Positions 1 through 64,000 of a DNA stretch of 64,000 bases are shown one piece after another. This DNA comes from Deltaproteobacteria bacterium (GTDB taxonomy: Bacteria > Desulfobacterota > Desulfuromonadia > Desulfuromonadales > JAAYDE01). The first letter of the stretch is position 1. Each line of letters opens with the position of its first letter. Position numbers and translations under genes: made by a program. The notes under the pieces are model-generated. The model ran no database searches. It was not told the origin of the DNA and saw only the letters and a list, made by a program, of their open reading frames with translations. Location: assembly GCA_016926265.1 (NCBI GenBank), contig JAFGOW010000038.1, positions 12,964 to 76,963 of the forward strand, written 5' to 3'.

Positions 1-792
1 GGAGATAAAGGGAGTTTTCATCCCTTTCTTGCGCATCTGGGTGACGATCTTGGAGGCTTCCGGATGGTAGCCCCCGAAGATGACCGCTTCGGCTCCGGAT
101 TTGCGGATCTTCTGGACCACGGCGGAGTAGTCCACGGCGCCGGGGGTCACTCCCTCAAACAGCACCACCTGGGTGCCGGGGGTCGCTTCCAGAAAACTTT
201 TGGCGAATTCGGCCAGACCCTTGCCGTAATCGCCTTTGTCGTGGATTACGGCAATTTTCTTGAGTTTCAGATGGTTGAGAGCGAAATCGACCTCCATGCG
301 CGCCTGAGCGTCATCGGAGGCGATGGTGCGGAAAAAATTGGGGTTGAGGCCGCTCTGGGTCAGGGGAGGATTGGTGGCGGAGGGGGAGATGACCACGAGC
401 CGGGCATCCTTGTAGATGCCGAGGGCGGCATTGGTGGCGCCGCTGCAGATGTGGCCGAGAATCGCCTGCGCTCCGTCGGCGACCAGTTTGGTGGCGGCGT
501 TGACGGCCATTTCGGGCTTGCAGGCATCGTCCTGGATCAGGAGTTGGATGGGGCGGCCCTGGATGCCGCCGGCGGCGTTTTTGGCCTTGATCACCAGTTC
601 CGTGGCCTTGACGCTCGGGAGGCCGTAGGAGGCCAGATCGCCGCTGTGGGCGCCGGCTACCCCGATTTTGATGGGGTCGGCGGCCAGGGCTTGGCCGGTA
701 AGGATTGTCGCCGTAAAAATGGCGCTCGACAACAACGCCGCCATCCGGCCCGGAATGCACTCAAATTTCTTGCCGCCATGCCGCTTTTTCAT
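1..792 (-). CDS. Branched-chain amino acid ABC transporter substrate-binding protein (LivJ/LivK family); C-terminal end lies outside the window
   Basis: Absent from the ORF track because it has no stop inside the window. My own minus-strand translation from the ATG at 790-792 reads MKKRHGGKKFECIPGRMAALLSSAIFTATILTGQALAADPIKIGVAGAHSGDLASYGLPSVKATELVIKAKNAAGGIQGRPIQLLIQDDACKPEMAVNAATKLVADGAQAILGHICSGATNAALGIYKDARLVVISPSATNP... This is a signal peptide followed by a typical Leu/Ile/Val-binding-protein sequence. A GAAGGAGG SD lies about 7 nt upstream. The 64..912 + ORF is its antisense shadow. Confidence 0.8.
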   Translation of the reverse strand, partial: MKKRHGGKKFECIPGRMAALLSSAIFTATILTGQALAADPIKIGVAGAHSGDLASYGLPSVKATELVIKAKNAAGGIQGRPIQLLIQDDACKPEMAVNAATKLVADGAQAILGHICSGATNAALGIYKDARLVVISPSATNPPLTQSGLNPNFFRTIASDDAQARMEVDFALNHLKLKKIAVIHDKGDYGKGLAEFAKSFLEATPGTQVVLFEGVTPGAVDYSAVVQKIRKSGAEAVIFGGYHPEASKIVTQMRKKGMKTPFIS

Positions 793-954
793 GACCGTGC
801 CTCCTTCGTCCCTGGTAAATGGATGGATTCAAATATTGCCGAACGGCTTCGACAACGCCATGGAATTTCTTGCTCCGATCGCAGATCCTTGATTTGTTGC
901 TGGAATCTATAATATCGAAGAATTTCAAGTCAAGTTAAAAGAGGGTGTGGCTTT

Positions 955-2796
955 TTAACCCTCCGGCTTCGCACGGGAACCCCAGAAATGGTCGGAAAGC
1001 CCGGAAGCCCGGTTTACCCGTCGTTCCAGCGCATCCAGCACGACGGCTCTGGAACCGAAAACGGTGGTTTCCGTTCTGGCCCTGGTCAGACCGGTGTAGA
1101 GCAGTTCCCTGGTCAGGGTTTCGCCGCCGCGATCGGGGAGCAACAGGGTAACCCGCTCGAATTCCGATCCCTGACTTTTATGAACGGTCATGGCGAAGGC
1201 GGTTTCGTGCGGGGGCAGGCGGGCCGGGGAAAAACATCGCAACATTCCCTGTTCGCTGGGGAAAAAGGCCTTTGGGCGGTCATCCCCCGGTGCCGCGAAG
1301 ATCACCCCGAGGTCGCCGTTGAAGAGTCCGAGGCGGTAATCGTTGCGCGTGATGAGGAGCGGCCGGCCGTGATACCAGGTCCGATGGGCCGGAATCCACC
1401 CGTGCCGGGTCAGCTCCCGCTCCAGCAGGCCATTGAATTCCAGGCTGCCCCAAGGCCCCTGGCGGAGAGCGCAGAGAACCATGAATCGCGAAAACTCCTG
1501 AAGGAAAACAGAAGGATCGGGGCTCTCGAAAAGTTTCTGGTAATGGCTGCGGAATTTATCCACGATCCGGCAGGCCAACTGCGCCGGGGAACCGGACGGC
1601 TCCAGGCGGCAATCGGAGCCGCCGGCGGCAAGCAGCTCCATTGCTTTCCGTCCCTGGCCGGCGTTGATCAGACGGCTGATGCGTCCAATCCCTCCCGTTT
1701 CATCGAAGCGATGGCTTTTCTGAAGAATGACCAGGGAATCGTTCAGGGCCGCCGAAAAAGTGCCGGCGTTTTTTTCCAATTGCGGAAACCCACAGAGATG
1801 GGCCAACTGGCGAGAAAAGGAAGAAGAAAAACGGCTTTCCGGAAGCGCGCCGCAGAGATCGTTGAGGACCGCCCCCGCCTCCACCGAAGCCAACTGGTGG
1901 TGGTCCCCCAGAAGTACCAGCCGCGCCTGCTCCGGAAGGGCTCTCAACACCCGGACCAGGAGCGGCAGATCAACCATGGAGGCTTCGTCTATGGCCAGCA
2001 GGTCGCAGGGGAGGGGATTGCCCGCGTGGTGCCGGCATGCTCCGGATAAGGGATGATAGCCCAGGAGCCGATGGAGGGTGCATACCTCATCGGGGATCGC
2101 TTCGGCCGCGGCCGTCTCAAGGCCGTGGCGCTGTTTCAGAACCCGAAGGGTATCGCGGAGGCGGGCGGCGGCTTTGCCGGTGGGGGCCGCCAGCAGAATC
2201 CTTGGAGGCCGGGGTTGGGGCTGTTCCAGCAGCAGCAGCAGGACCTTGAAAACAACGGTGGTTTTGCCCGAACCCGGGCCGCCGGAGATGATGCAGAAAC
2301 GTTTGAGAACCGCAACCGCTGCCGCCACCTTCTGCCAATCGGGTTCTCTGTCTGAGCTTGGCGGGAACAGGCGGGCCAGTCCCGATGCCAGGGCGGAGTC
2401 CTCGACCTGCGGCTCGGAATTGATCAGAAAATCAATTTTATCAATAAGTTCCCTTTCATAGTTCCAGTATCGGTTAAGGTAAAGGCGGGTGCCGGGAGCG
2501 AGGATCAAGGGAGTTCGGGCACCGGGCGGCCCCACCACCGGGGTGCGGGCCAAAACCTCCAGCCAACCTGTAAGGGAAGGGGTAAAGGGAACGATCCCCT
2601 GCGGCAGCGGCAGGGATTCCGCCCCGATATTTGAAAGATCGAGGCAGACGTGGCCCGCTGCGGTCTGCCGGCAGAGGAGCGCCGAGGCCAGCCACAGCTC
2701 GGGGTTGGAGGCGCCGCTAAGCCGTTCCATCAGATTGGCGAAATGCCTTTCCAGGGTGGAGAATTCTCCGCTGCGGGGATTTAGCGGGGCTGTCAT
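955..2796 (-). CDS. recD: Exodeoxyribonuclease V alpha subunit RecD
   Basis: 613 aa. Walker A GGPGSGKTT and SF1 helicase C-terminal motif TVHKSQGSEF. It is the last gene of a recC-recB-recD string, with a 4-nt overlap onto the recB stop. Confidence 0.85.
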   Translation of the reverse strand: MTAPLNPRSGEFSTLERHFANLMERLSGASNPELWLASALLCRQTAAGHVCLDLSNIGAESLPLPQGIVPFTPSLTGWLEVLARTPVVGPPGARTPLILAPGTRLYLNRYWNYERELIDKIDFLINSEPQVEDSALASGLARLFPPSSDREPDWQKVAAAVAVLKRFCIISGGPGSGKTTVVFKVLLLLLEQPQPRPPRILLAAPTGKAAARLRDTLRVLKQRHGLETAAAEAIPDEVCTLHRLLGYHPLSGACRHHAGNPLPCDLLAIDEASMVDLPLLVRVLRALPEQARLVLLGDHHQLASVEAGAVLNDLCGALPESRFSSSFSRQLAHLCGFPQLEKNAGTFSAALNDSLVILQKSHRFDETGGIGRISRLINAGQGRKAMELLAAGGSDCRLEPSGSPAQLACRIVDKFRSHYQKLFESPDPSVFLQEFSRFMVLCALRQGPWGSLEFNGLLERELTRHGWIPAHRTWYHGRPLLITRNDYRLGLFNGDLGVIFAAPGDDRPKAFFPSEQGMLRCFSPARLPPHETAFAMTVHKSQGSEFERVTLLLPDRGGETLTRELLYTGLTRARTETTVFGSRAVVLDALERRVNRASGLSDHFWGSRAKPEG

Positions 2797-5700
2797 GGTT
2801 CCAACTCCTTGGCGCCCGCGGAGAACGCCTGTTCCAGCGCCCGGACGGCCGGCAATGGCGGCCGGTCATGGAAAATCCCCGAGGAGGGGGCGGCCCCGTC
2901 GGCGAAACCGCGCAGGAACAGATAAAAAACCCCGCCGAAATGGCGATCGTAGTCATAATCCGGGATGCGTACCCGGAGATATTTGTGGAGCGCCAGGGTA
3001 TAGAGGTAATACTGGAGAAAGTAGTACTCCTCGGCAATGGCCTCCTCCAGCCTTTGGGGATGGTAGTCGTCCGGGGAGGGACCGAGATGATTGGATTTCC
3101 AGTCGACGATGAAATAGCGTTCCTGGTGCCGGAACACCAGGTCGATGAAGCCCTTCATGAACCCCTGGCGGATGTTTTCGGGCAGCCGTTTCAGGCGGTC
3201 TGCAAAAGTCCTGGAACGAGGGGTGAAGGAGAGAACGCCGGCCAGATCAGCCCCGTCTCCCCGTTGAACGGGGAAGAAAAAGCCCATTTCGGTGAGTCGG
3301 GACGCTCTTCCGATCTCAGCCAGCGAAAAGGTGCCGTTCCGGCCGGGAAGGGGGGCCGAAAGGAGGCGCTTCAGAGTGGCGCGCACCACCTCCAGCCAGG
3401 GGCCTTCCTCGAAACGGTAGCTCCGCAGGGCGTCGCCAATGATGCTGTCCCACTGCTCCGGCCTGCTCTGGAAATCGATCCGCTCCAGGATACGATGGAG
3501 ACAGAGGCCGGCGCGGGGACCCCGGGGGAAATCGGCGATGCCGGGCGCCATTCCATGAATGGCTTTTAAAGGCCCGGTGGTCGGAATGGGCGCCACGGGC
3601 TCGAACTCCAGGTCCCCCTCCGAACCGCGATGGGGTGCTACCCAAGCCGAAAAACTGCCGATCCGCCATGGGGGCGGGAACTGATCCGGGCCGGGGGCGA
3701 GTACCAACGGCTCCCCATTCTCTTCAAACCGGCGCCAACGGCCGGTTGGGACCGTTACCGGCGGCTCCACCCAGGAGACTCCCGATTGGGGCACCGTCGC
3801 CAGCGATCGCATCTCAGCGGCCAGGGCGGCATCATCCAGCGTGTTGAAATCGATGGAAAAAGGGGCCGCTAGGGGATCTTTGGCGCAGCGTCCATGGAAC
3901 AGGTAGGCAACCCCCGAGCCGGCGGCTCCCCGAAAGGCACCCCAGGCCAGGTAACAGAGGTGCTTGGCGCGGGTCACCGCCACATAAAGCAAGCGCATAT
4001 TCTCCGCCAGTTCCTCGGCGGCCATGGCCCTTCGATGGGCCTCCAGAGCGTCGCTGCCGAGATCGAGGGTCAGCGCCTGACCGGCTTCCGGGTCGTGGAA
4101 AAAGACCAGTTCCCGGCTCCCCGCCCCCAACCAGCAATACGGTGCGAATACAACCGGGTATTCAAGGCCCTTGCTGCGGTGGATGGTGAGGACCTGGATC
4201 GCCTTGTCGTCGGTTTCCAGCCGCAGTTGATATTCCTCCTGCTGGGGACGTTCGGAACGTTGGCGGGCAAACCATTTGAGCAGGGCCTTCATTCCCAGGT
4301 GGCGTTCCTCGGAAACCCGGTGAAGGAGTTCCCAACAATGGATCAGGTTGGTCAGGCGCCGTTCCCCATCCGGGAGGGTCAGCAGCCGTTCCCGGACCCG
4401 GTGCCGGCTCATCAGGTCGGAAGCCATGGCGAGCAACCCGTCCTGGAGCCACAGTTGGTGCCATTCGTTGAAGCAGGCCAGCCACTGTTCCCAGCCGGCC
4501 TCATCATTCTGCAATTCCTGAAAATGGCGGATGGAGAGTCCGAACAGGGGAGTGGCGAGGGCCGCCCGAACCAGCGTTTCCTCGCCCGGTTCAGCCACCG
4601 CCTGCAGCAGTTGGAGGACATCGCCGGCCTCCGGCGAGGCGAACAGGCTTTCATCGCCATGGATCACGGCCGGAAGGCCCAGGCTTGCCAGGGCGTCCCG
4701 GATCAGGCGCGCCTCCCGGTTGGTGCGGACGATGACGGCTATGTCGGCGGCCTCCAGGGGTCTATCCGGACCGCGCCGCGCCGCCGCCATCGGGGTGGTC
4801 CGGACCGCCGTCAGCTTGGCTTTCCCCTCCCTGCCCGCTTCGAGCAGGCGGAGGATTTCGTTGCCCACCGCCTTGGGAACGAAATCGTCGGCCCGGGTCC
4901 TCGGAATCTCTTTCTCCCCCTCCTCCCGAGGGAAAAACCAGAGCCGCAGGGGGTTTTCCAGGGGAGCGCCCGAGAACTGGAGCACCTCGGCTTCGTCGGG
5001 GGCCGCGGGAACCGCTTCGTGGAAGCGGATGGCTTCGAAAAGAAAAGGATTGCGGTGATCCCGGAACAGGGCGTTGAAGGCGCGGATCAGCGCCGGGGCC
5101 GAGCGCCAGTTGACGGACAGCGGGAACCGGACCGCGTCCCGGCCGGCGTTCATGTAGGTGAAGATGTCGGCGCCGCGGAAACTGTAGATGGCCTGCTTCG
5201 GGTCTCCGATGATGAAGAGCAGCGAATTGGGGGCATCGTAGATGGAGCGGAAAATCCGGTATTGGATGGGATCCGTATCCTGGAACTCATCGATCAGGGC
5301 GGCCGGAAACTTGGCGCGGATGGCTGCGGGCAGCGTGCTGCCTGGGCCGCTGAGGGCTTGGCGCAGATCGCGGAGCAGATCGTCGAAGGCTCGAACCCGG
5401 AACTGTTCCTTGCGGCGGGGGAGTTCCGCCCGGAGATAATGAAGCAATTGCTCCCGGACCTGGGACCAGTGAAGGTGAAAATCATCCAAGAGAAGCTGCC
5501 GTTGGCGTGAAAACCGGCTGCAACAATCGAAAAAGGGATGGGTGACTCGTGCCGCCCCTTTCTTGAGGGCGCCGTCAAGACGTTCCTGGGTGCAGCGGTC
5601 GAGGTGTTCCCAGGCGAAAAGGGGGTCTCCCGAAAGGAAAAAGGCGTCTCCGCCGGCCATCCAGGCGCCGATCTGGTCCCTGGGGTAACTTCTTCGGTTC

Positions 5701-6437
5701 AGTCCCTCATCCCCCAAAAGCTGTTCGATCCGCGGCCGTTGCTCCTGCCACAGACGGCGCAGCTGGTCAAACAACGCCGCCACCGTGGATTCGCGCCGTT
5801 CCACGGAGCCGTCAGGGGGCGCCGAGAGCAGGATGGGATCGGGACGGGAGAGGACCTGGCGGGCAAAATCCGCCAGCAGATCAGGTCCTTGGAGCTGGCG
5901 ATCCCGCTCTTGGCGCTGCTCAAGGAGGAACCGGAGGAATAGGGGAGTGGCCGCGGCCGTCAGGCGGCGCCAGAAATCATCGACGGCCTCTTGCAGCAGG
6001 GTGGAAGAATCGGCTATCAGCTCCGTATCGAAGGGGAGCGCCGCTTCAAAACTGTGTTCGCGGAGGATTTTGCGGCAGAAGCCGTGGATGGTGAAAACCG
6101 CCGCCTCGTCGAAGCCGGCGAGGGCGGCTTGCAGACAAGAGCGGGTCTGGTTCGAATCCCCCGCCGCGGTGAAAAGGGTTTCCATCGTTTCGTCGCGGCA
6201 GCTGCCGTCCAGGACGGCGAGGCCTTCCGCGAGGCGTTTGCGGATGCGGGTTCTGAGTTCCTTGGTCGCCGCTTCGGTAAAGGTCACCACCAGAATCTCA
6301 CCCGCCTGGCGTTTTTCAACCACCAGCAACCGCACGAAAAGGTCCGTGATGGCCCGGGTCTTGCCGGTGCCGGCACTGGCCTCGATGAGATGGAGCCCTG
6401 TCAGGGGTCCCGGCTGCAGCCACGGCGGCGGGGTCAT
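2793..6437 (-). CDS. recB: Exodeoxyribonuclease V beta subunit RecB (UvrD-type helicase plus C-terminal PD-(D/E)XK nuclease)
   Basis: 1214 aa. N-terminal LIEASAGTGKT Walker A, a UvrD/Rep-like body, and the C-terminal nuclease motif GFIDLVFRHQERYFIVDWKSN. Overlaps recC and recD by 4 nt each. Confidence 0.9.
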   Translation of the reverse strand: MTPPPWLQPGPLTGLHLIEASAGTGKTRAITDLFVRLLVVEKRQAGEILVVTFTEAATKELRTRIRKRLAEGLAVLDGSCRDETMETLFTAAGDSNQTRSCLQAALAGFDEAAVFTIHGFCRKILREHSFEAALPFDTELIADSSTLLQEAVDDFWRRLTAAATPLFLRFLLEQRQERDRQLQGPDLLADFARQVLSRPDPILLSAPPDGSVERRESTVAALFDQLRRLWQEQRPRIEQLLGDEGLNRRSYPRDQIGAWMAGGDAFFLSGDPLFAWEHLDRCTQERLDGALKKGAARVTHPFFDCCSRFSRQRQLLLDDFHLHWSQVREQLLHYLRAELPRRKEQFRVRAFDDLLRDLRQALSGPGSTLPAAIRAKFPAALIDEFQDTDPIQYRIFRSIYDAPNSLLFIIGDPKQAIYSFRGADIFTYMNAGRDAVRFPLSVNWRSAPALIRAFNALFRDHRNPFLFEAIRFHEAVPAAPDEAEVLQFSGAPLENPLRLWFFPREEGEKEIPRTRADDFVPKAVGNEILRLLEAGREGKAKLTAVRTTPMAAARRGPDRPLEAADIAVIVRTNREARLIRDALASLGLPAVIHGDESLFASPEAGDVLQLLQAVAEPGEETLVRAALATPLFGLSIRHFQELQNDEAGWEQWLACFNEWHQLWLQDGLLAMASDLMSRHRVRERLLTLPDGERRLTNLIHCWELLHRVSEERHLGMKALLKWFARQRSERPQQEEYQLRLETDDKAIQVLTIHRSKGLEYPVVFAPYCWLGAGSRELVFFHDPEAGQALTLDLGSDALEAHRRAMAAEELAENMRLLYVAVTRAKHLCYLAWGAFRGAAGSGVAYLFHGRCAKDPLAAPFSIDFNTLDDAALAAEMRSLATVPQSGVSWVEPPVTVPTGRWRRFEENGEPLVLAPGPDQFPPPWRIGSFSAWVAPHRGSEGDLEFEPVAPIPTTGPLKAIHGMAPGIADFPRGPRAGLCLHRILERIDFQSRPEQWDSIIGDALRSYRFEEGPWLEVVRATLKRLLSAPLPGRNGTFSLAEIGRASRLTEMGFFFPVQRGDGADLAGVLSFTPRSRTFADRLKRLPENIRQGFMKGFIDLVFRHQERYFIVDWKSNHLGPSPDDYHPQRLEEAIAEEYYFLQYYLYTLALHKYLRVRIPDYDYDRHFGGVFYLFLRGFADGAAPSSGIFHDRPPLPAVRALEQAFSAGAKELEP

Positions 6438-9400
6438 GGAATTTTCTCCAGGGAGTTCAGAAGCGGGGCATAAATCTCTTCGGCCTTCGCTTCAAAATCC
6501 GCATCCAGAGGGTCGGTTTCCCCGAAACAGAATCGCAGGGAGGGATCCTCTTTTTCGCCCCGCTGGTAAGGGGTTCCTTCCCAGGCTTTTCGCCCCGCTT
6601 CCCGTGCCCGGTCGCGGTTTTCTGGGTGGCGTGCCAAGGTAGCGGCAAATCCCAGGGAAGTCTCGGGGAAAAAGGGGAGAGGACGATGCAACCCCTCCCA
6701 GTAGAGGGCCAGCAGCCGCTCAAGAAAAGGGAAGGGGTTTGGGGCCGGCGCCAGGCGGCAGGTGCCGTCCCTGGCGAACAGCCAACTCCCGGCCTGGGCC
6801 GCCGGCTGTTCCAGGGCGTCGAGAAGGAGCCGGGTCAACCAGGCCTGGAGCCGATCCACGGCCCGGAGCCGGGCAAAGTGGTGGTGTACCATCCGGTCGC
6901 CATGCCGATGGGGAAGAAGCCCTCGAATTTGAAACTCTCCGATCCGGAGTGCCAGGGGGGGGTCTTGGTGGCGTTCCTCCCCGGCGACGGCATGGATGGC
7001 CTGGGCCAGGCGTTCAGCTTCGAGAGCCAGATCGGTGAAGACGATATGTCCCGCCGCTCCGGGCGGCAGCATCCCCTCTTCGCGTATTTCGGAATAAAGA
7101 GGGAACAGCTGTTTTCCCGCCAAGGCCGCCTCCGTCAACCTTTCGCCGAGCCGGTAGCGATCTAGCGGGGCGAGGGCAAAGGGCTCCCGTTCCTCGGCCA
7201 AAAAAGGCACCTGCCTGAAAACGATGCCGAGGCGGCGGTGGGCGAAATAACGTCCTGGTTGGCAAAAAAAACGGATCAGGTCCGAATAATCGATTGTTTT
7301 CCAGGAAGGATCGGCTTCCGGCAGCCTGGTGGCATCGGAAATCGGCGGCGTGGGTCCCCGGCGGGCAGCCAGCGCGGCCTGATAATTTTCCGGGGAAAAA
7401 CTCGCCAAGGGGGATGAGGCCGAGAAATATCCGGAATGGAAGGCCTGCAGGCGATGCTGGAAAAAAATTGCCGACCGGGCGCCCTGGAAACCCTTTTCCA
7501 GATAATCCGAGAGTTCGCTGACGAGAACCGATGGCGGCAGCTCCGAGTTGTCCCGTTGGCTCTGGCCGACATAGCTGATGAAAAGCCGCTGACGCGCCGA
7601 CAGCAGGGTTTCCAGAAACAGATAGCGGTCCTCGTGACGCGGAATGCGGTCTCCCCGCTGCGGGCGGGCCGCGATCCGGTCGAAGGCCGGAGCCGAAAAA
7701 GCGCGGGGGAAGGCGTCGTCGTTGAGGCCGATCAGAGCAATGATTTTAAAGGGGATACTGCGCATCGGCAACAGCGAGGCGAAGGTGATGGCTCCCGACA
7801 GGAAGCGGCCTGGCGCCGCGGCCTGGGATTCGAGACGGTCGCCCAGATAGGCTTCGGCCACTTCGATGGGAACCGCCGCGGCGGCTCCCGAGCTTCCCGA
7901 GGTGGCGGCCAAGGAAGAGAACAGCTCCTCCAGAAAGAGATAATCCGCTTCCGACCCTTCATCCGGTTGGAAAAACCGCTCCAGTATCCAGAGAAACTGT
8001 TCCCCCCAGTCCCGCATCGAACGGGGAAGGCGGAGGGCCTCCATATGTTCGGCGACGGCTGCGATGAAATCCGCCAGCCGCCCCAGAATGGCGGCGTTTT
8101 CGCCCTCGCCGGCATCGTAAGGAAGGATTCCCTCGAAGAGTCCCCCCGCGTCGGGAAGGGCATGGCCGAGCAGCAGACGATCCAGCGCCGCCCCCCAGCT
8201 GTTTTCCTGAAAAGGGGGAATCCCGAAACGGGCCCGGTCGGCGGCGTCCAGGCCCCAGCGGACACGGGTTTCCTCCACCCAGACCCGGATCCGGTCGAGG
8301 TCCTGATGTTGGCATCCGAACCGGGACATGATGGGTGGCGCTTCCAGAAGATCGAAGACTTGGGGAGCGCCGCAACGGGAATTACGGAGCGCCAGTAATT
8401 CCAGAAACAGGGAGGCCAGGCGATTTTCCCGCCGCACTCCGAGGTCGGCGACGGAGAACGGGAGGCGACGGCCCGGAACGGACGGGGTCTTGAAAACCGC
8501 GGCGATGTAGGGGGCGTAGGTGCCGATGTCGGGGGCCATGACCAGGATGTCGCCGGGGGTCAGACCGTGCAGGTCCTGAAAACAGCCCAGCAGAAAATCG
8601 TGGAGCGCCTCGATTTCCCGCAGCGGGCTGTGGCAGGAATGGATCTGCAGGGATCGGTCGCCGGCAGCGACGGCGGTTTTTTCCGATTGGATCGTCCGGT
8701 CATGCAGATGGAGCAGATCGCCCTGCAGGGCGGCGAGGAGGGTGTTTTCCCCGGGCTCCTGGAAGAGGTCGAACTGCGAGAGTTCCCCCTGTTCCCAGAG
8801 CAGGCCGAAAAAGTCCCGGCCCGACCGCCCCCAGGAAGCCAGCAACGGTTGCGAAACCTCATAATGAAGGGCTTCGAAAGCTTCCGGAGCCGACGCCTCT
8901 CGGCGGGCGGCGGTTTTGGGGGAGGAAAGGTCGAGCCAGAACTCTTGGCAGGGGTTGAGTAAGAAGAGATGGACCGGGCAGAAGCGGGCGGCCGCCGCCA
9001 ACACCTCGATATGATAGGGGGGCAGGGCGGAGACCCCGAAGATGTTGAGAGCTGCCGGGAACACACCCGACGGCAAGTGGCCGGTTTGGCAGCGCCGCAA
9101 AAATTCCCGTTGGCGGCGGGCGCGGTGCGGAGCCGGGTTGGCGGCGACCCATTGGCGCCACAATTCGGCCTGCCAGTCGGTTTCCTCGCCCCGCTCCCAT
9201 GACAGAAGGAGGTCGGGGCGGTAGATGGAATATTGGTCGAAAAGATGCGCCAGGCGGCGGGCCAGTTGATAGGTCTTGAGATCGGGCGCCTCCCCGGTCA
9301 GAAAATGTTTCAGGGAGTCGAAGCGGGGCTGAGTGGCCAGCTGTGGAAGCAGGTCCAGGAGGCTGAGGGTCATCCGGTCCCGGTCGAAAGGGTCTTTTTC

Positions 9401-9646
9401 CGGTTCCTCTCCCAGGGCGGCGGTCAGCAGGGCGTCGATCAGGGCGTTGGGAAAGGGGAACGCGAAATTGGCCCAGATCCCGAAACGGCGGGCCAGATTC
9501 AGGGAGAGCCAGGACTCCATGCCCTTGCTCTGAACCAGGATTAGGGTCGGATCCAGAGGTTGCGGCGGATTCTTTTGAAGAACCTCGGCCAGGGCCTCCA
9601 GGAGGGTTTCCAGACGATTGCCGGTGTAGAGGTGAAATCCGGTCAT
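6434..9646 (-). CDS. recC: Exodeoxyribonuclease V gamma subunit RecC
   Basis: The ORF track extends to 9994, but the RecC-like N-terminus MTGFHLYTGNRLETLLEALAEVL starts at Met117 of that ORF (ATG at 9644-9646). The size (~1070 aa) and the position upstream of recB fit RecC. Confidence 0.85.
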   Translation of the reverse strand: MTGFHLYTGNRLETLLEALAEVLQKNPPQPLDPTLILVQSKGMESWLSLNLARRFGIWANFAFPFPNALIDALLTAALGEEPEKDPFDRDRMTLSLLDLLPQLATQPRFDSLKHFLTGEAPDLKTYQLARRLAHLFDQYSIYRPDLLLSWERGEETDWQAELWRQWVAANPAPHRARRQREFLRRCQTGHLPSGVFPAALNIFGVSALPPYHIEVLAAAARFCPVHLFLLNPCQEFWLDLSSPKTAARREASAPEAFEALHYEVSQPLLASWGRSGRDFFGLLWEQGELSQFDLFQEPGENTLLAALQGDLLHLHDRTIQSEKTAVAAGDRSLQIHSCHSPLREIEALHDFLLGCFQDLHGLTPGDILVMAPDIGTYAPYIAAVFKTPSVPGRRLPFSVADLGVRRENRLASLFLELLALRNSRCGAPQVFDLLEAPPIMSRFGCQHQDLDRIRVWVEETRVRWGLDAADRARFGIPPFQENSWGAALDRLLLGHALPDAGGLFEGILPYDAGEGENAAILGRLADFIAAVAEHMEALRLPRSMRDWGEQFLWILERFFQPDEGSEADYLFLEELFSSLAATSGSSGAAAAVPIEVAEAYLGDRLESQAAAPGRFLSGAITFASLLPMRSIPFKIIALIGLNDDAFPRAFSAPAFDRIAARPQRGDRIPRHEDRYLFLETLLSARQRLFISYVGQSQRDNSELPPSVLVSELSDYLEKGFQGARSAIFFQHRLQAFHSGYFSASSPLASFSPENYQAALAARRGPTPPISDATRLPEADPSWKTIDYSDLIRFFCQPGRYFAHRRLGIVFRQVPFLAEEREPFALAPLDRYRLGERLTEAALAGKQLFPLYSEIREEGMLPPGAAGHIVFTDLALEAERLAQAIHAVAGEERHQDPPLALRIGEFQIRGLLPHRHGDRMVHHHFARLRAVDRLQAWLTRLLLDALEQPAAQAGSWLFARDGTCRLAPAPNPFPFLERLLALYWEGLHRPLPFFPETSLGFAATLARHPENRDRAREAGRKAWEGTPYQRGEKEDPSLRFCFGETDPLDADFEAKAEEIYAPLLNSLEKIP

Positions 9647-10065
9647 GGCTGGCCGGAGGGGTTGGGGCGCCGAGGGGAATTTCCCCACTTCGCTGGGAGC
9701 AGGGTCAGAGCGGCCAGCGAGGCGGCCAAGGCTCCGAGACCGTCGGCGATCAGATCGATGAGATCGGCGCTGCGGACGGTGCTGAAAAGGCCCTGCGCCA
9801 GCTCCATGATCGCTCCCAACGCCAGCGCGAAGAAAAAGGCTCCCCACCAGATCAGGCGCTCCGAACGGAACAAGGGACTGAAGCACCATCCTGCCAGCAG
9901 GGTGAGGACGAAATAGGCCAAAAAATGCTGCATCTTGTCCCAGGAGAGGGCGCCGAGCGGGATTTTGGGGAGAGCGGGCGCCAGCGACAGCCATACCAGC
10001 ACCGCAACATAGCCGCTCAGGACGGCCGCCCGAAAGTAACCCCGGGGGTAAGTTTTTTTATTCAT
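9643..10065 (-). CDS. VanZ-like family membrane protein
   Basis: Internal start MNKKTYPRGYF at 10065 of ORF 9643..10317. Four hydrophobic helices, with DKMQHFLAYFVL and SADLIDLIADGLGA motifs typical of VanZ-like proteins. The stop overlaps the recC ATG (ATGA). Confidence 0.65.
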   Translation of the reverse strand: MNKKTYPRGYFRAAVLSGYVAVLVWLSLAPALPKIPLGALSWDKMQHFLAYFVLTLLAGWCFSPLFRSERLIWWGAFFFALALGAIMELAQGLFSTVRSADLIDLIADGLGALAASLAALTLLPAKWGNSPRRPNPSGQP

Positions 10066-10076
10066 GGGACAGCCGG

Positions 10077-12905
10077 TCAGAGTTCCGGGGTGTCCCTGAC
10101 CAAGGCGGTCAGTTTGGTTAAAGCCGCCAGCGGATCGTCCCCCAACTCGATGCGGATGACCCGGCGCCCGTATTTTGCGAGCGCCTCCAGATCCCCTTGT
10201 GCCTGGGCCCGGATCAGGGTCCCGAAACTGTATGGGAGATCCGGAATGGGGGCATCCCGATGAGGCCTTCCGGTCAACTGGATGAAGAGGCCGGTGTTGG
10301 GACCCCCTTTGTGCCATTGCCCCGTGGAATGGAGAAACCGCGGCCCGAAGCCGAGGGTGACGGCCAAGCGGGTGCGGTCCCGAAGCAGGGCCTGGAGCTC
10401 CCGCAAGCCGGCGGAGCTGGCTTCGGTTTCCGGCAGATAGGCCATCAGCGCCACGTAATCGCGGGTGCGGCGCCGGGACAGAAAATATTTCAGGGCCTCC
10501 TGAAAATCCTTTGCCGCCGGTTCGCCGTAAAGGAGGGGGCCTCCTTCATGCAGAGCATGGCCTCCGGCCGCGGAGGGCGCCATGGGCGCCGCGAGGATGC
10601 GGTGGGTGTTGGCTTTGCTTTCCTGGACGTTGGGCTGGTCGAAGGGGTTGATCCCCAGGACGCTGGCGGCGACGGCGGTGGCGCATTCCCAGCGCAGGAA
10701 TTCCCCGGCCAGATCGGCGGGCCCCTCGATATCGATCGCGATGACGGGATGGTTGAGTTTTTTCAGATCCTCCACCAGCGCGGTCAGCCTTTCGTCGCCG
10801 CTGCCGCCCAGCCGGTAAAAGAGGAAGACGCGGTCATCGTCGTAGGCGGAAGCGGCCCCTGGCGGTTCCCCGGTGACGGGAAGGATGCCCCTTTGCTCTT
10901 TGCCGGTACTTTCGGCGATGAGCTGATCGATCCAGAGACCGAAGGTCCGGATCGGTTCCGGAAGAAAAAAGGTCACTTTGTCGCGGCCGCCCAGCGCCAG
11001 TTCTCCCAGGGCGGCGCCCAACACCAGCGCCGGATTCTTCCGCTCCGGGATGTCGGGGCCGCAGGATTGTTTCATCAGATGGGCGGAAGCAAGTATTTGA
11101 CGGGGATCGAGGCCCATCAGGGCGGCCGGCACCAGCCCGAAACAGGAGAGCGCCGAGTAGCGGCCGCCGATCTCGGGGTCATTGAGAAAGGTCTTGCGGA
11201 ATCCCAGTTTGTTGGCACGGGCGACGAGAGGGGTTTCAGGATCGGTGATGGCGGCGAAATGCTCACCGGCGCGGCTGCCTTTGATTTGGCTCAGGCGATC
11301 GAAAAAGTAATCGGAAAAGGCTGAAGGCTCGGCCGTGGTTCCCGACTTGCTGGCTTCGATGAAGAGGGTCTGGGCCAGGGGGAGTTTCTTTTCCAGGTCG
11401 AGTACGGTATCGGGATCGGTGCTGTCCAGGACGGTGAGCGGGATCCCCCCCCGGCCGAGAGGAAAGGACCGCTGGAAAACCAGAGGGGTCATGCTGCTCC
11501 CCCCCATTCCCATGATCACGACCCGGCTGAAGCCGGCCTCCCTGATTTCGGAGACAAAGGTCTCGACCTCCTCCAGCCGGTTCCGCATTGCCTCGACGAT
11601 CTCCATCCAGCCCATGAAACCCCGGATTTCCCGATGGTATTGGGGATGCCGTTTCCAGAGGCAGGGATCTTTGGCCCAGAAGCGGCGGCTGAAGCCTTCC
11701 TCTTCCATGTGGTTAAGCCTTTTTTGGACAAAATGAGCGTAGAGACCGAGATCGAGATGTTGACGCTCGCAGGTCTGCTCAAGAATAGCGATCCGTTCTT
11801 CATCCAATTTCTTGAAGAGGCTGTCGAAAGGCTGGATGAATTTTTGGATGCCGTCCTCCTCCAGATGGCGCATCCCTTGCTCCAGATCGATTCCCAGTTC
11901 CGCCAGACCCCGCAAAGCCCCTTCGGCCTCGGCCAGGCCCTGGACCAAAGTGGCCTCGGCGCGGCCGTGATCGCGGAAGGCGTTGAGGGTTTTGACGGGG
12001 ATGGTGTTGACGGTCTGCGGCCCGATCAGTTCCTCGACGTACTTGACGTCGCTGTAGGCGGGGTTTTTGGTCCCGGTGCTGGCCCACAACAGGCGCTGCG
12101 GAGCGGCGCCCAGTTGGGCGAGGCGCTCGAAGCGAGCGCCTCCGAACAGCTCCCGGAAGATGCGGTAGGAGAGTTTGGCGCTGGCGACGGCGATGGCGCC
12201 GATCAGGCTCCGCGCCGTGGCGACGCTTTGGTCGGCAGAGCGGGAGAGCTCCTCCAGGCGGGGATCGAGCAAGGTGTCGATGCGGCTCAGGAAAAAGCTG
12301 GCTACCGATGCGATCCCGGCCACCGGCCGGCCCTGGGCGGCGCGATCCTCCAGGCCGGCAAGGTAGGCTTCGGCCACCATCCGGTAGCGCTCCAGGCTGA
12401 AAAGGAGGGTGGCATTGACATTGATGCCCTCGGCGGTCAGTTCACGGATCGCTTGGCATCCTTCCAGAGTGGCGGGAACCTTGATCATGACGTTGGGTCG
12501 GTCGAGAAGCCGCCAAAGCAGGCGCCCTTCCTCCAGGGTCCGGTCCAGATCGCGGGCCAGATAGGGGGAGACCTCCAGGCTGACATACCCGTCGAGCCCC
12601 CGGCTCTCCTCGAAGAGGGGGCGAAACTGGTCGGCAGCGGCGCGGACATCCTCCAGAACCAGGGTCTGATAGATTTCTTCGACGGTTTTTCCCTCTCGGA
12701 CCAGGTCGGTTATGGCCGCGTCGTAAGCTTTGCTGCCGGCAATGGCTTCTTTGAATATGGCCGGATTGGAGGTGATGCCGCGAATCCCGTCCCGTTCGAT
12801 CAATCGCTCCAATTCCCCGGATCGCAACATCTCCCGATGAAGATAATCGAGCCAAAGGCTCTGTCCCAAGGCCAGGACCTTTTTTAACGGGTTACCGTTG
12901 TTCAT
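10077..12905 (-). CDS. Bifunctional transaldolase / glucose-6-phosphate isomerase
   Basis: 942 aa. The N-terminal third is transaldolase-like (LWLDYLHR, ITSNPAIF, VMIKVPAT). The C-terminal two thirds are PGI-like (GMGGSS, SKSGTTAEP). Confidence 0.9.
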   Translation of the reverse strand: MNNGNPLKKVLALGQSLWLDYLHREMLRSGELERLIERDGIRGITSNPAIFKEAIAGSKAYDAAITDLVREGKTVEEIYQTLVLEDVRAAADQFRPLFEESRGLDGYVSLEVSPYLARDLDRTLEEGRLLWRLLDRPNVMIKVPATLEGCQAIRELTAEGINVNATLLFSLERYRMVAEAYLAGLEDRAAQGRPVAGIASVASFFLSRIDTLLDPRLEELSRSADQSVATARSLIGAIAVASAKLSYRIFRELFGGARFERLAQLGAAPQRLLWASTGTKNPAYSDVKYVEELIGPQTVNTIPVKTLNAFRDHGRAEATLVQGLAEAEGALRGLAELGIDLEQGMRHLEEDGIQKFIQPFDSLFKKLDEERIAILEQTCERQHLDLGLYAHFVQKRLNHMEEEGFSRRFWAKDPCLWKRHPQYHREIRGFMGWMEIVEAMRNRLEEVETFVSEIREAGFSRVVIMGMGGSSMTPLVFQRSFPLGRGGIPLTVLDSTDPDTVLDLEKKLPLAQTLFIEASKSGTTAEPSAFSDYFFDRLSQIKGSRAGEHFAAITDPETPLVARANKLGFRKTFLNDPEIGGRYSALSCFGLVPAALMGLDPRQILASAHLMKQSCGPDIPERKNPALVLGAALGELALGGRDKVTFFLPEPIRTFGLWIDQLIAESTGKEQRGILPVTGEPPGAASAYDDDRVFLFYRLGGSGDERLTALVEDLKKLNHPVIAIDIEGPADLAGEFLRWECATAVAASVLGINPFDQPNVQESKANTHRILAAPMAPSAAGGHALHEGGPLLYGEPAAKDFQEALKYFLSRRRTRDYVALMAYLPETEASSAGLRELQALLRDRTRLAVTLGFGPRFLHSTGQWHKGGPNTGLFIQLTGRPHRDAPIPDLPYSFGTLIRAQAQGDLEALAKYGRRVIRIELGDDPLAALTKLTALVRDTPEL

Positions 12906-13232
12906 CGCCTATCCTCCTCCTTTGATGGGGCTGCTTTTGCCGGTACCGTACAACTTTAACGGAAAATGCCTTCCAACGGAACCACGACATTCCATCTGGA
13001 TTGGGGAAAAATCCACTTCTTTGTGCCATTTGGAATTTTTAAGCTTGCCAGGGCCATCGGAAAATTGTTATCAAATTGCAACTCCGGATCCGGGGACGAC
13101 GCGCCTCTTTCCGATCCGCTCCCCCGGGAAATCGGGGCGGCGGATTTTTCGGCGGCCGGCCCCAAAAACAGCCCGACGCCTTCGCCAAGGGTTCAGGTGG
13201 GTCTTGCCCGACGGCACCAGGATGAAATTCCG

Positions 13233-14669
13233 ATGAAGAAACCGGCAGCCACCATTGGCAAAAAACTCTTTCTCAGTCATTTTCTGGCCGTTTTGCTGGT
13301 TTCTGGCAGCATCGGCACCTATTTTTATCACAGCGCTTATTCCAGTCTGAAGCGCAACCTTCAAGGCCGCCTTGAAAACAGCGCGGCCCTCATCAGCCGG
13401 ACCATAGACGCCAAAGAGATCGAAATTCTTCGGGCGCCGGAAGACGCGCAGCTTCCCGTCTACAGCCGCTATCTCTCCAAAATGCGGGACCTGCGGGGAA
13501 CCAATCCCGATATCGCCTATCTTTATGTGATGCGTCGCGACGGCGACCGGGTCTTTTTCGTCATCGATACCGACACCAGCGAGCAGCAGGCTTGCCCCGG
13601 CCAACCCTATCTCGATATCGTGGCGGCTTTGATGAAAGGATTCGAGGCCCCCTCCGTCGACGACCAGATCGTCCATGATCCGTGGGGGGCCTTTATGTCC
13701 GGCTATGCCCCGATCGTCAACGGCAAAGGGCGGTTTTTGGTAGGGATGGACATGCGTGCCGACGAAGTGGAAAAAAAATTCCGGGCCTTGAAGATCTCCG
13801 GCGCGGTTTCCCTGGTTTGTTCGTTGCTGCTGGCTTATTTGTTCAGCCGGGTCCTCAGCCGCCATTTCATCGCCGGCATCCGGCTCCTGATCGAACGGTG
13901 CCAGGCGATTGCCGACGGCCGTCTCGGCGAGGAACTGACCTTCCGATCCGATGATGAACTCGCCCAGCTTGTGGCCGCCTTCAACAGGATGTCGGCGCAT
14001 CTGGCCCAGAGCCGCCAGGAAACCCGCCGGGCGGAAATCGCCCTGACCGAGGCCAACGAAGCCCTGGAAATCCGCGTCCGGGAAAGAACCGAAGAATTGG
14101 CCGTGGTCAATGAACAATTGAAGGGGGAAATCGCCGAACGGCGGAAAATCCAGCAGGCCCTTATCGAGGCCGCCCGCACCGATCCCCTGACCGGTCTGCT
14201 CAACCGGCGCGCCATTCAGGAACATCTCGCTTACCAGGTGGTTGCCTATCAACGCAACCGGGAACCGTTCACGGTCCTGCTGGCCGATATCGACCAGTTT
14301 AAGGCCATCAACGACCGTTTCGGGCACCATGCCGGGGACGAGGCGCTACGGAATCTCACCCGTCTGATTCAGGGGCAGATCCGCCAACAGGATCTGGTGG
14401 CGCGTTGGGGGGGGGAGGAGTTTTTGATTCTGCTCCCCGACACCGACCTGCAGGGAGGGAAGCGGCTGGCCTGCAAACTGCGGCAACAGGTCGCCGAATC
14501 GGAGGGTCTGCTGCCCGAACAGCCGTCCCTGCGCCTGACCATCAGTATCGGGGTCTCCCAGTTTCAGGAATCTGCCACCTTGGACAAATGCATCCAGGCC
14601 GCCGACGATGCCTTGTACCGGGCCAAATCCCAAGGACGGGATCTGGTGGTGACGGCGGAGGAGGGGTAG
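13233..14669 (+). CDS. Sensor diguanylate cyclase (periplasmic sensor domain, HAMP, coiled coil, GGDEF)
   Basis: Start moved to MKKPAATIGKKLFLSHFLAVLLV (Met90 of ORF 12966..14669). Two TM segments flank a Cache-like region. HAMP segment (AAFNRMSAHL). Active site RWGGEEFLILLPDT with an RxxD (RQQD) I-site 5 aa upstream. Confidence 0.85.
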   Translation: MKKPAATIGKKLFLSHFLAVLLVSGSIGTYFYHSAYSSLKRNLQGRLENSAALISRTIDAKEIEILRAPEDAQLPVYSRYLSKMRDLRGTNPDIAYLYVMRRDGDRVFFVIDTDTSEQQACPGQPYLDIVAALMKGFEAPSVDDQIVHDPWGAFMSGYAPIVNGKGRFLVGMDMRADEVEKKFRALKISGAVSLVCSLLLAYLFSRVLSRHFIAGIRLLIERCQAIADGRLGEELTFRSDDELAQLVAAFNRMSAHLAQSRQETRRAEIALTEANEALEIRVRERTEELAVVNEQLKGEIAERRKIQQALIEAARTDPLTGLLNRRAIQEHLAYQVVAYQRNREPFTVLLADIDQFKAINDRFGHHAGDEALRNLTRLIQGQIRQQDLVARWGGEEFLILLPDTDLQGGKRLACKLRQQVAESEGLLPEQPSLRLTISIGVSQFQESATLDKCIQAADDALYRAKSQGRDLVVTAEEG

Positions 14670-14693
14670 CGGCGCTCCCCGTTGTCTGAATAG

Positions 14694-16769
14694 TTAAAGT
14701 AGATTCTTGGCTTTAGCCAGAATTTCCTCAACGGTAAACCCAAAATTCTTCAAAGCGGTACCTCCGGGGGCGGAAGCCCCAAAACGATCCACCCCGATCA
14801 CGACCCCTTCCAATCCGACGTAGCGGTGCCATCCCTGGCTGCATCCCGCCTCCACGGCGATCCGCTTTTTAACAGCCGGGGGAAAAATCTCATCCCGGTA
14901 ACCCAACGGCTGGGCCTCGAACAGCTCCCAGGATGGCATGCTCACCAGACGGGCGCTGATTCCCTCTGAAACAAGTCTCTCGTAGGCTTCCAGGGCCGGG
15001 AAGAGTTCGGCCCCGGCGGCGATCAGAATGAGTTCGGGGGGCGCCTGGCCGGAGCCGGCCAATATGTAGGCGCCCTGATGAAGGCCTGAGGCCGAGGCGT
15101 ACTTGGAGCGATCCAGAATCGGCAGGTCCTGACGGGAGAGGATGAAGGCGGTCGGCGTCTCCTTGGCCTTCAGGGCATATTTCCAGGCCTCCAGGGTTTC
15201 GTTGGCGTCGGCGGGGCGGATTACGGCCAAGCCGGGGATGGCGCGGAGGCTGGCCGTCTGTTCCACCGGTTGATGGGTCGGGCCGTCTTCGCCCACCGCG
15301 ATGGAATCGTGGGTAAAGAGATAGATGACGGGCAATTTCATCAGCGCCGCGAGGCGGATGGCGGGGCGCAGATAATCGGAGAAAACCAGGAAAGTGCTGC
15401 CGTAAGGACGCAAGCCGCCGTGCGCGGCGATGCCGTTGAGGATGCTCCCCATGGCGTGTTCCCGCACTCCGAAAGAGAGGTTGCGTCCTGAATAGCTCCA
15501 TCCTCCCTCGGGAAGGTTCTGAAGCCCCGGGGGTAGGGTGGCGGGGGATTGGAAAAAGCCCAATTTTTTCATGACCGTTTTGGTGGAGGGGTCCAGATCC
15601 GCGGAACCCCCGACCAGGTTGTCCACCTTTTGGGCGATGTGGTTCAGAATCTGGCCGCTGGCGGTTCGGGTCGCGACCGGTTTGCCGCCGGGGGCAAAGG
15701 CGGTGAGTTCGTTTTCCCATTCGGGGGTGAGCGCCCCGCCCTGCAGGCGGTCCCATTCCTCCCTGAGGCCGGGGAATTCTCCCGTGTAACGGCGGAGCAA
15801 CCCGTCCCATTCCGAGTTGGCTGTGATGCCGGAGCGGGCGACGGCGACGAAGAGTTCCCTGACCGGGTCGGGGACAAAGAAGGTCTCCTTGTGGGGCCAT
15901 CCGAGAGACTTTTTGGTGGCCAGGGTTTCCTCCGCGCCCAGGGGGGAGCCATGGGCTTCGTGGCTGTCCTGGAATTTGGGGCTTCCGAAACCAATATGGG
16001 ATTTGACGATGATGAGTGAGGGGAGGAGGGTCTCGCTACAGGCGGCTGCGATGGCGCTTTCAAGTGCCTTGAGGTCGTTGCCATCTTCGACCTTCAGTAC
16101 CTGCCAATGCAAGGCTTCGAATTTTTTGGCGGTATCCTCGCTGAAGGTGAGATGGGTGGGACCCGAGAGGGAGATGTTGTTGCTGTCGTAGAGGCAGATC
16201 AACTTGCCGAGCCGCAGGTGGCCCGCCAACGACGCCGCTTCCGAAACCACGCCCTCCATCAGATCGCCGTCGCTGGCCAGCACGAAGGTGCGATGATCGA
16301 CGATATCAAAGTTCTCCCGGTTGAAGCGGGCCGCCAGGTGGCGCTCCGCGATGGCCATGCCGACCGCCATGGCGAAACCCTGGCCCAAGGGCCCGGTGGT
16401 GACCTCTACGCCGGGGGTGTGGCGGAATTCGGGGTGGCCGGGGGTCTTGGAGCCCCATTGGCGGAAATTCTTTATTTCGTCCAGGGTGAGGTCGTATCCG
16501 GCATGGTGGAGCAGGGAGTAGAGCAGGGCCGAGGCGTGCCCGGCCGAGAGTACGAAGCGGTCCCGGTTTGGCCAGGCAGGGTTGCGGGAGTTGAATTTCA
16601 AAAACCGGGACCAGAGGGCATAGGCCATCGGCGCCGCTCCCAGCGGCATTCCGGGATGACCGCTGTTGGCCTTGTCGATGGCGTCAAGAGCAAGAAAACG
16701 GATCGAATTGATCGCCAATCGATCCAGTTCTTCGTTGTTGGAATTGGCGGGTTTGTTCAGCTCAGACAT
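14694..16769 (-). CDS. tkt: Transketolase
   Basis: 691 aa. Motifs [14 protein letters not shown] and [19 protein letters not shown]. Full-length similarity to Tkt. Confidence 0.95.
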
Positions 16770-16872
16770 AGGACGGCTCCTTTAAAGAAAATAGCTTCCC
16801 CGACGGAAAGAAGCTTTCATTTTTAGCATAAGACCTTGAAAAGAGCCAAACAAAGTTGGCAGTCAGGCCGCA

Positions 16873-18321
16873 TCAGGAATCAAAGGATTTTTCTTCCGAC
16901 AACCGGGAGAGAACAGTCCGCAGCAGGATTTGAAAATCACCCCGCTTCCGATCCAGTCGGCCGGATTCGTCCGGGTTCTTCAAGGCCTCAAAGTACCCGA
17001 TCGCCGTGCGGCGTTGGGGCTCTGACCAGCGGGCGGCATACCCTTCGCGGATTTCCGCCGGGTTCTCGTCGGGAAGGGGCGCCCGGCGGGCGTGAGCCCA
17101 GTTGATGACGTAAGAAAAGAAAATCAGCGCCCGGTCGAGGAGTACGAAGAAGAATTGGATGTTGGTCAAAGGGCCGATTTGGATCTGTGTTTTCCCCATG
17201 GGCGGGAGCAGATCGATTCCCAACAGGCGCAGCCTCGGCCCCTTGACACGGGCCAGCTTGCCGCCGCCCAAATAAGCGGTCAAGGCGCCCAGGAGCGCCC
17301 CGGTGGCGGTAAAAACCCCGGCGCTGATGCCGGTGAAAAGAGCGTCGAGGCCGGCGCCGGCGGCACCGCCGGCCAAGGTTGCGGCCCAGGTCAACTGGCC
17401 GCGGTCGAGCCCCAGCACTCTCCAGACCCGTTCGCTGAAGAGGTTCTCCCGCAGGGCGGAGTTGGGAGGAGGTTGGTAGCGGAAGATGTTGTGTTTGAAC
17501 AGTTTGCGGATGCGCTCATGGAAATCGTGTTCCATCGCTGCCAGATCCCGGCAGAAACGTTCCTTGAGCCGTTCTTCTGCGATGTCCTCCGCCCTGTCCT
17601 GGTATTCGGCGAACGCGGTATGGCGCAGGGAGTTTTCCAGCAGTTCGCCGATCAGGTCGGCGGTCCTGGCGATTCGCTGGTCCCAGTCGCGCCGGAACGC
17701 CTCGATGACCTGTGCCATGGCCGGCAGCCAGTCCTGGTCGATATTTTTCAGGGTTTCCAGCAGCGCCAGGCGTTCGGCGTAGGTCGCCCGATGGGCGTTG
17801 AATACTCGCACCGCGTTGAAATGCCTGCGGAATGCGGCTTTCCACTCGGGCAGGTAGCGGTCCTCCCGCTCCTTGCAGTTGATGATGGCGAGCCGCGGAC
17901 GGCCGGTGCGGCGCAGGATTTCCATCTCGGCCAGATCGTTATCCCGCAACGGCCGGGAACCGTCCACCACATAGATGATTCCGGCGCCGGCCTCGATCGG
18001 GTGCAGCAGTTCGTTTTCGTTTCGGAATTCAGGATCGTCGCGGTGGGCGGCCCGAAACGACCGCACCGCCTCCTGGTCGTGGGCGCCGCTTTGCTCCAGC
18101 CAGGCCAGGGTGCGACGCGGGCTCTGGAATCCGGGGGTGTCGATGAACTCGACCACGGTTTGGCCGTCGATGACCACCGGATAGTGGCGGCAGCTGCGGG
18201 TTTCCCCTGGGATGGGGCTGACGGGCACGGTGTCGTCCTCGGCCAGGGTCGATACCACCGAGGATTTCCCTTCATTGGGATGGCCGACGATGGCGAAACG
18301 TAAGGGGGTTGATGCGTCCAT
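16873..18321 (-). CDS. Membrane-associated GTPase (GTPase/DUF3482-like)
   Basis: 482 aa. G1 VGHPNEGKSS, G3 IDTPGF, G4-like NCKE. The C-terminal half has Gly/Ala-rich hydrophobic helices (LAGGAAGAGLDALFTGISAGVFTATGALLGALTAYLGGG). The family name is from memory of DUF3482 proteins. Confidence 0.7.
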   Translation of the reverse strand: MDASTPLRFAIVGHPNEGKSSVVSTLAEDDTVPVSPIPGETRSCRHYPVVIDGQTVVEFIDTPGFQSPRRTLAWLEQSGAHDQEAVRSFRAAHRDDPEFRNENELLHPIEAGAGIIYVVDGSRPLRDNDLAEMEILRRTGRPRLAIINCKEREDRYLPEWKAAFRRHFNAVRVFNAHRATYAERLALLETLKNIDQDWLPAMAQVIEAFRRDWDQRIARTADLIGELLENSLRHTAFAEYQDRAEDIAEERLKERFCRDLAAMEHDFHERIRKLFKHNIFRYQPPPNSALRENLFSERVWRVLGLDRGQLTWAATLAGGAAGAGLDALFTGISAGVFTATGALLGALTAYLGGGKLARVKGPRLRLLGIDLLPPMGKTQIQIGPLTNIQFFFVLLDRALIFFSYVINWAHARRAPLPDENPAEIREGYAARWSEPQRRTAIGYFEALKNPDESGRLDRKRGDFQILLRTVLSRLSEEKSFDS

Positions 18322-18324
18322 GCC

Positions 18325-19887
18325 TCAAACCTCTTTCCCTGGGGTGGCGATAGCCAGGTACGGGTCTCCCAAAGCCTGGAGCTGACGTTTCCAGACCCGG
18401 AGATCCGTTTCGGAAGGCTGGGTGCAAAAATTGGGCGGCGCCGGCCTGCCGACCAGAAGGATGGCGATCCTTCCGTTTTCAGTTGCGATCGGGCGTAGTT
18501 TCCGGAGCAGGGACAGGCTTTCAATAATAGGGGGCTGCCAGGCCTCCTGGATCAGAACCAGGGCGGGGCGTTTCCCCCCCCAGTCCCTTTCCGAAAGATG
18601 GGCCAGGGTGGCCTCCTCCTCTTGCAATGGCCCACCGATGGGGAAGATTCCGACCACCTCGAGTCCGAACCGTGCCGCGGTCACCGATTGGAGCTGCTCT
18701 CGACCGGCCCGTTCCAAAAAAGCCTTTTCCGCCAGCAGGACGGCAGGGGCGCTGTCGGTCCAGGAAAATTTCTCCGGAAAGAGTGAAAGTGGGGCCCCCG
18801 GTTTTTCCGGGGAGGGCCCGGACGAAGCCGGACCAGTTTCCAGCAACGGAGTCAGCAGCCGTCCGACCAGGCGGTCGCAGCCGGTATGGGAAAAATCGAG
18901 CCGGGCCAGGAGCAGGTGTTGCCAGGAAAGGGTAAAGACAGCCATCGCCAAACGCGGAAAAACCCCGTAGCAGAGCAGCCCGAGGGAGAGGAAAGGCCAC
19001 CAGGATACCAGATCCGGTGTCGCCAGATGGGCCATTCCGTCCTTTAGAACGATGCGGCTGTTTTCGATTTGAAGCAGGGTGGGGAAACCCATCCCCTCGG
19101 GGAACAGCCAGGACCAGGGAAGGGCGAGCCCCCGGATGATTTGATGGACCGTGGCCGGTGCGGCCTGGAGGGTTGTTTGCCAGCCGAAGGCGAGATCCGT
19201 GGTCGCCACCTTGGCCAAAGTGGCTGCCAAGGCGCCCAGGTTGAATGCCAGCCCGAACCATTGCCCGATCAGAAAAAGCGGCAGCAGAAAAAGGTTGCCG
19301 TAAACCGTGTGGCGATTTTTTAGCAATCCGAAGGCTGCCAGAAACCGGTGCCGGAATTCCGCGGGGAACCTGGCCCCGGCGGCTTCGACCCCCCGTTTCC
19401 CGAGCCGGAACAGCAGGGCGCCCCAAAAGGAGGCCGCCGCAGGGCGCTGTCGCAACAACCGGAGCGGACGGTGCAACAATGCCGCAGCCAGAAGAAGAAA
19501 AAGAAGCGCGATCTGTATTCCAATCAGGGTGGCCACGTAGTCGGAAACGTTGACGGGTCGCACCCCTTGGTAGCGCAACAGGGAGAGGGCCAGCCCGGCG
19601 CCGGAGCAGAACCCGACCAAAAGAGCGCCCCAAGTGAGAAGCCGCCGGGTTTCCCGGAACACGGTCCCCGGCAGCGGATAATTTTCCGGTTTTTCGCCCG
19701 TTTCCGACCGGCGGCGGACCTGCAGCCAATGTCGGATCAGGAGCGGGCGGGAACGGGAATTCCGAGTGGCGTCGTTCAGCGCCAGGTAGATGGCGCGGTC
19801 GCGGCGGATGAGATCCTGCTGGTCGCTTTCGTCATCGCCGAGGATAAAGTACTCCAGGTCGATCAGATCGTTGATGCTCCATTTCAT
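18325..19887 (-). CDS. Polytopic membrane protein, partner of the downstream GTPase (DUF2868-like)
   Basis: 520 aa with several long hydrophobic helices. The stop lies 3 nt before the GTPase start. The DUF2868 assignment comes from the remembered DUF2868/DUF3482 gene pairing and was not checked by search. Confidence 0.5.
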   Translation of the reverse strand: MKWSINDLIDLEYFILGDDESDQQDLIRRDRAIYLALNDATRNSRSRPLLIRHWLQVRRRSETGEKPENYPLPGTVFRETRRLLTWGALLVGFCSGAGLALSLLRYQGVRPVNVSDYVATLIGIQIALLFLLLAAALLHRPLRLLRQRPAAASFWGALLFRLGKRGVEAAGARFPAEFRHRFLAAFGLLKNRHTVYGNLFLLPLFLIGQWFGLAFNLGALAATLAKVATTDLAFGWQTTLQAAPATVHQIIRGLALPWSWLFPEGMGFPTLLQIENSRIVLKDGMAHLATPDLVSWWPFLSLGLLCYGVFPRLAMAVFTLSWQHLLLARLDFSHTGCDRLVGRLLTPLLETGPASSGPSPEKPGAPLSLFPEKFSWTDSAPAVLLAEKAFLERAGREQLQSVTAARFGLEVVGIFPIGGPLQEEEATLAHLSERDWGGKRPALVLIQEAWQPPIIESLSLLRKLRPIATENGRIAILLVGRPAPPNFCTQPSETDLRVWKRQLQALGDPYLAIATPGKEV

Positions 19888-20038
19888 CTGGCTGATGGGC
19901 GCCTCCTCCGCGGGGACCCGGATTTCTTTAAATCATGTCGGTCCGATGGCTTTTTGGCAACAAAAAATCGGAGCATGGCGCCTTTTCCGCCGTCCCTCCC
20001 AATACCGTTGGGGACTAACGCAAGGGCGTGCAAAAAAA

Positions 20039-20076
20039 ATGAGCCGTCCTTTTCCAAAACGAAAAGGACGGCTCAT
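20039..20076. terminator. Bidirectional rho-independent terminator just 3' of tRNA-Leu
   Basis: A perfect 15-bp stem, ATGAGCCGTCCTTTT / AAAAGGACGGCTCAT, with an 8-nt loop. It is flanked by an A7 run on the left (a T-run for the minus strand) and a T-run on the right. Confidence 0.75.
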
Positions 20077-20079
20077 TTT

Positions 20080-20166
20080 TGGTGCCGAAGAGGAGACTCG
20101 AACTCCTACGGGGCAACCCCCACTAGACCCTGAACCTAGCGTGTCTACCAGTTCCACCACTTCGGC
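20080..20166 (-). tRNA. tRNA-Leu (anticodon CAG), long variable arm, encoded CCA
   Basis: Reverse complement: GCCGAAGTGGTGGAACTGGTAGACACGCTAGGTTCAGGGTCTAGTGGGGGTTGCCCCGTAGGAGTTCGAGTCTCCTCTTCGGCACCA (87 nt). The acceptor stem pairs GCCGAAG with CTTCGGC. The anticodon loop is TTCAGGG. The T arm is GGAGTTCGAGTCTCC. Confidence 0.95.
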
Positions 20167-20175
20167 ACGCCGATT

Positions 20176-20204
20176 TTTTTAGCAAATATACCCGAATAAT
20201 GCAA
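20176..20204 (-). promoter_or_regulatory. Putative sigma70-type promoter for tRNA-Leu
   Basis: Minus strand reads TTGCAT - 17 nt - TAAAAA, ending about 9 nt upstream of the mature tRNA 5' end. Pattern match only. Confidence 0.3.
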
Positions 20205-20365
20205 CAGGAATTTATGGAATCCTCCCGAAGAAAGGGACTTCCGGTTCCGATTAGGGGCCGTTAAAAAAAATATCGGGCCGGGAAGGGCGGCCTTGGTTGA
20301 AAACAGACCCCAATTTTGATATCTTCCTCCCGCCCTGCAACCGTAAATAAAATGAAACTTTTTCC

Positions 20366-20845
20366 ATGTCCTTGAAATCCCCTTTTCACCTGGTCCTGGT
20401 AGAACCGGAAATTCCCCCCAATACCGGCAACATCGCCCGTCTCTGCGGCGCCACCGGCACTACTCTCCACCTGATCGAGCCTTTGGGGTTTTCTCTGGAT
20501 GACCGGTATCTTCGACGGGCCGGGCTCGATTACTGGCCCTCGGTTGATCTTTTGGTCTGGCCCTCCTGGGAGGGGTTCCGGCGGGCCTATCCGGAGGGGC
20601 GTTTCTGGCTGACGTCCAAAAGCGCGGAGAAAAGTTACGTCGAGGCCCGTTTTCTTCCTGGGGATTTCTTGCTCTTCGGCAAGGAAACGGAGGGGCTGCC
20701 GCGCGCCCTGTTGGCTCAAAACCCCCAATTTTCCATTCGTATTCCCCTTTTCAACGATGCGGTCCGGAGCCTGAATCTCTCCTCCGCTGCGGCCATTGTT
20801 CTTTACGAGGCGCTGCGTCAGCAGGGCTCTCTGGGTGGATTATAA
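20366..20845 (+). CDS. trmL: tRNA (cytidine(34)-2'-O)-methyltransferase TrmL (SpoU/TrmH family)
   Basis: 159 aa. LVLVEPEIPPNTGNIARLCGATGTTLHLIEPLGFSLDDRYLRRAGLDYW is nearly collinear with E. coli TrmL/YibK. Confidence 0.85.
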   Translation: MSLKSPFHLVLVEPEIPPNTGNIARLCGATGTTLHLIEPLGFSLDDRYLRRAGLDYWPSVDLLVWPSWEGFRRAYPEGRFWLTSKSAEKSYVEARFLPGDFLLFGKETEGLPRALLAQNPQFSIRIPLFNDAVRSLNLSSAAAIVLYEALRQQGSLGGL

Positions 20846-20915
20846 AGCGGTATTTTTTGTCCCTGCCATGAAATTCGGCCTTGCCCTCGGGGCAAGGCAT
20901 CCGCTCGCAAGCGAC

Positions 20916-20943
20916 TTGACTATTTCGCCCAAGCCGCTATCAT
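20916..20943 (+). promoter_or_regulatory. Putative sigma70-type promoter upstream of the 21015 ORF
   Basis: TTGACT - 16 nt - TATCAT, about 70 nt upstream of the ATG. Pattern match only. Confidence 0.3.
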
Positions 20944-21014
20944 GCCAGCATTTCTTCAAGCCTCGCGGGTGGACAGACACCCGGCCCCAGTCAACGGATT
21001 AAAGGAGATTTTAA

Positions 21015-21365
21015 ATGACCGAAACTGAAGGAAAAGCCAAACTTCAGATGTCCATGGATCCCAACAACCTGTACCGGGAGGAACTGATTACGGATTTCAA
21101 GGTCGGCAGGATTCGGCAGCTGACACCGATCCGGGTGGATGGCGGCCCCGACAAAAACCGGAAAATGGTCTTTATCGGCGAAACCCAGGTGCGGATCAGC
21201 AGCAACGATATCATTCCGGTGCAATGCGACATCCCCGCCAAAACGCTGATGGAAGCCATCGAGAAATTTCCCGAGGCCGTTCATTTGCAGATGGAAAGAA
21301 TGGTCAAGGAGGCGCAGGAACTCAAGCGCAAAAGCGAATCCCGCATCATCGTCCCCGGACAATAG
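21015..21365 (+). CDS. Hypothetical protein (116 aa), family not recognised
   Basis: AAAGGAG SD upstream of the ATG and coding-like codon usage. No motif I can name. Confidence 0.5.
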   Translation: MTETEGKAKLQMSMDPNNLYREELITDFKVGRIRQLTPIRVDGGPDKNRKMVFIGETQVRISSNDIIPVQCDIPAKTLMEAIEKFPEAVHLQMERMVKEAQELKRKSESRIIVPGQ

Positions 21366-21425
21366 GTGGGGGTAGGCGGTTTACCCTTTCCCAAAACATC
21401 AGAACGGAATTTGAGGAGGGCCGAT

Positions 21426-21731
21426 ATGAAAGTCATCGTTGATCTCTGCGTGGTGCCGATTCAAGGCGGAATTTCCGTATCCAAATACATTGCCGCCTGC
21501 GAGCGGGTTTTGAACGAAGCCGGTTTAAAGACCCAACTTCATGGTTATGGGACCAATATCGAAGGGGAATGGGACGCGGTGTTTGCTGCCATCAAACGTT
21601 GCCACGAAGTGGTTCATGAAATGGGGGCGCCCCGCATCTCCACCATTATCAAATGCGGAACCCGCGTCGACCGTGACCAGAGCATCGAGGATAAAATCCG
21701 CAGTGTCGAAGACAAGCTGAAAACACCCTGA
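21426..21731 (+). CDS. MTH1187/YkoF-family thiamine-binding protein (DUF77)
   Basis: The internal start MKVIVDLCVVPIQGGISVSKYIAACERVLNEAGLKTQLHGYGTNIEGEW has a GAGGAGGG SD. About 100 aa, with the typical family pattern (PxG...S.s.Y..., T.iEGe). Confidence 0.7.
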   Translation: MKVIVDLCVVPIQGGISVSKYIAACERVLNEAGLKTQLHGYGTNIEGEWDAVFAAIKRCHEVVHEMGAPRISTIIKCGTRVDRDQSIEDKIRSVEDKLKTP

Positions 21732-21762
21732 GTTCAATGGGGAGCGGAGAGGGGGGTACTGA

Positions 21763-22167
21763 TCACTCCTCAAAACTGATGTAATCGTCCTCGACGATCC
21801 GAAAGCGGGCGATCAGTTCTTCCAGGGGCACTTCGGTGCCTCCTTTTTCCAGCAACTCCTTGACCCGGCGGAATTGACTGCGGGCTTTTTCTGGCAAGCC
21901 CTGCCAGGCTTTGACTGTTTTGCGGCCACTGCCGTGTCCCTTGGATAATTTTGCCAATTTTAAAATCTGTTCGTACCCGTAATCGGGATCGAGATAGTTC
22001 CTGAGAATATATTTGGCCACCAGGTGACCGCAGGTGGCGCATTCCACGAACACCCGGTCGTGTTTCTGGCGTTCCAGGTAATGGCTGTTGCGCATTTCCC
22101 TGCCGCCGCATAAAGGGCACTTTTCCTGAACCGCCGCGTCCCCGATTTTTCCCTGGTCTTCTCCCAT
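21763..22167 (-). CDS. Hypothetical zinc-ribbon protein
   Basis: Start chosen at MGEDQGK (AAGGGAGGAA SD upstream) instead of 22248. Two Cys pairs, CPLCGG ... CATCGH. No family recognised. Confidence 0.45.
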   Translation of the reverse strand: MGEDQGKIGDAAVQEKCPLCGGREMRNSHYLERQKHDRVFVECATCGHLVAKYILRNYLDPDYGYEQILKLAKLSKGHGSGRKTVKAWQGLPEKARSQFRRVKELLEKGGTEVPLEELIARFRIVEDDYISFEE

Positions 22168-22248
22168 CCCCCATTCCTCCCTTTGGCAGGCTGCTGAACA
22201 AACCTTGCGCCTCGCCCAAAAGACCCAATACTGTTTTTCAGCAGCCAT

Positions 22249-23595
22249 TTAGAGACCCAGCAGCTTCCACCACCATGACCCCAGCGACATCATGAGCAGG
22301 GCGGAAAACAGAGAAATCAGAAACCCGGCCAGAGCCATCTCTTTCATGGTGACAATCCCCGAACCGTAAGCAATGGCATTCGGAGGCGTTGAAACCGGCA
22401 GGATCATGGTCGAAGAGACCACCAGGGCGACGCAGACCGCCAGCGACGGTCCAGGGATGGCGGGTATGATGAACGTCAGTGGAATGATCAGGTTGGCCGT
22501 GGCGGTGTTGCTCATGAAGGTTGTCAAAATCGCCCCGGTTAAAATGAATACCACCAGCAGGGCCAGGGGAGAAAGCTTGGCGAAAGGAATGGTTTGAACC
22601 AGAAAATCGTTCAACCCGCTTTTGTCCATCCCCGCGGAGAGTGCCAACCCCCCTCCGACCAGGAACAGAACGTCCCATGAAATCCTTTTGAAATCATGTT
22701 TGTCGAGGATCCCGAGACTCAGAAAAATGATGGCTGGAATCAGCGCCACGGTCCCAGGGGATAGTCCGTGCAGGCTGCTGGTCAGCCACAACAGGGCGGT
22801 GATGTGAAAGACAGCGATCACCATCAGGGTGGCACGGTTGAGATCGATGTGAAAACCGGGGTGGGTTGCGATGGCCGTTTGAGGGGGAGGATAAAGGATC
22901 AGCAGCAGTCCCCAGAGCAGGACCAACAGTAAAATAACGATGGGGCAGGAGACCGCCATCCATTTTAAAAAAGTCATCGAGCCGGGAAAATGGTTGTTGA
23001 TGGCCTGCATGGCGATGGCATTGGGCGGGGTTCCTACCGGGGTCATCATGCCGCCGAGGTTGGCCGCGAAGGGAATTCCAAGGAAAAAAGCCTTTGCAAA
23101 AGGATGGCCGGGCCCCAGGGGGCCGGCGATGGCGCCGACGATGAGTAGCATCATGGCTGTGGTGGCGGTATTGGACATCCACATGGAGAGGAAGGCGGTG
23201 GTCAGCATCAGGGCCAGCAGGACATGAGCGGGGCGGGAGCCGGCACCTTTCAGGATCATTTCAGCAAACCATTCGTCAATGCGGTATTTGTGGCCAGCCT
23301 CAGCCAGCAGCAATCCTCCCAGGAACAGAGCGATGATGTCGGAAAAGAAAGGTGCGAGGAAGGGCGCATGGCTGATATGGAGGGCCGGGGCCAGCAAAGC
23401 GGCCTGAAAAAAGAGGATCAGAAAGCTCGTGACATAAAGAGGGATGGCCTCGGTCACCCAGAGGAGCAGCGCCAAAAGAAAAATACCAGTTCCGATGCGT
23501 GTCGGCAGCGCCATCGGCAGGGGGAGCGCCATGGCCAGGGGCACCATGCCAATGGCGGTTGTCAGCAGCAAGCCGTTTTTTAAGGCTGGTTTCAT
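22249..23595 (-). CDS. SLC13/DASS-family anion:sodium symporter
   Basis: 448 aa polytopic protein. Duplicated hairpin motifs SNTATTAMM and SNTATANLIIP are typical of DASS permeases. Confidence 0.8.
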   Translation of the reverse strand: MKPALKNGLLLTTAIGMVPLAMALPLPMALPTRIGTGIFLLALLLWVTEAIPLYVTSFLILFFQAALLAPALHISHAPFLAPFFSDIIALFLGGLLLAEAGHKYRIDEWFAEMILKGAGSRPAHVLLALMLTTAFLSMWMSNTATTAMMLLIVGAIAGPLGPGHPFAKAFFLGIPFAANLGGMMTPVGTPPNAIAMQAINNHFPGSMTFLKWMAVSCPIVILLLVLLWGLLLILYPPPQTAIATHPGFHIDLNRATLMVIAVFHITALLWLTSSLHGLSPGTVALIPAIIFLSLGILDKHDFKRISWDVLFLVGGGLALSAGMDKSGLNDFLVQTIPFAKLSPLALLVVFILTGAILTTFMSNTATANLIIPLTFIIPAIPGPSLAVCVALVVSSTMILPVSTPPNAIAYGSGIVTMKEMALAGFLISLFSALLMMSLGSWWWKLLGL

Positions 23596-23872
23596 AACTC
23601 CATGCCCCAGGATTCCCTTACCCCTTCTTGCCGGAGAAAAAGATATTTTGAAAAGGTTGGGGAAAAGATGTACCGACTTCTATTACTAAAGCCGATTTTT
23701 GAAAATGGTCAAAAAAGTCGTTTTTTTTAAAGGCCGAATCCCCTTATCCTGTGGAGGTAAAAAAAGCGTGGATCGAGATCCGGATTCTTTGTGGGGATTC
23801 CGGTTCCCGGACGACGCAGCGGCATTCCGGGGTCCCAGTTCCTTTAATCCTGATTGCGAATAATATCTCTAT

Positions 23873-24997
23873 ATGAGGCTGTTTTTTTTCATTTTTATCC
23901 TGGTCTATCTGATGATGCACGGCGTTGTTTTCTGGGGGGTCCATCCGCTCCTCAGGGGCCATCGCGCTTTGCCGGTGCTCGCCTGGATCTGGATGGGATG
24001 CATGATTATCGCCCCCCTTTCCATCCGTTTTTTGGAACGGGGAGGGTGGCCCTTCATGGCGCGGGGATTGGCCTGGGTCGGTTTCAGTTGAATGGGGCTG
24101 CTCTTTTTTTCTTTCTGCGCCTTTGGCCTGGTTGGTTTCTGGGAATTGCTGATCCGGTTACTGCGTCTGGCTCATCCTTCCTTCTCCTGCCTTTCTTTTC
24201 ATGGCGCCACGAGCGCCGCTGTCATTTTGGTGATGGTGGTGTCCGCGGGGTTTTATGGATTCTTTGAAGCCACGGACCTGCGGGTGGAACGGGTTCGGAT
24301 GGTCACTCCGAAACTCCCTCCCGGTTCTCCCGTGGTGACCATCGCTCAGGTCTCCGATCTGCACCTGGGGCTGATCCATCGGGAGGAGGCGCTGGCCCCC
24401 ATCACCGCCCGCTTGAAGGAGCTGGCTCCGGATATGGTGGTGGCTACCGGGGACATCGTCGATGCCCAGATCAACCACCTCGAGGAACTTTCCGTTCTTT
24501 GGCGGGAGCTGCAACCGCCCCTGGGGAAATGGGCCGTCACCGGCAACCACGAATATTACGCCGGGCTGGAGCAGGCCTTGGATTTCCTGCATAAGAGCGG
24601 TTTTAAAGTGCTTCGCAACCAGTTGGAAATCGTTAACGATCGGCTGGCGGTGGCGGGGGTCGATGATCCCGTCGGGCGCCCCCAAGTGGAGGAAACGGAG
24701 GTTCTCGAACAAGCCCCAAAAAACCGTTTTATCGTTTTGCTCAAACACCGCCCCCGTTTTGATTCAAAAGCTCGCGGTCTCTTCGACCTCCAGCTATCCG
24801 GGCACGCCCATCGCGGCCAGATTTTTCCCTTCAATTTTTTTACCGCCCTGGAATATCCGATGCAAAACGGGCTTTATGAGCTTCCCGAAGGAGCCTTTCT
24901 TTATGCCAGCCGGGGGACGGGCACCTGGGGCCCCCCGATGCGGTTCGGCTCGCCGCCGGAGATCACCCTTTTCGAGATCGTGCCGCTCCCCCAATGA
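23873..24997 (+). pseudogene. Membrane-anchored metallophosphoesterase reading frame interrupted by a single in-frame TGA at 24089-24091
   Basis: ORFs 23873..24091 (72 aa, 2.5 TM helices) and 24092..24997 are in the same frame. They are separated only by the TGA, within ...GLAWVGFS*MGLLFFSFCAFGLVGF..., which is the middle of a predicted TM helix. Confidence 0.55.
24092..24997 (+). CDS. Metallophosphoesterase (calcineurin-like), catalytic part intact
   Basis: 301 aa. Motifs QVSDLHLG, ATGDIVD, VTGNHEYY and LSGHAHRGQ. Confidence 0.8.
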   Translation: MGLLFFSFCAFGLVGFWELLIRLLRLAHPSFSCLSFHGATSAAVILVMVVSAGFYGFFEATDLRVERVRMVTPKLPPGSPVVTIAQVSDLHLGLIHREEALAPITARLKELAPDMVVATGDIVDAQINHLEELSVLWRELQPPLGKWAVTGNHEYYAGLEQALDFLHKSGFKVLRNQLEIVNDRLAVAGVDDPVGRPQVEETEVLEQAPKNRFIVLLKHRPRFDSKARGLFDLQLSGHAHRGQIFPFNFFTALEYPMQNGLYELPEGAFLYASRGTGTWGPPMRFGSPPEITLFEIVPLPQ

Positions 24998-25119
24998 GGG
25001 CCGGCAATCAACCCTCTTCCGGTTGTTCCCTTCCTTGGCCGGCTCTTTTCAACCTCTCTGGTTTGTGGTAGATTCCCAACATTTTTGACGCCTACCACCC
25101 TCACCAAGGAGAAATCGCC

Positions 25120-25683
25120 ATGGCGACAACCGCCGATCTGAAACGCGGTCTGGTGATCCAAATCGACCATGCCCCCTGCTTGGTTCTGGATGTCTCAATC
25201 CAGTCTCCGTCGGCGAGGGGCGGCAACACGCTGTTCAAAACGAAATTCCGCAATCTTCTGACGGGACAGGTTTTGGAGAAAGCCTTCAAGGGCGGAGACC
25301 GGATCGAACCGGCCGACTTTGAAAAACGCAAGGGGCAATTCCTCTATCTGTCCGGGGAGGGAGGGGTTTTCATGGACCTTCTGAACTACGAACAGTATGA
25401 AATCTCGGGGGAAACCTTTGAAGAGATCCGCGGCTATCTGCTGGAGGGGATGGAGTTGCAGCTCGGGGTATTTCAAGGGAATGTGGTCAGCATCGATGTC
25501 CCGCTGACCCTCGAACTGAAGGTGGTGGAAACCGCTCCCGTCATCAAACATGCCACCGCAACCGCCCAAACCAAGGAGGCGCTACTGGAAACCGGGTTGA
25601 AGCTGCAGGTTCCTTCCTATCTGGAAGCGGGTGAAAAGGTCAAGGTCGATACCCGCGACGGACGCTTCATCTCCCGCGCCTGA
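25120..25683 (+). CDS. efpL: Elongation factor P-like protein EfpL (YeiP subfamily)
   Basis: 187 aa. DVSIQSPSARGGNTLFKTKFRNLLTG aligns with E. coli YeiP [26 protein letters not shown]. The loop tip is Arg rather than the KPGKG Lys of canonical EF-P. Confidence 0.85.
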   Translation: MATTADLKRGLVIQIDHAPCLVLDVSIQSPSARGGNTLFKTKFRNLLTGQVLEKAFKGGDRIEPADFEKRKGQFLYLSGEGGVFMDLLNYEQYEISGETFEEIRGYLLEGMELQLGVFQGNVVSIDVPLTLELKVVETAPVIKHATATAQTKEALLETGLKLQVPSYLEAGEKVKVDTRDGRFISRA

Positions 25684-25708
25684 ACCCGTTTCGCTCTTAT
25701 CCCAAAAG

Positions 25709-25737
25709 AAAAAGCCCCTTTCAAACAGGGGCTTTTT
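25709..25737. terminator. Bidirectional rho-independent terminator between convergent efpL and gltX
   Basis: AAAAAGCCCCT ttcaaac AGGGGCTTTTT, with A-rich and T-rich flanks on either side. Confidence 0.8.
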
Positions 25738-25753
25738 CTTTTCGACAAGGCTC

Positions 25754-27151
25754 CTATTTCAGCAGCGCCAAGGCGTTGCGGAGCCGTTCCAGGGTTTCCT
25801 CGCGGCCAAGCAGCGGGAGGATTTCGAAGACGCTGGGGCTGACTGTCCCTCCGGTGATGGCCACCCGGATCGGCTGGGCGACTTTCCCCATTTTGAGCCC
25901 CGTTTCAGCCATGATTTTCTCGACGCACTTTTCCACCGCCTCATGGGTGAAAGGCTCGCATTTTTCCAGAGCGCCGATGAGGGTCTCAAGCAGGCCGCGG
26001 TTGGCTTCCGTCAGGAACTTTTCGACGGCCGTTCCATCGAATTCGGGTGCTTTGCGGACCAGGAAAGCAGCGTTTTTGGCCATTTCCTCCAGGGTTTTGT
26101 CCCGCTCCTGAAATAGGCGGACCACAGCCGGGAGTTTTTCCGGATCGGCGACACCCAGCCCCATCCTTTCCAGCTGTTTTTGCAGGAGTGTTGCGAGCCG
26201 CGCCGGATCGCCGCTCTTGATGTAGTGGGAATTCAGCCACAGCAGTTTTTCGGGGTTGAAGACTCCCGCGGAACGCCCCACGTTTTCGAGGGAGAATTTT
26301 TCGATCAGCTCTCCCATGGAAAATATCTCCTGGTCGCCATGGGACCACCCGAGGCGGACCAGATAGTTGACCAGAGCCTCGGGAAGAAATCCCATCTCCT
26401 CGTAGGACATCACCGAGGTGGCGCCGTGCCGTTTGGAAAGGCGGGTCTTGTCGGCGCCGAGAATCATCGGGACGTGGGCGAAAGCGGGGAGGGGGGCGCC
26501 GAGGGCCTGGTACATGAGGATCTGGCGAGGGGTGTTGTTGACATGGTCGTCGCCTCGGATGACATGGGTGATGCCCATTTCGACATCGTCCACCACCACC
26601 ACGAAATTGTAGGTCGGGGTGCCGTCGCTGCGCTGGATAATGATGTCGTCCAGCTCGTCGTTCTGCACCGAGATGGGACCTTTGATGAGGTCGCTGAAGG
26701 TGGTGGCGCCGCTGTCCGGCGAGCGGAACCGCACTACGAAAGGAGTTCCCTCGGAGGCTTTCCCGCACTCGCGGCAGGTGCCGTCGTATTTGGGTTTTCT
26801 CCCTTCCGCCATGGCCCGTTCTCTTTTTTGCTCCAGTTCTTCCGGGGTGCAGTAACAGCGGTAGGCCTTCCCCTCCCGAAGCAGTTGCTGGACCTTGTCC
26901 TTGTAAAGGGAAAAACGCTCGCTTTGATAGTAGGGCCCTTCATCCCAGGACAGGCCCAGCCATTTCATCGCTTTGAGGATTTCATCGACCGACTGCTGGG
27001 TCGAACGGACGGTGTCGGTATCTTCAATGCGGAGGATGAAGGTTCCCTGCTGGCGCCGCGCAAAGAGATAGTTGAAAAGGGCGGTGCGCGCCCCGCCGAT
27101 ATGGAGGTAGCCGGTGGGGCTGGGGGCGAAGCGGACTCGAACGGTGGACAT
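25754..27151 (-). CDS. gltX: Glutamate--tRNA ligase
   Basis: 465 aa. [22 protein letters not shown] (HIGH region) and RLSKRHG (KMSKS-like). Confidence 0.95.
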
Positions 27152-27180
27152 GTCAGGCTCCGTTGAAAATGATGGGAAAT

Positions 27181-27210
27181 AAAAAAAGGAGGTCGCCTGG
27201 TGGGGCGACC
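27181..27210 (-). terminator. Rho-independent terminator after amrB
   Basis: Minus strand reads GGTCGCC ccacca GGCGACC followed by TCCTTTTTTT. Confidence 0.6.
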
Positions 27211-27249
27211 GCGCTTTTTATACTGCAATGCGGTGGAGGGGGCAAGCGA

Positions 27250-28053
27250 TTATTCGATGATGACTCCGGCGTAGCCGACCACCTGGGAATAGTCACGGGT
27301 GATATCCCCGGAGCTCCCGTAGTGGACCAGGGTGCCCCGGGTGGCGCCCAATTCCCGGGCGGCGGCCAGCATGACGGTGGTGGGCAGAACCCCGCACATG
27401 GAGATAGAGCCGCCGCGGACGGTCTGGTAAAGGCCGGCAGGGTCCAGCGAGAGAATGCGGTCGATGGCTTTGCGGTCCTTCTTTTCGGCATCGGGCCCCG
27501 GTTCGTAATGGGTCATGTCGGAGCTGACCACCAGAAGGGTTTGGTGCGGGTAACCGGAGATCACCGCGGCGAGATCTTGCCCAAAGTGGACCAGTTCCGC
27601 CGCGGACCCTCCTCCGACGCAGATGGGAACAATCTGGCACTCAGGAGCGAGGATCTGAATGAAGGGGAGCTGCACCTCCAGGGAATGTTCGAAGCGGTGG
27701 GCCGATTCATCCGCTTCGGCCCCGGCACAGCGGCTGACGATCAACTGGGAGAGGGCGGCGTCGACCGGGGTGTCGGCCAGCGGCGTCCGCCAAGCGCCGG
27801 AGGGAAAGACCGCCAAGGGGCGCCCCCGCCCGGTATGGTTGGGCCCCAGGAGGACAACCCGTTCGGGGATTTTGGCGCGCGCGAAGGTTTCGCCGGCAAT
27901 GGCTCCGGAATAGACATAGCCGGCGTGGGGAACGACCAACGCCAGAGCCTCCAGGCCCGGGGAGCAGGGTTTAAGATAAGCCCTGACAAGACGCTCCAGC
28001 TCACGGCAATCGGCTGGATAAAATTGACCTGCTACGACAGGGTTTCTCAGCAT
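27250..28053 (-). CDS. amrB: AmmeMemoRadiSam system protein B (Memo-like)
   Basis: 267 aa. NPVVAGQFYP, VVPHAGYVYSG and GPNHTG are typical of the Memo/AmrB family. Confidence 0.85.
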   Translation of the reverse strand: MLRNPVVAGQFYPADCRELERLVRAYLKPCSPGLEALALVVPHAGYVYSGAIAGETFARAKIPERVVLLGPNHTGRGRPLAVFPSGAWRTPLADTPVDAALSQLIVSRCAGAEADESAHRFEHSLEVQLPFIQILAPECQIVPICVGGGSAAELVHFGQDLAAVISGYPHQTLLVVSSDMTHYEPGPDAEKKDRKAIDRILSLDPAGLYQTVRGGSISMCGVLPTTVMLAAARELGATRGTLVHYGSSGDITRDYSQVVGYAGVIIE

Positions 28054-28078
28054 CGGAGGGCTGACTTTCGTGAGGGGG

Positions 28079-28906
28079 TCAAGAAAAAAACAGGGTGGTT
28101 GCCAGCATTCTCAACCCAACCAGGATCAAAACCACGGCGAATACCTTTACCAGCCTATCATGGCTGAAACGGTGCGCAACCTGGGCCCCCAACCTCGCGA
28201 AGAGGGTGGTGGAAGGGGCGCAGACGGCGACCACCAGATAGTTGACGTAACCCAGAGAGAAGGAGGGGAGGGCGGCGTTTCCCCAACCGTGAAACATGTA
28301 GCCAGCCATTCCGGTCAGACACGAGATGACCATGAGGGCGCTGGAACTGCCGATGGCTGTATGCATCGGGTGTTTCAGCGCCAGGATCATTAAAGGGAGC
28401 ACCACAACGGCGCCGCTGACCCCAAAGAAGGCAGCGAAAAATCCCCCGGCGAGGCCGACCAGAATCAGCGACCCGGCAGAACTGGATTCATGGCCCTTTT
28501 CGGGCAGGTGGGGGTGGGACAAAAAAATCCGCAGGGCGATGGCCACCAGCATCAGTCCGAAAAGGGCTTTGAGCCAGAGGCCCGGGGTTGCCGCGGCGAT
28601 TTTGGCTCCGGCGAGGGCTCCCAGAGCGCTCCCGATGGCCAGACGAAAAACCAGATGCCAATGAAGGTGACCGTTCCGGAGGTGGACCAGCGAGCTGCTG
28701 AGGGCTGTGGGAAGGATTATGGCCAGGCTGGTGCCGAAGGCGACATGAACCAGAATATCCGGGGAGACGCCGAAAAGCTCGAAGGCCCACAGAAACAGGG
28801 GGATATAGATAATGCCCCCGCCGAGCCCCAAAAGCCCGGCCAGAAAGCCGGCAAAACAGCCGATGAGGGCGAGAATGATGAGAATGGAAAAGGAAAATTC
28901 CGCCAT
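28079..28906 (-). CDS. TauE/SafE-family sulfite/anion exporter
   Basis: Polytopic protein with FLAGLLGLGGGIIYIPL and a second GG-rich repeat. ATG at 28906 (MAEFSF) is preferred over the TTG at 28915. Confidence 0.8.
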   Translation of the reverse strand: MAEFSFSILIILALIGCFAGFLAGLLGLGGGIIYIPLFLWAFELFGVSPDILVHVAFGTSLAIILPTALSSSLVHLRNGHLHWHLVFRLAIGSALGALAGAKIAAATPGLWLKALFGLMLVAIALRIFLSHPHLPEKGHESSSAGSLILVGLAGGFFAAFFGVSGAVVVLPLMILALKHPMHTAIGSSSALMVISCLTGMAGYMFHGWGNAALPSFSLGYVNYLVVAVCAPSTTLFARLGAQVAHRFSHDRLVKVFAVVLILVGLRMLATTLFFS

Positions 28907-28910
28907 AGGA

Positions 28911-28940
28911 ACCAAAACAAAAAGTCAGCCGTAGCTGACT
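28911..28940 (-). terminator. Short hairpin plus T-run 3' of tRNA-Cys, abutting the TauE start
   Basis: Minus strand reads AGTCAGC tacg GCTGACT followed by TTTTTGTTTT. The stem is 7 bp. Confidence 0.45.
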
Positions 28941-28975
28941 TGGAAGGACTTATTTTGGAAAGGGGAATTTTTTAT

Positions 28976-29049
<74 letters not shown>

Positions 29050-29078
29050 TTTGCTGCGTTCCCGCAAAAGCAGGCCTA

Positions 29079-29108
29079 TTGATAACAAACCTCAGGCGGG
29101 GCTGTCAA
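29079..29108 (-). promoter_or_regulatory. Putative sigma70-type promoter for tRNA-Cys
   Basis: Minus strand reads TTGACA - 18 nt - TATCAA, about 30 nt upstream of the tRNA 5' end. Pattern match only. Confidence 0.35.
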
Positions 29109-29185
29109 GAACAGAACAAAAGAAAACCCTGGTAGGAAAGATTTTTCCAGGTGCCAGGGAAAAGGGCCAAGGCTTTTCCAAAATT

Positions 29186-29983
29186 TCAGGGGTTCATTTC
29201 CTGAACCGCGATCCGGATCTGGATGGATTTTTTCTGGTGCGCTCTCCCTGTCGTCCAACGGAACGCGGAAATGGAATCGGAGCCGCTCGTGGTCTTGGTT
29301 TGGGCCAACTCCTGCCAGATATTTAAAGGAACCAGGACGGAAGTGGCGGCTTGATGAAACAGAATCCGCGGCGGTTGGTCCCCGCGGCTGTCTTTTTCGG
29401 CGATTTCCTCCTGGAAAGGCGTTATTTCCAGCCGAACCCCCTTTTTTAAAAGGGTCGGTTGCAGCCGAAAACCGGTGGCAACCGTTTGGTAGGCGACGGA
29501 TCGGGAATAGGCTGGATGCTTACCGCCCATTAGAGCCGTTTGACTGGAATAGGGTACTTCCTGCCCGGTCATGATGAACGCTTCCTCACCATCCAGGATT
29601 TGAATCCGTTGCTCGGTGGTCTGACGGGCGTTCCCCAGCCGCATCGAGACCTGGGAATGGCGTGCCCCCGCGCCGATGGAGACACCGGAAGGATTGGATG
29701 ACTGCCGAACCTCGATCAGCAGGGATTTTCGGGGGATGTCGATTGATTTCAGAAATTCGGCCACTCGCTGGAGCTCTTCTGGAACGGTCTTGACGACGAC
29801 CCGGTTGTGAACGGAGGTGACGCTCCCCTTTTCTCCCAGCAACTTACGGAGGGGTGGAAGGGCCTCCCCCGATGTAATATGGTGGAGTTCAAAGACCCTG
29901 ATCTCCTGAGGCGGAGCCGCCCAGGTGACATTCAGAGGAATTAATGGTAAAAGAAGGATCGCCAGGCGGAGAAAGGTTGTCAT
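29186..29983 (-). CDS. Exported short secretin-like protein (secretin N-type domain plus truncated secretin core)
   Basis: 265 aa with signal peptide MTTFLRLAILLLPLIPLNVTWA. IRVFELHHITSGEALPPLRKLL...VVVKTVPEELQRVAEFLKSID resembles NolW/secretin-N modules. RIQILDGEEAFIMTGQEVPY ... GFRLQPTLL..GVRLEITPFQEEI resembles the secretin C-domain core. Confidence 0.5.
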   Translation of the reverse strand: MTTFLRLAILLLPLIPLNVTWAAPPQEIRVFELHHITSGEALPPLRKLLGEKGSVTSVHNRVVVKTVPEELQRVAEFLKSIDIPRKSLLIEVRQSSNPSGVSIGAGARHSQVSMRLGNARQTTEQRIQILDGEEAFIMTGQEVPYSSQTALMGGKHPAYSRSVAYQTVATGFRLQPTLLKKGVRLEITPFQEEIAEKDSRGDQPPRILFHQAATSVLVPLNIWQELAQTKTTSGSDSISAFRWTTGRAHQKKSIQIRIAVQEMNP

Positions 29984-30184
29984 CGGGCCTCATTTTTCCT
30001 ATGTTGTCATCCGGGATGGGTATGCCGGTGGGGGACGATCTTGTTCTTTTTTCGACAGCCTGCCGAAAATATTTTAGGCCCATTTCGGAGTGGATGGCAA
30101 CCTCTGGAAATCTGGCCGGGCGGCCCCGGATCATCCGTTACCTGCCGATGAGGTCAGGCGGGACAAAAACAAAGGAGATGCACA

Positions 30185-31513
30185 ATGACGCATAAAGGAG
30201 GCCCCATTCGAGGGAAGATGCTGGCCCTCTTGATTATCGCCCTGGTTGTCGGAGGAGGGATATTTTTGGTAGTCCGGGACAAGGAAGGACCTGTCCTGAC
30301 CTTGATTCCCGATTCTCCGTATGTTTCTCTGCGGCCATTGGTGCTGGAACTGAAGGATGAGCAATCGGGACTGCGTTCCCTTGAAATCAGCGCCATTCAG
30401 AAGGAAAAGGAGATTACTCTGCTGGCCCGGGATTACCCGGAGAGGCCCCGTCATGGCAGCGAAACATTCTCCCTGAAACAAGCCCCTCTTGCGGAAGGAC
30501 CATTTATCCTGCGGATTTTGGCTAAAGACGGTTCCTTCCTCGGCGGCAAAGGCACTTTACGGGAATATTCGCTGAATTTTGACCGCACTCCACCGGTTAT
30601 TTCGGTGTTGAGCCGGACTCACAATGTGCGCCAGGGGGGAAGTGCCGTGGTGGTTTTTTCCCTCTCGGAGCAAGCGGCGGTGGCCGGAGTCAGGGTAGGG
30701 GAGAGAAAATTTCCCGCCTTCAAACAGCCTTCGGGCAACTATTTTTGTTTCTTTGGCTTTCCCTTTGAAATTAAAAAAGATACTTTCCAACCCCTTGTTT
30801 TTGCGGAGGATTTAGCCGGAAACCAAGTCGAGGGAGGTTTTTATTTCAACATTAGGGTGGAAAAACAGCGCCAAGACCGTATCAATATCAGTGACCAGTT
30901 TCTGAATGCCAAGATGCCCCAGTTTAAAAACGATTTTCCTGACGCCAAAAACCCTTTGGAAGTATTTCTAAAAGTTAACCAGGTGTTAAGAGTAAAAAAC
31001 CGCCAGATGCTTTTTGATTATGGAGCGAAGTCGGTTTCGGAACCCCTCTGGCAGGGCGCTTTTCTGAGGCAACCCGGAGCGACCATGGCGACTTTCGGGG
31101 ACCTGAGATCCTATTATTATCAAGGCCGAAAGATCGACAGTCAAACTCACCTTGGAGTCGATATCGCCTCGGTAGCCCAATCTCCAATCAAAGCAGCCAA
31201 TTCAGGCCGAGTAATATTCGCGGGGTTCTTCGGAATCTACGGTTCGTGCGTAATAGTTGACCATGGTTTGGGATTGCAGACCCTATATGGTCATCTGACC
31301 CGCATCGACGTGTCCGAAGGGCAGGAGGTCAAAAAAAACGTTTTGCTGGGAACTTCGGGTGCGACGGGAATGGCAGGCGGAGACCACCTTCATTTCGGAA
31401 TCATTTTGTCAGGACTCCCTGTTGACCCCATCGAATGGTGGGATCCCAACTGGGTGAAAAACAATATCGAAGACAAGATTGGGGTCAACAACCCTCCCGA
31501 ACGGAAAAAATGA
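30185..31513 (+). CDS. M23-family metallopeptidase (LytM-type) with N-terminal membrane anchor
   Basis: 442 aa. HLGVDIAS ... GSCVIVDHGLGLQTLYGHL ... GDHLHFGI. Confidence 0.85.
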   Translation: MTHKGGPIRGKMLALLIIALVVGGGIFLVVRDKEGPVLTLIPDSPYVSLRPLVLELKDEQSGLRSLEISAIQKEKEITLLARDYPERPRHGSETFSLKQAPLAEGPFILRILAKDGSFLGGKGTLREYSLNFDRTPPVISVLSRTHNVRQGGSAVVVFSLSEQAAVAGVRVGERKFPAFKQPSGNYFCFFGFPFEIKKDTFQPLVFAEDLAGNQVEGGFYFNIRVEKQRQDRINISDQFLNAKMPQFKNDFPDAKNPLEVFLKVNQVLRVKNRQMLFDYGAKSVSEPLWQGAFLRQPGATMATFGDLRSYYYQGRKIDSQTHLGVDIASVAQSPIKAANSGRVIFAGFFGIYGSCVIVDHGLGLQTLYGHLTRIDVSEGQEVKKNVLLGTSGATGMAGGDHLHFGIILSGLPVDPIEWWDPNWVKNNIEDKIGVNNPPERKK

Positions 31514-31522
31514 CCCTCCCAA

Positions 31523-31558
31523 CAAAAAAACTCCCCGCTATGCTGGGGAGTTTTTTTG
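31523..31558. terminator. Bidirectional rho-independent terminator between convergent M23 peptidase and csp
   Basis: AAAAAAACTCCCCGCTATGCTGGGGAGTTTTTTT. Confidence 0.8.
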
Positions 31559-31589
31559 TTGGGAGGACAATGGAAGGTTTTGAGAAATT

Positions 31590-31790
31590 TCAGACTTTCT
31601 GGACGTTGGCTGCCGAGGGCCCTTTTTCTCCTTTTTCGACATCGAAGCTGACCCGTTGCCCTTCTTCGAGGGATTTGAAACCATCCCCTTTGATGGCCGA
31701 GAAGTGAACAAAGACATCGGGGCCGTTATCCTGTTGAATGAAACCGAAACCCTTCGCATTGTTGAACCATTTCACAGTGCCAGTAGCCAT
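31590..31790 (-). CDS. Cold-shock protein, CspA family
   Basis: [33 protein letters not shown] contains the RNP1 and RNP2 motifs. ATG at 31790 with an AAAGGAG SD 8 nt upstream; the track's GTG at 31799 is rejected. Confidence 0.9.
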
Positions 31791-32183
31791 TGACTTCACT
31801 CCTTTTTCGTGCGGTGGATCGATTTTTGAAATTGCAGCCGAAACTAGCTGCCGAAAAACTGTTAACTTTAAGAATTTTTATTTGTGATCCAAAAAACCAA
31901 ACCTTAAAACTTGGTCCGCAATGCCCTGTAGGGTTGGGTTTCCTCAAACTCGGCCACTTACATTTGGCACTCAGTTTAACATAAAAATTATTTTTTATTT
32001 TTATGCCGGGAAAAATTTTATTTTTTACCGGGAAAAATTCCAGGAATAGGGAATTTTCTTTTTGATTCAAATTTTTTCAGGGGAAAGCGCACGGACCCTT
32101 AGAAACGGGTTAAAAGAAGTCGAAATCCTGGGAATGTTTTTTGCTTTTGAAATTTCAAGAAGGAAGGCAAAAAAATTCAGGTA

Positions 32184-32759
32184 ATGCCTATGTGTACTTG
32201 CTCGGCAATGGATCGAAGAAGTTTTTTAACGGCAGGCCTTTTAGCCGGTTGCAGCCTCGCTTTTCCTTTGAAATCATGGGCAAGGAACGCTTTGGTGCCC
32301 GATTTCTTCGCGGAGAAGGTGCTCTCTCTTTACAATGTCAACACAGGAGAATCATTAGAGAAAATTCCATTCTGGGAAAACGGTGTGTATCTTCCACAGC
32401 AAATTGAAATAATTAACCATTTTTGCAGGGATTTCCGAAATGACAGCGTAAGGGAAATCGATATCCGGCTCCTCGATATGCTTTTCGATATCAGGCAAAT
32501 TTTAAACAGGCCGCAGGCCAACATCCACCTCATCTCTGCATACCGTTCACCTGAAACCAACGAATCCCTTCGGAAAAAGGGGCATGGAGTGGCAAAACAG
32601 AGTTTCCACCTGGTGGGGAAAGCTTTTGACATCCGGGTGGAGGGTGTCGAACTTGTCAATTTGCGCGACGCGGCCTGGCGATATCACCAAGGGGGCGTTG
32701 GTTATTACCCGCGCTCCAGGTTCGTCCATATCGACACCGGACCGGTTCGAAGCTGGTAA
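32184..32759 (+). CDS. DUF882 / peptidase M15A family protein (YcbK/MepK-like), Tat-type signal
   Basis: 191 aa. MDRRSFLTAGLLAG twin-arginine motif. SAYRSPETN, FHLVGKAFDI and RFVHIDTG are typical of YcbK-like M15 peptidases. The exact start is uncertain (32184 or 32208). Confidence 0.8.
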   Translation: MPMCTCSAMDRRSFLTAGLLAGCSLAFPLKSWARNALVPDFFAEKVLSLYNVNTGESLEKIPFWENGVYLPQQIEIINHFCRDFRNDSVREIDIRLLDMLFDIRQILNRPQANIHLISAYRSPETNESLRKKGHGVAKQSFHLVGKAFDIRVEGVELVNLRDAAWRYHQGGVGYYPRSRFVHIDTGPVRSW

Positions 32760-32797
32760 TAATTCAATTATTTTTTACCCCATAAAACGTCGTATAA

Positions 32798-32813
32798 TAT
32801 ATATTATGTAAAC
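32798..32813. repeat. Left copy of the 16-bp direct repeat TATATATTATGTAAAC
   Basis: Identical to 34419..34434. Lies 39 nt after the stop of the DUF882 gene. Confidence 0.85.
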
Positions 32814-33027
32814 AAAGAACGGTTTTGAACCTTACCGTTTCCGGGCTGTTTTCCGGCTCAATAGCAGGCTTCCACCCTGCAAGCATGGCGGAGTTTGTAA
32901 CACGCCATGCGCAAAACCCACCTGTGGGAACTTTCCATTCCTCCCGTTTTTCGACCAAGGCGATTTTTAATCTTTTCGGGTCTCCAAAATGGGGCGTTTC
33001 CAGATCGCCTTTTCCTTCTGGAGCTGG

Positions 33028-33228
33028 TTACATCCTGCGGGCCAAAGTGCGGTCAGTAATACCGCACTTATGGGTAAATTTTGCACATTCCTTTTTCTTC
33101 CTTTCGCGGGTCAACTGCCCGACTTCCTTCGAGAAAACCGAAATTCGCAGGCACTTTTCCGGGGTTTCCGGGAGATCCTGCTTTTCGAGGGTCCGAAACG
33201 GGTTCGTTTGTCCGCCGATTTCCGACAT
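33028..33228 (-). CDS. Small XRE-like helix-turn-helix protein (possibly decayed)
   Basis: 66 aa. ...FSKEVGQLTRERKKKECAKFTHKCGITDRTLARRM fits the XRE HTH pattern. Third-position GC is higher than in the antisense + frame. No clear SD, and the frame continues open after a TAA. Confidence 0.35.
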   Translation of the reverse strand: MSEIGGQTNPFRTLEKQDLPETPEKCLRISVFSKEVGQLTRERKKKECAKFTHKCGITDRTLARRM

Positions 33229-33243
33229 GGTAAGGGGGTCTTA

Positions 33244-33555
33244 ATGAAATATTGGAAGAGCCGTCCACAAGTCAACAGCGTCCACAAGGAAGCGAGCGTA
33301 GCGAGTAGGACCGAGCGCGGCCACCTGGCGCGCTCTGCGAGGTCCGTTTCCCTGTGGGCCGCTGTTGGCCCTGTGGGCGGGTCGCTCCTGGATCGCCTGG
33401 GTTCCTGGGTCCCTCGCCTGGAACGTCTCCCCTTCGGGTTTGAAATCCTGGCCGGTGGTTATGCTCTCCAGGTGCGTTGTTTCTCTCATCGTCAACGGCT
33501 GGCCCGGGTGGTCGATCACGTTCTCGACTGCTGGGCCGCGGGGGTGAAGTCATGA
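33244..33555 (+). CDS. Hypothetical protein orfA (103 aa), first gene of the orfA-RHH-orfC cassette
   Basis: AAGGGGG SD 6 nt upstream of the ATG. The stop overlaps the RHH start (ATGA). The sequence is Arg/Ser/Leu/Trp-rich and full of short DNA repeats, so coding status is uncertain. Confidence 0.35.
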   Translation: MKYWKSRPQVNSVHKEASVASRTERGHLARSARSVSLWAAVGPVGGSLLDRLGSWVPRLERLPFGFEILAGGYALQVRCFSHRQRLARVVDHVLDCWAAGVKS

Positions 33556-33749
33556 GGCGCGGGGTTCCTGATGATCGGCTCAAGGATCGGAAAGTAACCT
33601 TCCGATTGGACCATCAACGCATGGAAGAGCTGGAACAGATCGCCGACAAGGAAGGTGCTTCCGTTTCCTTCGTCGTTCGTCATCTGGTGATGAGATTTCT
33701 TGAACGAAACCGGGAAGCTTCCTTCTTTCCCAGTCCTGAGGAATTCTGA
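33552..33749 (+). CDS. Ribbon-helix-helix (CopG/Arc/MetJ-type) DNA-binding protein
   Basis: 65 aa. KVTFRLDHQRMEELEQIADKEGASVSFVVRHLVMRFLE is the beta-strand, helix, helix signature. Confidence 0.7.
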   Translation: MRRGVPDDRLKDRKVTFRLDHQRMEELEQIADKEGASVSFVVRHLVMRFLERNREASFFPSPEEF

Positions 33750-33751
33750 CG

Positions 33752-34297
33752 ATGGATCGTTGTGAACTTCAAAAACTGATCGAAGGGGGCGGCGGCGGCG
33801 CTGTGGAGCGGCCGGCCGCTCGCCCCCTGCCCTTCGACATCGAACGGATTCTTTGCGACATCAACAGCGGTTTCAATCCGCTTCACGATAATCCGTTGAT
33901 CCGGTTCCGGGTGATGGGGGCCAAAGGGGACTTTGTTTTCCTGACCTTGGCGGTTCCCAAGGGGATGCTGCGGGTTTTCACTTCCTTGCTGGATAACCTG
34001 GGGGCCTTCTTCCGGTTCATGGACAACAAAACGCGGGGAGTTCTGATTCAGGAAAAACTGGCTGACTTGGCCGAGATCGAAAAGGCCCGGAAGGTTCAAA
34101 CCGACTTTTCCGAAAAGGTTTGCTCCTTCTATGACGGTTTTATTGCTCACGGATTCCCCCGAAAAGAGGCCGTTAAACGAACAAATTGGGCGCTCAAGGA
34201 CGAAAAACACCCCTGGGCAAACCGTGATTCCGTCCTGGATGTTCTCCGGGCCGCTGGAAGGTTCAAAAAGGGGTCGGGAGTGTACGTCAAAAAATGA
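33752..34297 (+). CDS. Hypothetical protein orfC (181 aa), family not recognised
   Basis: Host-like codon usage. The ATG lies 2 nt after the RHH stop. There is a Gly5 tract near the N-terminus and no catalytic motif recognised. The antisense 229-aa ORF is rejected. Confidence 0.6.
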   Translation: MDRCELQKLIEGGGGGAVERPAARPLPFDIERILCDINSGFNPLHDNPLIRFRVMGAKGDFVFLTLAVPKGMLRVFTSLLDNLGAFFRFMDNKTRGVLIQEKLADLAEIEKARKVQTDFSEKVCSFYDGFIAHGFPRKEAVKRTNWALKDEKHPWANRDSVLDVLRAAGRFKKGSGVYVKK

Positions 34298-34418
34298 CGT
34301 ACAGGCTGCGGCTTTTGACAAACGTCGGACTTTTTCCCAGAATGTCGGACAAACGGGACCGGCCTTCAATGGGATTGGGGAGGAACTACCTTATATCATT
34401 ATGAAATCACTAGAATTT

Positions 34419-34434
34419 TATATATTATGTAAAC
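34419..34434. repeat. Right copy of the 16-bp direct repeat TATATATTATGTAAAC
   Basis: Identical to 32798..32813 and ends 24 nt before the recG stop codon. A degenerate extra copy, TATATCATTATGAAA, sits at about 34392-34406. Confidence 0.85.
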
Positions 34435-34458
34435 CAAAAGAAAGAAAAGTACTTTCGG

Positions 34459-36618
34459 TTACGCGATGCTGGCCAGCCCCAAACGTCCTCCCCACCGATT
34501 CCGGAGGGTTATCCGGGTTTTTTCCAAATCAGGGTTGGTAAAAAAATCGGGACGGTCCGCCAGGCGAAAAGCTTCCAATCGGGCCGTTTCGAGAAGATCC
34601 TGATGGCGGACCAGGTTGGCGACCCGAAAGTCCACCAGACCGTGCTGGCGGGTCCCCAACAGTTCTCCTGGCCCTCGAATCTGCAAATCGGCTTCGGCAA
34701 TACGGAATCCGTCCGAGGTTCGCTCCATGACCCCGAGGCGTTTTTCCCCATTGGGGCCGGCAGATTCCTTTGCCATCAGGATACAAATACCTTGGTGTGG
34801 CCCCCGGCCTACCCGCCCCCTCAGCTGATGAAGCTGGGAGAGGCCGAACCGTTCCGCGTTCTCAACCACCATGACGGTGGCGTTGGGAATGTCGATTCCC
34901 ACCTCGACGACAGTGGTTGCCACCAGGATATCCGTTTCCCCGGTTCTGAACTTCCCCATGACCGCTTCCTTGTCCTTTGGTTTTATCCGGCCATGGAACA
35001 AATCCACCTTGAATTGGGGAAAGATTTCATTTTTTAATAAAATAAAATTTTTTTCCGCCGTCTGAAGATCGGTTTTTTCAGACTCTTCTATCAGCGGGAA
35101 CACCACGAACGCCTGCCTGCCTTTCGAAACCTCCGCGGCGATCCATTGAAAAACGATTCCTCGCTGTTTCTCCGTTACAATTTTTGTTGTTACCGGAGCT
35201 CTACCCGGCGGCATTTCATCCAGGACCGAAAGGGTCAGGTCCCCATAGGCCGTCAAGGAAAGGGTTCGAGGAATGGGGGTTGCCGTCATGACCAAAGTAT
35301 CGGGTGATATCCCTTTTTCCCGGAGGGTTCTTTTTTGGATAACCCCAAAACGGTGCTGTTCGTCGATGATTACCAAACCGAGGGAATGGAAAACCACCTG
35401 GTTTTCCAGAATGGCATGGGTTCCGACCAAGAGATTAATCCTCCCGGCTGAAAGCTCAGCCAAAACCTGTTCCCGCTCCTTTCTCCCCAGGGAAGAGGTC
35501 AAGAATGACGTCTTTAGGCCCAAGGCCTCGAGATGGGGATGAAACTGGAGGAAATGTTGTCCCGCCAACACCTCCGTTGGAGCCAGAACCGCCACCTGCG
35601 TCCCGTTTTCAATGGCGATCAGGGCGGCCATGAGAGCCACAATGGTTTTTCCGCTTCCGACATCCCCTTGCAACAGGCGGTTCATGGGCCTTGGCGCCAT
35701 CATGTCCTCTTTTATTTCACCCAATACCCGCCGCTGGGCCGCAGTCAGACGGTACGGGAGCCGGGCGGCCAAGGGTTTTGTATAGCGGTGAGTCACCTTG
35801 AAGGCGTGCCCCGGCTGTCCTTCCAGCCCGCGTTTTTTTAAGGCCAACCCCAATTCCAGGAAAAAAAATTCATCGAAGACGAGGCTTTTTCTGGCCAGAT
35901 CGGTGCCATTTTCCAACTCGTGAAAAGGGGTCGTTCCCTCGGGAAGATGGGATTTTCGAAAGGCCTCGGAAAGGGGGAGGAAAAAGTGTCGGTGGAGGAT
36001 TTCTTCGGGGACGGCGTCGCCGGCCTTGTCGGCATACCTTTCAACCAGACGCCGCCAGATGGTGCGAACCGTTTTCTGGGTGAGACCCTCGGTCAGGGGG
36101 TAACAGGGGAGCAACCCCCTCCCCTCCCCTGCTGCGGATGTCAAGGCTGAAGGAATGTCATTCAAACCATTTTCGGATATAAGGAATTCTACTTCAGGGT
36201 GATCCATTTGAAGGCCGCCGCCGAAGACCTTCAATTCCCCGAACAGCAAAAGTTGTCGCCCGACAGTGAATTCCTGTTCCATCCAGAGGCGCCTGTAATG
36301 AAACCAGTTCAGGGTCAATTGGCCGGTAGGGTCCGCTGCCTGCACATGGTAGATTTTCTTGCGGGAGCGGGGTTGAAACACCTCTCCCCGTGCCAGTATG
36401 GTGGCCTGGATCAGGGCGCGTTCGCCGGGACGGATGGTCCCCAGGGGGCGAATGAAGCGGCGGTCTTCATAGCGCAACGGAAGAGTATAAAGGGCGTCTT
36501 CGACGGTACGAATCCCTAAACGGGTAAGCTTCTGGAGGGTTTGAGGGCCGACACCGGGGATGGATTCAATAGGGATCGAAGAAAGGGGGACTTCAGGCCT
36601 GGGAAGGGTTTCGGGCAT
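34459..36618 (-). CDS. recG: ATP-dependent DNA helicase RecG
   Basis: 719 aa with an N-terminal wedge domain. Motifs LLQGDVGSGKT and IIDEQHRFGV. Confidence 0.95.
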   Translation of the reverse strand: MPETLPRPEVPLSSIPIESIPGVGPQTLQKLTRLGIRTVEDALYTLPLRYEDRRFIRPLGTIRPGERALIQATILARGEVFQPRSRKKIYHVQAADPTGQLTLNWFHYRRLWMEQEFTVGRQLLLFGELKVFGGGLQMDHPEVEFLISENGLNDIPSALTSAAGEGRGLLPCYPLTEGLTQKTVRTIWRRLVERYADKAGDAVPEEILHRHFFLPLSEAFRKSHLPEGTTPFHELENGTDLARKSLVFDEFFFLELGLALKKRGLEGQPGHAFKVTHRYTKPLAARLPYRLTAAQRRVLGEIKEDMMAPRPMNRLLQGDVGSGKTIVALMAALIAIENGTQVAVLAPTEVLAGQHFLQFHPHLEALGLKTSFLTSSLGRKEREQVLAELSAGRINLLVGTHAILENQVVFHSLGLVIIDEQHRFGVIQKRTLREKGISPDTLVMTATPIPRTLSLTAYGDLTLSVLDEMPPGRAPVTTKIVTEKQRGIVFQWIAAEVSKGRQAFVVFPLIEESEKTDLQTAEKNFILLKNEIFPQFKVDLFHGRIKPKDKEAVMGKFRTGETDILVATTVVEVGIDIPNATVMVVENAERFGLSQLHQLRGRVGRGPHQGICILMAKESAGPNGEKRLGVMERTSDGFRIAEADLQIRGPGELLGTRQHGLVDFRVANLVRHQDLLETARLEAFRLADRPDFFTNPDLEKTRITLRNRWGGRLGLASIA

Positions 36619-36692
36619 GACCGCCTTTCCCTTTGCTTGAAAAGGGTCCGGAGGCGCCCTTCGGGGACGCCCCCGTCGCCGGAAAGCATCAA

Positions 36693-37172
36693 TTATTCGT
36701 AGCGGACATCGACAATCTCATAAACGCGGGTTCCGGATGGGACTTCAATCTGGACCTCATCATCGAGCAAATGCCCGATCAGGGCTCTTCCCACCGGGGA
36801 GGTTACGGAAATCTTTCCTTCTTTCAGATCGGCTTCGTCCTCTCCGACCAGCTGATAGGTGACCTGGTTTTCGGCCTGAAGGTCGTAAAGGGTGACCTTG
36901 GCTCCGAAAACCACCTTCTCCGAGTTTTTGTAATCCGCGGGGTTGATAACCTGGGCTCGGGATATTTTGGCGCTGAGTTCCTTGATCCGCCCTTCCACGA
37001 AACTCTGGTGGTCTTTGGCGGCCTCGTATTCGGCATTTTCGGTCAGATCCCCGTGGCCGCGGGCCTCCGCGATAGCCTGCACGGCATTGGGGCGTTCCAC
37101 CCGGATGAACCGTTTGAGTTCCTCCTGGAGACGCTGATATCCTTCCATGGTCATGGGGATGTTATCATCCAT
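36693..37172 (-). CDS. greA: Transcription elongation factor GreA
   Basis: 159 aa. MTMEGYQRLQEELKRFI...AEARGHGDLTENAEYEAAK. Confidence 0.95.
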   Translation of the reverse strand: MDDNIPMTMEGYQRLQEELKRFIRVERPNAVQAIAEARGHGDLTENAEYEAAKDHQSFVEGRIKELSAKISRAQVINPADYKNSEKVVFGAKVTLYDLQAENQVTYQLVGEDEADLKEGKISVTSPVGRALIGHLLDDEVQIEVPSGTRVYEIVDVRYE

Positions 37173-37262
37173 TTTTTACCTCTCCTGAAAATGGATGGGG
37201 CGGGTTTCCCCGCCCGGCTGATTAAAAGATAAAAAAAACATCCTGCCGCAACCTTTAAGGAT

Positions 37263-40523
<3,261 letters not shown>

Positions 40524-40570
40524 GGCGGTTTCCAAGGGGGCTTTTAAAAAGCGCGAAATCCCGGCGTTTT

Positions 40571-41695
40571 TCAACGCCGCTGGTCTTTTTCCATCATCTC
40601 GATGAAACGGGAGAAAAGATAACGGGCATCGTGAGGGCCCGGCGAGGCCTCGGGGTGGTACTGCACGGAAAAAACCGGCAAGGTCTTGTGGGTCAGACCC
40701 TCCAGGGTGTTGTCGTTGAGGTTGACATGGGTGAGCACCGCCGCGTCGCAAACCGAATCGCCACGCACCGCAAAGCCATGGTTCTGGGAGGTGATCTCGA
40801 CGCAGGCCCCCTCCCCTCGCCGCACCGGCTGATTGCCGCCGCGGTGGCCGAATTTGAGTTTGAAGGTTTTTCCGCCAAGGGCCAGCCCGATCAGCTGGTG
40901 GCCGAGGCAGATCCCGAAGATCGGCTTTTTCCCGAGCAGTTGGCGGATGTTTTCCTGGGCGTAGATGATCGGCTCCGGATCACCGGGGCCGTTGCTGAGA
41001 AAAACCCCGTCCGGATTCATGGCCAGTACCTCTTCGGCGCTGGTAGCGGCCGGCACCACGATCACCTCGCAACCGAGGGAAACCAGATGGCGCAAGATGT
41101 TGCGTTTGATGCCGAAGTCGTAGGCCACAACCCGGAACCGGAATCGGCCGGAGGGGTTTTCATAACCGGTTTCGGGGTGCCACAGCCCTTCCGTCCACCG
41201 ATAGGGCTCCCGGCAGGTGACCTCCCTGACCAGGTCGCGGCCGACCAGAGGGGGGGCCTGCCGGGCTTTCTCCACGACCCGCGCGGGATCGGAATCGACC
41301 GTGGAAATATATCCGGTCTGAGCGCCGCGGCTCCGGATGTGACGCACCAGCGCCCGCGTGTCCAGATCGCAAATGCCCACCACGCCATGTCTTTTCAAAT
41401 AGGCGTCGAGGTTTTCCCGGCACCGCCAGTTGGATGGATGGATGCTGTATTCCTTGACGACGAAACCGGACAGATGGGGACGCTCCGACTCCACGTCTTC
41501 CGGATTGGCGCCGGTGTTGCCGATCAGGGGGTAGGTCATGGCGACGATCTCCCCCCGGTAGGAAGGATCGGTGAGGATTTCCTGATAGCCGGTCATGCTG
41601 GTGTTGAAAACCACTTCGCCGTGGGCTTCCCCTTGGGCGCCGAAGGATTTTCCGATGAAATGGCGGCCGTCTTGGAGGGCTAGGATCGCTTTCAT
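40571..41695 (-). CDS. carA: Carbamoyl-phosphate synthase small (glutaminase) subunit
   Basis: 374 aa. Catalytic Cys context [10 protein letters not shown]; C-terminal [15 protein letters not shown]. Confidence 0.95.
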
Positions 41696-41704
41696 GGGAT
41701 GTTT

Positions 41705-43009
41705 CTACTTTCCTTCAGAACAGGATGCCGTGGCGCCGGATCCTGAAAAAACGGTTTTTCCCGCTACCAGGGTGCGATGCACGACTCCTTTGAGCTCCCA
41801 GCCCCCGAAAGGGGTATTGCGGCTTTTGGAATGGAATCGGCGGGGATCGACGATCCATTTCCGCTCCAGATCGAAGATGACGATGTCGGCCGGGGCTCCT
41901 TCCCGCAACTCTCCTCCGGGCAGGGAAAGCGCCCGGGCTGGTTCCAAAGACATTTTGGAGAGCGCCTGGGAGAGGGTGAGGATTTTCTTCTCCACCAATC
42001 GCAGCGTCAGGGAAAGAGCCGTTTCCAAACCGACGATGCCGTTGTGGGCCAGATTGAATTCGACATTCTTTTCGTCGCCGTGATGGGGGGCATGATCGGT
42101 GGCGATAACATCGATGGTGCCGTCCTGAAGGCCGCGGTGAAGGGCTTCAATATCTTCGGAAGTACGCAAGGGGGGAGACATCTTGGCCTGGGTGTTGTAG
42201 CCCCTGACCGCTTCCTCGGTCAGGGTGAAATGATGGGGGGTCACCTCGCAGGTGACAGGGATCCCGGCTTTTTTGGCGCTGCGGAGGATTTCAACCGACC
42301 CCAGGGTGGAGATGTGGCAGACATGAACGCGGGCGCCGGTGAGGGCGGCCAGCATCACGTCCCGGTACACGGCGGCATTTTCCGCCACCCAGGGGATGCC
42401 CCGCAGTCCGAGGTCGGTGGCGACGAAACCCTCGTTCATGACCCCTCCCGCCGTCAGGCTGGTGTCTTCGGCGTGGGTCAGCAGAGGAACCCCGAAAGGC
42501 CGGACGTATTCGAGGGCCCGCCGCATCAGATCGCCGTCGGCCACCCATTTGCCGTCATCGGAAAAAGCGACGCAGCCTCCGGTGGAGAGTTCCCCCATTT
42601 CCGTCAAGGTCTCTCCTTTAAGGCCCTTGGTGATGGCGCCCACCGGATAGACCCGGACGCATCCATCGGCCGCGGCCCGGTTTTTGATGTATTCGGTGAC
42701 CGCCAAAGTGTCGTTGACGGGGGCGGTATTGGGCATGCAGGCCACGGCGGTGAAGCCGCCAGCGGCGGCCGCCCGGGTGCCGGTGGCGATGGTTTCCTTG
42801 TATTCCTGGCCTGGATCACGGAAATGGACATGAATGTCGATCAGGCCGGGCGCCACCACCATCCCCCGGGCGTCGATAACCTCGGCGCCGGCATCGGGGA
42901 GGGATGAGGCCACCCTGCTGATGACTCCGTCTTCGATCAGGATGTCGAGGGACTCGTCCCTCCCCGGCCCCGGATCGACCACTCTGCCGTTTTTAATCAC
43001 TGTTTTCAT
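41705..43009 (-). CDS. pyrC: Dihydroorotase
   Basis: 434 aa. GLIDIHVHFRDPG metal-binding motif and ATDHAPH. Confidence 0.9.
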   Translation of the reverse strand: MKTVIKNGRVVDPGPGRDESLDILIEDGVISRVASSLPDAGAEVIDARGMVVAPGLIDIHVHFRDPGQEYKETIATGTRAAAAGGFTAVACMPNTAPVNDTLAVTEYIKNRAAADGCVRVYPVGAITKGLKGETLTEMGELSTGGCVAFSDDGKWVADGDLMRRALEYVRPFGVPLLTHAEDTSLTAGGVMNEGFVATDLGLRGIPWVAENAAVYRDVMLAALTGARVHVCHISTLGSVEILRSAKKAGIPVTCEVTPHHFTLTEEAVRGYNTQAKMSPPLRTSEDIEALHRGLQDGTIDVIATDHAPHHGDEKNVEFNLAHNGIVGLETALSLTLRLVEKKILTLSQALSKMSLEPARALSLPGGELREGAPADIVIFDLERKWIVDPRRFHSKSRNTPFGGWELKGVVHRTLVAGKTVFSGSGATASCSEGK

Positions 43010-43030
43010 CGTATCGGTTCCTGTCGATGG

Positions 43031-43963
43031 CTAGGTGTTTTCGGGAGCGAGGCCGCTGACCAGATAGAGCAAAGCCATACGGACCGACACCCCGTTTTCG
43101 ACCTGTTCCAGGATCACATTCTGCGGGCCGTCGGCCACCTCGGAGGCGATTTCCACCCCCCGGTTCATGGGACCGGGGTGCATGACCAAGGCGTCTTTCT
43201 GGGCCAGAGCCAGTTTTTCACGGTTGAGCCCATGGAAACGGGCGTATTCGCGCAGCGACGGCAGCAGGTGGCGGCCCTGGCGCTCCAACTGGATGCGAAG
43301 CATCATCACCACGTCGGCTCCCCGAAGGGCGTCCTCCATCCTGGTGAAAACCTCGGCGCCCAGTTTTTCGATGCCGGGAGGGATCATGGTCCCCGGTCCC
43401 GCCACGCGCACCTGGGCGCCCATGGTGGTGAGAGCGAACAGGTTGGAACGGGCCACTCGGCTGTGGGCGATATCCCCGACGATGGTCACGGTCAGCCCTT
43501 TGAGCCTTTTCTTGTGCTGGCGGATGGTGAAAAGGTCGAGGAGCGCCTGGCTGGGATGCTCATGGGCGCCGTCGCCGGCATTGATGACGGAGCAATTGAG
43601 GCGGCTGGCCAGATAGTCGGCGGCGCCGGAAGCGGCATGGCGGATCACGATGATGTCGGGGTGCATCGCCTCAATGTTTTTGGCGGTGTCTTCAAGGGTT
43701 TCCCCTTTGACCACCGAGGAAGAAGAAGCGGAGATGTTGACGGCATCGGCGGAAAGCCGCTTTTCGGCGATTTCAAAGGAGGTGCGGGTCCGGGTGGAGG
43801 CTTCAAAAAAGAGGTTCACCACCGTTTTGCCGCGCAGCGTCGGCACCTTTTTGATCTCCCGGGCATTGATTTCCTTAAAGCTCTCCGCGGTATCGAGAAT
43901 CAAGGTGATATCCTGTTCGGAAAACCGCCGGGTTCCGAGAATATGTTTGTGGCGGAAGGTCAT
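43031..43963 (-). CDS. pyrB: Aspartate carbamoyltransferase catalytic subunit
   Basis: 310 aa. [19 protein letters not shown] and HPGPMNRG. Confidence 0.95.
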
Positions 43964-43984
43964 GGTGAGAGTTTCCTTTCGCTC

Positions 43985-44679
<695 letters not shown>

Positions 44680-44758
44680 ACATCGGAGTAAAGATTTTCA
44701 CAAACTATAGCAGGCTGTCCCGGAGGCGGCAACAGCAAATTTTATCTGGTTGATAAAA

Positions 44759-45844
44759 TCAATGGATGGGGCGTCCAATCCGTTCCCAGCGCGGCCATCC
44801 CCGATCGCGGGACCAGTATTTGATCCAGGCCAGGCCTTTGATTTTTTCCCGTTCCACAAATCCCCAGAAGCGGCTGTCGAAAGAGAAATCCCGATTGTCA
44901 CCCAGAACGAAGTATTTTCCTTCCGGGATGCGGAAGGGCCTCACAAAATCCCGGGTAGACAACCCCGCCGGCAGCAGTTCGCTTGACTTGTGAACCTGCT
45001 GGGGGAAGTGCAGCAATTGCCCATTGACGAAGACCTGCTTGGCGCGGATTTCAACCAGGTCTCCTGGCAGCCCGATCACCCGTTTGATGAAATCGCGGCG
45101 CTTGAGATAAGGTTCGGTGGCATCCTGGGGAAATTCGAAAACGATGATGTCCCCCCTCCGTGGATCCCGCCACTGGAAAAATTCCCGGTCCAGGACCGGC
45201 ACTCTGGTGCCGTAGATGAATTTATTGACCAGCAGATGATCGCCGATCAAAAGGGTATCCTCCATGGAGCCGGAGGGGATTTTGAAGGCCTGAACGAAAT
45301 AGATGCGGATGAAAATGGCCAGCACCAGGGCGATGAAAAGAGCTTCGAACAGTTCAAAATGCTTATGACTCTGTTTGAAGACCTGCCGATCCGGCTGGAA
45401 AGAGCCGTCCGCCAGCCGCCGCCCGAGCTTTGACGACAGAAAAATCAGGTAAAGATCTCCGGGAAGGCCCGAAGTCAAGGCCAGGAGAAGAAACCCCAAA
45501 GGGTATCTTCCCCAGGGCTGCTGAAAGGTGAAATGAAAGTTGAACAAGGTGTCGGTGCAGAAAAAGGCCAGCGTGAAATGTACAGGAAGCCCGAGAAAAG
45601 CCGCTTTTCTGGCTGCTTCCAACCAGCGAAGGTTTTCTCTCTGAAGGGCCTGATGAGAGGCCGCCAAAAAAACTACGGAGAGACCCAGCAGCAGGAGCAG
45701 CCAAAAACCCCCTAAAATCCCCGGCATGGTATAGAAAGGGAAGAGGATCCAAAAGGTGCCCTGAAACAGGCAGGTCAGTCCGAACAGCCGCATATTCAAA
45801 TAATCATGAGATGACATCGGGATATTGGCCTTGCTCTTGCCCAT
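44759..45844 (-). CDS. lepB: Signal peptidase I with an unusually long multi-TM N-terminal extension
   Basis: 361 aa. The catalytic Ser and Lys lie in PSGSMEDTLLIGDHLLVNKF, and the motif GDNRDFSFDSRFWG is present. About 170 aa of extra hydrophobic sequence precede the catalytic domain. Confidence 0.85.
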   Translation of the reverse strand: MGKSKANIPMSSHDYLNMRLFGLTCLFQGTFWILFPFYTMPGILGGFWLLLLLGLSVVFLAASHQALQRENLRWLEAARKAAFLGLPVHFTLAFFCTDTLFNFHFTFQQPWGRYPLGFLLLALTSGLPGDLYLIFLSSKLGRRLADGSFQPDRQVFKQSHKHFELFEALFIALVLAIFIRIYFVQAFKIPSGSMEDTLLIGDHLLVNKFIYGTRVPVLDREFFQWRDPRRGDIIVFEFPQDATEPYLKRRDFIKRVIGLPGDLVEIRAKQVFVNGQLLHFPQQVHKSSELLPAGLSTRDFVRPFRIPEGKYFVLGDNRDFSFDSRFWGFVEREKIKGLAWIKYWSRDRGWPRWERIGRPIH

Positions 45845-47650
45845 TTACTTGGTGTCTTTCACTCTCAGGACCGCCAGGAAGGCCTCCTGCGGGATTTCCA
45901 CCTTGCCAACCTGTTTCATGCGCTTTTTTCCTTCCTTCTGTTTTTCGAGCAGCTTCCGTTTGCGGGTGATGTCGCCGCCGTAGCATTTGGCGGTGACGTC
46001 CTTGCGTACCGCCTTGACATTGACCCTGGCGATGACCTTGTTGCCCACCGCCGCCTGAATGGCGACCTCGTACTGCTGCCGGGGGATGAACTCCTTCATC
46101 TTGGAGGTGAGGTCCCGCCCCCGCTGTGCCGCATGATCCCGGTGTACGATCAGCGACAGGGCATCGACCGGCTCACCGTTGATGAGAATGTTGAGGCGGA
46201 CCAATTGGCTGGGCCGATAATCCAGAAATTCGTAGTCATAGGAGGCATAGCCACGGGAAATGGATTTCAAGCGGTCATGAAAGTCGAGCACGATCTCATT
46301 CAGGGGCAGCTCATAAGTCACCATCACGCGGTCGGCGGTCAGGTATTTGATCTCGTTCTGGAGTCCCCGCTTTTCCTCGCACAGGGCCAGAACCGGCCCG
46401 ACATATTCATGGGGCAGGTGAATAGAGGCGCGGATGAAGGGTTCTTCGATCCGTTGAATGTATTGTTCCTCGGGGAGTTTGTTGGCGCTGTCAACCCGCA
46501 AGGTTTTGCCGTCGGTGGTCTGGACGAAATAGACGACGGTGGGCGCCGTGGTGATCAGGGAGACATTGAATTCCCGTTCCAGCCGTTCCTGGATGATCTC
46601 CATGTGCAGCAAACCGAGAAATCCACAACGGAAACCAAACCCGAGGGCCGCCGAGGTCTCCGGTTCGAATGAGAACGAGGAGTCGTTGAGCCGCAATTTT
46701 TCCATGGCGTCACGCAAGGCGTCGTAATCCCCCGGATCGATGGGATAGAGACCCGAAAAAACCATCGGTTTGACTTCCTTGAAGCCCGGAAGGGGTTTGG
46801 CCGCGGGGCGGTTTAAAAGAGTGATGGTCTCCCCAACTTTGGCATCCTGAACCACTTTGATGCCGGCGATGAGGAAACCGACCTCTCCGGCCCCCAGGGA
46901 AGGGGTCTCGACGGGATGGGGGCTGAAAACCCCGACTTTGAGAACCTCGTAGCTTTTCCGGTTGGCCATGAAGAGAATTTTGTCCCCTTTGGAAACTTGC
47001 CCGTCGACGATGCGGACCAGAATAATGACCCCCTGGTAGGAATCGTACCAGGAATCGAAAAGGAGCGCTTTGAGGGGAGCCTCGGGGTCGCCGTGGGGGG
47101 GGGGAATACGATGCACCAGGGCCTCGAGAATTTCCTTGATGCCGATCCCTTCCTTGGCGCTGGCTTCCACCGCATCGTGGGCATCGAGTCCGATGATCTC
47201 TTCAATCTCCTGACGGGCCTTGGCCGGGTCGGCACTCGGCAGATCGATCTTGTTGAGGACCGGAAACACCTCCAGGTTCTGATCGATGGCCAGATAAACG
47301 TTGGCCAGGGTCTGGGCCTCCACCCCCTGGGTAGCGTCCACCACCAGCAGGGCGCCTTCGCAGGCGTAGAGGGAACGGCTGACCTCGTAGGAAAAATCGA
47401 CGTGGCCGGGGGTATCGATCAGGTTGAGAACGTACACCTTGCCATCTTGCGCCCGGTAGTTGAGGCGGACAGCCTGGGCTTTGATGGTGATCCCCCGCTC
47501 CCGTTCCAAATCCATCTTATCCAGGAATTGATCCGTTCGTTCCCGTTCCGTCAAGGCCCCGGTTGTTTCCAGAAGCCGGTCGGCCAAGGTCGATTTGCCG
47601 TGATCGATGTGGGCGATGATGGAAAAATTTCGGATTAGGCTTTGATCCAT
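45845..47650 (-). CDS. lepA: Translation elongation factor 4 (LepA)
   Basis: Start at [25 protein letters not shown] (Met9 of the tracked ORF). Collinear with LepA along its full length. Confidence 0.95.
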
Positions 47651-47939
47651 AGAGAACAACCGCACGAAACCCAAAGGGGGTAAGACTGACGCGACACGTT
47701 ACAAAAAAGAACCGGCCTTGTAAAGATAATAGAATTCCTTAAAATGAGCGCCAAACTGGCCCTGGGTTTGAAAATACCACCAACCGGAGCCCGGTCTATG
47801 CTTCAGAAGGGGCTTTCTCGGCAGGATAAAAACATTTTTATTTTATCACGATCTCGGGTTTCGACATAACCCCTTGCAAAAAGGTTCTTTTTGACGGTAC
47901 GATGGGCAAATTTTTTTAAAGAATTTGAGGTGGGTTTCC

Positions 47940-49811
47940 ATGAAAACCATTGATGGGCAAATTTTTGAGTCATGCCTGCGGATGGGGGACAAGGCCGCAT
48001 TCCAGCAAAAGGTGGGGGAAATCTGGCAGCCGGTCTCCTATCGGAATCTTTGGGCTGAATCGGAGCAGATCACCTCCGGCCTTCAGAAAACGGGAATCAA
48101 AAAAGGGGATCGGGTTGCCATCCTGGCGGTTCCTTCGCCGCGGTGGGTCACCGCCTATCTCGCAATTCTCAAAGCCGACGCTATTGTGGTGCCGGTGGAC
48201 AAGGAGCTCAAGGCCGGAGAGGTCCGCCATATCCTCACCGATTGCGAAGCGCGGGTGATTTTCACCGAGGAGCCTTATCTGGACACCGTGGTATCCCTGT
48301 TCCCCGGTCTTCCCAAGCTGGAAAAGATCGTCATCATGCATCCGGATGGGGACAACAAGATCGCCGACCCGGTCATGGAGATGATGGTTGACGACCTGGT
48401 CACCGAATGGCGGCGGATCTCCCAGAAATATGAGCTTCCCAGGGAAGAAACTACCAACTTCGAGCAACTAGCCGACAAATTCTATGCTTTTCTTCTCAAG
48501 CGGGAATCCCCCGCCGATCTGAAAAACGGCATCGGCGCTCATCTTTTGGGGGGGCAGGAAATCCTGATGAGACGTCTCTTCAAAAAGAGGCGCCTCGATT
48601 ATCTGAGCGGGTTCCGCCAGGAAGAATCCCCTGCTCCCCCGCAACATCACCCTTCCGATGCGGCGTTGATTATTTATACCTCGGGGACCACGGGACGCTC
48701 CAAGGGAGCGATTCTCTCCCATTCCAACATCATGTCCAACGTCTATGCCGGAATCGATCTTTACCGGCTGACGGACAAGGTGCACATGCTTTCCGTACTC
48801 CCGATCCATCATGTCTTCGAGCAGGTCCTGGGAATCGTGCTCCCTCTGACCCTTGGCGGCACGGTGGCTTTTGTCGAATCACTGAAGAAAATCGGCCCCA
48901 ATCTCCAGGAGGTTCAACCCAATTTCATGCTCGGAGTGCCGGCTCTGTATCGGATTTTCTTCAACCGCATCCGCAAGAAAATCGATGACAGCCATTTTCT
49001 GAAGACGGTCTTTTCCCTGCCCGGCGCCAAAAAACTCGTTCAATCCAAAATCCTCAAATCGATGGGGGGCGGTGGGATGATCTTCATCAGCGGCGGCGCG
49101 GCGCTGGATCCCGAAATCCAGGAAGGCCTGAAGAAATTCGGCTTGACCATCTATCAGGGATACGGGATCACCGAAACCTCGCCGGTGGTTTCGGCAGAGT
49201 CGCCGACCTCTCAGCGATTCGGTTCGGTCGGGAAAGTCCTGCCGGGGGTCGAAGTAAAAATTCTCGACCCCAACGAAGAAGGGATTGGAGAAATCCTTGT
49301 CAAAGGACCCAACGTTATGCAGGGTTATTTCAAAAACTCGGAAGCCACCGAGGAAGTGCTTCGGGATGGATGGTACTACAGCGGCGATCTGGGTCGTTTT
49401 GATGCCGATGGATTTCTCTACATCTGCGGCAGACTCAAAAATCTGATTGTCACCCCCAACGGCAAGAATGTCTATCCCGAGGAGATTGAAAATGAACTCC
49501 TCAAAAGCGAATTTATTGCCGAGGTCATGGTTTACGGGCATAAAATCGATAAAACGGCCGAAGAGGTCTATGCTCTGATCTATCCCAACCAGGAGGCGGT
49601 CGACAATTTTGGCCGCCAGTCGGGGAAAGGCCCCTTCGGCGCCCGCCAGGTCGAGGAACTGATCCGCCGCGAGGTGCAGGAACGCTGCAAAAACCTGGCG
49701 GATTTCAAAAGGATCAAGAAATTCTCACTGCGGGAGGACGAGTTCCCCAAAACCACCACCAAGAAAATCAAACGCTTTGTCGTGGAACCGGACATCGCCG
49801 CCCTGGAATAG
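47940..49811 (+). CDS. Long-chain fatty acid--CoA ligase (AMP-binding superfamily)
   Basis: Start at MKTIDGQIF. AMP-binding motif IYTSGTTGRSKGA, then GYGITETS, then YSGDLG...GRLKNLI. Confidence 0.85.
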   Translation: MKTIDGQIFESCLRMGDKAAFQQKVGEIWQPVSYRNLWAESEQITSGLQKTGIKKGDRVAILAVPSPRWVTAYLAILKADAIVVPVDKELKAGEVRHILTDCEARVIFTEEPYLDTVVSLFPGLPKLEKIVIMHPDGDNKIADPVMEMMVDDLVTEWRRISQKYELPREETTNFEQLADKFYAFLLKRESPADLKNGIGAHLLGGQEILMRRLFKKRRLDYLSGFRQEESPAPPQHHPSDAALIIYTSGTTGRSKGAILSHSNIMSNVYAGIDLYRLTDKVHMLSVLPIHHVFEQVLGIVLPLTLGGTVAFVESLKKIGPNLQEVQPNFMLGVPALYRIFFNRIRKKIDDSHFLKTVFSLPGAKKLVQSKILKSMGGGGMIFISGGAALDPEIQEGLKKFGLTIYQGYGITETSPVVSAESPTSQRFGSVGKVLPGVEVKILDPNEEGIGEILVKGPNVMQGYFKNSEATEEVLRDGWYYSGDLGRFDADGFLYICGRLKNLIVTPNGKNVYPEEIENELLKSEFIAEVMVYGHKIDKTAEEVYALIYPNQEAVDNFGRQSGKGPFGARQVEELIRREVQERCKNLADFKRIKKFSLREDEFPKTTTKKIKRFVVEPDIAALE

Positions 49812-49925
49812 CGGCCCGGATAAAAATCGGAAAATTAACGGCGGCTCCCTTTCCTGCTGGGAAGCCGCCGCTACAGACTGTTTTCGCAATGAAGCCCTTC
49901 CCTCCTCTTCCTTCCCCCTCCCGTT

Positions 49926-51200
49926 TCATCCATATTTGCGGCTCAGGTTCTCCAGATAGCGGGAGCGGACCTGGTTGCCGGCCATGAGCCGTTTGGCTGG
50001 CGGCAGTTTTAGGATGGCCCCCAGCACCGCACCCAGAATGCGGTGGCTGAGCAACACCTGATCGTCGAAAATCAAATGCTGAAGTTTGCCCCGCTCCAGT
50101 GCCATCAAAACAATGCGGTGGGTGGAATTGAGCGGCGGAATAATCCGTTGGCCCCGCTCCCGAAAACGGATGGCGCCGTTGGGACAGATCCGTTGACAGA
50201 TTCCGCATCCGAGGCAGTCTTCCTCATGGAGAACCGCCTTGGGGAGCCCTTGCCCGATTTCTGCATTGTCGTAAGAAATCGCCTCAACCGGGCAGTATTT
50301 CAGGCAGCGGCCGCAGCCGATGCATTTTTCCCCATCGATTTCAGGAAGATAGTTGCTGGTATGGATGGGGTTGAGAACTCCGAAACGGCGTGCGGCGGTC
50401 AACGCCTCGCAACAGCAACGGCAACAGTTGCAGATAAATCCAATCCCCTCGCGGGCGTTTTCGCCGAATTGGACCAGGTTGCATTCGTAGGCCTGGGTCA
50501 AGAGGTCCAGGCATTCCTGGGCATCAACCCTCCTGGCGGCACCGTGCCGGATTAGCGATGCCGCGGGCATGTTGAGAGTCATGCAGATATCCTGGGGAGC
50601 GGAGCAGGCCACGCCCAGGTGTTCTTTTTTATGACGACAGAAACAGATCCCGATGCCAATGTCGGTGGCTGAGCGGATCATTTCGCCGGCGCGGTCGTAA
50701 TCAAGAACATGAAGCCCGTCTTTCCCGTCCACAGCCGGCTCCTGGACAAAGATCCGGCCCAATTGGGTCTGGCCGCCAGCGAACAAGGCTCGAGCAAAAT
50801 CCTCTTCTTTGTTCAGATAGGTTTCAAAAAGTTCACTGAGCAGTTTTTTGTCCATACCTCCGGTGGTTCGCATCAGGCTGAATTCAAAGAATCCAGCCAT
50901 GGGTGGAGGAAGGACGAAAAGGGTGACGCCATCCTCTTGCTCCAAGTCGAGCAAAATACAGCGCCCCGCCAAGGTTTCCAGGGTCCTTTGCGCCTCGATG
51001 AGGCTGACTTTCCAGATTTTGGCCGCTCTTTGAGCCGTAAATGGACGGATTGGGAGCTGGGCCACCAGGGCCGCCTCCTCCTCGCTGAACAGCAGCGCCA
51101 GAATTTTGAACAAGAGGTGACTTGGAGGAGCACCCTGGGGAAACCGGTTCAGCCGTTCCACCAACTGGGAGTAGCCTTTTTTTAAGGTTTGATGTGCCAT
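49926..51200 (-). CDS. 4Fe-4S dicluster domain-containing protein
   Basis: 424 aa. CIGCGRCLKYCP and CLGCGICQRICP, plus a Cys-rich CNCCRCCCE stretch. Specific function unknown. Confidence 0.7.
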   Translation of the reverse strand: MAHQTLKKGYSQLVERLNRFPQGAPPSHLLFKILALLFSEEEAALVAQLPIRPFTAQRAAKIWKVSLIEAQRTLETLAGRCILLDLEQEDGVTLFVLPPPMAGFFEFSLMRTTGGMDKKLLSELFETYLNKEEDFARALFAGGQTQLGRIFVQEPAVDGKDGLHVLDYDRAGEMIRSATDIGIGICFCRHKKEHLGVACSAPQDICMTLNMPAASLIRHGAARRVDAQECLDLLTQAYECNLVQFGENAREGIGFICNCCRCCCEALTAARRFGVLNPIHTSNYLPEIDGEKCIGCGRCLKYCPVEAISYDNAEIGQGLPKAVLHEEDCLGCGICQRICPNGAIRFRERGQRIIPPLNSTHRIVLMALERGKLQHLIFDDQVLLSHRILGAVLGAILKLPPAKRLMAGNQVRSRYLENLSRKYG

Positions 51201-51520
51201 AAAAATCCCTTTAAAACATATCCTTATGAATTAATACCTGATTAAATTTTTAAAGAAAAAACCTGAACCTGAAAAGAGGCCTGCCGGATCCCTGACGACG
51301 GTTCGATTTTCCCAGTCTATCAAAAATCAGGGATTCGGGAAGATTATGACGGTCGCGGGCGGTTGCGAAATGTTTTTTGTCGGCTAGATTTCATTACATG
51401 TTCCTTTAAGTTTTACGGTTTCCCAAAAAGTCCATCTGCGGGTTTGCGCTTCCTCTTTCGTCACTGCGGCGTACCTCTTTTGTTTCAGCAACCTTAAAAA
51501 CTGTTTTGGGGAGAGCTGAG

Positions 51521-52042
51521 ATGAGCATCGCCAAAAGGCTCCGTCAGGAGCATAGGGAAATCCTTTCCTATCTCCAGAATGCCATTCGTCTGGCCCGTTC
51601 CCTGGAAAAGGGGAATCCTTTGAGGGTGGATCAGGTTCTCCCGGCCGTCAACTCCTTCCGGGCATTTAACGACCAGGTCCATTTTCCCAAAGAAGAACAA
51701 CTTTTCCAAACCCTGGCGTTGCAGGATCTTGAGGAAATTGAATTGCAATTGTTGGTTGAACTCGAGGCAGAACACAAGGCCTCCCAGGAACTGCTCAACA
51801 ATGTTTTCCGCCAGGTATTGCAACAGGTTCCGCAAATTCAAATGTTGAAAACCAGGGTCGTGGAAAACTTATGGACCTTTGTCGAGCTCAACCGCCGCCA
51901 CATGGCCAAAGAGGAAAAACGCCTCCTCCCGCTGGTGGAGAAGCGCCTTTCGGCTTCGGACCAGAACCGGTTTCTGAAATATTTCGACCTTCCGGAAGAA
52001 TCTTGTGAATTGTTGGCGCCTTTGGGGGCCGATGTGATTTGA
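51521..52042 (+). CDS. Hemerythrin-like (HHE cation-binding) domain protein
   Basis: Start at MSIAKRLRQEHREI. Contains HFPKEEQ, EAEHKAS and HMAKEEKRLLP motifs. Confidence 0.6.
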   Translation: MSIAKRLRQEHREILSYLQNAIRLARSLEKGNPLRVDQVLPAVNSFRAFNDQVHFPKEEQLFQTLALQDLEEIELQLLVELEAEHKASQELLNNVFRQVLQQVPQIQMLKTRVVENLWTFVELNRRHMAKEEKRLLPLVEKRLSASDQNRFLKYFDLPEESCELLAPLGADVI

Positions 52043-52053
52043 CCGGCCATAAC

Positions 52054-52671
52054 ATGCCCCCTCCTTCACCCCTGAAAATTTACCGCGGCAAAAGGGATTT
52101 CCAAAAGACAGCGGAACCCCTTGGGGAAGAGCACGCTTCCGAGAGCCCTCCCCGATTCGTGATCCAGAAACATCAGGCCTCAACCCTCCATTACGATTTT
52201 CGCCTTGAGGCGGATGGCGTCCTCAAATCCTGGGCAGTACCCAAGGGTCCCTCCCTCGATCCCAGAGAGAAACGGCTGGCGGTGGCGACTGAGGACCACC
52301 CCATCGAATACGCCGATTTCGAAGGGAACATTCCCGCCGGAGAATATGGCGGCGGGACCGTTTTGATCTGGGACGAGGGGTGCTATTCGCTTTTGGCGGG
52401 CAAGGATGGTCAACGGGTTTCTGTTGAGGAGGGACTTGAAAACGGGTTGGTGACCATTTTTCTGGTGGGGAAGAAAATCACCGGAGGATATGCTCTGCGG
52501 CGTTTCCGAACCGGAGCCGAAGAAGCCTGGCTGCTGATCAAGATGGGAGATGAACACGCCAATCCCCAAAGGAATCCGGTCCGGGATGAACCGCTTTCGG
52601 TACGCAGCGGGCGATCCATGGAGGAGATTGCAAATTCCTGTTCGGAGCCCGCCCCAAAACCGGTACCCTGA
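52054..52671 (+). CDS. Stand-alone LigD-type 3'-phosphoesterase (PE) domain protein
   Basis: LKIYRGKRDFQKTAEP ... RFVIQKHQASTLHYDFRLE ... SWAVPKGPSLDP ... HPIEYADFEG..IPAGEYGGG. ATG at 52054 is preferred over the TTG at 52039. Confidence 0.8.
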   Translation: MPPPSPLKIYRGKRDFQKTAEPLGEEHASESPPRFVIQKHQASTLHYDFRLEADGVLKSWAVPKGPSLDPREKRLAVATEDHPIEYADFEGNIPAGEYGGGTVLIWDEGCYSLLAGKDGQRVSVEEGLENGLVTIFLVGKKITGGYALRRFRTGAEEAWLLIKMGDEHANPQRNPVRDEPLSVRSGRSMEEIANSCSEPAPKPVP

Positions 52672-52821
52672 AAATATCCCCTTGACGCTGCCCCGATCAT
52701 TTTTTAATCTGCCATCACTACCGTCACCCTGAAACCGGAAAGATTTCCGTTCCATCGAATTTCCATGGGGTAATTTCTTTTCTTAAAACGATCCGAACCA
52801 TTTCATGCAGGGAGGAATATT

Positions 52822-53751
52822 ATGAAAATACTCGTAACCGGCGGCTGTGGCAATATGGGTGGCCATGTTGTCAAGGCCCTTTCTGGCGAAGGACATGAGG
52901 TCCGGGTTCTGGACAAAGATGCCGATGGTCTGAGCAGACTCGCCGCACCGGGAGTGGAAACGGTGGTCGCCGACATCTCGGACCCGAAACGCATCGGCGA
53001 GGCGGTAAAGGGAGTCGAGGCGGTTTTGCATCTGGCCTGGAGTTTTTCCGAAGAACTTCTCGATCTGATCGATATCGATGTCAAGGGGTATAAATTCCTC
53101 CTGGACGCCGCCGTGGAACATGGAGTCCAGCATGTGATCAACGCCAGCACCGCCGTGGCCTACGGCAAACCCCTAACCTCCCCCGTGGATGAGTCCCATC
53201 CCCACCTGGTCGAAAAGGCCCGCAAACCCTCCTATGCCCTGGCCAAGTTGATCACCGAGGAGCTGGGGAAAATTTACACCGAAAAACACGATTTGGCCGT
53301 CAACACGGTGATGATCTGGTATGCCTATGGCGACGAGATCGGAGGCAAACACATCCGCGGCATGATAAAGGAAGCGATCCAGAAGGGGGTTGTCGAGGTC
53401 CCGGCCGGCAGCGGCGGCAGTTTTCTGCAACTGGACGATTTCGTCACCGGCGTCAAAGGGATCATCAAGGCCCGGCCCAAAGGGGAACTTTTCAATCTGG
53501 GGACGGTTTATCTCACTTGGGAAGAACTGGCCCGTTTGATTGTGGCGCAGGCCAATCCCCAGGCCAGGGTGATCGCCGTCCCCAAGGAAGGATGGACCGG
53601 CAGCGCCTTCCTCACCGATGATTGGAATTTCAGCACCCGGAAAGCCGAGAAGATGCTGGGCTATCGGACCCGTTTGAGCCGGGAAAAGGCTGTGGAGCAT
53701 CTGTCCAAGGCTCTTGAATCCTGCGTTTCGGAGGTCAAATCCAAGATCTGA
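52822..53751 (+). CDS. NAD-dependent epimerase/dehydratase family protein
   Basis: 309 aa. MKILVTGGCGNMGGHVV Rossmann motif and YALAK (YxxxK). Confidence 0.85.
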   Translation: MKILVTGGCGNMGGHVVKALSGEGHEVRVLDKDADGLSRLAAPGVETVVADISDPKRIGEAVKGVEAVLHLAWSFSEELLDLIDIDVKGYKFLLDAAVEHGVQHVINASTAVAYGKPLTSPVDESHPHLVEKARKPSYALAKLITEELGKIYTEKHDLAVNTVMIWYAYGDEIGGKHIRGMIKEAIQKGVVEVPAGSGGSFLQLDDFVTGVKGIIKARPKGELFNLGTVYLTWEELARLIVAQANPQARVIAVPKEGWTGSAFLTDDWNFSTRKAEKMLGYRTRLSREKAVEHLSKALESCVSEVKSKI

Positions 53752-53773
53752 CAGCCTCCAAAGCTTTTTTATC

Positions 53774-53806
53774 GACCGGGTTTTTCGGAACCCGGTCTTT
53801 TTGTTT
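53774..53806 (+). terminator. Rho-independent terminator after the epimerase gene
   Basis: GACCGGGTT tttcgg AACCCGGTC followed by TTTTTGTTT. Confidence 0.8.
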
Positions 53807-53918
53807 AACCTCTTGAGTTTGTTCACGGAACTTTAAAATTCTTTACAGTCCTGTCGTTGACATCGTGCGGCGGTGTGATTAATAAGTGAGGCAATATTTC
53901 ACTTTTCAGGAGGAGGCG

Positions 53919-55304
53919 ATGATGAAAATAAATTTCCTTTTAACCCGCCTGCTGCTTCCGATTTTGGTGTTGGCCGTTTGGAGTCCGCTTCAAGGGGCTT
54001 CCCTCCCCGATTTTGTCGAGCTTTCCCAAAAGATCAAACCGGCTGTTGTCAACATCCGGACATCCAAAACGGTTCATTTCCGGAAACCGCTTCTTCCAGG
54101 TCCCCGGGATGAATTCTTCAATGAATTTTTCGATCGTTTTTTTCGGGACATGCCCAATGCTCCCCGCAAGGAGCGCTCCCTCGGTTCCGGTTTCATCATT
54201 TCCCGGGATGGCTACATTCTGACCAACAACCACGTGGTGGACGGCGCCGATGAAATCGGAGTCCGGCTGGCCGACGGCAGAACCTTCAAGGGCGCGGTCA
54301 AGGGACTCGATCCAAAACTCGACCTGGCTTTGATCAAAATCGACGTAGGTAAGGAGGAACTGCCGGTCACCACCTTGGGGGACAGTGAAAGCCTGCGGGT
54401 AGGGGAATGGGTCATCGCCATCGGCAACCCCTTTGGCCTCGAACAGACGGTTACCGTGGGGATCGTGTCGGCCAAGGGGCGGGTGATCGGGGCCGGGCCC
54501 TACGACGATTTCATCCAGACCGACGCCTCCATCAACCCCGGGAATTCGGGCGGCCCCCTCTTCAACGCCAAGGGCGAGGTGGTGGGAATCAACACCGCCA
54601 TCGTCCGGGGAGGTCAGGGGATCGGTTTCGCCACCCCTGTCAATGCCGCCAAAAACATCATCCCTCAGCTTCGCGACAAGGGGAAGGTGGTGCGCGGCTG
54701 GCTTGGGGTGACAGTCCAGGATGTTTCTTCCGATCTGGCCAAATCCTTCGGTCTTGAAGAGGCCCAGGGAGCCCTGGTGTCCGAGGTGGTCAACGACTCT
54801 CCCGCCCACAAGTCGGGCCTAAAGAGGGGCGACATCATCCTGTCCCTCAATGGAAAAGAGGTCAATGCTCTCAATGACCTTCCCCGCCTGGTTGCGGACC
54901 GGAACGTAGGGGAAAAGGTTGAACTGACGATTTTCCGGGACGGGGAAAAGAAAACCTTCCAGGTAACTCTGGGTCAGGCGCCCGATGAGGAAACCCGAGC
55001 CCCCGCATCGGAAGAGGTTGGCGACCGTCTGGGGATGACGATTTCCGATGTAACGCCCGATGCGCGCCGGTTTTACAATCTCAAAGGGAATCGGGGAACC
55101 TTGATCACCCAGGTGGCCTCCGACGGCCCAGCAGCGGCGGCCAATCTTCGCCCCGGCGATCTGATTCTGGAAGTCAACAACAACGAGACTCCCGATGTGG
55201 CTTCTTTCCGGAAGGCTCTGGAAGGGCTCAAAAAAGGCCAGATCATCCGCTTGCTGGTGCAGCGGGGAAGCTACCTCTCCTTTACCACCGTGGAGGTTCA
55301 ATAG
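53919..55304 (+). CDS. Periplasmic serine endoprotease, DegP/DegQ/HtrA family (two PDZ domains)
   Basis: Start at MMKINFLLTRLLLPILVLAV, a signal peptide with a GGAGG SD. Catalytic triad contexts TNNHVV, DLALIKI and GNSGGPLF. Confidence 0.9.
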   Translation: MMKINFLLTRLLLPILVLAVWSPLQGASLPDFVELSQKIKPAVVNIRTSKTVHFRKPLLPGPRDEFFNEFFDRFFRDMPNAPRKERSLGSGFIISRDGYILTNNHVVDGADEIGVRLADGRTFKGAVKGLDPKLDLALIKIDVGKEELPVTTLGDSESLRVGEWVIAIGNPFGLEQTVTVGIVSAKGRVIGAGPYDDFIQTDASINPGNSGGPLFNAKGEVVGINTAIVRGGQGIGFATPVNAAKNIIPQLRDKGKVVRGWLGVTVQDVSSDLAKSFGLEEAQGALVSEVVNDSPAHKSGLKRGDIILSLNGKEVNALNDLPRLVADRNVGEKVELTIFRDGEKKTFQVTLGQAPDEETRAPASEEVGDRLGMTISDVTPDARRFYNLKGNRGTLITQVASDGPAAAANLRPGDLILEVNNNETPDVASFRKALEGLKKGQIIRLLVQRGSYLSFTTVEVQ

Positions 55305-55396
55305 TTTCCAGCCAAAGCTTCCAGATGGAAACTCAATAGCTCTCGAACAGCGCGCCGTCAGCCAATGGGGAATTTTTTTGTCACCGGGGATGGGCC

Positions 55397-56413
55397 ATGC
55401 GTTCCGTTTTCTTCCCCCAATTGATCAACGGCCCCTTCGGGGATCCGGCCCTTTATGTGCGACTGGCGCACCAGGGTTGCGCTCTTCTTTTCGATTGTGG
55501 GGACATCCATCCCCTGACGCCACGGCAGGCAGTGAAAATTCGGGCGGTTTTCATTTCCCACGCCCATATTGACCATCTCATCGGCTTTGGGGCGCTGATT
55601 CGGTTTTTTCTCTATCGGGAAACGCCTCTTCTGGTCTGCGGTCCCGAGGGGATAACCGAACGCATTCGCGGCCAGCTTTCGGGATACACCTGGAACCTGA
55701 TACGGGATTATCCCTTCCATCTGACGGTCCGGGAACTTCAATCCGGCTATCGGCGCGACACCCATTTCCGAGCCCGAACTTCATTCCACCCTGAGGAGGA
55801 AGCTCCTATTCCTTTGAAGGGGGATGTGCTGCTGGATCTTTCCCACTGTTTTGTGCGGGCCGTGCCTTTAGCTCATGGGGATATCCCCAGTTTGGCTTTT
55901 TCCCTGGAGGAGCCGACCCATATCGCCATTCACAAGGACGCGCTTGAAGCCTCTGGTTACCGACCGGGTTCCTGGCTTTCGGAATTTAAGGAGTTGGCGA
56001 GGAGAACCACGGATCCGGACCTTCTTGTCACGGTTCCTCTGGATTCGGGAGGGAGTGCCACCCTCCCCTTCGGAGAGCTGTTCCAACGGATCGCCCATCG
56101 GGAACGGGGAATGAAGCTCGCCTATGTGACCGATATCTCTCCCACCGAGGAGAACCTGGGAAAAATCGTCTGTCTTGCGGCAGATTCCCATCTGCTGGTA
56201 ATCGAGGCCGTTTTTTCCCACCATGACCGTCATCTGGCCCTGGAGAGGAACCACCTAACCGCCCGGATGGCTGGGGAATTGGCGCGAAGATGCAGAGCGG
56301 CCAGGTATCTGCTCTTCCACCACTCTCCCCGCTACCAAGGAGCGGCCGAGGTTTTGGAGCGCGAGGCTTTGCGGGCTTTCCATGGAGAGGCGGAGGGCGG
56401 ATTCCCGGTCTGA
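55397..56413 (+). CDS. MBL-fold metallo-hydrolase (RNase Z/ElaC-like)
   Basis: 338 aa. FISHAHIDHLIGF motif and later His/Asp ligands. Confidence 0.7.
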   Translation: MRSVFFPQLINGPFGDPALYVRLAHQGCALLFDCGDIHPLTPRQAVKIRAVFISHAHIDHLIGFGALIRFFLYRETPLLVCGPEGITERIRGQLSGYTWNLIRDYPFHLTVRELQSGYRRDTHFRARTSFHPEEEAPIPLKGDVLLDLSHCFVRAVPLAHGDIPSLAFSLEEPTHIAIHKDALEASGYRPGSWLSEFKELARRTTDPDLLVTVPLDSGGSATLPFGELFQRIAHRERGMKLAYVTDISPTEENLGKIVCLAADSHLLVIEAVFSHHDRHLALERNHLTARMAGELARRCRAARYLLFHHSPRYQGAAEVLEREALRAFHGEAEGGFPV

Positions 56414-56553
56414 TTCCCAGCGTCCGAACCAGCCGGCGCCGCCCCCGGCCCCGGAGATGAGGATGGCCGCTGTTAACATCAAAAACATTATTCTGCCGAT
56501 TGTTTGTCCTTTTTCCGCTACGGCAAGAGGTTTCCACCAAGCCTGGAGGAGGC

Positions 56554-56901
56554 ATGAACAGATTTCCGAACATTCTGGTTCTGGGGACGATCATTGTCTG
56601 TGGCATCCTGGTGGTTTCCTTGATCTGGCAAAACTATCTTCACTGGCGCCGCCAACATGATCTTCCCCTGAGCGGCGACGAGGCCTTTGTGGCTTCAAAA
56701 CGGGTCAATGAAGAGTTCCATACCGACACGGATCGGGAAAAACCCCACAGCGACCATTTCATCACTTTCCAGTTGGTCACCAGCGGTGAGGCCATTGAAT
56801 TCCGGACCACCGCCGCCGATTTTGCCTCTATAAATGAAGGGGAACGCGGCATCCTCTGGCACCAGGGAACCATCTTTCGCCGCTTTGAAAAACAGCAGTA
56901 A
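56554..56901 (+). CDS. DUF2500 (YhhM-like) membrane-anchored protein
   Basis: Start at MNRFPNILVLGTIIVCGILVV with a GGAGGAGG SD. The architecture and C-terminal GERGILWHQGTIFRRF resemble E. coli YhhM. Confidence 0.6.
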   Translation: MNRFPNILVLGTIIVCGILVVSLIWQNYLHWRRQHDLPLSGDEAFVASKRVNEEFHTDTDREKPHSDHFITFQLVTSGEAIEFRTTAADFASINEGERGILWHQGTIFRRFEKQQ

Positions 56902-56957
56902 AGATCAAACTTGTTCCAAATCCAAATCCCCAAAAAAATATTTTACGGGAGGAAATC

Positions 56958-57434
56958 ATGGCGATGGTGAAAACAGAGGGCATGGCCCCCGCATTTGTCC
57001 TGAGGGACCAGGAAAGCCGGGAGGTTCGGCTCGAGGATTTCCAAGGACGGTGGGTGGTCCTCTATTTCTACCCCAAGGATGGGACTTCGGGATGTACCCG
57101 CGAAGCCCTGGATTTTTCCATGCGGGCCGGGGAGTTAGCGACCCTCGATGCCGTGATTGTTGGAATCAGCCCCGATTCGGTGAAATCCCATGCCAATTTT
57201 GTCGTTAAAAATGGCTTGAAGCTTCAGCTTTTGAGTGATCCTCACCACGAGGTTTGTGAGCGCTATGGCGTCTGGCGGATGAAAAAAATGTGCGGACGAG
57301 AATCGATGGGTGTGGTACGGAGCACCTTTCTGATCGATCCTCATGGGATCGTCAAAAAGATCTGGGACAACGTCAAGGTCGATGGGCATGGCCAAGAAGT
57401 GCACCAAGCCCTCCGTGCCATGGCCCCCGGCTGA
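56958..57434 (+). CDS. bcp: Thioredoxin-dependent thiol peroxidase (Bcp/PrxQ)
   Basis: 158 aa with the peroxidatic Cys motif FYPKDGTSGCT. Confidence 0.9.
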   Translation: MAMVKTEGMAPAFVLRDQESREVRLEDFQGRWVVLYFYPKDGTSGCTREALDFSMRAGELATLDAVIVGISPDSVKSHANFVVKNGLKLQLLSDPHHEVCERYGVWRMKKMCGRESMGVVRSTFLIDPHGIVKKIWDNVKVDGHGQEVHQALRAMAPG

Positions 57435-57511
57435 TTTTTGAAAAGGGATTTTAACGATATCCGATGTTTACAGAAATATACAGGACCGATTGGGAGCGTT
57501 TTACCCCCTTT

Positions 57512-58267
57512 TCAAAGAAGCCCCATGAAGCGGTGCATCTGCGGTATGACGCGCACATCGGGATGGAGACGGGCCAGTTGTTCCTGAAATTTCATCAGGA
57601 CCGCACCAGGGAGCGAAGAGCCGCCGCTGCGGGGCTGCAGAATCACCGGCAGCCCAGGCCCGTGGACAGCGGCCATGGCGGCGGCCTGTTCCAGTTCCTC
57701 CGTATCAACCCCTTGATCGATGACGATTTTGACACATCCTTCTTTCCCCGCCGCCAGACGCAGAAAATCGCCATGGGCTTGCCATGGGGTCGGTTCCCCG
57801 GTCATGGAGGCCAGTTTGATATCCATGGCGATATAATCGAGGTGGGGGAGCAGTTCTTCCAGAACCGCCGGCAGGGTGCCATTGGTTTCCAGGTAGATGG
57901 GCAGCAGGGAGCGCAAGGCCGGAAGCCATTGGCGCAGCGTATCGACCTGAAGCAAAGGCTCCCCGCCGGTAATACTGATGGAATGATGGGATCGTGGCGC
58001 CGCCTGTATCCAAGAGGTGATAATTTGGCGGAGCCGAGGCCAGGAAACGGGATTGGGGACTTCCACGAAAGCCCCTTCTCCCGGTTTTCTTTCCACCCGG
58101 CAGTTGGGGCTGGGCTCGACGGAAGTGTCACAATAGGCGCAAGAGCGGTTGCAGCAGCCGAAACGGATAAAGATCTGGCGGCGGCCCAGCCAGGTGGCCT
58201 CACCCTGGATGGAAGAGAAAATTTCCAGAAGCCAGGCGTCAGTCACGAGTGTAGGCGGCGCAGGCAC
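57512..58267 (-). CDS. queE: 7-carboxy-7-deazaguanine synthase QueE (radical SAM)
   Basis: EIFSSIQGEATWLGRRQIFIRFGCCNRSCAYCDT. The 5' end overlaps queD by about 29 nt, so the start is uncertain. Confidence 0.85.
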   Translation of the reverse strand: MPAPPTLVTDAWLLEIFSSIQGEATWLGRRQIFIRFGCCNRSCAYCDTSVEPSPNCRVERKPGEGAFVEVPNPVSWPRLRQIITSWIQAAPRSHHSISITGGEPLLQVDTLRQWLPALRSLLPIYLETNGTLPAVLEELLPHLDYIAMDIKLASMTGEPTPWQAHGDFLRLAAGKEGCVKIVIDQGVDTEELEQAAAMAAVHGPGLPVILQPRSGGSSLPGAVLMKFQEQLARLHPDVRVIPQMHRFMGLL

Positions 58268-58610
58268 GATCCGACTCCCAGACGGCGACTTTCTCCACCT
58301 TCACCTGGTAGGGGGCGAAGATCGTTTCCAACTGTTCGAAAAGAAAACGGGAAATATTCTCGGAGGAGGGGCTGACCTCCCGAAACGGAGGCAATTGGTT
58401 GAGGTATTTGTGGTCCAGCCCCTGAAGCAGTTTTTTGGTTTCTCCCTTCAGAATGCGGAAGTCCACCCCGAGCCCGGCCCGATCAAGAACCGGAGCTGAA
58501 ACGGTCACTTCCACCTTCCAGTTGTGGCCATGCAGGTTTTCGCAATCCCCATGATAGTTCAAAAGATTATGGGCAGCGGCAAAATCGGTTTGAATGGTCA
58601 GGTGGTACAT
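58239..58610 (-). CDS. queD: 6-carboxytetrahydropterin synthase QueD
   Basis: 123 aa. FAAAHNLLNYHGDCENLHGHNWKVEV. Confidence 0.9.
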   Translation of the reverse strand: MYHLTIQTDFAAAHNLLNYHGDCENLHGHNWKVEVTVSAPVLDRAGLGVDFRILKGETKKLLQGLDHKYLNQLPPFREVSPSSENISRFLFEQLETIFAPYQVKVEKVAVWESDRACAAYTRD

Positions 58611-58614
58611 CAGG

Positions 58615-58845
58615 TCATCTCTCCGGGTCGGTTTGGAGGGCCGGCTCGTTCTCCGGCGGTATTGGTTCTTTGGAGGGAATCCGGTATTCTTCGCCGGACC
58701 AGTTCCCGAGGTCGATCAGGCGGCATCTCGGTGAGCAGAAAGGCCGATCGGGAGACTGGCCCCAATCTACTGTTTTCCCGCATATCGGGCAGGCAATGAT
58801 AATCTTCTTTCGACCGCCAAAATTCAAAATATTTTTCTCATGCAT
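58615..58845 (-). CDS. yacG: DNA gyrase inhibitor YacG (zinc finger)
   Basis: [10 protein letters not shown]...[16 protein letters not shown]. Confidence 0.8.
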
Positions 58846-58878
58846 TGTGGAGTTTTATCGTCAGGAAAAATCTTGGAA

Positions 58879-59490
58879 TCAATTTTTGAGCAGTTGAAGG
58901 ATTTCCCGCTCATGATGAGAAATAATACGAATGCTGTCCAAAATTGCCAAAAATATTGGGGCAGCTTTGGGTTGACAAAGCCCTTCAATCAGTCTGGCTT
59001 CATGATCGGTGGCGAAATCAATGCAGAGTTTGTCCATTTCAACAACCTTGGAAGTAACATAATTTTCAAGAATTTGGTTGTCAGTCAAAAAAATATCCGC
59101 CAATGATCGGAATAACCCGGCCTGATGATCAAAAAGAAAATTAGTTTGAGAGATCGCTTTGTCTGAAAAAAGTATTCCTTCCGATATTTGTTTTCGAATA
59201 GGGTCTCTTAATTCAGAAGTTGCCTCACTTACTAATTCAAGGTGTGAAAAGATACTTTCAATCTGAACTGCTTTCTTTTTTTCTAGTTCCTTTCCAGAAA
59301 ATGATTTTAAATTATTTTTTCCGTTGCTAATTTCCTGAGAGACCCGGTTCTGAATTTGATTCGCATCGTTTAGGTAGGAAATTTTCTGTCGATTAAACGC
59401 ATTTCTTATCAATAGAATTAGTTCGGTAATATCTTCAATGACGGGAACCAGTAATTCACTTCGACATTTGATCAAACCGGTGTCAGTCAT
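58879..59490 (-). CDS. All-helical PhoU-like / Na-Pi-cotransporter-C-terminal-like protein (tentative)
   Basis: Start moved to MTDTGLIKCRSE (AAGGAGG SD 5 nt upstream) rather than 59706. Very AT-rich. The C-terminal ATDHEARLIEGL...FLAILDSIRIISHHEREI resembles the PhoU repeat. Confidence 0.45.
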   Translation of the reverse strand: MTDTGLIKCRSELLVPVIEDITELILLIRNAFNRQKISYLNDANQIQNRVSQEISNGKNNLKSFSGKELEKKKAVQIESIFSHLELVSEATSELRDPIRKQISEGILFSDKAISQTNFLFDHQAGLFRSLADIFLTDNQILENYVTSKVVEMDKLCIDFATDHEARLIEGLCQPKAAPIFLAILDSIRIISHHEREILQLLKN

Positions 59491-59605
59491 TATTTCCTCC
59501 TTTCCTGAGGTCAAAAAATCTTTACAAACCGTCCATTCCTCATTAATTTTATCACCAGAAAGGAAATCGTACAGGCTGATCAAGGGATAACGGAAAAGAG
59601 AGAGC

Positions 59606-60130
59606 TTATGGACCCCCTCCCACGGCAGGGTTGGGATGAGAGATGGCGGGTCTAATTCTTTTGCATGGCAGCCCGATATCGAAAACCTGGCCGCGGCGTT
59701 CCACAAAAATTTCCTCTTCGGATTGAGCCGGATGAAAATTATTGGAGCTCGGAATCGGAGCGCATCGGATTCCGTAACTCTGATGGAGCTTCAGGGCTGG
59801 AATGAAAGCGGGTATTCGGTAAACGATCCCATCCACGACGCAGGAAACTTCGTTCCTTAAGAACTCCTCTCCGGGGTCCTTTTTTTGGTTCCCGTTGCGG
59901 TCGTGGAATGCATGGATGATAAGGAGCCCTTTTTCTGTCGGCACGCCGGGAGCCGATCCGAAGATCAGATTGAAGAGATTCCCCTGTTTGGCCTCCGATT
60001 CTTCGGGCTTTTTCTCTCTGGTTAACTCTGTAGATTTTTCAGCGGCTTGGCAATCCGCAACTGTCCAACTGGGGCCGAATTCTAAAACCACCATCCCAAA
60101 AACCAGAATCCAAAATTTGCGAAAAGGCAT
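59606..60130 (-). CDS. Exported hypothetical protein with an SdrD-B/Cna-B-like beta-sandwich motif
   Basis: Signal peptide MPFRKFWILVFGMVVLEFGPSWTVA. HAFHDRNGNQKKDPGEEFLRNEVSCVVDG resembles the D.NGNG..D.GE repeat of SdrD-B-like domains. Confidence 0.45.
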   Translation of the reverse strand: MPFRKFWILVFGMVVLEFGPSWTVADCQAAEKSTELTREKKPEESEAKQGNLFNLIFGSAPGVPTEKGLLIIHAFHDRNGNQKKDPGEEFLRNEVSCVVDGIVYRIPAFIPALKLHQSYGIRCAPIPSSNNFHPAQSEEEIFVERRGQVFDIGLPCKRIRPAISHPNPAVGGGP

Positions 60131-60275
60131 GAAGCGGAATTTTCCTGAAGGATTTTGATCGGTATCATACCATTCCAGGCGAAAAAGCGAAAGGGTGACG
60201 CCGACAGATCAGGCGTTCTTTCCTCGGCGCAAAAAGGGTCCCCGCTTGACCGCAGCGGAGGATGATAATAGACTG

Positions 60276-60809
60276 ATGCAGGAGACATTTTTTATGAATT
60301 CTACCGAAATAACTCATGTTTCTGAAATAATATTTGAAAAGGAACGATTTTCCTTCGGGTCTCTGCAGGAGGAAATCGTGGTGGACCGGCTTTGTCAAAA
60401 CCTGCTTCGGGTTTTTTGCCGGGAATTGAGCCTTTGCCAGGGGTTTACCGCCGAGGCTGCCGGGGGCAAAGCCCATGGCGCCGACTATTTTTTGCGGGAT
60501 TTCGTCATATCGGAACGTCGCAAAAATATTTTCGAGGTGACGCCTCGCGACGTCACTGTATTTGCTGGAAACTGGTACATCGTCAAGAATCTGGAACCAA
60601 ATATTGAAGAATTGTCGGAAATTCTGGCCGGTATCGACAGTTTTTTCGAGTTCTGCCACAACCATGGAATTATCAGTGAGGAAAGGCGTCGGGAACTGTC
60701 CGAAGCCTGCTCCCAGCTGGAATTCTACCGCCAAAGGATCGATGATTTCTGGGCAATTGAAAAGGATGGCTATTTCCGGTGGGAAGCCGAATGTACCCTG
60801 AAAGATTGA
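60276..60809 (+). CDS. Hypothetical protein, family not recognised
   Basis: The track ORF begins at 60195. Likely starts are 60276 (MQETFF) or 60294 (MNSTEI, AGGAG SD 9 nt upstream). No motif recognised. Confidence 0.45.
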   Translation: MQETFFMNSTEITHVSEIIFEKERFSFGSLQEEIVVDRLCQNLLRVFCRELSLCQGFTAEAAGGKAHGADYFLRDFVISERRKNIFEVTPRDVTVFAGNWYIVKNLEPNIEELSEILAGIDSFFEFCHNHGIISEERRRELSEACSQLEFYRQRIDDFWAIEKDGYFRWEAECTLKD

Positions 60810-60849
60810 TTTTTAAAACTCCCCTTCCCTTTCAGGAAGCAGTGCTGCC

Positions 60850-61773
60850 ATGACGCTGGCCAACCCTAAGATTCGCGCGGCATTGATCTCACTGGTCACC
60901 GCTTTTTTCCTCTGCGTGACAAAACTCCTGACCGGTTTTCTCACCGGTTCACTGGCGGTTCTCTCTTCGGGCATCGATTCCCTGCTTGACATCGTGATGT
61001 CAGGGATCAACTTTGTGGCGATCCAGCGCGCCGAGGAACCTCCCGACAAAGAACATCCTTTCGGCCACGGCAAATTTGAGACCGTGGCTACCATTCTCCA
61101 GGCGACCATCATTTCCGCGTCCGGACTCTGGATTATCTATGAATCGTATCGGCGCCTTATGGCTGGGGGACGGCTGGTCCGGCTGGAAGGGGGAATCGGG
61201 GTTCTGTCGATCGGCGCCCTGGTTTCCTGGGTCATAGCCCGCTATTTGAAACGGGTGGCCACGGCAACCGATTCCGCGGCTCTCAAGGCGGACTCCATCC
61301 ATTTTTCCATGGATGTGTACACCAACGCCGCCCTGGTAATCGGCTTGGCGGCGATCAGCTATTATCAGATCACCTGGCTGGATTCGGTTCTGTCGATGCT
61401 GGTGGGGCTTTACATTATTTACGAGGCTTTTTTCCTGCTCCGCCACGGCCTCCGGGATGTGGTGGACGCTGAACTCCCCGAGCAGTTACGTCAGGAAATA
61501 ATCCACCTGATTGAGGAATCAGAAGGCCAGATTATCGAGTTCCACAACCTGCGGACACGGCGCGCCGGTTCCCAGAAAATCATGGATTTTCATCTGGTTG
61601 TTTGCCGCAAACTTTCCCTGGAAGAGGCCCACGGAATCGCCGACGCCCTGGAGAAGAGGATTGAATCCGCCATCAAGGGAGCGGATGTCACCATTCATCT
61701 CGAGCCTTGCAAGGAGAGGCCCTGTCCAGGGCCGCGCCAATGCTCCCTGGCCCGGAAACCGTCATCTCCATAA
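60850..61773 (+). CDS. Cation diffusion facilitator (CDF) family metal efflux transporter
   Basis: 307 aa. GSLAVLSSGIDSLLD, HPFGHGKFE and a C-terminal cytoplasmic domain. Confidence 0.9.
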   Translation: MTLANPKIRAALISLVTAFFLCVTKLLTGFLTGSLAVLSSGIDSLLDIVMSGINFVAIQRAEEPPDKEHPFGHGKFETVATILQATIISASGLWIIYESYRRLMAGGRLVRLEGGIGVLSIGALVSWVIARYLKRVATATDSAALKADSIHFSMDVYTNAALVIGLAAISYYQITWLDSVLSMLVGLYIIYEAFFLLRHGLRDVVDAELPEQLRQEIIHLIEESEGQIIEFHNLRTRRAGSQKIMDFHLVVCRKLSLEEAHGIADALEKRIESAIKGADVTIHLEPCKERPCPGPRQCSLARKPSSP

Positions 61774-61799
61774 GGCTACCGGGACGGGAAAAAGATCCC

Positions 61800-62330
61800 C
61801 TATTGAGCGGGATCCTCCAAAAGCCCCAGCATCTCCCCCAACGTCTTTCGATAAACCATTTCATCCTGGGTGGAAAAACAGACAAACCAAACCTCCAGCC
61901 CGCTGGATCCTTTATCCAAAAAATTTTTTACTTCCCTGATTGCAATACGACAGGCCTTGTCGATGGGAAAACCGTAGACCCCCGTGCTGATGGAAGGGAA
62001 TGCGATGCTTCGGATGGCGAGTTCTTCAGCCAATCGAAGGCAATTCCGGTAACAGTTCGCCAGATCCTCTTCTTCATGGTGGTTGCCCCCTCGCCACACC
62101 GGACCCACCGTGTGAATGACGAATTGGGCCGCCAGCAGGTAGCCCCTGGTGAGGCGGGCCTCTCCTGTCGGACACCCTCCCAAAGCGCGGCACTCCTTGA
62201 GCAATTCGGGGCCGGCGGCCCGATGAATGGCGCCGTCCACCCCACCTCCGCCCAGCAAGGAGTTATTGGCGGCGTTGACGATGGCTTCCACCGTCAGTTG
62301 GGTAATATCCCCCCGGATGACTTTCATCAT
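61800..62330 (-). CDS. Macro-domain protein (O-acetyl-ADP-ribose deacetylase, YmdB-like)
   Basis: 176 aa. GDITQLTVEAIVNAANNSLLGGGGVDGAIHRAAG ... SIAFPSISTGVYGFP. AAGGAGGG SD. Confidence 0.9.
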   Translation of the reverse strand: MMKVIRGDITQLTVEAIVNAANNSLLGGGGVDGAIHRAAGPELLKECRALGGCPTGEARLTRGYLLAAQFVIHTVGPVWRGGNHHEEEDLANCYRNCLRLAEELAIRSIAFPSISTGVYGFPIDKACRIAIREVKNFLDKGSSGLEVWFVCFSTQDEMVYRKTLGEMLGLLEDPAQ

Positions 62331-62505
62331 GGGACCCTCCTTGATGGTTTACGGGTTTTCCTGGGGAAAAAATTCTTGTAATTAATTTAAACCAGTAGTC
62401 CGCGCCCTTCCCCATCCGAATGGACAAGCCCGTCGGTTCGCAGCGCCTTTCCAAGGGGAACGGAATAGCGATTGGGAAAGGAGCGGAATGGCGGTGGAAA
62501 CGATT

Positions 62506-64000
62506 CTATTCCGAAAGCGGCGGAAAGGAATTTTCTCCCAAATCGATCCAGTGGATGGTTTCCGACCCCAGGGTTTCCTGCAAATCTGAGGCGTTTCCAC
62601 TGGTGGCGGCAATGATTTGATGGACCGTCGGATCCAGTTTGGAGAGATGGCGGATGAAGACCTTGAGGTTTTCCTTCCCGACATTTTGCTGAGCCGGTTC
62701 GTCGAGCACCAGAAAACCCGGATGGTTGCAGTTGAAAAAAGTGGCAGTTTCCAACAGCGCGATATGGTAGGCCCAAATCAGACGAACATGATCACTCCCC
62801 GAAAGATCGGAGGAGAGGTCGAAATTGTCGAGGATGGGCTGATAACTATCCAGAGAGAGCTTCAATTTTTTAAGATGAAGCCCGGTAAAACCGAAGAGAC
62901 GGGCTTTTTCGAAAAACAGGGTTAAAAATTTTTTTAGTTTTTCCTTGTCCTGGGTGGAATGACATTCCTTTTGGAAACGGGCCTGCTCGCTAAGCAATTC
63001 CTTCCAACGTTTGGATAACTTGGTTATTTCGGCATTTTTTTTGTCAATCTTCTCAATCAGGGAGACGAATTTGAGGATCGTTTCTTCCTTTTTTGTCAAA
63101 TCCGTGGACCGTTGATTTGGTTCTTCCCCCTCTTCGATATTCAATTCTTTCCGAAGACGGAACAGTTGTTTCTTCAACTCGGATACCTTGAATTTTTTTT
63201 CTTCGAACACCTTCCCGCGATCCTGTAAATCCCGGTATGCCCGTTTGTAAAGAAGCTGCGCTGCCTGCCTTTGCTCTTGAAGATCAGCTTTTTTTTGATT
63301 TAAAAGATTCATTTGGCTGGATTTTCCGGTGCGCACCGGGTCATATTCGGTCAAACCCCCTCCAAATGACCCCAGGGCGCTGGGGAAAAGGGATTCCAGG
63401 GTGGTTTCAAAACAATCCTCATCGGTTTTTTCATGGAAGGATTCAATCTCGCGGTCGAATTTCTCCACCCTGTCCTGCAAAAATTTGATGTTTTCGCGGT
63501 GTTCGAAATATTCATCCCGAATTTCGGTCAGGGCCGCCTGCTCCCTGGAAAATTCTTTTTCCAGCCTTTTCAGCTCGTTGAACAGACCAGGGGAGGAGAT
63601 GTTCTCCAGGCTGTTTTCTCTCGCCATTTTCAGGGCCGTGTGTTCTTCGCGCAGGAAAGAAACCATTTCCCGCAAGGGGACCCAACCGTTCTGGCGAGGG
63701 ACCAAAACACCGGGGTACCTCCCCCCCTCAAAAGAAAGAATCGGCTTGGCAGGAAAATTGTGAACCCCCCCACCGGCATCGGTGGCCATCTTTTTGAAAA
63801 AGGCTTCCAGCTCAGCCCACTCCCTTTTAAGGTCGTTCATCCCTTGCAGAAGTTGGCGTTTTTTTCTTGCAATTTCAGCAACATCCAGACAAAGAAGGAA
63901 TTCAAAGGCTGAACTGCCGGGATGTTGAACTCCGTGACTTTGTTCAATCCGGGTTGGGAAATCGCGCCAACCGGACCGCTGGTCGATAAAAAACAGCGGA
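62506..64000 (-). CDS. Coiled-coil ABC/SMC-like ATPase, C-terminal part only (5' end outside the window)
   Basis: The frame stays open from 63840 to the window edge in my own translation: ...FFIDQRSGWRDFPTRIEQSHGVQHPGSSAFEFLLCLDVAEIARKKRQLLQG-MNDLK. A long Glu/Lys/Leu-rich region is followed by the signature-like LSGSDHVRL, the Walker B/D-loop GFLVLDEPAQQ, and HQIIAATS. AT-rich relative to neighbours. Confidence 0.6.
   Translation of the reverse strand, partial: PLFFIDQRSGWRDFPTRIEQSHGVQHPGSSAFEFLLCLDVAEIARKKRQLLQGMNDLKREWAELEAFFKKMATDAGGGVHNFPAKPILSFEGGRYPGVLVPRQNGWVPLREMVSFLREEHTALKMARENSLENISSPGLFNELKRLEKEFSREQAALTEIRDEYFEHRENIKFLQDRVEKFDREIESFHEKTDEDCFETTLESLFPSALGSFGGGLTEYDPVRTGKSSQMNLLNQKKADLQEQRQAAQLLYKRAYRDLQDRGKVFEEKKFKVSELKKQLFRLRKELNIEEGEEPNQRSTDLTKKEETILKFVSLIEKIDKKNAEITKLSKRWKELLSEQARFQKECHSTQDKEKLKKFLTLFFEKARLFGFTGLHLKKLKLSLDSYQPILDNFDLSSDLSGSDHVRLIWAYHIALLETATFFNCNHPGFLVLDEPAQQNVGKENLKVFIRHLSKLDPTVHQIIAATSGNASDLQETLGSETIHWIDLGENSFPPLSE

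Follow-up and report, generated by a model that had tools for sequence, protein, structure and literature searches.

An RHH gene and its partner from an unnamed family on a small element inserted at dif in a Desulfuromonadales bacterium

What unit does an overlapping three-gene cassette, orfA-RHH-orfC, belong to, when two of its three products match no named family? We address this question in a 64-kb stretch of Desulfuromonadales DNA, referred to here as the window, in which the cassette had been singled out as a possible undescribed module of the mobile or maintenance type. All three ORFs and their junctions, overlaps included, lie exactly where the original prediction had placed them:

33244..33555, + strand: orfA, an orphan ORF of 103 aa (ATG 33244, TGA 33553-33555).
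33552..33749, + strand: gene for an RHH (CopG/Arc-type) DNA-binding protein of 65 aa (ATG 33552, TGA 33747-33749).
33752..34297, + strand: orfC, 181 aa (ATG 33752, TGA 34295-34297).

The RHH start, which has GGGGGTGA 4 nt upstream, overlaps the orfA stop in an ATGA at 33552-33555, and the orfC ATG follows 2 nt past the RHH stop. The orfA frame remains open further 5', up to an ATG at 32989 (188 aa).

The assignment of the 65-aa protein to the RHH class was borne out: Pfam RHH_1 matches at 23.1 bits (cut-off 20.5) over residues 15-52, covering the whole model of the beta-alpha-alpha RHH domain, and PHROG families of Arc-like and CopG-like repressors match as well. Neither orfC nor orfA has a match in Pfam, PHROGs, NCBIfam, PADLOC or the PDB sequences. 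A first search returned 16 homologs of orfC and a profile search 210, whereas a scan of IMG/VR yielded no relatives. The suspicion that this family is undescribed held up, with a Pfam family in none of 90 members and no significant Foldseek match for the orfC structure models (AF2 model pLDDT 85.6) in the PDB or, using the first model only, in the BFVD viral set; orfC is the founding member of an unnamed family. The name "UPF0335", attached to one homolog by JGI, has no Pfam support in any of the 90 members. The protein comprises an N-terminal domain (approximately residues 29-103: helix, beta-hairpin, long helix) and a helical C-terminal domain (approximately residues 106-181) with an HPW motif and a basic tail.

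Judging from substitution patterns against two relatives that are 78-86 % identical, both RHH (pN/pS 0.04-0.10) and orfC (pN/pS 0.15-0.27) are real genes under purifying selection, and most related elements carry a homologous small gene directly 5' of orfC. The RHH-orfC part of the cassette is thus a real, conserved, translationally coupled pair, but the three-gene unit proposed at the outset did not survive comparison, because the position of orfA is empty in some relatives and taken in others by an HTH_17 protein or by small ORFs unrelated to it. The association of the pair extends to fusion: RHH and the orfC C-terminal domain are repeatedly joined in one polypeptide (131 aa in L001, 146 aa in L021, and also P0095, P0111, P0112 and P0115), the RHH part of the L001 fusion being 36 % identical to the window's RHH protein. 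The C-terminal domain also occurs alone, and a distinct element integrated at dif, L019e2, encodes a homolog of it (hhalign probability 94.7 %) alongside a G2P-type Rep; the domain is thus the one protein module common to Rep-less and Rep-encoding dif elements. These comparisons identify RHH and the C-terminal domain of orfC as the conserved core.

The cassette is enclosed by two sites that resemble dif:

32787..32814, + strand: attL, a complete dif, with XerC arm ACGTCGTATAA (32787-32797), central TATATA (32798-32803) and XerD arm TTATGTAAACA (32804-32814).
34408..34435, + strand: attR, a hybrid site, with degenerate XerC-side arm CACTAGAATTT (34408-34418), TATATA (34419-34424) and XerD arm TTATGTAAACC (34425-34435).

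Neither site had been mentioned in the original prediction. The 14-mer TATATTATGTAAAC occurs in the 64 kb only at the left site and at 34421 (0.01 expected), and the left site matches the published dif of Geobacter sulfurreducens, ACGTCCCATAAGATATATTATGTAAAGT (PMC2731167). attR is a direct repeat of attL, with which it has the centre and the XerD arm in common, so that one copy is of the chromosomal type and the other a hybrid; this type of attR is kept in the relatives L007 and L008. Positions 32798-34418 thus delimit a 1,621-bp element lodged in chromosomal dif between a DUF882 peptidase gene and recG. A related metagenome contig (L054), whose flanks are 73-82 % identical to those of the window, lacks the insert: DUF882 and recG enclose a single dif there, to which the first 27 nt of attL are identical. 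Set against this empty site, the orfA-RHH-orfC locus is shown by sequence comparison to be an insertion by site-specific recombination into the chromosomal dif. The genes do therefore sit on a small mobile element, as had been guessed, but the true unit is larger than the 33244-34297 first assigned to it, running from 32787 to 34435 between the dif-like sites.

We listed all ORFs of at least 45 aa in 32787-34435 and scanned them against Pfam: the RHH domain was the only one found, none of the ORFs encodes a recombinase or integrase, and there is no xer gene in the 64-kb window and no tRNA at the element boundaries. Because the element encodes no recombinase of its own, host Xer recombinases must serve it, and it is therefore built like an IMEX (integrative mobile element exploiting Xer), a class known mainly in Vibrio, Xanthomonas, Neisseria and Legionella. 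In its attP, a degenerate arm on the XerC side and a good XerD arm flanked TATATA, so that integration produced a complete dif to the left of the element and a crippled one to its right.

The same arrangement recurs in relatives. A canonical dif, an interval of 0.8-1.9 kb with the gene, and a half-degenerate copy were found in nine of ten genome loci and in L001 and L004, and orfC relatives lie between two such sites in nearly all loci with enough flank; L009 and L023 have one half-site each near the gene. The isolate Desulfuromusa kysingii DSM 7343 has a family member of 1.45 kb (NZ_FNQN01000006.1; L018 about 4219-5669). Three loci (L001, L004, L019) hold tandem arrays at dif. Chromosomal neighbours vary by locus, with creatininase, AMP-ligase or PAS kinase elsewhere in place of the window's recG and DUF882. 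The distribution is patchy: a family member is present at only four of the 80 dif loci with the window's dif variant. A search for second half-sites in 80 metagenome dif loci gave only three weak candidates. As far as the available loci indicate, the orfC family is found almost only beside dif in Desulfuromonadales, where it could serve as a practical marker of dif and the terminus in MAGs. In the window, GC skew shows no sign change at the site; convergent gene orientation is the one feature that points to a terminus-like position there. Our literature search for IMEXs in Geobacter or Desulfobacterota, or for IMEXs with RHH proteins, returned nothing relevant.

Between orfC and attR lies a short stretch with two conserved features:

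34315..34351, + strand: outward-facing promoter-like site, TTGACA-17-CAGAAT, from a promoter scan.
34371..34383, + strand: accessory motif GGGATTGGGGAGG, 48 nt from the crossover region.

The promoter-like site is overlapped by a pair of repeats that resemble operators, CGTCGGAC (34323-34330) and the palindromic TGTCGGACA (34343-34351), and one or two GTCnGAC-type repeats are present in most of 15 related elements. The TTGAC box recurs in 14 of these 15, 96-108 nt from the crossover region, and every one of the 15 has a GGGnnnGGG motif at a distance of 42-49 nt (mostly 45-49) from the central region; both always lie on the side of the degenerate arm, whether the good arm is of the XerC or the XerD type. 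The family anatomy thus reads as follows: an outward promoter with paired GTCnGAC operators, a GGGnTTGGG motif, the degenerate arm, the centre and the good arm, then a hairpin-CCCTGTGGGC module, a variable gene slot (occupied by orfA in the window), the RHH gene and orfC.

To the left of the RHH gene, the element contains the following parts:

32815..33243, no strand assigned: left part of the element, no supported gene; the ORFs here have no Pfam matches.
33308..33378, + strand: conserved non-coding module inside orfA, a GC-rich hairpin (33308-33345) followed by GTTTC + CCCTGTGGGC twice (33350-33359, 33369-33378).
33440..33551, + strand: nearly invariant block directly 5' of the RHH start, with 5 variable positions in about 112 nt (window, L007, L008).

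Positions 32815-33243 resemble none of the other fetched loci, either as nucleotides or in translation; when the left half of the element was compared with all fetched loci by tblastx and blastn, the only matches were L007, L008 and the L019 hairpin (83 % identity between window 33308-33358 and L019 5482-5529). A similar hairpin followed by CCTGTGGG is found in the elements of L004, L012, L014, L015, L019 (both), L020 and L021, its stem varying in sequence; hairpin folding beats shuffled sequences in five of six copies (z -2.3 to -5.0). At a permissive threshold, Rfam returned only a chance CRISPR-DR match in 32700-34500. The codon score of orfA (0.22) is near those of RHH (0.28) and orfC (0.29), and no stop interrupts its frame in L007 and L008 across 52 common codons, where pS is unusually low (0.10-0.22); beside the invariant block, RHH and orfC have pS values of 0.33-0.62 against the window and of 0.18-0.39 between L007 and L008. 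The ORF orfA is missing from the equivalent slot of all other elements, and it is not confirmable as a conserved gene: 5.8 billion proteins yielded one match, an identical copy. Judged by these sequence features, orfA is a lineage-specific orphan ORF that overlaps the conserved hairpin module, and a candidate gene.

Several known systems resemble parts of this locus. Plasmid Xer sites such as cer and psi have accessory sequences bound by PepA/ArgR or ArcA. Like them, the window element has conserved accessory DNA (about 100 bp) that flanks the core on one side at a constant spacing, and proteins bound there would allow FtsK-independent recombination; unlike them, its candidate binders, RHH and orfC, are element-encoded, whereas the accessory proteins of cer and psi come from the host and the reaction is multimer resolution, not integration. 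The pdif modules of Acinetobacter are described as having oppositely oriented sites and as mostly plasmid-borne, whereas the window's sites are direct repeats in a chromosomal housekeeping context, one copy being half-degenerate. What the two have in common are short gene modules between XerC/D-type sites, some pdif modules carrying toxin-antitoxin pairs (PMC7399989; PMC12907356).

The closest parallels are with IMEXs of Vibrio cholerae. TLC-phi is several kb in size and orfC-family elements 0.8-1.9 kb; moreover, orfC elements lack a Rep. TLC-phi-type IMEXs, whose factor XafT consists of HTH_XRE and DUF3653, are likewise integrase-less, inserted at dif and found in tandem arrays, with one degenerate attP arm and a small element gene directly beside attP (PMC6744903; PMC9226527). 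FtsK-independent activation of Xer by IMEXs has been worked out only for XafT, to which XafV has very recently been added. The genes of both adjoin attP, and integration at the degenerate-arm TLC attP depends on XafT (PMC6744903; bioRxiv 10.64898/2026.06.12.731946). V. cholerae IMEXs have been described as forming the new dif on the right-hand, XerD side, and most orfC relatives (L001, L004, L012-L016, L018, L020, L021) have this TLC geometry, with a degenerate XerD arm; in the window, by contrast, the degenerate arm is XerC-side and the complete, new functional dif is at the XerC-side end. Membership of orfC in the DUF3653/XafT family was considered and rejected, since neither orfC nor 90 relatives match it in Pfam and hhalign against the DUF3653 protein of Xanthomonas phage Cf1c gave a probability of 0.2 %; DUF3653 is reported only in gamma- and beta-proteobacteria, whereas the hosts of orfC are Desulfuromonadales. 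VGJ-phi-type IMEXs offer a parallel in that a factor gene beside attP (XafV = ORF136) raises Xer-mediated integration (bioRxiv 10.64898/2026.06.12.731946), but VGJ-phi is a complete filamentous phage with both attP arms paired, and the orfC models had no significant Foldseek match to set beside its factor.

We consider it reasonably probable that the locus is a miniature dif-inserted IMEX in which RHH and orfC enable or regulate Xer recombination. Going by sequence patterns, an RHH dimer would bind the operators and control the promoter, which in the excised circle would read across attP into RHH-orfC. RHH and the orfC C-terminal domain would assemble next to the degenerate arm on the fixed accessory DNA, with RHH covering the two GTCnGAC(A) repeats and orfC, or the complex, covering the stretch from the GGGATTGGGG motif through the degenerate arm. 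This assembly would recruit or activate Xer for FtsK-independent integration and excision, making RHH-orfC a functional analogue of XafT/XafV or of the cer/psi accessory proteins. By its sequence pattern, the hairpin module is a candidate origin for a G2P-type Rep supplied in trans, and Rep-less elements would therefore be satellites. A bolder version, which we hold only tentatively and rate as doubtful, is that RHH and orfC with its HPW C-terminal domain form a third, unrelated system of Xer activation or targeting, in which a nucleoprotein platform replaces one recombinase-binding arm. Such a platform would therefore work with either arm. If this is true, it would permit a fourth geometry of IMEX, in which the XerC arm is degenerate and the new dif forms on the XerC side, and elements of 0.8-1.6 kb would be the smallest known to integrate themselves. 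The locus points to an unreported IMEX family in Desulfuromonadales (relatives of Geobacter), to elements cut down to one or two genes and a structured att region of about 130 bp, to a protein family with no known relatives, and to two mirror-image att designs on one scaffold. So minimal a system would be a clean model of what suffices and is needed to hijack XerCD, and would show whether one factor serves hijacking from both the XerC and the XerD side.

An active part in recombination has to be weighed against more passive roles. RHH and orfC might be only a regulatory or immunity pair, either repressor and co-repressor or agents of superinfection exclusion, with integration left to basal Xer activity or to the activation factor of another element. 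RHH proteins are typically repressors, the paired palindromic operators overlap the promoter, and orfC has no similarity to known Xaf proteins by hhalign and BFVD search; furthermore, basal XerC activity is enough for CTX-type IMEXs to integrate, and a Xaf factor can be supplied in trans (bioRxiv 10.64898/2026.06.12.731946). However, in the minimal elements of 835 bp (L001e1) and 1.24 kb (L021) the RHH-C-terminal-domain fusion is the sole family-related gene, their att has a degenerate arm, and TLC-phi integration at such a site depends on XafT (PMC6744903). Together with the presence of the C-terminal domain in Rep-less and Rep-encoding dif elements alike, this makes a purely regulatory pair improbable. 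We give appreciably less credence to the type II toxin-antitoxin layout suggested in the original prediction, in which RHH-orfC would be addiction cargo stabilising the element or the terminus region. As in systems with an RHH antitoxin of the RelB/ParD/CopG type, a small RHH gene is tightly coupled 5' of a larger gene, and the RHH protein has weak RelB-like NCBIfam matches (20.7 bits against a cut-off of 50), but orfC belongs to no toxin family or fold by Pfam, NCBIfam, PADLOC, PDB sequences or Foldseek, and is tied to dif-flanked elements. The deep family alignment shows no obvious catalytic set, its near-invariant residues being limited to Pro, Asp and Gly. A type II toxin and its antitoxin are two distinct polypeptides that neutralise each other, so that the frequent fusion of the supposed toxin domain to RHH is unexpected and counts against this layout, as does its occurrence alone; we found nothing that speaks for it positively.

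CopG-type RHH proteins control the copy number of rolling-circle plasmids, which, with a conserved hairpin module in nearly all elements, would fit a replication or copy-control unit of the excised circle, made up of a CopG-like repressor and an unrecognised initiator with the hairpin-CCCTGTGGGC module as its target. This is very unlikely: orfC has no HUH or other initiator motif, L019e2 has its G2P-type Rep besides the C-terminal-domain protein, so that the C-terminal domain is not the Rep, and the orfC N-terminal domain is wholly missing from the 835-bp element. Lastly, the cassette might be an immobile resident of the terminus region, flanked by chance by a duplicated half of dif. No circular form and no transfer genes were seen, and a 141-aa subfamily adjoins dif with no recognisable second site, but the empty site of L054, the differing chromosomal neighbours, the tandem arrays and a 133-nt block common to two neighbouring elements at 99 % identity leave this explanation barely credible for the window. 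Since the 141-aa subfamily also has no RHH gene beside it, some members of the family may be fixed host genes.

A repeat search found TATATATTATGTAAAC(A/C)AA at 32798 and again at 34419, a spacing of 1,621 bp, and the 14-mer core of the repeat has no further copy in the 64 kb, where 0.01 would be expected. The left copy reads ACGTCGTATAA-TATATA-TTATGTAAACA, i.e., a complete XerC arm, centre and XerD arm of the chromosomal dimer-resolution site dif, and closely resembles the dif published for Geobacter sulfurreducens, ACGTCCCATAAGATATATTATGTAAAGT (PMC2731167). The right copy, CACTAGAATTT-TATATA-TTATGTAAACC, shares the centre and XerD arm with the left one and has a non-canonical XerC-side arm. 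Between these sites lie the three ORFs of the cassette, with the coordinates and junctions originally predicted:

32787-32814, left dif copy
33244-33555, plus strand, orfA, 103 aa, frame open upstream to 32989
33552-33749, plus strand, RHH gene, 65 aa, its ATG overlapping the orfA stop in ATGA
33752-34297, plus strand, orfC, 181 aa, starting 2 nt past the RHH stop
34408-34435, right dif copy

Genes converge at the right site (plus-strand genes to 34297, minus-strand genes from 34459), and both flanks are housekeeping: an M23 peptidase, a small ORF resembling a cold-shock protein, and DUF882 on the left; recG, a greA-like ORF and carB on the right. GC skew shows no sign change at the dif-bracketed locus. 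GC content falls to 36-44 % at 31600-32400, against 55-63 % over most of the window, around a small minus-strand ORF (31590-31799) and the DUF882 gene start. Elsewhere in the window, a PyrR-binding RNA element (Rfam RF00515, 60.1 bits; 44569-44682, minus strand) lies upstream of a run of pyrimidine-biosynthesis genes including an aspartate carbamoyltransferase-like gene (43031-43963).

Scanning metagenomes for the window's dif variant yielded 80 loci, only four of which contain an orfC-family member. The metagenome contig L054 has the order DUF882 homolog, spacer of ~150 bp, one ACGTCGTATAATATATATTATGTAAACT, ~25 bp, recG. It matches the window at 73-82 % identity in its flanks and lacks RHH and orfC. 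Because L054 holds a single dif between the same flanking genes and no insert, the 1,621 bp of the window represent an insertion into dif. Domain scans detected no recombinase domain in any ORF of the insert. Integrase-less insertion at dif, with a complete dif at one end and a hybrid one at the other, is the structure of integrative mobile elements that exploit Xer (IMEXs) (PMC6744903; bioRxiv 10.64898/2026.06.12.731946), and by every sequence-level criterion testable the window element is an IMEX. Its classification as a pdif module was rejected.

The 65-aa protein scores above the Pfam threshold for RHH_1 and also matches phage repressors of the Arc-like and CopG-like families, confirming the RHH call. 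Neither orfA nor orfC, both originally left unassigned, has a match in Pfam, PHROGs, NCBIfam, PADLOC or PDB sequences. orfC is a real, unnamed protein family tied to dif: it has 16 homologs of 40-86 % identity in a set of 5.8 billion proteins, a 100 % match in a Deltaproteobacteria MAG, and 210 family members by profile search. The coding signal sought for it is present, since pN/pS against two relatives (78-86 % identical) is low, at 0.15-0.27 for orfC and 0.04-0.10 for RHH. No Pfam family was found in 90 members, a PDB profile search with orfC was empty, and hhalign detected no similarity to the DUF3653 protein of Xanthomonas phage Cf1c; membership of the DUF3653 family of the known Xer activation factor XafT was rejected on the Pfam and hhalign results. 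An AlphaFold model (pLDDT 85.6) consists of a helix, a beta-hairpin, a long helical hairpin, two short helices and a basic tail; Foldseek returned no PDB match for it (best E 1.2), and an earlier model of lower confidence (pLDDT 69.8) had found nothing in PDB or BFVD.

All ten genome loci with orfC relatives belong to Desulfuromonadales, Geobacteraceae or unclassified Deltaproteobacteria, and among the hosts is an isolate, Desulfuromusa kysingii DSM 7343. In nine of them (the tenth is interrupted by a contig end), as well as in loci L001 and L004, the orfC-family gene is enclosed by a canonical dif and a half-degenerate copy that retains one arm and the centre, the two sites being 0.95-1.9 kb apart. 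Two further loci, L009 and L023, have one half-site each near the gene; chromosomal neighbours vary from locus to locus. Beyond the cassette of the window, gene contents are as follows (e1 and e2 mark the two elements of a locus):

RHH and orfC: L014, L019e1, L020, L004e1
HTH_17, RHH and orfC: L004e2, L012, L015
Unrelated small ORFs, RHH and orfC: L001e2, L016, L018
RHH fused to the orfC C-terminal domain in a single protein: L001e1 (835 bp), L021 (1.24 kb)

Profile hits include further RHH fusions and stand-alone C-terminal domains. A separate dif-flanked element of 2.2 kb, L019e2 (L019 2347-4570, minus strand relative to the locus), encodes an inovirus G2P-type rolling-circle Rep (PF23343), a NikA-like RHH, and a 99-aa protein homologous to the orfC C-terminal domain (hhalign probability 94.7 %), and may serve as a helper for Rep-less mini-elements. 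From these gene contents, the fusions and the L019e2 homolog, the family core is RHH plus the orfC C-terminal domain, a helical domain with an HPW motif; the N-terminal domain and the upstream gene slot are optional. The neighbourhood survey placed orfC relatives in dif-bounded elements, in line with the original guess of a small maintenance-type module. A 141-aa subfamily occurs in L052, L034, L067 and L023. Of the N-terminal part its members have only the beta-hairpin and helix, joined to the C-terminal domain, and they end in a GRPGRxGRPR tail, AT-hook-like in appearance. In L052, L034 and L067, ~20-30 bp separate the gene start from dif's XerC arm, and these loci lack both an RHH gene and a recognisable second site. 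The L023 gene has, 44 nt upstream, a half-site whose XerC arm is degenerate. These proteins may be domesticated, or parts of larger elements.

The sole database match of orfA is an identical copy, and no counterpart occurs in the other elements compared. It overlaps a non-coding module common to most elements, a GC-rich hairpin, variable in stem sequence with pairing preserved, followed by GTTTC-CCTGTGGG. Its codon score (0.22) is similar to those of RHH and orfC, L007 and L008 keep the frame open, and changes in 52 shared codons lean synonymous in frame, but number just 9-13 per pair. Compared with the neighbouring genes, synonymous divergence is lower by a factor of two to four, and the 112 nt preceding the RHH start are almost invariant. 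Judging from sequence, orfA, which may be translated, appears to be a lineage-specific ORF over constrained non-coding sequence; the status of a conserved gene is not supported. In the reverse complement of L054, the stretch separating DUF882 from dif contains GGCAGGGGAGCCCTGTGGATTTC, some 100-130 nt upstream of the latter; this sequence includes CCCTGTGG, a motif of the hairpin module, and could be a remnant of an earlier element or a coincidence.

We compared the region from the orfC stop to the degenerate arm in 15 elements. Fourteen of them have a recognisable TTGAC(A) box at a distance of 96-108 nt from the crossover centre. In the shared layout, a GGGnnnGGG motif stands 42-49 nt (mostly 45-49) from the centre, and a TTGAwAT-like stretch lies immediately outside the degenerate arm. 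GTCnGAC-type repeats, one or two per element and spaced by about two helical turns, are present in most elements, the best copies forming the palindrome TGTCnGACA; in the window they overlap a -35/-10-like pair, a putative promoter directed out of the integrated element. This layout is the same whether the good arm is XerC (most elements) or XerD (window, L007, L008). In V. cholerae IMEXs, by published descriptions, the new functional dif forms on the right-hand, XerD side, and in TLC-phi the XerD arm is degenerate (PMC6744903), a geometry followed by most relatives. By contrast, the elements of the window, L007 and L008, as well as L019e2 and probably L023, have a degenerate XerC-side arm and the complete dif on the XerC side, a design of which we found no description in the literature. 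IMEXs are a known kind of element; what is new is the host clade, the core protein family, the extreme miniaturisation and this mirror-image att design. At L069 14-706, a single unrelated ORF of 152 aa is flanked by a canonical dif and, 665 bp further on, a site that combines a good XerD arm with a degenerate XerC arm; this may be another mirror-geometry mini-element.

The sequences establish insertion at dif, the lack of an integrase, a conserved core of RHH and C-terminal domain, and a fixed accessory architecture. Transcription from the promoter would, in an excised circle, run through attP into the hairpin module and RHH-orfC. We infer that RHH binds the paired operators and controls this promoter, and that RHH and the C-terminal domain assemble beside the degenerate arm, where they would recruit or activate Xer without FtsK, by analogy with XafT/XafV or the cer/psi accessory proteins. 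Xer activation is suggested because in minimal elements the fusion is the only family-related gene alongside a degenerate-arm att, and because TLC-phi integration at a degenerate-arm site depends on its own activator, XafT (PMC6744903). The hairpin module, which the Rep-encoding element also has, is a candidate origin; if it serves as one, the Rep-less elements would be satellites.

The most serious competitor is that RHH-orfC is a regulator only, a reading favoured by the repeats over the promoter-like pair; against it stands the pairing of core and degenerate-arm att in minimal elements. Less weight falls on a toxin-antitoxin function, the original guess from the RHH gene preceding a larger one: the cassette contains no recognisable system of this type. 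Replication control ranks third. A fixed, non-mobile locus, least probable of the four, is at odds with the empty site of L054 and the varying neighbours.

Elements occur as tandem pairs in L001, L004 and L019. Those of L004 share a block of 133-137 nt (3783-3919 and 5095-5231), 99 % identical and beside the XerC arms, and are ~76-85 % identical elsewhere where alignable, which points to a recent exchange, or gene conversion, at the end nearest to att. In L001, a 25-nt motif is common to the DNA after the first and third sites (4438-4462, 6903-6927), and a 946-aa protein with no Pfam match (7068-9908) is encoded directly past the array's last att site.
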